Source: a virus
Taxonomy: Duplodnaviria > Caudoviricetes
Virus record (IMG/VR): IMGVR_UViG_3300020045_004870
Coordinates: 1 to 32,146 of that record
Reading direction: 5' to 3' (one strand)
DNA length: 32,146 bases
Each line of letters begins with the position of its first letter. The first letter of the stretch is position 1. Under the pieces are notes generated by a model. That model did no database searches. It saw only the letters and a list, made by a program, of their open reading frames with translations, and was not told the origin of the DNA. The position numbers and the translations under genes are program-made. This document shows, one piece after another, positions 1 to 32,146 of this stretch.

Positions 1-2
1 AG

Positions 3-563
3 GAGTTCAACGAGGTCTACGCGGCTCTCGGTCGCTACGGTGATGAGGAGACCGCGCAGGACTATCAGGACGTGCTTGATGATCCGGCTGCCGATTTCCA
101 GAAGGATTTCGCCGAGTCAGACATGGACATCAAGCCGGTAGCAGACCCCGGCAGCGTGACCAAAATGCAGCAGATGGCGCGCGCCTCGTTTATGATGTCG
201 TTCAAGGGGCAGGGGCTCAACGATATCGAGATCGACCGGTTCGCCATGGAAGCGGCTGGGATCGATGATATCGACCGGTTTATGCCGCCTCAGAACGCTG
301 CGCCGAATCCCGAGGTTATGGCTAAGCTCGCGCTTACCGCCTCGCAGATCCAGCTCAACAACGCGCACGCATCGTCGCTGGCAGCCAATGCAACCAAGAC
401 GGCTGTCGAGGTTGGCCACAAGATGGGCGAGAGCGACGGCGCTGGTCACGATCCCTCGCTTGGCGGCGGTGGCACGACAGCAGGCAGTGCGCCGGGTGAC
501 GGGGCAGGGGCTCCGGGCATGTCCGAGCCCGATGCAGGCACGGTGTCGGAGGCTGGCGTATGA
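3..563 (+). CDS. portal protein, C-terminal part (5' truncated)
   Basis: Frame open from position 3 (EFNEVYAALGRYGDEETAQDYQDVLDDP...DIKPVADP); position ahead of GroES/scaffold/capsid; low-complexity tail as in podovirus portals. Confidence 0.65.
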   Translation, partial: EFNEVYAALGRYGDEETAQDYQDVLDDPAADFQKDFAESDMDIKPVADPGSVTKMQQMARASFMMSFKGQGLNDIEIDRFAMEAAGIDDIDRFMPPQNAAPNPEVMAKLALTASQIQLNNAHASSLAANATKTAVEVGHKMGESDGAGHDPSLGGGGTTAGSAPGDGAGAPGMSEPDAGTVSEAGV

Positions 564-805
564 CCGTCAGCCGTGGCGATTTCGAGGATTGGCACCAGCA
601 CCCTGTAACGCAGTGGGTGTTGGCCGCGCTCAGTGCGGAGGGCGAACAGCTCAAGGCGGACTGGATCGCCGCATCGTGGGATGGCGGACATGCCGACCCG
701 ATGCGCCTGATCGAGCTTCGCGCTGCAGCGGCGGCTTACGGGACTGTCGTGCAGCCAGATTACGACGCGCTGTGCGCAGCGAATGAACAAGAACCCACCG
801 ACTAA
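560..805 (+). CDS. hypothetical phage protein (81 aa)
   Basis: ATGA overlap with upstream stop; FEDWHQHPVTQWV resembles small proteins that follow portals. Confidence 0.7.
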   Translation: MTVSRGDFEDWHQHPVTQWVLAALSAEGEQLKADWIAASWDGGHADPMRLIELRAAAAAYGTVVQPDYDALCAANEQEPTD

Positions 806-815
806 GGAGGCCAGG

Positions 816-1175
816 GTGCCAATTCCTAAACTTGAAGATTGCCGACCGGGACTTACGCCTACGGGTTTCAACGTACTGGTAGCCGTAGAGCCGGCGCAGC
901 AGCAGACCACGGGCGGCTTGTGGAAGCCTGACACGGTGGTTGCCAAAGAGCAGCTTGTTGAGGTGCGCGGACGCATCGTCGCCATGTCACCCGCAGCGTT
1001 CGACTTCGCGAACTGGCCTGATGGCACGCGGCCGGAAGTCGGCAACGCGGTGCAGTTCGCCAAGCTCGGCGGCATCATGACCAAGGGCGCGGACGGCAAG
1101 GAATACCGCCTCATGGCCGACAAGGACATCGCCGCGATTGTGGACGAGGCGGCATTTATGGGGATGGCAGCATGA
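816..1175 (+). CDS. GroES/Cpn10-like co-chaperonin
   Basis: PTGFNVLV..TTGGLWKP..GRIVAM..VGNAVQFAKLGG..GKEYRLMADKDIAAIV matches the Cpn10 pattern; GTG at 816 follows AAGGAGG. Confidence 0.85.
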   Translation: MPIPKLEDCRPGLTPTGFNVLVAVEPAQQQTTGGLWKPDTVVAKEQLVEVRGRIVAMSPAAFDFANWPDGTRPEVGNAVQFAKLGGIMTKGADGKEYRLMADKDIAAIVDEAAFMGMAA

Positions 1176-1966
1176 GCGAAGAAACCGAAGACACCGGCAA
1201 TGAAGTCGCGCTGACCGCTGATACTGGCGAGGCTTCGAAGCTCTCCGAGGTCGAGGAGCTTGCGTCTGAGCTGGGTTGGAAGCCCCAGGCGGACTACACC
1301 GGCCCCGAGGGCAAGTGGAAGCCGGCCAAGGACTGGATCAAGGGTGGGCGCGATATCGAGCGCGGCTTGAAGGATACGGTCAAGGGCCTGCGTGACACCG
1401 TGGATCGGCTCGCCAAAAGCGCCACCAAGCAGACCGAGCGCATGCTGAACGAGCAGGCAGCCGAGATCAACGCACGCTTCAACAGCGCTGTGGAGAACAA
1501 GGACGCCAAAGCCGCCGCTGCCGCTTCGCTTGAGATGCAGCAGCTACAGCGCGAGGCGGTCGATGAGACTGGCGGCGATGTTGAAGGCGAGTTCGCCAAG
1601 CAGAACCCATGGTATGGCGACGACGGCGACGAGGACGCGACCGCTTATGCCGTCGCCGTCTCGCAGCGCGAGGCCAAGAAAGGCAAGACCATCCCGGAGC
1701 AGCTTGAGGCGGTTGATAAGGCTGTACGTAAGCGGTTTCCGGAGTTGTTCGAGACTACTCCGACCAAGAAGGCGCCGCCTGCGGTCAACACGCCATCGCG
1801 CGGCACGCCTCCGGCTCGCCCCAAGGGGTTTGCCGACCTCCCGCCTGCCGCCAAGGAAGCGGCGGAGAAGTTCGCCAAGCTCGCAGTCGAGAAGCACGGC
1901 AAGAAGCGTGAAGACGTTTTGAAGCAATATGCCGACGATTATCACGAGAACGTACAAGCCGCTTGA
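1172..1966 (+). CDS. putative capsid scaffolding protein
   Basis: Acidic N-terminus, coiled coil, FAKQNPWYG motif, Pro-rich linker; position upstream of the capsid genes. Confidence 0.65.
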   Translation: MSEETEDTGNEVALTADTGEASKLSEVEELASELGWKPQADYTGPEGKWKPAKDWIKGGRDIERGLKDTVKGLRDTVDRLAKSATKQTERMLNEQAAEINARFNSAVENKDAKAAAAASLEMQQLQREAVDETGGDVEGEFAKQNPWYGDDGDEDATAYAVAVSQREAKKGKTIPEQLEAVDKAVRKRFPELFETTPTKKAPPAVNTPSRGTPPARPKGFADLPPAAKEAAEKFAKLAVEKHGKKREDVLKQYADDYHENVQAA

Positions 1967-1992
1967 CACGCCATAAGAATTATGAATATGTA
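1963..1992 (+). promoter_or_regulatory. candidate sigma70-type promoter for the capsid genes
   Basis: Perfect TTGACA at 1963-1968, AT-rich spacer, TATGTA 18 bp downstream. Confidence 0.4.
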
Positions 1993-2003
1993 AGGATAAC
2001 GTA

Positions 2004-2525
2004 ATGCCCCGAGGTGTTTACGATCGCACTGCCCCCGAGGCAGTCGAACAGGTCGCAGGGTCGATCAACCAGCCGGAAGCAATCCCGGCGCTAGCATCCC
2101 GTCCAACCCGAGCCGATGATACTCGCAGAGAGCGTCGGCGCCGCGAAGATGGTGATCTAGACCGCATGGCGGGGCTTAAGCTCGCCATCCCCCGAGATAT
2201 TCAGGAACAGGCCGACCGCGAGGGAAAGACCCTCCGTTGGGTGCTCGATACTCCGGGCCGCATGCAGCAGATGATTGCTGACGATTGGGACAAGGTTCCC
2301 GATGTCACCAGCATCGCAGCGGATCGTGAGAGCGGCGACCAGCTCGTGCTCTGCTCCAAGTACAAGGATTGGTACGACGCCGATCAAGCGCAGGCTGCGA
2401 AAACGCTCGACGAGCGCGATGCATCCCTGACGCGCGGCGACAAGGTCAGTCCTGACGACAAGCGCCAACCGGGCACCTCTTACACGCCTGTTGGAAATCG
2501 GATTTCACGTCAACGAGGGGCTTAA
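2004..2525 (+). CDS. hypothetical head-morphogenesis protein
   Basis: AAGGA RBS; GKTLRWV..GRMQQ..W motif; lies between scaffold and capsid genes. Confidence 0.7.
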   Translation: MPRGVYDRTAPEAVEQVAGSINQPEAIPALASRPTRADDTRRERRRREDGDLDRMAGLKLAIPRDIQEQADREGKTLRWVLDTPGRMQQMIADDWDKVPDVTSIAADRESGDQLVLCSKYKDWYDADQAQAAKTLDERDASLTRGDKVSPDDKRQPGTSYTPVGNRISRQRGA

Positions 2526-2551
2526 CCTGAGCCCCTCAGTGAGGGGTTGAG

Positions 2552-3133
2552 ATGGCTAACTCGAATGCACCAATGGGGCTGATCCCCAAACGTTACCGGA
2601 ATGGTTCGCCCTGGATGGGCGTCCTTCGTACCTACTTCCGTCCTGCTACCGACGCCAACGCGCTGTTCGTGGGTGATCCTGTCGTTCTGGCAGGCACTGG
2701 CGACACCGCTGGCGTTCCCGGCGTTGTCCGCGCTGGCGTTACGGGCTCGATCACTGGCGTTGTCGTCGGCTTCCGTCCGGTGTCGAACGTCAACCAGATC
2801 ATCCCGCCGCGCTTCCTTGCGGCTTCGACGGCTGGCTATGTGCTGGTCGCCGATGATCCTGCACTCCTGTTCGAGATTCAGGATAACGGCACGGCTATCA
2901 CTGGCGACATCGGCCTGAACGCCAATCTGGTAGCTGGTGCCGGAAATCAGCTTACCGGCCAGTCCGCCTATCAGGTGGATTCCACGACCAAAGCTGTCAC
3001 GGCAACGTTGCAGCTTCGTATCGTCTCGCTCGAACAGCGTGCCGATAACGTCCTTGGCGCTAACGCCAAGTGGCTGGTTGCTCTCAACACTCCGACCGAG
3101 ACTGGCGCCGCTGGCGCTCTCGGCGTCGCATAA
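2552..3133 (+). CDS. putative capsid decoration/minor capsid protein
   Basis: GAGGGG RBS; G/A/V-rich beta-type sequence (ALFVGDPVVL, VADDPALLFEIQ); directly upstream of the major capsid gene. Confidence 0.65.
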   Translation: MANSNAPMGLIPKRYRNGSPWMGVLRTYFRPATDANALFVGDPVVLAGTGDTAGVPGVVRAGVTGSITGVVVGFRPVSNVNQIIPPRFLAASTAGYVLVADDPALLFEIQDNGTAITGDIGLNANLVAGAGNQLTGQSAYQVDSTTKAVTATLQLRIVSLEQRADNVLGANAKWLVALNTPTETGAAGALGVA

Positions 3134-3147
3134 AAGGGGACTGAACG

Positions 3148-4056
3148 ATGCCCGCAGGCGTAATCACTCGTTCGGCTCACCCCGACGCACTCTGGCCCGG
3201 CGTAAAAGCTTGGTTCGGCCTCGAATACGACAAGGTGCCCGCCACCTGGTCGCAGATCTTCGAGAAGATGAGTTCCGACAAGTTCCAGGAGCGCATCGTC
3301 GAGGGGACCACGTTCGGCCTCGCACCGAACCGCACGGAAGGCGCTCCCGTCGAGTATGACAGCGACGGCGAAGGCTATGTGGCGATCTTCCAGCACGCAG
3401 TTTACGCGCTGGGCTACATCGTCACGCAAGAGGAGTTGGAAGACAACCAGTACCAGCAGGTTTCCCAGTCGCGCTCGGCCAATCTGGCCTGGTCGATGCG
3501 GACCACTGCCGAGTACGTCCATGCCAACGTCTTCAACCGTGGCTTCGACGCAAACTATCCGATCGGTGACGGCCAGCCGCTTTTCTCGGCCGCACACCCA
3601 ACCATGTCGGGCAACCAGTCGAACCTTCTGACCCCGGCAGACATGTCGGAAGCTGCGGTGGAAGACGCAGTGAAGAAGGTGTGGCGGATGCAGAACAACC
3701 GCGGCTTCCCGCTTAACGGTGGGATCAAGCGTATCGTGGTGAACCCGGAGAGCGCTTTCAACGCAACGCGCATCTTCAATTCGGTTCTGCGCTCCGGCAC
3801 GGCAAACAACGACATCAACGCACTGAACGCCATGGGCACGGTGCCTGAGATCGTTGTCGATAAGTACCTGACGAACACGGTGAGCTGGTTTGTCCAGACC
3901 GACGTGCCGAACGGTCTTATCTCTATGTGGCGGCGTGATGTCACCCTGTCGAAGGACAACGACTTCGACACCGACAACGCGAAGGCAAAGGCAACGATGC
4001 GCTTCTCGTGCGGCGCTGCTGACTGGCGCTCGGTCTACGGCAATGCCGGGGCCTAA
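3148..4056 (+). CDS. major capsid protein
   Basis: 302 aa; ITRSAHPDALWPG, EGAPVEYD, YALGYIVTQEELEDNQY, GDGQPLFSAAHP, DNDFDTDN, ADWRSVYG resemble a widespread capsid family; biased codon usage. Confidence 0.9.
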   Translation: MPAGVITRSAHPDALWPGVKAWFGLEYDKVPATWSQIFEKMSSDKFQERIVEGTTFGLAPNRTEGAPVEYDSDGEGYVAIFQHAVYALGYIVTQEELEDNQYQQVSQSRSANLAWSMRTTAEYVHANVFNRGFDANYPIGDGQPLFSAAHPTMSGNQSNLLTPADMSEAAVEDAVKKVWRMQNNRGFPLNGGIKRIVVNPESAFNATRIFNSVLRSGTANNDINALNAMGTVPEIVVDKYLTNTVSWFVQTDVPNGLISMWRRDVTLSKDNDFDTDNAKAKATMRFSCGAADWRSVYGNAGA

Positions 4057-4098
4057 ACTACGCTAACCCGTAGTCGCTAACCCGCCCGGAGGATTATC

Positions 4099-4344
4099 AT
4101 GTATTCCTATGATTATCAGCCGGGCGGGGCCTACGGACAATGCCCCAGGTGCGGCTTTAAAAAGCGCCTCAACGATCTTCGCTTGGAATGGTCCGGCCTG
4201 CGCGTTTGCTCCCCTTGCTGGGATCCCCGGCCCGACACCATGAGCCCTCCCGTCGTGTATCCCGAAGGCTTGCCGCGCCCTGACGCGCAGCCTGAGCTTC
4301 CCGACGCATTTATCCAAACCACCGTTCGCCCCGAGGATCTGTAA
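4099..4344 (+). CDS. small Zn-ribbon protein
   Basis: GGAGG RBS; CPRCG and CSPCWD motifs. Confidence 0.75.
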   Translation: MYSYDYQPGGAYGQCPRCGFKKRLNDLRLEWSGLRVCSPCWDPRPDTMSPPVVYPEGLPRPDAQPELPDAFIQTTVRPEDL

Positions 4345-5907
4345 TTGCTCCTGCGAACATTCTCTGCTGCCGGTCGATCCTCTACGGTTTTCCGCGTTAG
4401 CCCGCTTGTGGCTAGCAGCGGCGCGATCCCGCCTGTCGGGAATAGGCTTGTTGGACAAGTTTCCGGATCCGGCAACGTAACTGCGACAATTAAAATCACA
4501 GGCAAGAATTTCTTGTCTGGCGCTATCCCAGGGCTGGGAAGCGTATCCGGCGTAATCTTTAATGCTCCTCACGGTGCTTCGGCGCTCACCGGCAATGTGA
4601 TCGGTTCCGGGGCCCTGTCCGCATCTATCACGAATACCCCAACCGTGGCGTGGAACAGCAACGTCAATATGGTTGTGGATGGCAACAGCTTCATCAACCC
4701 AAGCGAAGGTTCGACGGGCGGCCAAACGCTGAGCAACCAGCTTCAAGCGTTGCCTCCGTTCGCCGGATCCGGCGCCACTGCGACGACGCTCGGCCATTCG
4801 GGGTTCTCCTGGTCGCAGTTGGATGGCGCTGCAAGCACGGTCGATGCCGCATTCGTACCCGGAAAGATCAATATTCTCGTCGTGGGCGAGACGACAAACA
4901 CCGTCTTCAATACCGGGGCTGATGCGGCAACTACCATTACCCAGACCAAGGCCTACGTCGCTAACCGGCTGGCGGCGCATCCGTGGGATCGGATCGTTCT
5001 GTTCGGGACCATCCCCCGTCAGTCTGGCGGGTCTGTCGCTGCGCAGAATGCAATCCTGACCGCTGTCGATGCGGACATGAAGAACAACACGTCTGCATAT
5101 GGAGCATACCATTTCGTGGATGTGCGCGCCGGCACGATTTACGCCTTCCCGGACTACACCGACGCGAGTTTCACGGCAGCTAGAGCATATTATTACGATA
5201 CGCCGATGATCCACCCGACCAATGCAGGGTACGGGATTCTCGCGAAAGCATTGTCGGACTATCTGCGTACGATGCCGCTGCCTACAGCATCCAATGCCAT
5301 GTCCGGCAGCGTGGCAGGTATCGGAGCGGTTTCGGGCACCATGACTAATAGCGGCGGTGTCACGGCAAATTATATCCGCCTTACGCCGACCCGAATGACT
5401 GAATCTGTCAATGGCGCTGGTGGATATAACTATGCCGCCAACAACGACGGCGGGTACGATACCAACTATACCGTTGGTCAAACGACACGCTTCCTGCCGG
5501 CAGGCCAAGACGGTTGGTTTCAGATTGTCTCGCAAGGGCAAGGCAATAACGGCCCTATCCTAGCGCTTTCCGTAAACCCCAATCCTGTCAGATATCAAGA
5601 CAGCGCTGTGGGCGCTTATATGGACAGTAATTTCAATAGCTCAGGATACAACTATATCTTGAGTGGCGGAGGCAGCGTCGGTTCCGCCAACAATACCGGA
5701 ACGGTGCAGGTAGGTGACCTGCTGAGATTGCGCCGCACAGGATCTTCTATTGTCGCGGAGACCAGTAAGAACGCAGGAGCCACTTGGGTTAATGTGTATT
5801 CGTTTTCTGGAACATACACGGGCGCATTGTATCCGATATTCCAGACCGGCACGACCAATTCGTATGGGGTGATCGTGCAACCTTCTGCATCATCTAACGT
5901 GGCTTAA
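4345..5907 (+). CDS. putative virion fibre with SGNH/GDSL esterase domain
   Basis: VVDGNS (block I), GHSG (II), GETTN (III), DTPMIHPTNAGY (V); Gly-rich repeats; beta-rich C-terminal domain; TTG start abuts the upstream TAA, so the start is uncertain. Confidence 0.75.
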   Translation: MLLRTFSAAGRSSTVFRVSPLVASSGAIPPVGNRLVGQVSGSGNVTATIKITGKNFLSGAIPGLGSVSGVIFNAPHGASALTGNVIGSGALSASITNTPTVAWNSNVNMVVDGNSFINPSEGSTGGQTLSNQLQALPPFAGSGATATTLGHSGFSWSQLDGAASTVDAAFVPGKINILVVGETTNTVFNTGADAATTITQTKAYVANRLAAHPWDRIVLFGTIPRQSGGSVAAQNAILTAVDADMKNNTSAYGAYHFVDVRAGTIYAFPDYTDASFTAARAYYYDTPMIHPTNAGYGILAKALSDYLRTMPLPTASNAMSGSVAGIGAVSGTMTNSGGVTANYIRLTPTRMTESVNGAGGYNYAANNDGGYDTNYTVGQTTRFLPAGQDGWFQIVSQGQGNNGPILALSVNPNPVRYQDSAVGAYMDSNFNSSGYNYILSGGGSVGSANNTGTVQVGDLLRLRRTGSSIVAETSKNAGATWVNVYSFSGTYTGALYPIFQTGTTNSYGVIVQPSASSNVA

Positions 5908-5919
5908 AAGGAATATGAA

Positions 5920-6321
5920 ATGACCGGGTTCAGCACGTATCTGCAAACTGCTATCGATAATTGGGCTAAGGGGACTGCGTTCCCTGCTGCGCCGGCTGGG
6001 GTCTATGTCGCCCTGTTCTCGGCGGATCCAACCGACGCGGGTTCACTCACGAATGAGGTAACGACCACCGTGCGTACGGCTGGACGCGTCCTTGCCACGT
6101 TCGGCGCGGTCTCCACAGCGAGCGGTACCAGCACGATCTCGAATAGCGGCATCGTTGATTTCGGGAACGCGGCGGGGGCTGCCACCGTCACCTACTTCGG
6201 CCTCTTCGATGCGACCACGGGTGGCAATATGCTCGGCTCCGGCACGATCAGCGGCGGCTCTATCTTGAGTGGCAACGCTGTTAGTTTCGCAGTCGGCGCA
6301 CTGACGTTCTCGGCATCCTAA
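5920..6321 (+). CDS. small structural protein (fibre-associated)
   Basis: AAGGA RBS; YVALFSADP, TVTYFGLFDATTGGNML, FAVGAL motifs common in phage structural proteins. Confidence 0.75.
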   Translation: MTGFSTYLQTAIDNWAKGTAFPAAPAGVYVALFSADPTDAGSLTNEVTTTVRTAGRVLATFGAVSTASGTSTISNSGIVDFGNAAGAATVTYFGLFDATTGGNMLGSGTISGGSILSGNAVSFAVGALTFSAS

Positions 6322-6322
6322 A

Positions 6323-7300
6323 ATGACCACCAGCACCAAGGCGCCGGGGGAAACGGTCAACTTCGGGTACGACTTCACGTCGCGCCTCGGAGATTCTGCC
6401 ATTTCGTCCGTTGTATCGGTCGCACAAGTCGCTCAGCACGGCCTAGGCTCCCTTGGTGGCGGCTCATTTACGATCCAAGGTTCTCAGGTCGTCGTCACCT
6501 GGAGTGGCGGCATCAGTGGCGAGCAGTATCTAACCACTGTCACAGTGCAGACCACTGGCAGCGAGACGCTTGAATCGGTCGGATTGATTACGGTCGATGC
6601 CGGGGTCGTAGCTGATACGTCTGGCCTGACCTCCGGACTGATGTCCGCAGGCGACATGATAACCGCTGCCATGCAGGAGCTTGGCATCCTGTCGGCGGGC
6701 GAGACCCCTGACGGCGATGATACCATTCTAGGCCTGCGCGTCCTCAACTGGATGCTCAAATCCTTCGCCGCTCGGGGTGTGAACCTCTGGCGGGAGGAGC
6801 AGGGCAGTGTGGCGTTCCCGGCTGGCGTTGCGACGATCCAGCTGGATCCATTCTGCTTAGACATCATGGAAGCGCGGCTAGTGCAGTCCAGCACGTTCGA
6901 GCGCCCGTTGCAGCGTTGGGAAGGTGGACAATACCGCCAGATCCCGAACAAGGGGCAGAGGGGCTATCCTACGGCGTTCTACGTGGCCAAACAGACAAAC
7001 AGCCTGACACTGACGCTGTGGCCGGTTCCTTCCACCGATTCCACGGTGCTGTACACCTATTCGCGCGTGACTCAGGACGTGACGGATGCGGCGCAGAACC
7101 TCGATATCCCACAGGAATGGACGGAGACGGTGTATCTAGCCCTCGCGTCGCGCCTCGCTTCGACTTTTGGGGTGACCCGGATCGATCCTAACACCGTTAA
7201 ACTGGTCGCTCAGCGTGCGGCCGCTTACGAGCAGCTTTTGCTAGATCAAGATAGACCATCAAGCGTATTTATGGGGAGTGCATATGACCGTAACTTTTAA
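6323..7300 (+). CDS. head-tail adaptor (P22 gp4-like) with an extra N-terminal beta domain
   Basis: From about aa 107: AGDMITAAMQELGILSAGETP..GLRVLNWML, GYPTAFY, LWPVP, IPQEW..LASRLA; N-terminal KAPGETVNFGYDF domain. Confidence 0.75.
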   Translation: MTTSTKAPGETVNFGYDFTSRLGDSAISSVVSVAQVAQHGLGSLGGGSFTIQGSQVVVTWSGGISGEQYLTTVTVQTTGSETLESVGLITVDAGVVADTSGLTSGLMSAGDMITAAMQELGILSAGETPDGDDTILGLRVLNWMLKSFAARGVNLWREEQGSVAFPAGVATIQLDPFCLDIMEARLVQSSTFERPLQRWEGGQYRQIPNKGQRGYPTAFYVAKQTNSLTLTLWPVPSTDSTVLYTYSRVTQDVTDAAQNLDIPQEWTETVYLALASRLASTFGVTRIDPNTVKLVAQRAAAYEQLLLDQDRPSSVFMGSAYDRNF

Positions 7301-8261
7301 AAGCGCCGTTGCGCTGGCGCTCTGTGCGCTTGCCCAGCCATCGTTCGCAGCCGATCAGGTTAGGACCACATTCAACAGCATCCCGGTTAACGCCGAGATT
7401 GTCGCTTGCACCAACTGTGGCGGTGCGGGTGGGGGCACCCCGACTGGTACTGCTGGGGCTCCGAATGCGCAGGTTGTGACCGTGCAGGGTATCACGAACG
7501 GTACACCTCAGAACGTGACTGTTGACGGGGTGATGGACGCAGTAACCATTCCCATCAATATCACAGCCAACGGCACTAATACGGTTGCCTATGGGCCTGT
7601 CTCGACGGCTGGGTTCGGGACGGTCTTCTCGTATCTTACGTCTGTCCAGAGCGGTGTTACCGTGTTTCCGCAGGTTAGCACGGACGGGGTTAACTGGACC
7701 TCCCTGACGGTCAGCTCTGTAAACAACGCCAACTCTTTCGGCAGTCAGTTCGGGGCCGGGTTCCTCCAATACGCCCCCTTGCCCGGAGGGCAATTCCGTG
7801 TCCTTTTAAGCGGGACGTCGACTGCCGGCACTACGACCGGCTCGTTGGTTTTGAAGCGGTTGAATTTCCGCGCTGTCGTTGACGTAGGCTCAGCGGGTTC
7901 ACTGGGTGGTGGGTTTAACACCATCGGTGCCATCTGGCGTTCTTTCTATTTCAACGACACTACCACGGCGCTTGGATCGTCGGCTACCTTTACGGGGACG
8001 GCGCGAGACACGAACAATCAGGCCTCTGGTATTCAATACAACGTTTACAGTGTCTTTGCCCGTGCCGATCAGGCCGGCACGCTCAACATGCAAGGCTCGA
8101 ATGACAATACGACGTGGTTCACCGAGCTGACATCCGCAGTCGCCGCCAACACGCCTGTCACGCTGACGGGGCGTATCTACACACGGTATCATCGCGCGCA
8201 GTTCATCAATGGTGCCACGGCGCAGGGCTCGCTGGTCGTCAATTCCCAGCTTGGGGAGTAA
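7284..8261 (+). CDS. hypothetical beta-rich protein with signal-peptide-like N-terminus
   Basis: GGGGAG RBS before ATG 7284; MTVTFKSAVALALCALAQPSFA-A; T/G/N-rich body. Confidence 0.7.
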   Translation: MTVTFKSAVALALCALAQPSFAADQVRTTFNSIPVNAEIVACTNCGGAGGGTPTGTAGAPNAQVVTVQGITNGTPQNVTVDGVMDAVTIPINITANGTNTVAYGPVSTAGFGTVFSYLTSVQSGVTVFPQVSTDGVNWTSLTVSSVNNANSFGSQFGAGFLQYAPLPGGQFRVLLSGTSTAGTTTGSLVLKRLNFRAVVDVGSAGSLGGGFNTIGAIWRSFYFNDTTTALGSSATFTGTARDTNNQASGIQYNVYSVFARADQAGTLNMQGSNDNTTWFTELTSAVAANTPVTLTGRIYTRYHRAQFINGATAQGSLVVNSQLGE

Positions 8262-8267
8262 TGTCAC

Positions 8268-8924
8268 ATGCGATATTTTCTCTGCCTTCTTGCCCTCTCT
8301 TGCGCTGGCCTGATACAACCCGTTTCCGCGCAGGCACTAGCCAACGGTGCGATCACTGGTGCGCAATGTACGGAAGTCGCACCTGTCGTATGCGCCCCTA
8401 CGTCCAGCACGTCGCCGGAGGTGGTTCTACAACGTGAAGATGCCCGCGTCTTGGCTGGGTTCGGCTATACCGTCAGCTCGTCCATCGTGGCGATCTCATC
8501 GGGGAACTATCTTAACGCTATCCTGTCGAATCCGTCCAACAGTGGCGTAACGTTGGTTATGTCCAGCCGGCTTCTGAACTGCAACCTTGCAGGCGGCAAC
8601 ACACCAAACGAGTACGCACGGTACGTGTCGGGTGCGACGTTCCCTGCCACGCCTACACCCACAACTGTGGCGATTGGCAACCGTCGTGCAGGTGGCGCCG
8701 TGAGTAGCGCAACTTTCCAGTATCAGATGGCATCGGCCACTCTGGTGGGGACTACCTCGGCAGGCGGATTCGTCCCTACAGGTGGAAATCGCTTAGAGAT
8801 TAAGGAAATCGTTTTGATCCCTCCCGGCAGCTCACTTGCATATACCATAGGTGGTGCTGGCGGTGGACTGGCTGCGACAGCTCGGTGCGCTGTAACCTTC
8901 CTGTTTTACTCGTTGCCCGCGTGA
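8268..8924 (+). CDS. hypothetical protein with signal-peptide-like N-terminus
   Basis: GGGGAG RBS; MRYFLCLLALSCAGLIQPVSA-QA. Confidence 0.7.
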   Translation: MRYFLCLLALSCAGLIQPVSAQALANGAITGAQCTEVAPVVCAPTSSTSPEVVLQREDARVLAGFGYTVSSSIVAISSGNYLNAILSNPSNSGVTLVMSSRLLNCNLAGGNTPNEYARYVSGATFPATPTPTTVAIGNRRAGGAVSSATFQYQMASATLVGTTSAGGFVPTGGNRLEIKEIVLIPPGSSLAYTIGGAGGGLAATARCAVTFLFYSLPA

Positions 8925-10273
8925 TTATCCCCGAGGGCATCCAGACGTATCGACGGGCGGATCTTCCGGAGGTCCGCCTGCTCAATACCTATGCTGAGAG
9001 CGCCCCCACCGTGCCAGGGAAGGTGGTCCTTCTGCCACGCCCCGGCATGGTATCGCGCGCTACCCTGAACGGGTCGGCAATCAATGGCCTGTTTTACCGT
9101 CCCGGCGCGCTATCAGGTGCACTGGTGGCGCTGGCTGGCACTGAGCTGTTCAGCAACGGAACCTCGGCTGGTTCTGTGCCTGCGACTGGCTATGTCCAGA
9201 TGGCGGCGGCCGATACCTCGCTTCTGATCGCCATAACGACGGCCATGTACCGATTTGACGGCGCTGCGGTTGCTGCGGTCGCATTCCCCGATGGCGCTGG
9301 CGTAACTGCCGTCGCGTTTCTTGGCGGCTACGCAATCGCAGCCCGCGCGGGATCGCGCCGTTTGTATTTCACGCTCGATACAGCCACGTGGGATGGGCTC
9401 GACTACCTGTCCGCTGAGCAATCGACGGATCCGATTGTTGGGTTCGCTATCGTGATCGACCAGCTTTGGGTGCTGTGCGCGAGCCATACCGAGATTTTCT
9501 TTCTGTCCGGCGATGCTGATGCACCTCTCCAGCGCGTGCAAGGGCGTGTGTTCGACAAGGGCGCCCTTGCACGCGATTCCATCGTCAATATGGACAACAC
9601 CGTTTTCTGGGTGGGCAACGATCGCATCGTTTACCGGGGCGATGCTTCCCCTCTGCGCGTGTCTGACCATGGGATAGAGGAGCGCATCGCGGCATCGGAT
9701 CCGGCCAAGATCATTGCATGGTCGTATTCGTGGCGCGGGCATCTGTTCTATATTCTCAACCTTGAGAATGAAACGGTGGCTTACGATGCGGCGACCAAGC
9801 AGTGGCACGAGGTGGGGAGCTACGGATTCCCGCGCTGGCGTGGGCGGATCGGCGTCACCGTAGGAACGGACGTGGTCGCTGGGGACGATGTGACAGGCGC
9901 ACTATGGACGCTGACAGAGGATCAATTTCTTGACGACGGGCAGCCGATCCAGCGCGAATTTACGGTGCTGATCGATGAGCGGGCGTTTATTGACAGCCTT
10001 ATGCTGGATTGCTCGACGGGCGTAACGCCTCTGAACGCTACGGTTGAGAGCGTGATCGAAATGCGGACATCACGGGATCAAGGCGAGACGTGGACCGCGT
10101 GGCGTCAATCCGGTCTTGGTAGGGAAGGCCAGCGCCGCAAGCGTGTCGGCTTTAAGCGGCTCGGGTTGGTGGATCAGGAGGATATGGTTGTGCATTTCCG
10201 CCTGACGGATCCAGTCTCGTCGCGCTTGTCGAACGTCAAAGTGAATGAACCCCTAGGTGGGCGTTCGCGCTGA
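8921..10273 (+). CDS. tail nozzle / packaged-DNA stabilization protein (P22 gp10-like)
   Basis: GTGA overlap; SAEQSTDPIVG, DNTVFWVG, RVSDHGIE, GHLFYIL, YDAATKQWHE, SRDQGETW motifs. Confidence 0.85.
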   Translation: MIIPEGIQTYRRADLPEVRLLNTYAESAPTVPGKVVLLPRPGMVSRATLNGSAINGLFYRPGALSGALVALAGTELFSNGTSAGSVPATGYVQMAAADTSLLIAITTAMYRFDGAAVAAVAFPDGAGVTAVAFLGGYAIAARAGSRRLYFTLDTATWDGLDYLSAEQSTDPIVGFAIVIDQLWVLCASHTEIFFLSGDADAPLQRVQGRVFDKGALARDSIVNMDNTVFWVGNDRIVYRGDASPLRVSDHGIEERIAASDPAKIIAWSYSWRGHLFYILNLENETVAYDAATKQWHEVGSYGFPRWRGRIGVTVGTDVVAGDDVTGALWTLTEDQFLDDGQPIQREFTVLIDERAFIDSLMLDCSTGVTPLNATVESVIEMRTSRDQGETWTAWRQSGLGREGQRRKRVGFKRLGLVDQEDMVVHFRLTDPVSSRLSNVKVNEPLGGRSR

Positions 10274-10878
10274 TGCTGAAACTCCCGAAGCTCCCGTCCA
10301 ACCTGCCGATCGTTGACCAGAGCGGATATCCTGGCTCCGTATTCCAGCAATATTGGCAGCAATTCGCCAATGCCATCCAGTCGGCGATTGATGGCTTAGC
10401 CGAAGCTTTGGCTATCGCTCAGGATGCAATCGCGGCGGCGACAGCGGCTTCGGCCGATGCCTTGGCGGCTGCTAATGCTGCGGATGCGGCGCAGGCGAGC
10501 GCAGATGGTGCTATCTCGGCTGCTACGGCGATATCACGTCAAACGGCGCTGATGAGCAGCTACATAAATCCAAACGTGACGCTATCGGCCACCCCGACCA
10601 CGATCACCATTGCCGCCCACACTCGCTTTTACACCGATGGCACTAACGTTTCCGTCGGCTCTGGTTCTGTTTCCACGACAGGGGGAGCGGGTGCGACAGA
10701 CTATGTGTCGTACATTGACCCAGCTAGAACGGGCGGTTCTGTCACCTACACCGTGAGTACGGCGGTTCCGACGCAAGCTGGCGATGTGCATGTCGTGGGA
10801 GCAGTGAAGGTCCCGGCAACAGGGACAGCCACAGGGGGCAACGGCCCGCAACGCCCCGGATATGTCGTAGCGCCTTAG
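10273..10878 (+). CDS. putative tail needle/fibre (P22 gp26-like position)
   Basis: TGATG overlap; PIVDQSG..FQQYW N-terminus, Ala-rich coiled coil, C-terminal beta knob. Confidence 0.6.
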   Translation: MLKLPKLPSNLPIVDQSGYPGSVFQQYWQQFANAIQSAIDGLAEALAIAQDAIAAATAASADALAAANAADAAQASADGAISAATAISRQTALMSSYINPNVTLSATPTTITIAAHTRFYTDGTNVSVGSGSVSTTGGAGATDYVSYIDPARTGGSVTYTVSTAVPTQAGDVHVVGAVKVPATGTATGGNGPQRPGYVVAP

Positions 10879-10881
10879 CGC

Positions 10882-10910
10882 TTGCAACCGGGATTCCCTT
10901 GGCGTAAGGA
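10882..10910 (+). promoter_or_regulatory. candidate internal promoter
   Basis: TTGCAA-N17-TAAGGA in an intergenic gap; similar to the tRNA promoter TTGCAC-N17-TATAGG. Confidence 0.35.
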
Positions 10911-10958
10911 AGAGATAGATCAGTCCCGCAGTGGGAATTACACGCGGATTGGTCACCT

Positions 10959-11489
10959 TTGCGTCATTTCCTACGCCTCGCGGATTCCATAGATGTCCTG
11001 CCAGTTCTGGCGGCTCTTTCGGCTCGTCCCGATCTGTGGAACGCAAACGACCTTCGGACCACGTTCCCCGGCAGCCCGCATGCTGATGTCGATGACATCT
11101 GGTGCATGTTCGATGACACCTCTGGCGATGTCGTAAACTCGATCCAGACGCATCCCTATGCGGGCTGGCTTGAACTTCCGGTAAAGGATCTCGTCCTTAA
11201 CCTGATGCGCCGCGTTGGCGGGACGCAACTCGGCCGCGTCATCGTGACGCGTCTTGCTCCCGGTAAATCGATCCCCGAGCATACTGACCAAGGGGCTCCG
11301 GCAGAGTTTTACCAGCGCTACCATATTATCTTGCAGTCCGGTCCGGGCTGCCTCGTGTACAGCGGAGGGGAGGTGATCCAGGCATCTGCGGGTGAGGCGT
11401 GGTGGTTTGATAACCGCGCGCCACACTCGGTTGTGAACAACTCCGCCGACGACCGTATCGTAATCGTCGTGGACGCGAGAGTATGCTGA
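10959..11489 (+). CDS. aspartyl/asparaginyl beta-hydroxylase family 2OG-Fe(II) oxygenase
   Basis: LAPGKSIPEHTD (HxD), RYHIIL, GEAWWFDNRAPHSVVN (distal His), DRIVIVVD. Confidence 0.85.
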   Translation: MRHFLRLADSIDVLPVLAALSARPDLWNANDLRTTFPGSPHADVDDIWCMFDDTSGDVVNSIQTHPYAGWLELPVKDLVLNLMRRVGGTQLGRVIVTRLAPGKSIPEHTDQGAPAEFYQRYHIILQSGPGCLVYSGGEVIQASAGEAWWFDNRAPHSVVNNSADDRIVIVVDARVC

Positions 11490-11941
11490 CCGCCGCCCCC
11501 GAACAGTGGCCAGCCTTCATTGAGGAGGCGAAGCCCTTACTGCCGCTCCACTACGCCGAACTGGCGCTGAACCAGGACAAGGTGCCGCTCTCCCCGCAGT
11601 ACCATGTCTATGCTGAGCGTGACGCGCTCGGGCAGGTGATGGTTATTGCGATGCGCGATGCCGGCAAGTTGATCGGCTATTTTATCGGTTTCGTCGCCCC
11701 CGGCCTGCACTATTCGACGTGCCTGACGCTTCATCTGGACATATTTTGGCTTCACCCAGACCATCGCGGAAAGAGCGGTGGAATGATGTTGTTTGCTGCC
11801 GTTGAGGCAGAGGCAAAGCGTCGTGGCGTCCAGCGCATGTTTGTCGGCTCCAAGTGCCACATGGACGCTTCGTGGATGTTCGAGCGCCTGGGCTACACGC
11901 GGGTAGAGACGACCTATTCCTGCTGGCTGGGGGGCGAATAA
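11483..11941 (+). CDS. GNAT family acetyltransferase
   Basis: GKLIGYFIG, FWLHPDHRGKSGGMMLF (motif A), MFERLGY. Confidence 0.85.
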   Translation: MLTAAPEQWPAFIEEAKPLLPLHYAELALNQDKVPLSPQYHVYAERDALGQVMVIAMRDAGKLIGYFIGFVAPGLHYSTCLTLHLDIFWLHPDHRGKSGGMMLFAAVEAEAKRRGVQRMFVGSKCHMDASWMFERLGYTRVETTYSCWLGGE

Positions 11942-12618
11942 TGGTAGCAGTAGCTATCGGCGGCGCGGCTCTCGTTGGCGGCGCTGCGTCCATCGCCAGT
12001 TCGAATAAAGCATCCAGCACTGCTGCAGATACAGCCGCCGCCAATAATGCGCTCCAGTCTCAGATCTACAACGAGAATAAGGAGACGCTTGCGCCGTTCG
12101 TAGCGCAGGGGGCGCCGGCTACCAATTCAATCAACGCTCTTCTTGGGCTTGGCGGGGACTCTGCTGCGACTGCCGCTGCTTACCAGACCTACAAGGACAG
12201 CACTGGCTATCAAGCGAGCCTCAAGCAGGGTCAGAATAGTGTGACCGCCGCGCTAGGGTCCAAGGGATTGCTGGATAGCGGGGCCGCACAGAAGGCGCTC
12301 CTGACCTACGGCCAGAACGCCGAGGATGCGAAGATGGGCACGTATCTGTCTGCACTCCAAGGCCAGCAGAATGTCGGCCTAACCGCTGCGTCCGCACAGG
12401 CTGGTGTTAGCACCGGCTACGCCAACAGCGTTTCGGCGAACAATACGGCTGCATCGAATACCGCCAGCAATGCCGCTCTATCGAATGCCAGCACGATCAA
12501 CTCGGCGCTCGGGAATTCCGTTTCCGCCTATGGCTATAGTCAAGGATTGGGGTCCAGTTATGGGTCCGGAACCAACGCCTATGGCATCAATAACGTCACT
12601 GGTGACGGGATCTATTGA
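11941..12618 (+). CDS. DNA ejection protein (P22 gp7-like)
   Basis: TAATG overlap; hydrophobic Gly/Ala N-terminus, STGYQASLKQG, GLLDSGAAQKAL. Confidence 0.75.
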   Translation: MVAVAIGGAALVGGAASIASSNKASSTAADTAAANNALQSQIYNENKETLAPFVAQGAPATNSINALLGLGGDSAATAAAYQTYKDSTGYQASLKQGQNSVTAALGSKGLLDSGAAQKALLTYGQNAEDAKMGTYLSALQGQQNVGLTAASAQAGVSTGYANSVSANNTAASNTASNAALSNASTINSALGNSVSAYGYSQGLGSSYGSGTNAYGINNVTGDGIY

Positions 12619-13577
12619 TGGCCGACTTCTCCCTCATCCAGCAGCCAAACTTCGCGCAGGCGGCACTCGGCGGCTATCAGGCTGGCCAGAAGGTCGGCAA
12701 GCAGCGTCAGCTTGACACTGCCATGGCGGGTATTGATCTGGAGCGCCCCGAGACGCTCCTGCCGATCCTGCGCGCTGATCCAACGACTGGCGCGGCTCTG
12801 ATCGGCGCGAGCACGAAACTTGCCGCTGAGAAGCGCGACCAAGCGTCGCGCGCGGCTACGGCAGCATACATTAAGAGCATTGCGCCAACCTCTGCAGGCG
12901 GGGTTCTGGGGGGCACTCCTTCGCCCTCTACGCCTTCGAGCGTTGCTGCTCCAACTGATCCGGCAGCGGGGGCCTCGGCGCCTACTGCTGATCAGTCTGG
13001 TGATATTGTCGTAACGGCTGCCCGCGCGCCGACTGCGGATCCGAATGCGCTTCGGAACGCTGCTATTGACGCAGACCCAAGCGCATTTCTCGACATGCAG
13101 TCGAAGCTCGGCGCTATGACCAAGACGCAGAGAGAGTCACTTAGCGATGCAAGCGAGGCTTTCGCCGCAGTTGGCCAGCGTGCGCTTGAGGTTCCTTACG
13201 CGCAGCGCCGTGGATACATCCAAGCGCAGGCGGGATACCTTACCGCGCACGGCATCAGCCCGCAACAGATCGCCGGTTTTGATCCGACTGACGACGCTCT
13301 GCATACCGAGGTTGGCAAGGCGCTTGGTGTCAAGGGGCAGCTAGACCAGCATAATAAAGATCTGGACCGGCAGATGGAGGAGGCGAAGTTCTCCGAATCC
13401 AAGCGGCATACCAGAGTAGAAGAAGGGCAGGGCGCGCAGCGGATCGGCCTAGAGGGCGCCTCAGTGGGACTTTCCCGCCAACGCTTTGAACTTGAGAAGA
13501 AGAAGGCTGGTAGCGCGGCTGGTGCTGTCTCAGGCATGTCCACTGATGACCTCCTTGCTATCGCCGCGGGTAAATAA
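12618..13577 (+). CDS. putative DNA ejection protein 2
   Basis: TGATG overlap; Ala/Gln-rich helical protein in the ejection-gene position. Confidence 0.6.
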   Translation: MADFSLIQQPNFAQAALGGYQAGQKVGKQRQLDTAMAGIDLERPETLLPILRADPTTGAALIGASTKLAAEKRDQASRAATAAYIKSIAPTSAGGVLGGTPSPSTPSSVAAPTDPAAGASAPTADQSGDIVVTAARAPTADPNALRNAAIDADPSAFLDMQSKLGAMTKTQRESLSDASEAFAAVGQRALEVPYAQRRGYIQAQAGYLTAHGISPQQIAGFDPTDDALHTEVGKALGVKGQLDQHNKDLDRQMEEAKFSESKRHTRVEEGQGAQRIGLEGASVGLSRQRFELEKKKAGSAAGAVSGMSTDDLLAIAAGK

Positions 13578-13579
13578 CC

Positions 13580-16153
13580 ATGCCGACGAAACCTAACGAC
13601 CAAAAACTGAACGCTCTCCTTGAGCTTGAGCGCCGCGATGCCCTGACACCTGAACTGCAAAAATCTCTTGAGGCTTATCGCGCCCAAGGGCTCGCCAAGC
13701 CTATCGCATCCGTCAAAACTACGGAAGACCAAGGCAAAGCCGCTAGCTACTACGAGCGGGCGCTGCGCTCTAACCACAACTTTACCATGACGGGTGAGAC
13801 GCCAGAAATCGGTGGGATGGGGTCGCGTGGTGTCCTCCAGCAGTTTGCCCATGAGGCTGCACCATCTGTAGAGAACCAGTTCGTCAGCGAGGGGCGGCAG
13901 AAGGCAGACCAAGCCACCAAGGAGTTTATCGCCGCTTCGCTACGCAGGGATTCCGGTGCTGCTATCGCCCCCAGCGAATTTGAAATGCAGTACCAGACCT
14001 ATTTTCCGCAGAACGGGGATAGCGACGCAGTACGCATGCAGAAGGCAGAAGCGCGTAAAGGCGTTATCGAGGGCCTAAAGATCGGCTCCGGGCCTCTTGC
14101 CGCGCAGGTAGATGGCTCAACGCCTGAAACTGGTATCCCACACCCAGCCGCATCTTCTGCGGTGGCTGCATCTCCTGTCGCTCCTATTGCCCCTCTCGCG
14201 CCTGACGGCCCGGCAAACCCGCCCCCCATAGGGCCGACTGGGGCCGCTCCGCTGGCATCTGTGCCACTCGCCCGCGACGATATGAAGGTGAGCGACGGTA
14301 CTGCTTCCGAGACGCGGGACCCTACACTGATCCCCGTTCGCCAGCATGTTGCGTCGATGGTATCGTCTGGCGCCTCGGCCAACGACATCCGCGCGTATCT
14401 GCAACAGAATGGCGTAAATCCTTCCACGGTCTCGGGTATCGATGAGCTAGTCGACTTCCGGAAGAAAAACCCGAAGTACGCTGGCGGCTACACCGTTGAC
14501 ATCGGTCGCAAGGACAGCGGGCCGAGCACGACAGCAGCTATCGCCGGATCCGCGCTCGGCGCTGGAGTTATCGGTGCCGCGAATACAGCAACGTTTGGCG
14601 CGCTTCCTAAGGTGGTCGCTGGAGTAGATGCGGTTACCGGTCGCCTCGGGGGTGATAATCGCAGCGTCGGCGATATCTATGACGCAGCGCTTTCAGGGGC
14701 CAACTACAAGACCGAGGCGTCAGCCCGTGCGCATCCTTTGTCCGCGCTTGCTGGGAGCACGGCAGGCTTCCTTGCCGGAGGTGCGGCGCTTGATGCTGCT
14801 GGGCAGGCTGTCGGCCGTGCGATTCCACAGGTCGCGGCATTGGGTGCAAAAATCCCGTTGGCGCTTCGCCCAGCTGCAAGCGATGCAGCGTTTGGTGCTG
14901 CTACGGGCGTTGGCTCTAGTGACAGTCTGGGAGACATCCCTGGCAATGTCGCGGAGAACGTTGCCGCAACCGTTCTAGGTGGCGCCCTAGGGCGCGGTGT
15001 CGCGTCCGGGGTTGGTAATCTCGTCTCTCCAACAGGGGGTAAACTCAAGCCTCTGTACGATAGCGGTGTTCGTCCGACGCTTGGACAGCGCTTCTCGGAT
15101 AGCGGCATGCTTGGCAAAATGGTCAACGGGACCGAGGAGGCGGCGCAGAGCATCCCTGTCCTCGGCTTCGCGATCAAGGGTGCGCGTAACCAAGCACGCG
15201 ACCAGTTCGAGCGCGGTGGTTTTAACGAAGCACTTGGAGATATCGGGCACGCACTCCCGCACGGCACAGAGCTGGGCGCGCCGTCGCATGCGTATGCGCA
15301 GAAGGCATTTAACGATGCCTACGACAATGCGCGCTCCAATATGCGAGCCGTGGCCGATAGCCAGTTTTCGAAAGAAGCGGCAGAACTTGATTCCACGATA
15401 GCCAATGGCGGCTTGACTAGCGACAGCGCCAACCGCTTCGAGAAGATCGTCAGCGATACCGTGGATCGACGCAGCAAGGGTGGCGTGCTGGATGGGGACG
15501 CCTATAAAAGCGCGGTCAGCGACCTTGCCAAGCGATCGCGCGCGTTGCGCAATAACCCGACCGGCGATCACGAATTGGCCGATGCGCTCGATAGCTACGC
15601 ATCCATCCTTGACGGTGCTGCAAGACGATCTAGCCACCCCGATGCGGTAGCCGCACTTGATGCTGCCGATCTTGGCTATGCAAAGCTCGTCAGGATCGAG
15701 AAGGCGTCCGAATCCACGGCTGGTGGTCGCGGCCGTTTCAATCCGACCACCTTGGCTGCCGCAGACCGCAAGGTAACCGGTGGCGTGCGCAGTCGTGCTT
15801 ATCTTCGTGGCGAAAGCCTGATGGGAGATTATGCAGAGGCGGGAGCGTCTCTTGTGGACAAACTCCCCAACTCGGGGACCACGGATAGACTGCTTTTCAG
15901 CCAAGCAGCCCTTGGCGCGCCTGCTGCGGGTGGCATCGCTGCGCTTGGTGGCGGTCCTGTAGCTCTGACCGGCGCCTTGTTAGGGACCGCGCCGTATCTC
16001 CCAGGTGTCCGAAAACTGACAACCGGCCTTATCGCGCCACGCTCGGGAAAAACCGCCAGAACACTCGGGGATCTCATCCGGAGCAACAGGCAGGTTGGAG
16101 GTGTTCTCGGCGCTGCTGGCGCTCCGATGCTTCTCCCGCACGACTCGAACTGA
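13580..16153 (+). CDS. putative large DNA ejection protein 3
   Basis: 857 aa Ala/Gly-rich; LRRDSGAAIAPSE motif, Gly-zipper segments, PNSGTTDR near the C-terminus. Confidence 0.7.
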   Translation: MPTKPNDQKLNALLELERRDALTPELQKSLEAYRAQGLAKPIASVKTTEDQGKAASYYERALRSNHNFTMTGETPEIGGMGSRGVLQQFAHEAAPSVENQFVSEGRQKADQATKEFIAASLRRDSGAAIAPSEFEMQYQTYFPQNGDSDAVRMQKAEARKGVIEGLKIGSGPLAAQVDGSTPETGIPHPAASSAVAASPVAPIAPLAPDGPANPPPIGPTGAAPLASVPLARDDMKVSDGTASETRDPTLIPVRQHVASMVSSGASANDIRAYLQQNGVNPSTVSGIDELVDFRKKNPKYAGGYTVDIGRKDSGPSTTAAIAGSALGAGVIGAANTATFGALPKVVAGVDAVTGRLGGDNRSVGDIYDAALSGANYKTEASARAHPLSALAGSTAGFLAGGAALDAAGQAVGRAIPQVAALGAKIPLALRPAASDAAFGAATGVGSSDSLGDIPGNVAENVAATVLGGALGRGVASGVGNLVSPTGGKLKPLYDSGVRPTLGQRFSDSGMLGKMVNGTEEAAQSIPVLGFAIKGARNQARDQFERGGFNEALGDIGHALPHGTELGAPSHAYAQKAFNDAYDNARSNMRAVADSQFSKEAAELDSTIANGGLTSDSANRFEKIVSDTVDRRSKGGVLDGDAYKSAVSDLAKRSRALRNNPTGDHELADALDSYASILDGAARRSSHPDAVAALDAADLGYAKLVRIEKASESTAGGRGRFNPTTLAAADRKVTGGVRSRAYLRGESLMGDYAEAGASLVDKLPNSGTTDRLLFSQAALGAPAAGGIAALGGGPVALTGALLGTAPYLPGVRKLTTGLIAPRSGKTARTLGDLIRSNRQVGGVLGAAGAPMLLPHDSN

Positions 16154-16243
16154 CGCCCAGATGCTAACGATCATCCCTTTCAGGGCCGCAGCTTCAAACA
16201 GCAAGGTATTGTCCATGCCCGCTTATATCACGGGATGCATCGC

Positions 16244-18016
16244 ATGAGCGAGGTTTTTTTCATCCCGTTCAATACCGTTTTCAACACGCGAAGCCTGCCG
16301 GCTGGCGCCGCGAAAGTGTATTTCTATTTGTCAGGAACGACCACGTTTCAGGCAGTCTACGCCGATGCCGCTCTGACCGTGCAGCTTGAAAATCCCGTTG
16401 TTGCGGATGCTTACGGAAGCATGCCGGTGATCTACATGCCTGACAACGAAGTATATCGTGTCAGGATCACCGACAAGAACGGTTCTCCGATCGGTGACGA
16501 TATTGACCCATATGTTCCGGGAACAGTCGCAGCGGGTCCTACTGGCCCAGTCGATAGCACCTACCTGTCGCTCGTATTACTCAAGGCGGCTCCTGCATCT
16601 AACCGTTCTTACAAACTTGTCACGGATGTTGGCGGGCTGGTCAATTACGCCTACGTAACGGGCGATTTTACCGGCAAGGATGACGAATCCAGCGTTGTAA
16701 AGCTGAATTCGGTGCCTTTGACGACTGGCGCTCTTGTTCGGCAAGGCGCTGCTTCGATCTCGGTCACTGGCGGCGGCACGGTGCAAGGCTTCCTTACCGC
16801 GCTCTCCGGAGCGACTGGTGCGCAGAAAGTCGGCCGAACAGCTACAGGTACGGGCGCTATACTGCGCACGCTCGATGATGTGATCGAGGATTTCGGCAAG
16901 AGCGTCAAGGATTACGGCGCAAAGGGCGATGGCGTAACGAACGACTATCAAGCGTTTCTCAACTGCTTGGCAGCATGCCTTACGACTGGTGCCAAGATGA
17001 TTATCCCGCCCGGTGTCTACTTGTGGGATCTCACGGCCTTCGGTGGCACAGCGGCATGGGACGTCACCCGCACGTCGAGCGGAGCGGCGCGGGCGATTCA
17101 GATCGAGGGCTCGGGCGTCGGACAGACAAGCATCAACATCACTAACGCGGTAGGTGTTGGTTGGCGGCTGTATTCAGCCGCGTCGGACGCCTTCGATATT
17201 TCGGTGACGAACCTGCGCGTGTTCGGTCAGGTCGCCGGCCCGCTTACGGTAATCGGACAGGATCTCCTATCGGATGCCGAAAACGTTGTGCATCTTGAAA
17301 ACTTCTCGTCTGAGAACAGCGCCAATTCCACCGTCAACGAAGCGCTGCGCCTCAATTACATCGCGGTTGGGCAGTTCACGAATGTTCGTGCAAACGCCTA
17401 TGCCGATTCCGGCACTGCACGAAATGGGACGGGCATCCGTATCCGAGCTGGCGGCATCCTGACGTTTGCCGGGGGCTCCTACGGCAACGCCAAGCGTTCG
17501 GTTTGGTTCACTGACGGATTTTCCTACAACACCACGTGGATTTCAAACACGTTTGAGAATAGCGAGACCGCGATTCAGCACGACACGGCTAGCGGCGGCG
17601 GGCATATCTTCCTTGGCCCGCAGATCACGGAATGCACGCTCTACGGCGTGTCTTGCACTGGCATTATCGGTAGCAAAACCATCCTGCTGGAATCTCCGAA
17701 CTTTGCAGCCAAATCTGGCACGTCGGCTGTCCTGGTCGATCCCTCTAATTATAACGGGATCGTGGTTCGGGACCGAGAGACCGTCACAACGCCATCAGTG
17801 CCGGGCAGTGGGGCGACCTACACCAACAACATGGGGCGCACGGTAGAGGTTAAAATCTGGGGCGGATCGGTTTCGGTCCTTAACGACAACGGATCGAACA
17901 TTGGTATCGTCGCGCCGGCCGGGACCTTGATAACGCACACGCTAAAGCCGGGGGAATATGTCGCGCTGACCTATTCCAGCACGCCGACATGGCGCTTTAA
18001 GAACGTGAGTTTTTAA
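16244..18016 (+). CDS. tailspike: virion-attachment N-domain plus pectate-lyase-like beta-helix
   Basis: KVYFYLSGTTT..VYAD..NPVVADAYG attachment motif; SVKDYGAKGDGVTNDYQAF and IPPGVY beta-helix cap; alternative start at 16235. Confidence 0.85.
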   Translation: MSEVFFIPFNTVFNTRSLPAGAAKVYFYLSGTTTFQAVYADAALTVQLENPVVADAYGSMPVIYMPDNEVYRVRITDKNGSPIGDDIDPYVPGTVAAGPTGPVDSTYLSLVLLKAAPASNRSYKLVTDVGGLVNYAYVTGDFTGKDDESSVVKLNSVPLTTGALVRQGAASISVTGGGTVQGFLTALSGATGAQKVGRTATGTGAILRTLDDVIEDFGKSVKDYGAKGDGVTNDYQAFLNCLAACLTTGAKMIIPPGVYLWDLTAFGGTAAWDVTRTSSGAARAIQIEGSGVGQTSINITNAVGVGWRLYSAASDAFDISVTNLRVFGQVAGPLTVIGQDLLSDAENVVHLENFSSENSANSTVNEALRLNYIAVGQFTNVRANAYADSGTARNGTGIRIRAGGILTFAGGSYGNAKRSVWFTDGFSYNTTWISNTFENSETAIQHDTASGGGHIFLGPQITECTLYGVSCTGIIGSKTILLESPNFAAKSGTSAVLVDPSNYNGIVVRDRETVTTPSVPGSGATYTNNMGRTVEVKIWGGSVSVLNDNGSNIGIVAPAGTLITHTLKPGEYVALTYSSTPTWRFKNVSF

Positions 18017-18363
18017 TGTTTGAGCCGCGTTACCTGACAGGCCCGGCTCTTATGGTGGTGGGATTCCTGCTGCTCTACGTTTCGTGGCAGATCTGGCGGG
18101 TTCATCCCGTCAACCGGGTCTTCATACTTGGCCCCTTGGTCACTGAGGCAGGCATGATCGCGCTTCTACATCAACGGCTCCTGTTCCTCGCATTCGGCCT
18201 GCTGATGACCGAGAGCGGGATATACCGTTGTGTCTACTGGTATGTGGACCCCCGAGTAAACGCGCCCTCCGTCATGTTTCTTGGGGCCATGGAAACTGTT
18301 TTTTCCCTCTGGTCTGCATATCTCGCGGTCAACGCTGGATTCAAACTGTGGCGCGCCCGGTGA
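18016..18363 (+). CDS. multi-pass membrane protein in lysis cassette
   Basis: TAATG overlap; 3-4 hydrophobic segments in 115 aa. Confidence 0.7.
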   Translation: MFEPRYLTGPALMVVGFLLLYVSWQIWRVHPVNRVFILGPLVTEAGMIALLHQRLLFLAFGLLMTESGIYRCVYWYVDPRVNAPSVMFLGAMETVFSLWSAYLAVNAGFKLWRAR

Positions 18364-18812
18364 GCGCTGGAAACCTGCTGGAGCATGTCCCGGCATGGTC
18401 TGGATATGTGGTCGCGTTTCTGACCGCTGTCACAGGCATCTATTTCAACAAGCGCAAGGGCGACATCGACGAAAGCACGATGGTGCTGGGTGCGTGGAAA
18501 AACCTCGTTGAGCAGCACCAGACGGATATCAAGTCTCTCAAGGAAGACTTCGCGGCATACAAGCGCGCCTCAACCGACGAATTCGCTGCCTACAAGGCTA
18601 CCGCCATCGCCGAGATAGCCGATCTGCGCCAGCGCTTGGCTAAAGCGGAAGGCCGTATTGGCGAGCTTGAGACGGAGAACACCGGGCTCAAGCGCGCCAT
18701 CGCGCAGAACAGCCAGTCAACCGCGTACCAGCTCGGACGTAACCGTTCTGACGATGAGATGGTCGACAAATTAGACCGCGCTGGACACAACCTCAAAGGG
18801 GCGACGGAATGA
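18360..18812 (+). CDS. single-TM coiled-coil protein (lysis-associated)
   Basis: GTGA overlap; TM WSGYVVAFLTAVTGIYF followed by NKRK and a coiled coil. Confidence 0.7.
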   Translation: MSAGNLLEHVPAWSGYVVAFLTAVTGIYFNKRKGDIDESTMVLGAWKNLVEQHQTDIKSLKEDFAAYKRASTDEFAAYKATAIAEIADLRQRLAKAEGRIGELETENTGLKRAIAQNSQSTAYQLGRNRSDDEMVDKLDRAGHNLKGATE

Positions 18813-19270
18813 CCGATCCAGCCAAGCTTATCCCGCTCGATTACCTTCCCATGCTCGCCAAGATCGAGAGCACCAACCGTCCTTACGTCAAGGCTGCAAC
18901 GTCGAGCGGGAGTGGGCTGTATCAGTTCCTGAAAGCCACGTGGATCGGCGAAGGTGGCAAATGGGGCGCCAACCCCGCACTGGCGTTCGGAGGGCTCAAG
19001 CCAACCACGGATGAGCAGACGGCACGCGCCCGCACCTTCACCGCCAAGCATGTGGGCATCCTAACCGCAAAGGGCGTGCCGATCACGAAGGGCACCTTGT
19101 ACGCCGCCCATTTCCTCGGCGTCGGCATGGCGGCGATGATCCTGCGTGCCAGCCCTGATGCCCGCGCAGACCTGATCGCAGGGCCGGCAGCGACGGCGGC
19201 GAACACCTCCATCCTCAAAGGGAAGACCGTCCGCCAGTTCATGGCATGGCTGAATGGAAAAACTGCATGA
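18809..19270 (+). CDS. endolysin, lysozyme-like/lytic transglycosylase fold
   Basis: IES catalytic Glu, SSGSGLYQFLKATW, LYAAHFLG. Confidence 0.8.
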   Translation: MTDPAKLIPLDYLPMLAKIESTNRPYVKAATSSGSGLYQFLKATWIGEGGKWGANPALAFGGLKPTTDEQTARARTFTAKHVGILTAKGVPITKGTLYAAHFLGVGMAAMILRASPDARADLIAGPAATAANTSILKGKTVRQFMAWLNGKTA

Positions 19271-19551
19271 CCGATTTTCAGGGCACCGAGGCGGCATATG
19301 ATCCGACCACGGAGATTTCCGTTACCGATAGCGCGCTTCCCGGGAACCTCGCGGCGGGTGCTCGGCAAGTCCTGCTCGCTGTCGGCGGCTGGGCTGTCGG
19401 CAAGGGCTACCTCGACAACAGCACGCTAGCCATGCTCGCCACGGTGTCCGCCGTCCTGGGACCGTTCCTGTACGGTCAGTGGAAGCAATACGAGAGCCAC
19501 CGCGAGAAGCGAACGCTGGCCATCACTTCCCCCATCGGAAAACTCAAGTAG
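19267..19551 (+). CDS. putative holin
   Basis: ATGA overlap; RQVLLAVGGWAVGKGYLD plus a second TM and basic C-tail. Confidence 0.7.
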   Translation: MTDFQGTEAAYDPTTEISVTDSALPGNLAAGARQVLLAVGGWAVGKGYLDNSTLAMLATVSAVLGPFLYGQWKQYESHREKRTLAITSPIGKLK

Positions 19552-19562
19552 GAGCATACCCC

Positions 19563-19931
19563 ATGTCCATCGGATCATTTTTCAGCAAGATCTTCGGCAG
19601 CAAGGCCGGCCAGTCGGTTCAGGCGTTCGCCATGACCGAGGCACAGAAGGCGGTCGCAGCCCTGTCGAAAACGACCATCGGGGCCACGGTCGCAGCGGAC
19701 ATTGCGTCCCTGACCAATTCGAGCCTGTCGGGTGCGGAGAAGTTCGCGCAAGTCGTCGGCAATACCGCTCCCCTGCTCGCCTCGTTCCTGACGCAGGGCG
19801 GTGTGGCTACCGCTGTCGCCGACGCCGAGGATGTGGCTCGGCAGTTGGTCCAGAGCCTCTATAACGATCTCCAGTCCACCAAAGCGGGCTCGGTCGCAAA
19901 GTCCATTCTGGCACTGCTCGGCATCAAATGA
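19563..19931 (+). CDS. hypothetical amphipathic helical protein
   Basis: AGGAG RBS; MSIGSFFSKIFGSK N-terminal helix; KSILALLGIK C-terminus. Confidence 0.7.
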   Translation: MSIGSFFSKIFGSKAGQSVQAFAMTEAQKAVAALSKTTIGATVAADIASLTNSSLSGAEKFAQVVGNTAPLLASFLTQGGVATAVADAEDVARQLVQSLYNDLQSTKAGSVAKSILALLGIK

Positions 19932-20161
19932 GCGACAAGCCGCCCATTCTACCGGACGGCTTCAAATACTTCGTCGGCGAAACCGATCCGGCTATCCAAG
20001 GCTCCCAATGGGTAGTGCGGATAGCTCGGATCGGTGGAGACCAGAACAGTACGTGTAAGGCTGTATCGCCGCATTTCGTGTATCGAGATAGCGCTAATCG
20101 GTGGCGGGATTGGCTGGAGGGTCGGATCCCGAAGTTTCGGTATCTGCCGGGGGTGAATTAG
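19928..20161 (+). CDS. hypothetical protein (77 aa)
   Basis: ATGA overlap; ends 3 bp before the convergent tRNA. Confidence 0.55.
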   Translation: MSDKPPILPDGFKYFVGETDPAIQGSQWVVRIARIGGDQNSTCKAVSPHFVYRDSANRWRDWLEGRIPKFRYLPGVN

Positions 20162-20164
20162 GTT

Positions 20165-20241
20165 TGGAGCGCCCGGTGGGATTCGAACCCACAACATCGG
20201 GAATAGAAGTCTCGTGGCCTATCCAGTTGGCCTACGGGCGC
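20165..20241 (-). tRNA. tRNA-Arg (anticodon UCU)
   Basis: GCGCCCG TA GGCC AACTGGATA GGCC A CGAGA CTTCTAT TCCCG ATGTT GTGGG TTCGAAT CCCAC CGGGCGC T CCA; 77 nt, A20 Arg identity base, encoded CCA. Confidence 0.95.
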
Positions 20242-20289
20242 ATGGCCGGGGTCGGGCTATGCCGCCCCGGATGTTAAACTAAGAATAGC

Positions 20290-20316
20290 CTAACGTCGGC
20301 GCCTGAGTATCTTCAT
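20290..20316 (-). CDS. putative leaderless leader peptide MKILRRRR
   Basis: ATG AAG ATA CTC AGG CGC CGA CGT TAG; the ATG starts at the 7th nt after the -10 box. Confidence 0.55.
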   Translation of the reverse strand: MKILRRRR

Positions 20317-20322
20317 GGGAAA

Positions 20323-20351
20323 CCTATAGACTTCTTCGCCCATTCGTGCAA
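20323..20351 (-). promoter_or_regulatory. promoter of leader peptide + tRNA-Arg
   Basis: (C)TTGCAC-N17-TATAGG on the - strand. Confidence 0.7.
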
Positions 20352-20359
20352 GATGTCAT

Positions 20360-20455
20360 TGCTGCGGCGGTGCATCATGCAGCGCAGTTGGGGTGCGGGC
20401 TTTAGGGCTTATTCGTCTGTTCGATTCAGGTCGTGGTGCCAAAGCCGCCGCAGCA
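20360..20455 (+). ncRNA. tRNA-like RNA enclosed in a 12-bp outer stem
   Basis: Outer stem TGCTGCGGCGGT/GCCGCCGCAGCA; acceptor-like GCATCATG/CGTGGTGC; D-arm GCGC-AGTTGGG-GTGC; T-arm GTCTG-TTCGATT-CAGGT; G-U pairs favour the + strand. Confidence 0.6.
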
Positions 20456-20471
20456 CTTAAGTCCTAGCTCG

Positions 20472-20642
20472 CTAGGCTGCCGGGAGTCGCGACCCGGCGT
20501 TGATGGTGCGGGAGAGCGCCACACTGCTCGCTGATACTACGGTATCACCCGGCGCCACTCCCATAACAGCCACGATAGCTCTAAGCTGAAACACCGCCTT
20601 TACGTAGGCAAGCTCGCGCAGAATGGCGGCGGTGTCTGTCAT
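20472..20642 (-). CDS. possible 56-aa protein (not in ORF track)
   Basis: TAATG coupling to upstream ORF; MTDTAAILRELAYVKAVFQLRAIVAVMG...; overlaps a hairpin-rich region. Confidence 0.4.
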   Translation of the reverse strand: MTDTAAILRELAYVKAVFQLRAIVAVMGVAPGDTVVSASSVALSRTINAGSRLPAA

Positions 20643-20842
20643 TATGATTGCACCATCTGGTCAGGATCGAAGTCAAAGCGCTGGCAGAGTTGCCAAGCAT
20701 AGGTGGAGCCGAGGCCGAACCGATCCATTACGGTCGCCCACAGCGGGCGGCTATCGAAACGATTGAGACCACTTCTCCGGGACATGCTGGCGATCACTCG
20801 GCGCAGCAGTTCGGTGTCGGGGATCTCGGGCGCGTCAGCCAT
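20642..20842 (-). CDS. hypothetical protein (66 aa)
   Basis: GGGAG RBS; overlaps upstream stop; FGLGSTYAWQLC..FDFDPD. Confidence 0.7.
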   Translation of the reverse strand: MADAPEIPDTELLRRVIASMSRRSGLNRFDSRPLWATVMDRFGLGSTYAWQLCQRFDFDPDQMVQS

Positions 20843-21335
20843 GAACCAGACTCCCTGCGTTTGCTTGGGGGAGGGCTCGGATATCGTAGGCGATCGACTG
20901 CGCCGTTAGCATCGCCTCGCTGTGGGCTAGGCATCCGTCGCGATCACCAGCAGTGCGGGACATATCGTACAGTGCACGTGCGCCTTCGGTGGCATCTGCC
21001 GCGACCGCCGCCGCGTCCTCCACACCCCTCCGGTACCCATCCATATCGCCCGTATGGGATGCGAGAGCGGCTAGGATGGCGTCGGCGCGAAGCAGGTTGC
21101 GACGCTCCTCGATCAGCGCGTAGCCGTCATCTCGGTCCTCGAAATCGACCGGATCTAATCCGTCTTCCAGATCCTCGAAATCGACTGGATCGAACCCGTC
21201 CATCGTCAGGCGGTGCGTGGCAACACCGTTGATCAGGCTGACCATGTCGAAGCTGTAGCCGAACGCGTCGTCAGCTTTTCTAATAGCTGTCGCAATCGCC
21301 TCGCGCAGGGGTGCGGCGCTCTGGTCGGTGGTCAT
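20835..21335 (-). CDS. hypothetical protein with internal 12-aa tandem duplication
   Basis: ATGA overlap; DGFDPVDFEDLE/DGLDPVDFEDRD. Confidence 0.7.
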   Translation of the reverse strand: MTTDQSAAPLREAIATAIRKADDAFGYSFDMVSLINGVATHRLTMDGFDPVDFEDLEDGLDPVDFEDRDDGYALIEERRNLLRADAILAALASHTGDMDGYRRGVEDAAAVAADATEGARALYDMSRTAGDRDGCLAHSEAMLTAQSIAYDIRALPQANAGSLVHG

Positions 21336-22036
21336 GCTGCGAGCCTTTCAATGTACGCGACCTCAGCGGCGCGGCCCTTGGTCGATTTGAACGAGCCGAG
21401 TGGAGTGAACGGCAGCCAACTCGCACCCTCACCCTCGCATGCGATCAGCAGTCCGCGCCGCGAACGGCACCAGTGCCCTAGCGCCTCGAAGTCATCGAAC
21501 GGCACGCGGTAGAAACGCCCCTTGTCGCCATAGGGCGGGTCAACAAAATGCGTCGCAGCGATGGCAGGCGCGCAGCTATAGCTGCCTTCAGTGATCGTCC
21601 ATTCGGCGATCGCGGGTAGAGTAGCCGCGATTCTCTCTTTTGCGCGCCCACCCCAATTTAGCTGCCCTCGGTCCGTTCGCGCTGAGAAAGCTGTCCGGGA
21701 TTTCTTCGGCGTCGCACTACCCCGGTTAAGCCAAAAGCCGATGAGCCATTTAGCCTCTTGCGGGAGCGCATAATTATCGACGTGATCGCCGACTTCTGGC
21801 ATGTTCGGGAGCGACATGATTTCGGCCGGAGTGACCCTCAACAAGTAGCGCCACAGCCCCGCAATGATCGGGTCTTTATCGACCAAATGAGCGCGACGAA
21901 CACCGTAGAAGCACGAATAGCCTGCACCGCCTGCGAAAGGTTCAATCGTCTCACCCTCCGGTGCGGGATAGTGACGGGCAATGTTCCACTTGCTGCCGTA
22001 GAACGGGAAAAGCGGTTTGATCGACATGTTGCACAT
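21332..22036 (-). CDS. DNA N6-adenine methyltransferase (D12/Dam-like), orphan
   Basis: FPFYGSKW, IEPFAGGAG (SAM binding), FVDPPY (catalytic); GGAGG RBS. Confidence 0.85.
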   Translation of the reverse strand: MCNMSIKPLFPFYGSKWNIARHYPAPEGETIEPFAGGAGYSCFYGVRRAHLVDKDPIIAGLWRYLLRVTPAEIMSLPNMPEVGDHVDNYALPQEAKWLIGFWLNRGSATPKKSRTAFSARTDRGQLNWGGRAKERIAATLPAIAEWTITEGSYSCAPAIAATHFVDPPYGDKGRFYRVPFDDFEALGHWCRSRRGLLIACEGEGASWLPFTPLGSFKSTKGRAAEVAYIERLAA

Positions 22037-22037
22037 C

Positions 22038-22760
22038 TCAGAACTCCTCCATCGTGTGGACGGAGGGGGAGGCGGCGAGCATGGCGGCGATCACGTCGCG
22101 CATGTTCTGGACCGCATCGCGATAGTGCTCGAACCGATCCCAGCGGTCCGTCATATCTGCGTTCCATGCCTGCGATTTCTTGGTCTCGTAGACCGCAATC
22201 TGCTTATCGAAAGCCGCAAGGATCGCGCTCTCCGGCACGCTCGCTACAGGGTCGCGCAGCGGGTGATTAGGCATACCTGCCCCGATCTCCGTCTCACCTT
22301 CCAAGCGGGCCATGTTGAGGCACCATTCTTTGGTCGGCACGCTCGCTACACGGGTGAGCGCAGATCGAACACGAACCATGTTGCGCTCAGGGCAGCAGGA
22401 AAAGACGCCCGGCTTGCGGCGCAGATTTTGTAGGGTTTTGGTTGTCCCGCAGCCGGTGCAGACCATTGCCTCCCCGCTATCGTCAATCTCGATCATGCTC
22501 GCTACAGGGGCGATAGACTGCCCTGCAGGGCGAATATTCCAGGCGGCGATAGCGTATGCCTTGATTTCTTCGTCGTATAGGGAATCTGTCGGGTGATCTT
22601 CCATGCGCCCATGACGCGTCCCGCAATTGAGGCACCCGACATAGAAAAACCACCGGGAGCGCTCGCTGTCGCCGATACCGAGAAATTTCTCTGTGGCGCC
22701 TTGCACGCCTACTACGGCAGGCCCTCCGCAAAACGGGCAGGGCTTGATTGGTTCACCCAT
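22038..22760 (-). CDS. mosaic protein with N-terminal Lar-like (restriction alleviation) Zn domain
   Basis: KPCPFCGG..CLNCG..AIAAWNIR; further modules separated by VAS linkers. Confidence 0.7.
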   Translation of the reverse strand: MGEPIKPCPFCGGPAVVGVQGATEKFLGIGDSERSRWFFYVGCLNCGTRHGRMEDHPTDSLYDEEIKAYAIAAWNIRPAGQSIAPVASMIEIDDSGEAMVCTGCGTTKTLQNLRRKPGVFSCCPERNMVRVRSALTRVASVPTKEWCLNMARLEGETEIGAGMPNHPLRDPVASVPESAILAAFDKQIAVYETKKSQAWNADMTDRWDRFEHYRDAVQNMRDVIAAMLAASPSVHTMEEF

Positions 22761-23274
22761 CGTTTCTCTCCCGGTCCTCGATTATGCGGATGGGGCGAGG
22801 TGTGTTGAGTGCCTCTTTCAGCATCTCGCCCAGCACCTCGGAAATCTCGGCGTTCTTCGCAATCGCTGCGCGTATTCCCGCCTCGGTTGGTGCGTTCGCT
22901 ACAGGGGTAAGAGTGGCCGCGATGACTGCGCGTGCCCTGCGTAAATCGCCGAAGGTGACGCGGGCGAAACAAGCCATTTCGGAATTGTCGGGATAATTAT
23001 AGCCCGCACCGTAATCATCCTTGGCATCCATCCAAGATTGCCAGTGCGCGACGAAAGGTTTCAACGCCTCGATCGCCTCACCCAATCGATCCCCATCTAC
23101 TGGGGCGATAGACTGCTCGGCGGCGACAAAGGCGAGCATGGCGCGGATAGTCAGATCGTGAAAAGGATCGTCGCGGGTTTCGCGGATGCTGCGGGCTACG
23201 ATCGGATAGCCGCGAGGCTCAACCGTGGAAGCCCAGATCTCGCGCGCCCGTTCTTCCGGTGGTTGTGTCGTCAT
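22753..23274 (-). CDS. hypothetical mosaic protein
   Basis: ATGA overlap at 23274; EALKPF..DLRRARA module. Confidence 0.65.
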   Translation of the reverse strand: MTTQPPEERAREIWASTVEPRGYPIVARSIRETRDDPFHDLTIRAMLAFVAAEQSIAPVDGDRLGEAIEALKPFVAHWQSWMDAKDDYGAGYNYPDNSEMACFARVTFGDLRRARAVIAATLTPVANAPTEAGIRAAIAKNAEISEVLGEMLKEALNTPRPIRIIEDRERNDG

Positions 23275-23450
23275 GACTTGATCTCTTCGCAGGTGTCCCG
23301 GTGGGCGTGCCATTCTTGGATAGCTCCGGATCGCGCGCCACGTCCGTAGGCATGAGGCGCACTGCGCCAACCGCACGAACAGTCCGCGAAGATGTGGACC
23401 GAAATCCGATCAAGCTTGTGATCGGGATTGGTTTTTCGGCGATCACCCAT
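23271..23450 (-). CDS. small Cys/His protein
   Basis: GGAG/AGGA RBS; CSCGW..WHAH. Confidence 0.6.
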   Translation of the reverse strand: MGDRRKTNPDHKLDRISVHIFADCSCGWRSAPHAYGRGARSGAIQEWHAHRDTCEEIKS

Positions 23451-23772
23451 TGTCTTGCTCCTGCTTGGTGGTGAGGGCGCGAGCGGCTCGCAGATCGCTA
23501 AGCCGGATGTCCAGAGCAACGGGATGTTCCCATATACTCCAAGCGTCTTTCTCTCCCGGTTCGAGCAAATCCGCCGCCTCAGCGAATGGCTTGAGTGCCT
23601 CGATCAGCGCAGCCTCTCGCTTCATGGAGGCTACGAGGGCGTCGGCGGCTTCCTCGGCAAGACTCGCTGCTATCGAGCAATCTTGACCACCATCCTTCCG
23701 AGCCCATGCAGTTATATGTAGCTGCGTGGATTCTTCCCGCAGCCGTTCCACAATGTTGGTTAGGTCGGTCAT
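23443..23772 (-). CDS. hypothetical protein
   Basis: ATGA overlap; IVERLR..EEAADAL..EALKPF..DLRAARA. Confidence 0.7.
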   Translation of the reverse strand: MTDLTNIVERLREESTQLHITAWARKDGGQDCSIAASLAEEAADALVASMKREAALIEALKPFAEAADLLEPGEKDAWSIWEHPVALDIRLSDLRAARALTTKQEQDNG

Positions 23773-23960
23773 GCCAGCTTCCTTCCAGTTCCGCTGCAAT
23801 CTCCGGGAGACCGGCACTCCATTGACCTTTCACAATGGGACGATGGGCAGCGCCGCCAATTATCCAGAATGTCTATCCGGCACCAATCTTCATGAAAGGA
23901 CGGATGTTTGCATTCTTTACAAGGCCCCTTATCCACCTCCAGCATCTCAATGATCGACAT
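23769..23960 (-). CDS. small Cys-rich protein
   Basis: AGGA RBS; CKEC..C..CPSSHC..ECRSPGDC. Confidence 0.6.
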   Translation of the reverse strand: MSIIEMLEVDKGPCKECKHPSFHEDWCRIDILDNWRRCPSSHCERSMECRSPGDCSGTGRKLA

Positions 23961-24153
23961 GCTTGGATTCCTGTTCAGCGTATTCAATGGCGTTCAAGCA
24001 AACGTCTTTAATATCCTTACGTTGGTACGCAGCGTATTTACGATGTTGGGATCGAGGTAGCGAAAGCATTGCGGAGATCGCATCCGCGCCGATCCGGTCT
24101 CGATGTTGTGCGTGTGCCGATATGCACTCATGTACTGCCGCGAGATATGTCAT
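23947..24153 (-). CDS. hypothetical protein (68 aa)
   Basis: ATGA overlap; fills the operon gap. Confidence 0.6.
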   Translation of the reverse strand: MTYLAAVHECISAHAQHRDRIGADAISAMLSLPRSQHRKYAAYQRKDIKDVCLNAIEYAEQESKHVDH

Positions 24154-24896
24154 GCCTTATGCCCCTTGATCTTGACGCGGTGCACGATGGCGGCGCCGTG
24201 TTGTGGATGTTTCGCCTTGGCCTTTGCGGCTGCGTTAGCGCGGCGGGCGATGCGGCGGGCTTTCTCTAGCTGTGCCTCGCGCTTGCGGCGGAGGGCCAGC
24301 GCGACGTTCGCCTTGTGGTCTTTGATGGCCTCGGCCAGATCGTGGCCGGTCTTCGGCTTGAAGAAAATGTGGTCGCCGATCCCGCCTACAACGGTCATCG
24401 TGTACCGCCAGTAGGCCTTGCAATCGGCTCGCATGTAGTAAGTGGCACCGCGGATGTTATCACGATGCTCGCCGGATAGAATCTCATTTTGCATGCGTTT
24501 CATTTTCTGCCAGAGTATCCAACGAGGCGAACCCTCGGGGGCTTGCACGACCTTAATCATGCGGGCCAAGCCGGGGTCGTCCGCGTTCGTCCAGGAGTAT
24601 TGCTTCCGAGCAAAGCACACGTCCCGAACGGTCTTCCCGAAGCGCCCTTTACGCAGGCGGTTCATCAGCGAATGGCCGACAGCGTAGATTCCATCATCGC
24701 CTTGGTTCGATGCCTCGGCGTACATGCAAGCCGCCATCGGGTTGTTCCAAAGCTCGGTAGGCATCCAGCGGCCGCGCAGGTGGTGCACGATGGGCTTAGG
24801 CTTCGGGGCTGGCTTAGCAGCCGGGATAGCCATAACTACCTTGTAGGGCATAGGCTGGGTGGATGTGGCGGCCAGCACCAGTGCGGCCCAGCTCAC
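24150..24896 (-). CDS. cell wall hydrolase, SleB/Hydrolase_2 family
   Basis: MYAEASNQ..AVGHSLMNR..FGKTVRDV..QYSW..GATYY..IGDHIFF. Confidence 0.85.
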   Translation of the reverse strand: MSWAALVLAATSTQPMPYKVVMAIPAAKPAPKPKPIVHHLRGRWMPTELWNNPMAACMYAEASNQGDDGIYAVGHSLMNRLRKGRFGKTVRDVCFARKQYSWTNADDPGLARMIKVVQAPEGSPRWILWQKMKRMQNEILSGEHRDNIRGATYYMRADCKAYWRYTMTVVGGIGDHIFFKPKTGHDLAEAIKDHKANVALALRRKREAQLEKARRIARRANAAAKAKAKHPQHGAAIVHRVKIKGHKA

Positions 24897-25000
24897 GACC
24901 AGATACCCGCGTTAAACTCGGTGACGATGGTCCAGACCATCACAGCCAGACACACGAGGTAAAGGCCGAAACCCAATGCCTCCGTGCGATGAGCGCTCAT
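24893..25000 (-). CDS. 35-aa single-TM peptide (not in ORF track)
   Basis: MSAHRTEALGFGLYLVCLAVMVWTIVTEFNAGIWS; ATGA and GTGA overlaps on both sides. Confidence 0.7.
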   Translation of the reverse strand: MSAHRTEALGFGLYLVCLAVMVWTIVTEFNAGIWS

Positions 25001-25467
25001 GCCGCATCCCCCATCTTGGAATGAAGCTGGTCAACTGCAGCCTCTTCCAAGTCCGCGATGTGGTCCCGCCATTGGTAAACGGTAGTATACCGAAGGGGCA
25101 TGCCGTTGGTTGGGAGGGCGAGGGTCGCAATCCATTCATCCCCAGAGCGCGCGGCTTCTACAGCCCTTGCAAGCCCATCAGACCACCGGAACCATTCGCC
25201 ATTGGCGCGGTCTTGGGCGAATGCAGCATGCCAAACACGCTCCTGCCACCCAAGCAGCGGAATCATCAGGACCGGATAGAGCGGGGTAGCCGACGCAATG
25301 GAGAGATTGCGCATCCGCTTCGCGCAATCTTTGGAGCGGCCTATCTTGCAAAAGCCCTCATTGTTGCGAACGAAGTACAGGTGATCGCCATCGGGCGAGA
25401 AATCGGCGCCGTGGTTATATGCGCCTTCCGGAAATACGAACAATCCGCTATTGGTCTTCCTAGCCAT
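24997..25467 (-). CDS. T5orf172/GIY-YIG family protein
   Basis: LYFVR..KIGRS..KRMRNL..ERVWHAAF..NGEWF; AGGAGG RBS. Confidence 0.85.
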   Translation of the reverse strand: MARKTNSGLFVFPEGAYNHGADFSPDGDHLYFVRNNEGFCKIGRSKDCAKRMRNLSIASATPLYPVLMIPLLGWQERVWHAAFAQDRANGEWFRWSDGLARAVEAARSGDEWIATLALPTNGMPLRYTTVYQWRDHIADLEEAAVDQLHSKMGDAA

Positions 25468-25493
25468 TCAAGCCTCCTGCGCTTGGCTGGTCT

Positions 25494-25526
25494 GGCTCGT
25501 CCGGGTGCAACCGGGCGGGCCTTTTT
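25494..25526 (+). terminator. intrinsic terminator
   Basis: GGCTCGTCCGG-GTGCAA-CCGGGCGGGCC followed by TTTTT; G-U pairs on the + strand. Confidence 0.7.
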
Positions 25527-25675
25527 GGTTCAGAGGCAGGATGCCGAATTGCAACCTTTGCTCCTAGGTGCATGACGCACCAATCAGTGGATCAAAGCTG
25601 GAACATAACCGGTCGAAACAAGAACGTTACACAAGGGGAATTTACGTTTTCCGCCTTGCGCGGCCGTGGGTTAGG

Positions 25676-25724
25676 GGTTTCCTAAACCGTAGGCCGCGCG
25701 TTCAAATCGCGCCGGGGGCTCCCA
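25676..25724 (+). mobile_element. attP core: 3' half of tRNA-Arg(CCU)
   Basis: GGT-TTCCTAA-ACC anticodon arm, GCGCG-TTCAAAT-CGCGC T-arm, CGGGGGC-T-CC acceptor strand; no 5' half; 55 bp from the integrase stop. Confidence 0.85.
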
Positions 25725-25779
25725 CTTTTCCGCCGTTTCCGGCAGATCCACAACGTAGCTCCTATGTCCTACCAAACCT

Positions 25780-26754
25780 TTACCATGTCAAGCTTTCTGC
25801 TGCCTTAGAAAGAAATGTTGGTGAAAATCGCGCATACACTCTCTCGGTGATTCGGCTGTCGGTATGCCCGAGGAACTGCGCGATCTGCGTCATCGGGATA
25901 TTTTCCTCCGCCATCCAGACTGCTGCGCTGTGCCGGAGCATGTGCGGAGTAGCTTGGATGCCAGACCGATCGCAGGCATTCCCGAACCCTTTTTTGACCG
26001 AGCCGACTTTTCCCCGGCCATGCTCGATCACGTAATCCGACATCGCGCCGTTTTTGGCTTCGGCCAGGATCTCGCGGATTTGAGCGTTCATCGTGACGAC
26101 GGCTCGGTATTTGCTGGTCTGCACGCGATCTCGCGGGTTGAGGTGGATCAAGCCGCGGTCGAAATCCACCCGGTCCCATGTCAGATCCAGCAAGGCGTTG
26201 CTCCGCGCCCCGGTCGCCACGGCCAGCGCCATAAACAGCTTGATGTGCGGCCGAGATGCGCCCTCTAGCAGCTTGCGGAAATCCACTTTCGATATGTGCG
26301 ATACCGTCGAGGGGGGAAGTTTCGGCATCTGAATGAAGGGTGCCTTGCCGATCAGCTTGTGTTTCTCTGCCCAGTTGAGCGCCGCGCGGATCACCGCCAG
26401 CTCATTGCGGACCGTGATGGCTCGGCAATGCGCGCGCCGGGTCCGGTAATCCTCGGACGTTTTGATATCCACACGCGCCACCGGGATCTTACCCCAGAAC
26501 GGCTCTGAGGCCTTCCATGCCACCTGAGCGCGTTTGATCGAGGCAATCCCCGCCTTTTCCTTCAAGTAAGCCGCCACAGCCTCCCCCACGGTGTGTGCGG
26601 CCCCATTCAGTGAGCGCCTTTGCCAGAACGTTCGCGCTGCGGCTTCGGCCGATGCCCTATCACTCGTTCCAAGCGAATGTCGGTGGCGTCGTCCATCCTC
26701 ATGCCAGACGATGGCAAGCTTGTCTCGGTATCGGGTGAGGGTATAGTCCGGCAT
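25780..26754 (-). CDS. int: tyrosine integrase
   Basis: TGAR, HMLRH, LGH, VY catalytic motifs; GGAG RBS before MPDYTL. Confidence 0.95.
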   Translation of the reverse strand: MPDYTLTRYRDKLAIVWHEDGRRHRHSLGTSDRASAEAAARTFWQRRSLNGAAHTVGEAVAAYLKEKAGIASIKRAQVAWKASEPFWGKIPVARVDIKTSEDYRTRRAHCRAITVRNELAVIRAALNWAEKHKLIGKAPFIQMPKLPPSTVSHISKVDFRKLLEGASRPHIKLFMALAVATGARSNALLDLTWDRVDFDRGLIHLNPRDRVQTSKYRAVVTMNAQIREILAEAKNGAMSDYVIEHGRGKVGSVKKGFGNACDRSGIQATPHMLRHSAAVWMAEENIPMTQIAQFLGHTDSRITERVYARFSPTFLSKAAESLTW

Positions 26755-26918
26755 TCGTAGCGCTCCACTTCGTCGGCGCGGATTCTTATAAGCTTCCCGC
26801 CCAGCTTGAAATGGCGCAGATCGCCGCTTCGGATAAGGCTGTAAATGGTATCGGTGGCGCATCCCCAGTGGTCAGATAGGGACGCAACATCGTACACGGT
26901 TCGGACGCTCGCGCTCAT
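26607..26918 (-). CDS. xis: excisionase-type HTH protein
   Basis: YDVASLSDHWGCATDTIYSLIRSGDL..KLGGKLIRI..EVERY; overlaps the int start. Confidence 0.8.
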   Translation of the reverse strand: MSASVRTVYDVASLSDHWGCATDTIYSLIRSGDLRHFKLGGKLIRIRADEVERYECRTIPSPDTETSLPSSGMRMDDATDIRLERVIGHRPKPQRERSGKGAH

Positions 26919-27316
26919 ACTGAGCCCTCTTGTGCTGCTCGGGCTTGGAGGGCGGCGGCGCAAAGGGCGAGGGGCGCAGTGTCAGCGACCACCCGTTTGA
27001 AGCGGATACACTCCGGCCCGTCCACCATATAGCCGATGTCCGCCCGAAAACGGCTGGGGTCTTCACCTTCTCCATCACTGCCGACTCGCCAGAAGTCGTT
27101 AGTCCAGACCAACAGCAATGCCGCGTCGAGCGATGTGGTTAGAGATGGTATCTCGGATGCTTGTTCGCCGGCCGGGTTGTACACATAAAGGCCGTCGCCA
27201 CTCCAACCAAGGGCCCGCAGGATGTCCGCGTTGAGGCGGCCAACCTCAATGACATCCTGCCCGGTCGCGACTTCGCACCGATCCGCCAGTGCAAGCAGCT
27301 CCTGTGATGTGGTCAT
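26915..27316 (-). CDS. hypothetical phage protein
   Basis: ATGA overlaps; PSLTTSLDAALLLV..TAPLALCAAAL. Confidence 0.75.
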   Translation of the reverse strand: MTTSQELLALADRCEVATGQDVIEVGRLNADILRALGWSGDGLYVYNPAGEQASEIPSLTTSLDAALLLVWTNDFWRVGSDGEGEDPSRFRADIGYMVDGPECIRFKRVVADTAPLALCAAALQARAAQEGSV

Positions 27317-27549
27317 GAGGGAGTGTCCTGCTTGAGGGAGTAGTCGATCTCCGCTTGGGTCGGCTCCTGTCTAGGGTCCTGATAGTGCGGCTTGTGGGCA
27401 CGGCAGACCTGCTGCGGCTGCAATATTTTCGGATGCGCGCGAGGCAGTTTCACTTGGCAGACTGGGCATGGAACGCCGAAGCCGCCCCGCATTGCTGCCC
27501 GGAACTGTTTAAGCGCGCGAAAATCATCGATTGCGTCGCCCATCATCAT
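27313..27549 (-). CDS. small Zn-finger-like protein
   Basis: CPVC..CRAH; AAGGA before ATG ATG ATG (exact start uncertain). Confidence 0.65.
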   Translation of the reverse strand: MMMGDAIDDFRALKQFRAAMRGGFGVPCPVCQVKLPRAHPKILQPQQVCRAHKPHYQDPRQEPTQAEIDYSLKQDTPS

Positions 27550-27594
27550 TATCCTTATCCCTCCTCGCATAGGGGTATGCGGGGATGTTGAAAC

Positions 27595-27990
27595 TTAGGC
27601 GGCCTTGCGTTCCACCGGTTCGGACCAGCGCACTTCATGGCGCGCGCCGTATTCGTGGATGGTCTCGATCAGATCCGACATCTCGGCTTTGCTGAGCGCT
27701 GAGCTGCTAAACCCAATCGGGAACGGGCGACCATCAAGGCCCATCTCGAATTGCACCGCGTGGCCGCATGCTGCCATGAACAGGCACTTCCACGTTTCAG
27801 CGGTGTGCGTTCGCCCTTCCGGCTTGGCGCGCGAGATGTCCGATATCATAGCCCAGAGCTTCGCGTTCTGGTCGCTGCTGCGGGTTGCCTCGCGGATGTT
27901 CAGCACCGCGCCGACGGGCGCCTTATCGATCAGCAGTTTGGCAAAATCTCGCTGGCGGTGGCCGACAAGCCGGACAGTTTGGCCCTTCAT
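27595..27990 (-). CDS. ninB: NinB/Orf family recombination protein
   Basis: RSSDQNAKLWAMISDIS..WKCLF..SSSALSKAEMSDLIETIHEYGA. Confidence 0.85.
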   Translation of the reverse strand: MKGQTVRLVGHRQRDFAKLLIDKAPVGAVLNIREATRSSDQNAKLWAMISDISRAKPEGRTHTAETWKCLFMAACGHAVQFEMGLDGRPFPIGFSSSALSKAEMSDLIETIHEYGARHEVRWSEPVERKAA

Positions 27991-28304
27991 ATCCCGCTCT
28001 CCCAAAGTTGCTTGGCGCGTTCGAGTAGGTCGATCCCGTAAGCGTCGGTGAAGCCTGCGTGGCCCAGCGCCTCGACGCTCTCAAGCGATCCGAACTGAAT
28101 CATATGATGCCGGGGGCAGAGCGGCACGATCCGCTCGTGCGTGCGCGTCAGCCGTTGGTAACCGTCGCTGGTGACGTGATGGACGGTGGACGGACTTTCA
28201 CAGACGAGACACGGCATAGCGGCCACTCGCGTCAGGTGCCGCCGTTCGGCTGCAGTGGGCGCCTTGCGACGTGCCACCTTCATCGGCTTGTGGCGCTGGA
28301 GCAT
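27987..28304 (-). CDS. Ref/DUF968-like HNH-type nuclease
   Basis: RVAAMPCLVC..VHHV..VPLCPRHH; TGATG overlap. Confidence 0.75.
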   Translation of the reverse strand: MLQRHKPMKVARRKAPTAAERRHLTRVAAMPCLVCESPSTVHHVTSDGYQRLTRTHERIVPLCPRHHMIQFGSLESVEALGHAGFTDAYGIDLLERAKQLWESGI

Positions 28305-28468
28305 CAGCCCAACCTCGCCCGAACACGCGTTGCAGTTCGAATCGGGAGCCCCGCCTTGCGAGCCGCATCCTTGAAGCTGCGCGCGTATGTCATCGCCTCC
28401 GCCAGCCGGCGCGCCTTCTCGTCCGCTGCTGCACTTCGAGCGCGGTTCGGGATAGTCCAGCCGCTCAT
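28304..28468 (-). CDS. small HTH-like protein
   Basis: ATGA overlap; SFKDAARKAGLPIRTATRVR. Confidence 0.6.
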   Translation of the reverse strand: MSGWTIPNRARSAAADEKARRLAEAMTYARSFKDAARKAGLPIRTATRVRARLG

Positions 28469-29304
28469 AGCGCACCTGCTGCTTCTGCCATCTCTAGCAT
28501 AGATGCTCGCTGTGAAATTTCTTTCTCCAGTCCAAGGAAGTCGGCCCCATCGCCCTTCCACATGAACTCGGATTCCGCTTCGACCTGCTCGACCAGCGCG
28601 ATTGCGTCGGGGGTCGCGAGAAATTCGGCGAGCATGAAGCTGTCGGCGCAACCGTGAAGCTCCGAGACAAAGGCCCCGCACGCGATCCGAAGGGCTGCGC
28701 GGGTCTTTATCGGTCCCTGTAGGGGAGGCTTCCGGTTGGTCTGCGCCTGTTCGGGTTGATGCTCGATGGTCTGCACATCCTGCACACGCTCATCGCGCTG
28801 CGGGCGTTCGACCATAAAGTCTTCCTCGGCGTGAAGATCGCCCTTGTGCCAAAGGTCCAGCGCAGCACCGAAACGCATCGCCGCGTTGCGCAGCGCGTCG
28901 CCGATGATCTCCTTCACCGCGTCGCCGCCTGCCTTGCCGTCCGCAGCGCCGTAGCCGAGCCGCGTTACGCCATTGACCGTGAGCTTGATCCAGAGACCGC
29001 CGTTGCGATCGAATGCGGGCAGACCGTCTGCCGTCAACGCGGCAGGCTCCCAAGACCAAGCCGGATCGGTATCCAGCAGGCGGTCCGTGAGCGCGGCATG
29101 GCCGACGTAATCGAGGTGCACGGCGTTCTTGTGGTGGGCGTTCCCGCATTCGGGGCATTTCCACACCATCAGGTTCTTGTCGCTCTTGCGCGCGTCGATC
29201 TGTGCCTTGGTCTCCTTCGGCAGCTTGCTGATCTGGTTAGGCGGGAAAGGTGCGCGCAGACCGGTGAGCGGCTGGGCTCGTTCAACAACGGTGATCGCGT
29301 TCAT
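28465..29304 (-). CDS. Rad52/Sak-like single-strand annealing protein
   Basis: LDYVGHAALTDRL..WSWE..LTVNGVTRLGYG..KEIIGDALRNAAMRFG; Zn-ribbon insert CPEC..HH; GAGGA RBS. Confidence 0.75.
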   Translation of the reverse strand: MNAITVVERAQPLTGLRAPFPPNQISKLPKETKAQIDARKSDKNLMVWKCPECGNAHHKNAVHLDYVGHAALTDRLLDTDPAWSWEPAALTADGLPAFDRNGGLWIKLTVNGVTRLGYGAADGKAGGDAVKEIIGDALRNAAMRFGAALDLWHKGDLHAEEDFMVERPQRDERVQDVQTIEHQPEQAQTNRKPPLQGPIKTRAALRIACGAFVSELHGCADSFMLAEFLATPDAIALVEQVEAESEFMWKGDGADFLGLEKEISQRASMLEMAEAAGAL

Positions 29305-29305
29305 G

Positions 29306-29572
29306 TCAAAAGTCCTCAAGAAGATGGGTGGGGATGCGCGGGCGGTCAGCGAAAGCTAGCATCGCCTTCCACGCAGCGCGCATCGTGAGGGTGTCGCTTT
29401 CCTCGGACGTATATGGGTCACGCTGCAGGCGGCGGCAGAGAAAATCCCAGGCCTCACGCGAGGGATTGAAGCCCGAAGGGGCGAGACCGTCAGGGCTCGA
29501 CGGCGAAGCGCGAAAGCCCGGTGCCGGCACGGCACGCGCCAAAGTCCCGAAGCAAGCCCTAGACCTAGCCAT
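29306..29572 (-). CDS. hypothetical protein, MARSRACFGTLAR N-terminus (copy 2)
   Basis: Start lies within the 41-bp repeat; ends 1 bp before the annealase ATG. Confidence 0.6.
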   Translation of the reverse strand: MARSRACFGTLARAVPAPGFRASPSSPDGLAPSGFNPSREAWDFLCRRLQRDPYTSEESDTLTMRAAWKAMLAFADRPRIPTHLLEDF

Positions 29573-29575
29573 ATC
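29535..29575. repeat. 41-bp direct repeat, copy 1
   Basis: 40/41 identical to 32106-32146. Confidence 0.95.
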
Positions 29576-29598
29576 CTTAACGGTATTGGGGAGGGGGG

Positions 29599-29928
29599 TT
29601 AGCATGCGTAACCGCGCGCTTTGGCGGCTGCTTCGCGCAGTTTGGCGACTACCTCGTCCTGAGTACGCGAATACGCGTCGTTATAATTTTGAATCGAGTG
29701 ACTACGGATTACCTTACCCAAAGAAAGTACTGCCTCGCGTACCTCATTCTCCTTCGAAGTGGCCCTATGAATTGCCCCGATTGCGCAAAAACAGACGGCC
29801 CCCGGGTCGTTAACGCCAACCCACGCCCCCCGCCAATCCCTAGCTGAGGCGTGTTGCGTCCAAGCGCCTTCCGGCTCGATCAGATCGGCAGCGCGTTCCA
29901 GAATCTCTGCAACAGTCAAATCAACCAC
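29599..29928 (-). CDS. hypothetical phage protein (DUF6197-like)
   Basis: ILERAADLI..WTQ..CFCAIGAI..YND..RTQDEVVAKL; GAGGAG RBS before GTG. Confidence 0.7.
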   Translation of the reverse strand: MVDLTVAEILERAADLIEPEGAWTQHASARDWRGAWVGVNDPGAVCFCAIGAIHRATSKENEVREAVLSLGKVIRSHSIQNYNDAYSRTQDEVVAKLREAAAKARGYAC

Positions 29929-30157
29929 GTGCCATCTCCTCTTCCCGGCAAAGAGCATGCATTGCATCCACCTCTGCGGTTATCTGATTGATCCGATCCC
30001 GATCTCGACGGGCAAAAGCTGCTTCGATAGACGCCACCGAACAGGCGCAATGCTCAGACCAGCACTTGCTGCACACAGGGCAACCAAACTCAGTGTTGGC
30101 TGTGACCGTAACTGGTGGAACATCGATCAGCTTGCGGGGGAAATGGTGGAGGCTCAT
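29921..30157 (-). CDS. small Cys-rich protein
   Basis: ATGA overlap; CPVCSKC..HCAC. Confidence 0.6.
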   Translation of the reverse strand: MSLHHFPRKLIDVPPVTVTANTEFGCPVCSKCWSEHCACSVASIEAAFARRDRDRINQITAEVDAMHALCREEEMARG

Positions 30158-31161
30158 GCTTCACCTGCCGCAAGTTCACGGCCGCGCCTGATGCCGACGA
30201 GGGGGCCTAACACCCAATAATTATTGTCGTAATCTCCCAAGCGAATTGCTTGGGATTTGCTGGGGGCTTCCCTAGCTGCTATTTCGCGCGCCTCGATCAA
30301 GTCCGGATCTACAGGCTCGGGCAGGAGGGCAAGGATTGCGCGCGCTTGGCTGTGGTGCACCCATTCGTTTGAAACCAGGGATGCTGCCATGGCTCGCACC
30401 AGAGCTATGAAGGCAAGCCGCAGTTCGACGTGCGGGTGAACGAAGTCGAGTTCATGTCGAAGGCCGAGGGTGGCGCGAGCGAGGGGGCTCCTAACCGGGG
30501 CAACGTCGCTGCGAAGGCTCCAGCGTATGATGACCTTGACGAAGATTCCGTGCCCTTCTGATGGCAAGCGCCGCAGTTCGCCGACAGTGAATTCCTTGAG
30601 GGATGCTTTGCCGAATTCTTTGCACAACTCGGCGACGCCAACGGACTTTTCAGCATGGCCGATCAGCCATTCGCGCTGGGTGTCATTGATCTTGGCGGTT
30701 GGGTCTGGAGCAGGCTTGGCTGCCGCCTCCTTCGCCGCGAATTCCTTCGTTACGGCAGCAACGTATTTCTGGTCATCAAAGAGACCGAGGAACACGTCTG
30801 CATTAAAGCCGAGATGCGAAAGGAGTTTGGTGATTGCGTCCGTGGTTGCCTTTTTGGGTGCGTCGCTATCGACAAACCCCTTGGAGTTTTTCCACTCCTC
30901 ACAACCGAACATCGGGCCAAATGTCTTATTGCGGTCCCCATCGTACCAGAGGGTGACCGGCACAATCATCAGCGTCTCTTGGAAAATGGGATCTCCGCAG
31001 ACGTAACCCCAGCCCTCGCCAACCGGCCCGAACACCTCTGTCGCGCGCATGATTTGATAGTTGGCGCTGATCGCCGTGAAGCCGCCGCGCTGGGTGACAT
31101 GCTTCGTATGGGCTGGGTTGGTCTTCTCGACCTGCTTCCAGATGCGCATTGCGTCGGTCAT
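30154..31161 (-). CDS. second putative Rad52-like annealase with chimeric C-terminus
   Basis: YQIMRATEVFGPVGEGWG..DAPKKATTDAITKLLSHLGFNADVFLG; about aa 195-255 is the antisense of an ssb fragment. Confidence 0.65.
   Translation of the reverse strand: MTDAMRIWKQVEKTNPAHTKHVTQRGGFTAISANYQIMRATEVFGPVGEGWGYVCGDPIFQETLMIVPVTLWYDGDRNKTFGPMFGCEEWKNSKGFVDSDAPKKATTDAITKLLSHLGFNADVFLGLFDDQKYVAAVTKEFAAKEAAAKPAPDPTAKINDTQREWLIGHAEKSVGVAELCKEFGKASLKEFTVGELRRLPSEGHGIFVKVIIRWSLRSDVAPVRSPLARATLGLRHELDFVHPHVELRLAFIALVRAMAASLVSNEWVHHSQARAILALLPEPVDPDLIEAREIAAREAPSKSQAIRLGDYDNNYWVLGPLVGIRRGRELAAGEA
30400..30561 (+). pseudogene. ssb: inverted 3' fragment of a single-stranded DNA-binding protein gene
   Basis: QSYEGKPQFDVRVNEVEFMSKAEGG...AYDDLDEDSVPF*: last OB-fold strand, Gly/Pro linker and acidic PF tail; in-frame stop upstream at 30370. 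Confidence 0.8.
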
Positions 31162-31907
31162 CGTGCAACCTTCTCTTCGGTAATCGTGAAGCCTGGGATG
31201 GAGCGGGCACCAGCGCGGACGTCATGCTCTGCCTGTTTGAGGAGCCACATTTTCAGGGCTGCTGGCTGGCGCTCCCGGTAGTGCTTGAGCGCTTCGACAG
31301 GGTTCACCAGCGCGGGCGTCAATACGGAGCGCAGGCCAATCGAGCGCGATCCGCCGCCAGCAAAAGCCTTCTGCTTGCCCGCCTTGGCTGCCTGCCGCTC
31401 GAAAGCGTCGAACTCCTTCAACGCCTGCTCGGCTTGCTCGCGGGCTGCTAGGTCCGTCACATCGGCCGCACGGATGGCGGCTTGAGCGACAGCGGCGGCT
31501 TCGTCTGCAATCCGGCGTTTCTCCGCAGCAATGGCATCTAGGCGCGCTTGCTCGGCAGCTAGGAACGGGGCCAGCGCCTTGTTGGCTGTCTGGATGATCA
31601 GGCGGCACTTGCCCGTCTTCTCGTCCACCAGCGGACGCCACGCATCCATGATAGCCTTCTTCGCTTCGTCCAGCGGCTTGGTCTCGGTGACGCGCGCTGC
31701 GTTCCCGTCCTTCTCCGCTTTGCGAGCTGCGTCGATCAGCGCGCCGACAGCGTCGGCCTGCCCCTGGGTGGTGATCTCCTCGCCATCAAGGAAGTTGACA
31801 GCCTCCGCGAACAGATCGCCGATATGTGCTTCCATAGCCTCCAACGGCGTCGGGGGCGGATTGTTGCCCCCGATCACCGCGCGGGGATTGTCCAGAACGT
31901 CGCTCAT
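31158..31907 (-). CDS. coiled-coil protein of the recombination module (Gam/Gp157-like)
   Basis: IGGNNPP N-terminus, long coiled coil, C-terminal IPGFTITEE; immediately upstream of the annealase. Confidence 0.65.
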   Translation of the reverse strand: MSDVLDNPRAVIGGNNPPPTPLEAMEAHIGDLFAEAVNFLDGEEITTQGQADAVGALIDAARKAEKDGNAARVTETKPLDEAKKAIMDAWRPLVDEKTGKCRLIIQTANKALAPFLAAEQARLDAIAAEKRRIADEAAAVAQAAIRAADVTDLAAREQAEQALKEFDAFERQAAKAGKQKAFAGGGSRSIGLRSVLTPALVNPVEALKHYRERQPAALKMWLLKQAEHDVRAGARSIPGFTITEEKVAR

Positions 31908-32143
31908 GCTGCAATCCTCGATAGGTCAGCCTGCATCGCGCGCCATTCCCGGCACTCAGCGATTACGCGGCGGAGGTAGTCATTTGCCCACTTGCGCTGG
32001 TTGCGCTCATACTGATCGGGCCACCGCGACATCATGCGGAAGTAGCGAACCACATCGGGCATGGTGCGGCCCATGTAGGTGTAGTCGCGGGCAGGCATCG
32101 CAGGGCGCGCCAAAGTCCCGAAACAAGCCCTAGACCTAGCCAT
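31904..32143 (-). CDS. hypothetical protein, MARSRACFGTLAR N-terminus (copy 1)
   Basis: Start within the repeat; ATGA overlap with the next gene. Confidence 0.65.
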   Translation of the reverse strand: MARSRACFGTLARPAMPARDYTYMGRTMPDVVRYFRMMSRWPDQYERNQRKWANDYLRRVIAECREWRAMQADLSRIAA

Positions 32144-32146
32144 ATC
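32106..32146. repeat. 41-bp direct repeat, copy 2 (may extend beyond the window)
   Basis: 40/41 identical to 29535-29575. Confidence 0.95.

Follow-up and report, generated by a model that had tools for sequence, protein, structure and literature searches.

Why phages and islands carry tRNA genes is a long-open question, for which codon compensation, nuclease evasion and lysogeny repair have all been considered. A phage tRNA-Arg gene that stands behind a promoter and a very short, Arg-rich reading frame raises this question in a particular form: does a ribosome reading the leader decide how much of the tRNA is produced? An earlier note on this DNA had proposed such an attenuator. We analysed the window, that is, the whole virus record of 32,146 bases (estimated completeness 74%), together with the loci related to its tRNA cassette.

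A temperate phage with a spare tRNA gene

The window is a temperate podovirus-like phage. Its + strand genes, which extend to position 20161, encode head, head-closure, DNA-ejection and tail-spike proteins and a transglycosylase, and a block on the - strand holds the integrase and recombination genes. Also found among the virion genes are a GroES-like gene (783-1175, + strand) and an acetyltransferase gene with an uncharacterised neighbour (10959-11941, + strand). AGA and AGG together make up 7.7% of the Arg codons of the late genes and 9.2% of those of the leftward genes (phage genes only). Relatives of the lysin, 60-70% identical, are present in genomes of Novosphingobium, Sphingomonas, Sphingobium, Brevundimonas, Qipengyuania and Phenylobacterium (16 loci), and the acceptor stem of the phage tRNA is that of the Sphingomonas tRNA-Arg(UCU); from these two observations we infer a sphingomonad host.

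The cassette (20163..20555, - strand) lies between the converging lysis genes and the leftward genes. In a related 151-nt Logan record, 20556 is followed directly by 20162 and the cassette is missing; this single record occurs in two runs of equal size, possibly one data set, so that an accessory insertion is no more than hinted at. Neither strand of the cassette has a U-tract by which the converging late transcript could terminate, and no RNA data set is listed among the sequencing runs matched to the sequence. The tRNA-Arg(UCU) itself (20165..20241, - strand, with encoded CCA), already recognised in the earlier note, is called by ARAGORN and scores 61.8 bits with the Rfam tRNA model, the only model above its gathering score in 19900-20700, where T-box riboswitches and other Rfam leaders were also sought. 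It has A20, U38, an A29-C41 mismatch and U73, and differs from a Sphingomonas host tRNA-Arg(UCU) at 17 positions, none of them in the acceptor stem. The spare tRNAs differ from host tRNAs in the anticodon loop and stem (U38 for A38, altered stem), and a mismatch at pair 29-41, mostly with U38, is common to the window tRNA and to those of loci L002, L018, L028 (its tRNA-Thr) and L206.

Just past the stop codon of the tyrosine integrase gene (25780..26862, - strand; PHROG 1, E 4e-49; PF00589) lies an attP-like 3' half of a tRNA-Arg(CCU) gene, about 49 nt long (25676..25724, + strand). It matches the 3' halves of two Sphingomonas tRNA-Arg(CCU) genes, has an altered T-loop, a U at the discriminator position and no encoded CCA, and scores below the cut-off with the Rfam tRNA model (23 bits, E 0.014). 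Given this half so close to the integrase, the phage probably integrates in the host tRNA-Arg(CCU) gene, the dedicated reader of AGG. When the attP-like half was joined to host 5' halves, ARAGORN called a tRNA for one of the two tested; no lysogen was encountered.

The leader frame and its relatives

Upstream of the tRNA, on the - strand, stands a sigma70-type promoter (20323..20351) with the -35 box TTGCAC at 20351-20346, a spacer of 17 nt and the -10 box TATAGG at 20328-20323. An ATG follows 6 nt behind the -10 box, at 20316, which is the +1 predicted from promoter geometry, and opens the mini-ORF M-K-I-L-R-R-R-R-stop (20290..20316), leaderless by this prediction, whose Arg codons are AGG, CGC, CGA and CGT. 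All these elements are where they had been described. The promoter of the cassette is not listed by a strict scan; a looser pattern of promoter plus ATG has two sites in the whole window, one of them this promoter, and an ATG-blind score ranks it first among 36 sites in the 250 nt upstream, this score being home-made, with weights set after some examples had been seen. Cognate codons are enriched in the mini-ORF (Arg at four of seven), and two of its codons, ATA and AGG, are rare.

Once an ATG is given, 232 of 400,000 simulations produce a short ORF in which Arg codons number four or more and make up at least 4/7 of the frame; such an ORF stands behind 6 of 6,699 real ATGs, the window's own among them, with ATG occurring at a frequency of 0.015 per position. 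Since many windows had been screened, the Arg-rich ORF alone could be chance, and relatives were therefore sought by tRNA sequence or by lysin, without using the leader. The 13 related accessory-tRNA cassettes were then scanned for promoters, and four of them (L028, L238, L241 and L244) have a predicted leaderless frame with its ATG 6-7 nt behind the -10 box. The promoter site behind that ATG is the best by the ATG-blind score in L028, L241 and L244, and the second-best but nearest in L238.

L028 is a prophage-like contig from a metagenome, picked out by a tRNA-only pattern; its frame has 12 codons, MNCNRTRTRTRR-stop, before tRNA-Arg(UCU) and tRNA-Thr(UGU). That of L238, between tetR and glyoxalase genes in a genome of the Novosphingobium genus, has 16 codons, MNGRRTNNSRPSRLRR-stop, before tRNA-Gly(UCC) and tRNA-Arg(UCU). 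L241, from the Sphingobium genus and directly behind a tRNA-Gly(CCC) gene, has 30 codons ending in TRRPRR-stop, and L244, from the Novosphingobium genus and adjoining a DUF2280 gene and a tRNA-Arg(CCG) gene, has 25 ending in GRLRP-stop; the window has 8. With three homologues in bacterial chromosomes or an island, the arrangement loses the phage specificity first ascribed to it.

The five frames share one block, aligned in the same frame on an AGA or AGG codon. In the homologues it reads AGA/AGG-C(G/C)C-stop, in the window its core is Leu-Arg(AGG)-Arg(CGC) (20299..20307), and in all five an AGR codon, the class read by tRNA-Arg(UCU), stands 2-4 codons before the stop. Changes within the block include synonymous swaps of AGA with AGG and of TGA with TAG. 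The AGG at 20304-20302 is the only codon of the mini-ORF that the downstream tRNA reads, and the third Arg codon of the window takes the position of TGA in three homologues; the run of four different Arg codons, on which the earlier note had laid weight, is therefore a local extension, and the putative conserved sensor is the AGR codon. Of the proposed conservation of an ATG with an Arg run, the ATG, the frame and synonymous AGA/AGG variation are kept in the four cassettes, and the Arg run is not. The layout of promoter, ATG, ORF and tRNA is real and is conserved in frame and position across five cassettes, and start position and frame have survived length changes from 8 to 30 codons.

The probability of an ATG at +1 together with an AGR codon among the last four sense codons is 0.0017 per locus; this gives P = 5e-9 for at least four of 13 cassettes if the loci are independent, a figure that overstates independence since the five frames share descent. 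Two null sets, viral loci with the pattern of promoter, ATG and tRNA taken without a codon condition, contain no Arg-rich frame (0/11 and 0/17, no frame having more than one Arg). In the second set, four loci that are nearly identical (L196, L199, L201 and L204) have Met-Thr-stop at the predicted transcription start before tRNA-Thr(UGU). For cognate content, L028 ranks first and the window second among 130 distinct tRNA-cluster heads, a collection that predates the finding of L238, L241 and L244 and is in part enriched for Arg runs.

Comparison of the leaders suggests that their peptides in part track the tRNA cargo. Arg or Thr takes 8 of the 11 codons after the start in L028, which precedes a tRNA-Arg and a tRNA-Thr (3 of 400,000 simulations), and a GGA codon occurs in the leaders of L238 and L244, before tRNA-Gly(UCC) and tRNA-Arg(UCU); the leader of L241 is without a Gly codon though its cassette carries a tRNA-Gly. 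L018, a phage whose lysin is 69% identical and which has tRNA-Thr(UGU) alone, has a leader homologous to that of L028, beginning with ATC, with four Thr codons and ACA where L028 has AGA (aligned by eye).

Eight of the 13 cassettes have no such frame. In L206, L245, L027 and L026 no more than 25 nt separate the best promoter from the tRNA or tRNA-like gene, the cassette of L246 follows a long ORF, and L002, L007 and L025 have long leaders with no ATG at +1; the tRNA of L002 is 90% identical to that of the window, yet the leaderless frame is absent. The unusual anticodon loop recurs in seven more viral loci, none of which has a promoter-linked cognate frame, and at 29 host tRNA-Arg(UCU) loci the promoters, judged by eye, apparently stand immediately before the tRNA. 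In GenBank phages and PLSDB plasmids BLAST matched tRNA bodies only, a GGCC-stem tRNA-Arg pattern had 0 matches in GTDB genomes, and Thr-type and promoter-type patterns returned L018's record only. Among the lysin relatives, the cassette is present in one of 11 viral loci (L018) and in none of the 16 genomic ones. A TATAG-based pattern of promoter, ATG and tRNA, which would miss the promoter types of L238, L241 and L244, had 8 matches in 401 sphingomonad genomes, one at a real tRNA and none with a short cognate frame. Arg or Ser runs before tRNAs, at no fewer than 119 loci (at least 36 with a tRNA; 37/64 parts), gave a few short Arg-ending frames, and among the matches listed, with four upstream regions examined, none was tied to a promoter start. 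A further sample of 101 Sphingomonas genomes yielded a host gene only.

The survey also brought up other leaders and tRNA-like genes. In seven viral contigs (L148, L149, L150, L152, L153, L157 and L158) a motif that is conserved and apparently structured precedes tRNA-Met(CAU) by about 90 nt; it has no Rfam match at the gathering score for L148 and L149, and only a weak one for L148. Two more leaders share one post-lysis site. L002 has there an apparently structured 105-nt leader (3040-3145, - strand) with neither an ATG nor an Rfam match. The longer transcript-like region of L015 (about 6350-6720, + strand) starts in a similar way and ends in a tRNA-like T-arm with CCA, uncalled by ARAGORN. 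A tRNA-like gene with a shortened anticodon loop (L206, about 1450-1530, + strand), equally uncalled, heads a Thr(UGU) and Met(CAU) cluster in a Sphingomonas prophage. L006 and L011 have Met-Arg-Arg-stop 82 nt upstream of a tRNA-Arg(UCU), its two AGG codons forming a perfect Shine-Dalgarno-like stretch, with no promoter seen.

A candidate ribosome sensor and its rivals

The cognate frame, predicted to be leaderless and kept in four other cassettes, and the empty null sets make a sensor read by the ribosome the best reading of the cassette. We put at about 0.6 the probability that it is a leaderless, terminator-less feedback sensor of a rare codon, in which a ribosome lingering at AGG would raise the yield of mature tRNA. 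The general idea of a cognate-codon sensor has thereby outlived the details first attached to it, namely the weight on four Arg codons and the alternative fold. Transcription would start at the ATG, where a 70S ribosome would load. With fast decoding of AGA or AGG, the ribosome would leave while RNA polymerase is still transcribing the tRNA, and the leader, now free, would spoil the precursor: in the window the AGG-CGC codons would pair with nt 1-5 of the tRNA, brought near by two hairpins, acceptor stem and RNase P substrate would fail to form, and decay or Rho would remove the transcript. Under a shortage of charged AGR-reading tRNA, be it from starvation, host anticodon cleavage or a tRNA-Arg(CCU) weakened after integration, the stalled ribosome would mask the AGG-CGC codons, the cloverleaf would fold and the tRNA would be released. 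The window leader would test AGG, and three chromosomal cassettes AGA; that the AGG is connected with the integration site in tRNA-Arg(CCU) is a lead from one case. A wider and more doubtful proposal is that the tRNA gene controls its own maturation, with RNase P release and not termination as the switch, that it is tuned to AGG because integration remodels the host tRNA-Arg(CCU), and that it would offer the lysogen decoding repair on demand and an anticodon-nuclease alarm.

Folding as the specific output of the sensor is a tentative part of this reading. Positions 20303-20299 are complementary to nt 1-5 of the tRNA, and in the absence of a ribosome the AGG-CGC codons are predicted to pair there, in a junction that encloses both hairpins. 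At each of the eight partial transcript lengths tested (82 to 148 nt) this trap has the lowest energy, and in the full-length transcript it and the cloverleaf are no more than 0.3 kcal/mol apart. In the model, a ribosome mask raises the acceptor-stem probability from 0.43 to 0.98 in the window, from 0.01 to 0.94 in L028 and from 0.00 to 0.92 in L018; in the full-length control 50, 18 and 6 of 250 shuffles, respectively, do as well. In the early-trap control on six leaders, 14, 93, 178, 60, 194 and 173 of 200 shuffles are as good, and leader-tRNA duplex energies are matched by 554, 107 and 105 of 1000. In the model a stalled ribosome leaves the acceptor stem unfreed in L238, L241 and L244, and this, with the early-trap controls, led us to drop a family-wide acceptor trap; the trap predicted for the window is borderline against shuffles and not family-wide. 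In the window a ribosome anywhere on the ORF, the stop codon included, frees the stem equally, and the switch would therefore be purely kinetic. Rho may control tRNA output, since it would be blocked by a ribosome halted 6-48 nt ahead of the tRNA. The idea that rut-like C-richness makes the leaders Rho sites is weakened, since only L238 is notably C-rich and near significance, the C-richness of the window leader being matched by 36% of the background.

The hairpins of the window leave little room for the switch first proposed. What had been taken for a U-rich spacer is the loop and 3' arm of hairpin 1, a predicted stem of 9 bp, G-U pairs included, over the stop codon (20273..20294, - strand), with pair probabilities of 0.96-1.0 without a ribosome; a ribosome at or beyond the third Arg codon melts it. 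The GC-rich hairpin 2 (20246..20270, - strand; -16.7 kcal/mol) was correctly placed by the earlier note; it ends 4 nt before the tRNA, with CCAU in between. Together the two have a z score of -3.7, with 1 of 200 shuffles equally good. The reported lack of a U-tract is borne out, and a terminator scan has no terminator-like site there. Hairpin 2 forms in all six ribosome states modelled, and no antiterminator excluding it at some ribosome position was found. Stalling had been thought to free GGCUAU, which would invade hairpin 2 through AUAGCC and decide Rho termination or processing. The 6-bp complement is real, GGCUAU is free only with the ribosome at AGG, where the pairing gives the best fold at transcript length 62, and a pseudoknot with the outer stem lies outside the model of the folding program. 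GGCUAU is, however, normally held in hairpin 1, its pairing has a probability of 0.0 in all six states once hairpin 2 is complete, the forced fold (-8.4 kcal/mol) is about 11 kcal/mol worse than the two-hairpin fold (-19.6 kcal/mol), and neither hairpin is common to L028, L238, L241 or L244, all of which makes this switch improbable.

Three further explanations take the leader as something other than a sensor. The ORF could be translated and sense nothing, with a ribosome at the 5' end constitutively shielding the precursor from Rho, 5'-end decay and misfolding, and slow AGR decoding only lengthening its dwell. In its favour, the ATG at the predicted +1 and the frame are kept although the first part of the peptide is unalignable, a mask at any codon rescues the cloverleaf in the window, and no terminator or shared switch structure was found; we nevertheless think it unlikely, because it leaves the cargo-following codons unexplained (Arg and Thr in L028, Thr in L018, GGA in L238 and L244) and because the cassettes with very short leaders (L206, L245, L027 and L026) need no ORF. 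We give less credence still to the view that the block serves as an operator in the DNA or as a signal for RNA processing, with the ATG and the Arg codons an incidental by-product. With its six codons, Arg is frequent in GC-rich DNA, the screen took in many windows, all differences in the block between L238, L241 and L244 are non-synonymous, and L028 has at +3 the repeat GAAC-N7-GAAC, which we take to be the alphaproteobacterial LexA box and which automatically gives Arg-Thr codons. Yet no such box lies near the window cassette, five cassettes, with leaders that vary in length by whole codons, keep the ATG precisely at the predicted +1, exchanges of AGA with AGG and of TGA with TAG are synonymous, and both null sets are empty. 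Repeats of this type are located in the leaders of L028 (1885-1899, + strand) and L018 (about 6178, - strand). Lambda bar minigenes sequester tRNA as peptidyl-tRNA, and an ORF this short, with ATA and AGG as rare codons, resembles them; a minigene of this kind, or a basic peptide acting in trans, is hardly to be expected where homologous frames reach 25-30 codons of unrelated sequence and always stand in cis to a cognate tRNA, and we regard it as the least probable of all.

Relation to known systems

If the ribosome-read sensor is the right reading, a 150-nt cassette whose output is expected to depend on decoding speed at one rare codon makes the question of why such tRNAs are carried directly testable, since the condition that switches the cassette on is the condition for which the tRNA is kept. 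A literature search through listings and the beginnings of abstracts, with incomplete journal coverage, found no leader ORF controlling a tRNA gene.

Several systems are alike in their cargo. tRNA-dependent lysogeny (PMC10865867) has been described for temperate phages with a tyrosine integrase and an attP-like site matching a host tRNA gene; there, as here, the phage tRNA has the amino acid of that host tRNA and can read its codon (AGG in our case). The core there is about 10 bp and the host tRNA is not rebuilt, whereas the attP-like site of the window holds the whole 3' half, about 49 nt, and the tRNA may therefore be rebuilt; the anticodons here differ (CCU and UCU), and the abstract of that work does not speak of a leader ORF. 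The cryptic tRNA operon of Anabaena, with 26 genes, is induced by stress and controlled by the protein repressor TrcR (PMC8421152, PMC10272220). It likewise consists of accessory tRNA genes switched on under translational stress, but through a repressor, where we propose a translated leader. Nuclease-evading phage tRNAs (PMC10264068) differ from those of the host in the anticodon loop and stem, a likeness that we know from sequence; regulation of the tRNA genes is absent from the results section of that article.

Other systems are alike in their leader. Leaderless mRNAs are common in Caulobacter, where 375 have been reported (PMC4117421), and the closest parallel is offered by the mycobacterial attenuators with leaderless polycysteine sORFs such as Ms5788A, in which a stalled ribosome, by covering the cognate tract, keeps it from pairing with a downstream site (10.1101/834739). 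Common to both are a short ORF, which promoter geometry predicts to be leaderless here too, cognate codons at its 3' end and the lack of an intrinsic terminator, and the pairing of the codon tract with a downstream element unless covered is predicted here for the window, L028 and L018 only. Ms5788A responds to an amino acid and acts on the Shine-Dalgarno site of a protein gene, whereas here the target is a tRNA gene and the conserved sensor one rare codon, through which control would be exerted. Classical attenuators (trpL, hisL, thrL and ilvBN of Caulobacter) also have a short ORF with cognate codons, and multivalent ones match several products, as the Arg and Thr codons of L028 do. In contrast to them, the cassette has no pair of terminator and antiterminator and no U-tract, and the regulated gene would be the tRNA itself, in a direct feedback loop. 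By analogy, the cassette likely works like a leader-peptide attenuator but outside the classical family, because of the missing terminator and antiterminator. If this is true, a tRNA gene would join the protein genes known to be controlled by ribosome stalling, with no terminator involved, and the cassette would provide a compact reporter of tRNA-Arg(UCU/CCU) activity in Alphaproteobacteria.

Follow-up and report, generated by a model that had tools for sequence, protein, structure and literature searches.

What does a tRNA-shaped element with a recognizable elbow and no usable anticodon arm do beside a genuine tRNA gene in a phage genome? The window, meaning the whole 32,146-nucleotide stretch of viral DNA analysed, is a virus genome rated 74% complete in IMG/VR. 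A PHROGs scan of its 46 ORFs reveals a P22-like virion module, lysis genes extending to ~20161 and a leftward block that includes a tyrosine integrase; the phage is temperate and P22-like. The named relatives of the integrase (70-77% identity) are mostly Sphingobium and Sphingomonas proteins, and so, to judge by sequence relationship, a sphingomonad is the likely host. The element occupies the gap 20242-20641, where the late and leftward operons meet, and is divergent from, and back to back with, a tRNA-Arg(UCU) gene (20165-20241, minus strand) recognized by ARAGORN and Rfam. AGA is rare among the arginine codons of the phage (24 of 552 in 33 ORFs), and the phage has its own tRNA-Arg(UCU). A GroES-like gene lies within the head module (783-1175, plus strand), and the last gene of the leftward operon (20642-20842, minus strand) encodes 66 amino acids and has a homologue in G408.

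The original prediction was of a non-decoding mimic of the tRNA elbow, held in an outer stem and with a promoter of its own. Its D arm, T arm, 8-bp acceptor-like stem, 18-nt spacing between D and T stems, lack of a 7-nt loop, 12-bp outer stem and divergence from the real tRNA are all confirmed from the sequence. The features are as follows.

20327-20354, plus strand: predicted sigma-70-type promoter, with -35 TAGACT (20327-32), a 16-nt spacer and -10 CAAGAT (20349-54) ending 6 nt before the helix
20361-20454, plus strand: whole closed RNA domain, 60.7 bits with a leave-one-out model and fold z -2.66
At or adjoining 20361, plus strand: predicted +1, from promoter geometry
20360-20371, plus strand: 5' strand of the terminal helix, with core GCUGCGGCGG at 20361-70; 11-nt perfect inverted repeat, invariant in 4/4 close homologues
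20372-20379, plus strand: 5' strand of the 8-bp acceptor-like stem (positions -1 to 7)
20382-20396, plus strand: D arm, GCGC/GUGC with loop AGUUGGG, G15 and G18G19; stem invariant in 4/4 and hence without covariation
20397-20414, plus strand: middle arm standing where a tRNA has its anticodon arm; at best a weak hairpin of 5 bp and a 4-nt loop, with unrelated arms in the homologues
20415-20431, plus strand: T arm, GUCUG/CAGGU with loop UUCGAUU; compared with homologues, both sides differ in 3/5 pairs
20432-20439, plus strand: 3' strand of the acceptor-like stem, C20439 being paired position 73
20440-20443, plus strand: 3' bulge CAAA, where the homologues have a small hairpin
20444-20455, plus strand: 3' strand of the terminal helix, pairing with 20360-71; invariant in 4/4
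20460-20640, plus strand: hairpin-rich gap with a terminator-like site at 20628-40; folds weak (z -1.79, -0.17), terminator scan at chance level

The strands that close the helix are GCUGCGGCGG/CCGCCGCAGC, and the whole outer stem has 11 Watson-Crick pairs and one U.G; the acceptor-like stem contains two U.G pairs. G15:C48 is present, with C48 read off the sequence as 20414, and position 8 is C. The CCA at 20439-41, originally taken as a tRNA end, is rejected as such: position 73 is paired and the letters at 73-75, CCA in the window, are ACA, GCA and GCA in the three close homologues, so that the proposed end was out of register.

Standard tools pass over the element. Rfam, at gathering thresholds and at E 10 or below, has no match on 20360-20455, RF00005 included, and ARAGORN calls neither a tRNA nor a tmRNA there. 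Among the 30 of 424 matches listed when the region was compared by BLAST with cultured phages, all are only to the stretch with the real tRNA-Arg; the equivalent region of a close homologue, L183, has matches at tRNA level, and that of another, L310, has no plasmid match. Fold stability over 20361-20454 is beyond that of any of 200 shuffles (z -2.66). The cloverleaf of the window copy, at -41.1 kcal/mol, lies 3.5 kcal/mol above the minimum-energy fold (-44.6), and only the outer helix has pair probabilities near 1, with those of the D and T stems at 0.09 or less; the minimum-energy fold of L183 is exactly the proposed structure. With six wobble pairs against 3-5 in the homologues, the window copy is the most degenerate. 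Pairing between the element and the adjacent tRNA-Arg was equalled by 35 of 1000 shuffles, in a comparison picked post hoc.

Homologues add to the argument. A query made up of just the letters of the two loops (D and T) and a short spacer gave 117 loci, one of which (L080, the same place as L183) has the full design, with an identical outer helix and a different T stem and middle; as this first homologue was found by its D and T loops alone, the identity of the helix counts as support. A metagenome scan gave nine loci, two of them (L310 and L314) of the same type. All 28 proposed pairs are kept in the window and its three homologues (112/112 cells), and four pairs have changes on both sides: three in the T stem and the -1:73 pair, which reads G-C, U-A, C-G and C-G. 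The controls were lower, both shuffles (3/500 for pairs) and the six slid ones. Neither the outer helix nor the D stem shows any variation among the four sequences, and since these are only four and related, the covariation is support rather than proof. A model built from the three homologues alone, with the window left out, gives the window copy 60.7 bits (rough E 1.7e-9) and the real tRNA and the opposite strand 27.3 and 15.9 bits. The middle arm, of 18-34 nt, is unrelated between sequences and forms no 7-nt loop, the loops in the homologues being 3, 11 and 12 nt. Two body-specific viral scans recovered L183 alone, and a 13-nt match in L120 proved not to be part of any element.

In L183 and L314 the element lies between lysis and accessory genes, in the orientation opposite to that of the window copy, and in two members of the wider family (L172 and L176) it is antisense inside the virion operon, right behind the stop codon of gp10. 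This P22-like virion protein is common to 8 of the 14 carrier records compared, and no other widely shared protein was found among those 14. L183 has a second promoter as well, from 3908 onward (plus strand). It lies 160 nt beyond the close homologue, and behind it the same 5' helix strand recurs ahead of a long non-tRNA body. L310 (252-288) and L314 (~2845-2880, minus strand) share a hairpin-like motif of ~35 nt downstream of the element, with a differing spacer.

The original prediction overlooked the constant sequence of the outer helix and its presence on many unrelated RNA bodies. Searched for by itself, the helix gave 38 viral matches, 32 of them distinct, with a T loop in seven of the 32; a scan with helix plus T loop found the exact helix in 9 of 19 viral loci (seven distinct). 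A permuted helix of the same composition, the one permuted control used, found no loci. In unrelated phages the same helix closes bodies with three or more different types of D arm, as well as RNAs without a T loop. In some members it continues the acceptor stem directly; most members of the wider family have no internal loop where an acceptor end could be freed, and a free CCA is present in none, except perhaps L187. As most of these members came from a search with the helix, its apparent constancy is inflated. A helix-blind scan, with one D-arm type and a long middle, gave nine loci: the helix is present in two, exactly in one case and with a compensated change in the other; two from one phage type have a more divergent compensated form; and five have other extensions or none. 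The helix is thus favoured and not obligatory, and similar designs with other helices exist.

Carriers of the wider family are mostly phages, and the family occurs largely in temperate P22-like ones. Neither of two patterns was found in a sphingomonad-family search of host chromosomes (0/401 genomes). Among alphaproteobacterial genomes 3/401 matched, one being L207 and the other two at control level (three control matches), so in the genomes searched the family was not found as a host gene. A genome-contig scan, swamped by ordinary tRNAs, yielded a single member (L207, where the element stands first in a series of real tRNA genes) among 120 of ~580 loci. Rfam matches on member loci are to RF00005 only, several members at 30-44 bits. 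A search of the open-licence literature at listing level found no paper describing the family, and this phage RNA family, tRNA-shaped, non-decoding and with an end helix of fixed sequence, is apparently undescribed.

Several neighbouring types of RNA came to light. Helix-closed RNAs with matching promoters and no clear tRNA body are present in L141 (3001-3091), L142 (3001-3088), L144 (3001-3087), L148 (548-658) and L308 (580-684), those of L141 and L144 being near endolysin genes. Near-identical helix-closed RNAs with a leucine-type D arm are found in L169, near terminase and portal genes, and in L309, L311 and L316. Other RNAs shaped like tRNAs, whose anticodon arms are abnormal and whose extended acceptor helices differ in sequence, are present in L319/L321 (1494-1572), L324 (1486-1588; its loop contains a 6-nt palindrome), L320 and L325.

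The promoter is a second recurring component. In 11 of 15 members picked for their tRNA body the -10 box ends exactly 6 nt before the helix, and in 11 of the 15 the promoter score is at least 10.5, against a background of 1.9% at 10 or above. The same promoter precedes 4 of 25 distinct helix matches without a T loop, as well as the L308 RNA and the second RNA start in L183, these having been picked partly for their promoter. Several of the family's -10 boxes are without -7T, as reported for alphaproteobacteria in PMC8407463. For the window, the weak promoter originally proposed holds in that both hexamers are present and their geometry recurs in the homologues; a scan for consensus promoters found none at the element. 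Its spacing is right and its score, 9.0, is reached by ~6% of random positions, and its -10 box is weaker than those of the homologues, with C at -12. Weak alone, it is supported mainly by the geometry in homologues.

Expression could be followed in public RNA runs searched with L171, a provirus member of the wider family whose tRNA body differs from that of the window and its three close homologues. In all four stranded raw-read runs the sense depth of 536-1150 over 4033-4155 compares with 40-80 immediately upstream and 5-15 immediately downstream, and antisense depth is 0-2; strand was assigned by the usual convention, which agrees with the plus-strand genes nearby. The transcript rises at the element and ends at ~4192, ~105 nt beyond the helix, and much of the signal covers that extension. 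By analogy, the gap at 20460-20640 is a possible 3' extension of the window transcript. Read ends pile up at 4009, just inside the helix, in three of the four runs; stops of reverse transcriptase or loss of ends may account for the pile-up, which is not a mapped start, and it does not coincide with the RNase P site given by a 12-bp ruler (about 4003-4004), keeping in mind that it may be technical and that short processed RNAs are under-sampled in such libraries. When 20 kb is divided into 30 bins, coverage in all four runs peaks (245-414) in the one that contains the L171 RNA together with part of a second small RNA, and the late-gene strand of the same provirus stands at 0.1-14: the RNA is expressed in a lysogen. 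The second abundant small RNA (3690-3830, plus strand, depth up to ~1460) is upstream of the member with its own promoter-like site, and the two contain three occurrences of a 9-nt motif between them. In the quiescent provirus (L336), discrete transcripts (~5723-5965 and 12535-13000, plus strand) are antisense to late genes.

Among known systems the element works most like a Y RNA, yet it is not one. According to PMC4201824, the Y RNAs YrlA and Yrn1 are, like the element, non-decoding, have D and T arms with elbow nucleotides joined to a conserved terminal module, and occur in phages too. The YrlA motif described there, GNCGAAN0-1G, is absent from the four sequences on inspection, and whereas the same paper gives YrlA a closed hairpin between T and D, the element has D before T and an open-ended acceptor. 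The helix sequence is unrelated to that of the Y RNA, and a Ro60/TROVE gene was found in 0/19 carrier records, several of them incomplete (a control was positive in 2/14). The originally suggested Y-RNA-like module thus fails as YrlA membership, on motif, arm order and Ro60, and survives as a good analogy in its logic of a terminal and a tRNA-like module. Allo-tRNAs and irregular polycistronic tRNAs (PMC5389517 and PMC7609411) resemble the element in their lengthened acceptor stems and G-1 forms, in being found in phages and near mobile elements and, for some, in their absence from translation; they keep a 12-bp 8/4 or 9/3 branch and an anticodon, whereas the element has an 8/5 branch, an 11-12-bp helix and no anticodon loop. 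T4 RNA C and RNA D, stable phage RNAs like the element, are late RNAs of unknown function according to PMC9697503; they are set apart by description, lying in tRNA clusters of lytic phages, whereas the present family has its own promoter and a fixed +1 helix. With a canonical tRNA (RF00005) the element shares the D-loop GG, T-loop UUCGA, G15:C48 and the 5-bp T stem. It departs from one in that position 8 is C, a 7-nt anticodon loop is missing, a helix encloses both ends and there is no free NCCA. In the tRNA-like domain of tmRNA a G3:U70 pair is accompanied by a tag frame; a tmRNA identity was rejected, pair 3:70 of the element being U.G and ARAGORN finding none. ARAGORN does mislabel some members as ordinary tRNAs (Tyr, Pro, SeC, Ala).

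That the family consists of real, selected, non-decoding RNA genes is very likely, and the mimic as originally conceived is supported by covariation, promoter geometry and the expression of a wider-family member. As to its job, we tentatively favour, at somewhat under even chances, a stand-alone tRNA-shaped RNA gene whose product in lysogens would be a stable decoy or tether, a putative binder of a host protein through helix and elbow. A rather doubtful competitor is a stabilizing or processing handle, for which any strong helix suffices, the sealed 5' end and elbow protecting or releasing a downstream cargo RNA. The ~105 nt of L171 transcript past the helix, the tRNA run headed by the L207 element and the hairpin-rich gaps downstream in the window, L183, L310 and L314 would suit it. 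The fixed helix sequence on unrelated bodies is left unexplained by it, however, and at 6 of 17 loci, twice inside the virion operon, a convergent gene stops 6 nt or less from the helix, leaving no room for 3' cargo, so that the unit would seem to be the closed domain, which behaves as a compact insert. A scaffold of the C4/CI type, in which the tRNA fold, perhaps trimmed by RNase P, presents a variable middle loop to phage or host mRNA, is decidedly unlikely. Phage P4 CI is an antisense RNA grouped with C4. PMC5320573 describes P1/P7 C4 as a small RNA of phages that comprises several stem-loops, contains a variable loop and is expressed in lysogeny, features that the free variation of the middle arm, comparable to the C4 specificity loop, and the expression of the L171 member in a lysogen would match. 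Unlike C4, the element has true D and T loops and is not upstream of an antirepressor, no such family appearing in the PHROGs scan of the 46 window ORFs; its own middle loop is a mere 4 nt. It has no C4-clan match at E 10 or below, c4-a1b1 appearing only at 20458-20500 (11.4 bits against a gathering score of 46.7, E 6.8), and in 13/13 records the longest match to the own genome, 10-12 nt, was no better than to other genomes, in a test confined to cis targets and contiguous seeds. The proposal of such a regulator lost ground.

It is also unlikely, though a little less so than antisense action, that the family is functional and the window copy is decaying and now neutral. The window copy has the most wobble pairs, the shortest middle arm, a lost trailer hairpin and C at -12, it has no RF00005 score at E 10 or below against 43.5 bits for L183, and the family model found no match in the ten searched of 11 lysozyme-related phage loci. 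Against decay, all 28 pairs form, three T-stem pairs having changed on both sides, and the copy retains an intact T loop, G18G19, G15:C48 and promoter spacing; the window copy is probably still active. A decoy for anticodon nucleases, as first proposed, is most unlikely, for all that the tRNA shape, lysogen expression and the adjoining real phage tRNA would accord with it: such nucleases (PrrC, colicins D and E5, VapC, AriB) read the anticodon stem-loop, the one part that is unconserved here. Equally improbable is an irregular histidine-like tRNA, chargeable once RNase P and Z have cut it out of the outer helix. The window does have G-1:C73, and PMC5389517 reports irregular G-1 tRNAs that HisRS can charge without their use in translation; none of the three homologues keeps that pair, however, theirs being U-A or C-G, and the lack of an internal loop in most wider-family members leaves no way to free the acceptor end. 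An attP-type tRNA fragment or a chance fold is largely refuted. The phage is temperate with a tyrosine integrase, and the letters of a T arm and CCA are present, but a separate tRNA-Arg(CCU)-like 3' half directly beyond the integrase (approximately 25674-25722, plus strand) is the likely attP core, so that the element is not attP, and the covariation of the homologues and the leave-one-out score speak against chance.

How the decoy or tether might operate can be sketched. A sigma-70-type promoter, predicted for the window and with expression seen for one wider-family member, would start transcription at the helix, and the RNA would fold into the elbow and closed helix, for which covariation is available in the acceptor and T stems, the D stem and helix being invariant. 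With an arm missing and the 3' end buried, it should be neither charged nor used in decoding. The paired 5' end would, from established knowledge, be shielded from end-dependent decay. The fixed helix on unrelated bodies, whose promoters share only consensus letters, suggests sequence-specific reading, and the absence, from the 14 records compared, of a widely shared phage protein other than gp10 makes a host factor the likely reader. The prophage may benefit, for instance by blunting an enzyme or defence protein that reads tRNA bodies. Decoding, charging and anticodon-nuclease decoy all fit poorly, because the anticodon arm and CCA are what has been discarded; promoter spacing, end helix and elbow are kept. 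A bolder version, to be entertained with considerable doubt, is that in alphaproteobacterial temperate phages the fixed 10-bp helix at the transcript start is a docking tag recognized by its sequence by an as yet unrecorded host RNA-binding protein, bearing interchangeable modules (elbows from several tRNA classes and other multi-hairpin domains). It would be a Ro60-independent counterpart of Y RNA by which a silent prophage tethers or jams host enzymes of RNA handling or defence.

Phages repeatedly turn out to carry non-decoding tRNA-shaped RNAs, and for almost none of these is a function known. From that perspective a family that separates the parts kept (elbow, fixed end helix and own promoter) from those discarded (anticodon arm and CCA) is instructive, and the abundance of one member in public lysogen RNA data gives an experimental handle. 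There is an annotation issue as well, with some members passing as ordinary tRNAs in ARAGORN. If the helix is a protein tag, it would point to a host RNA-binding factor and to a modular RNA tool kit of dormant prophages.
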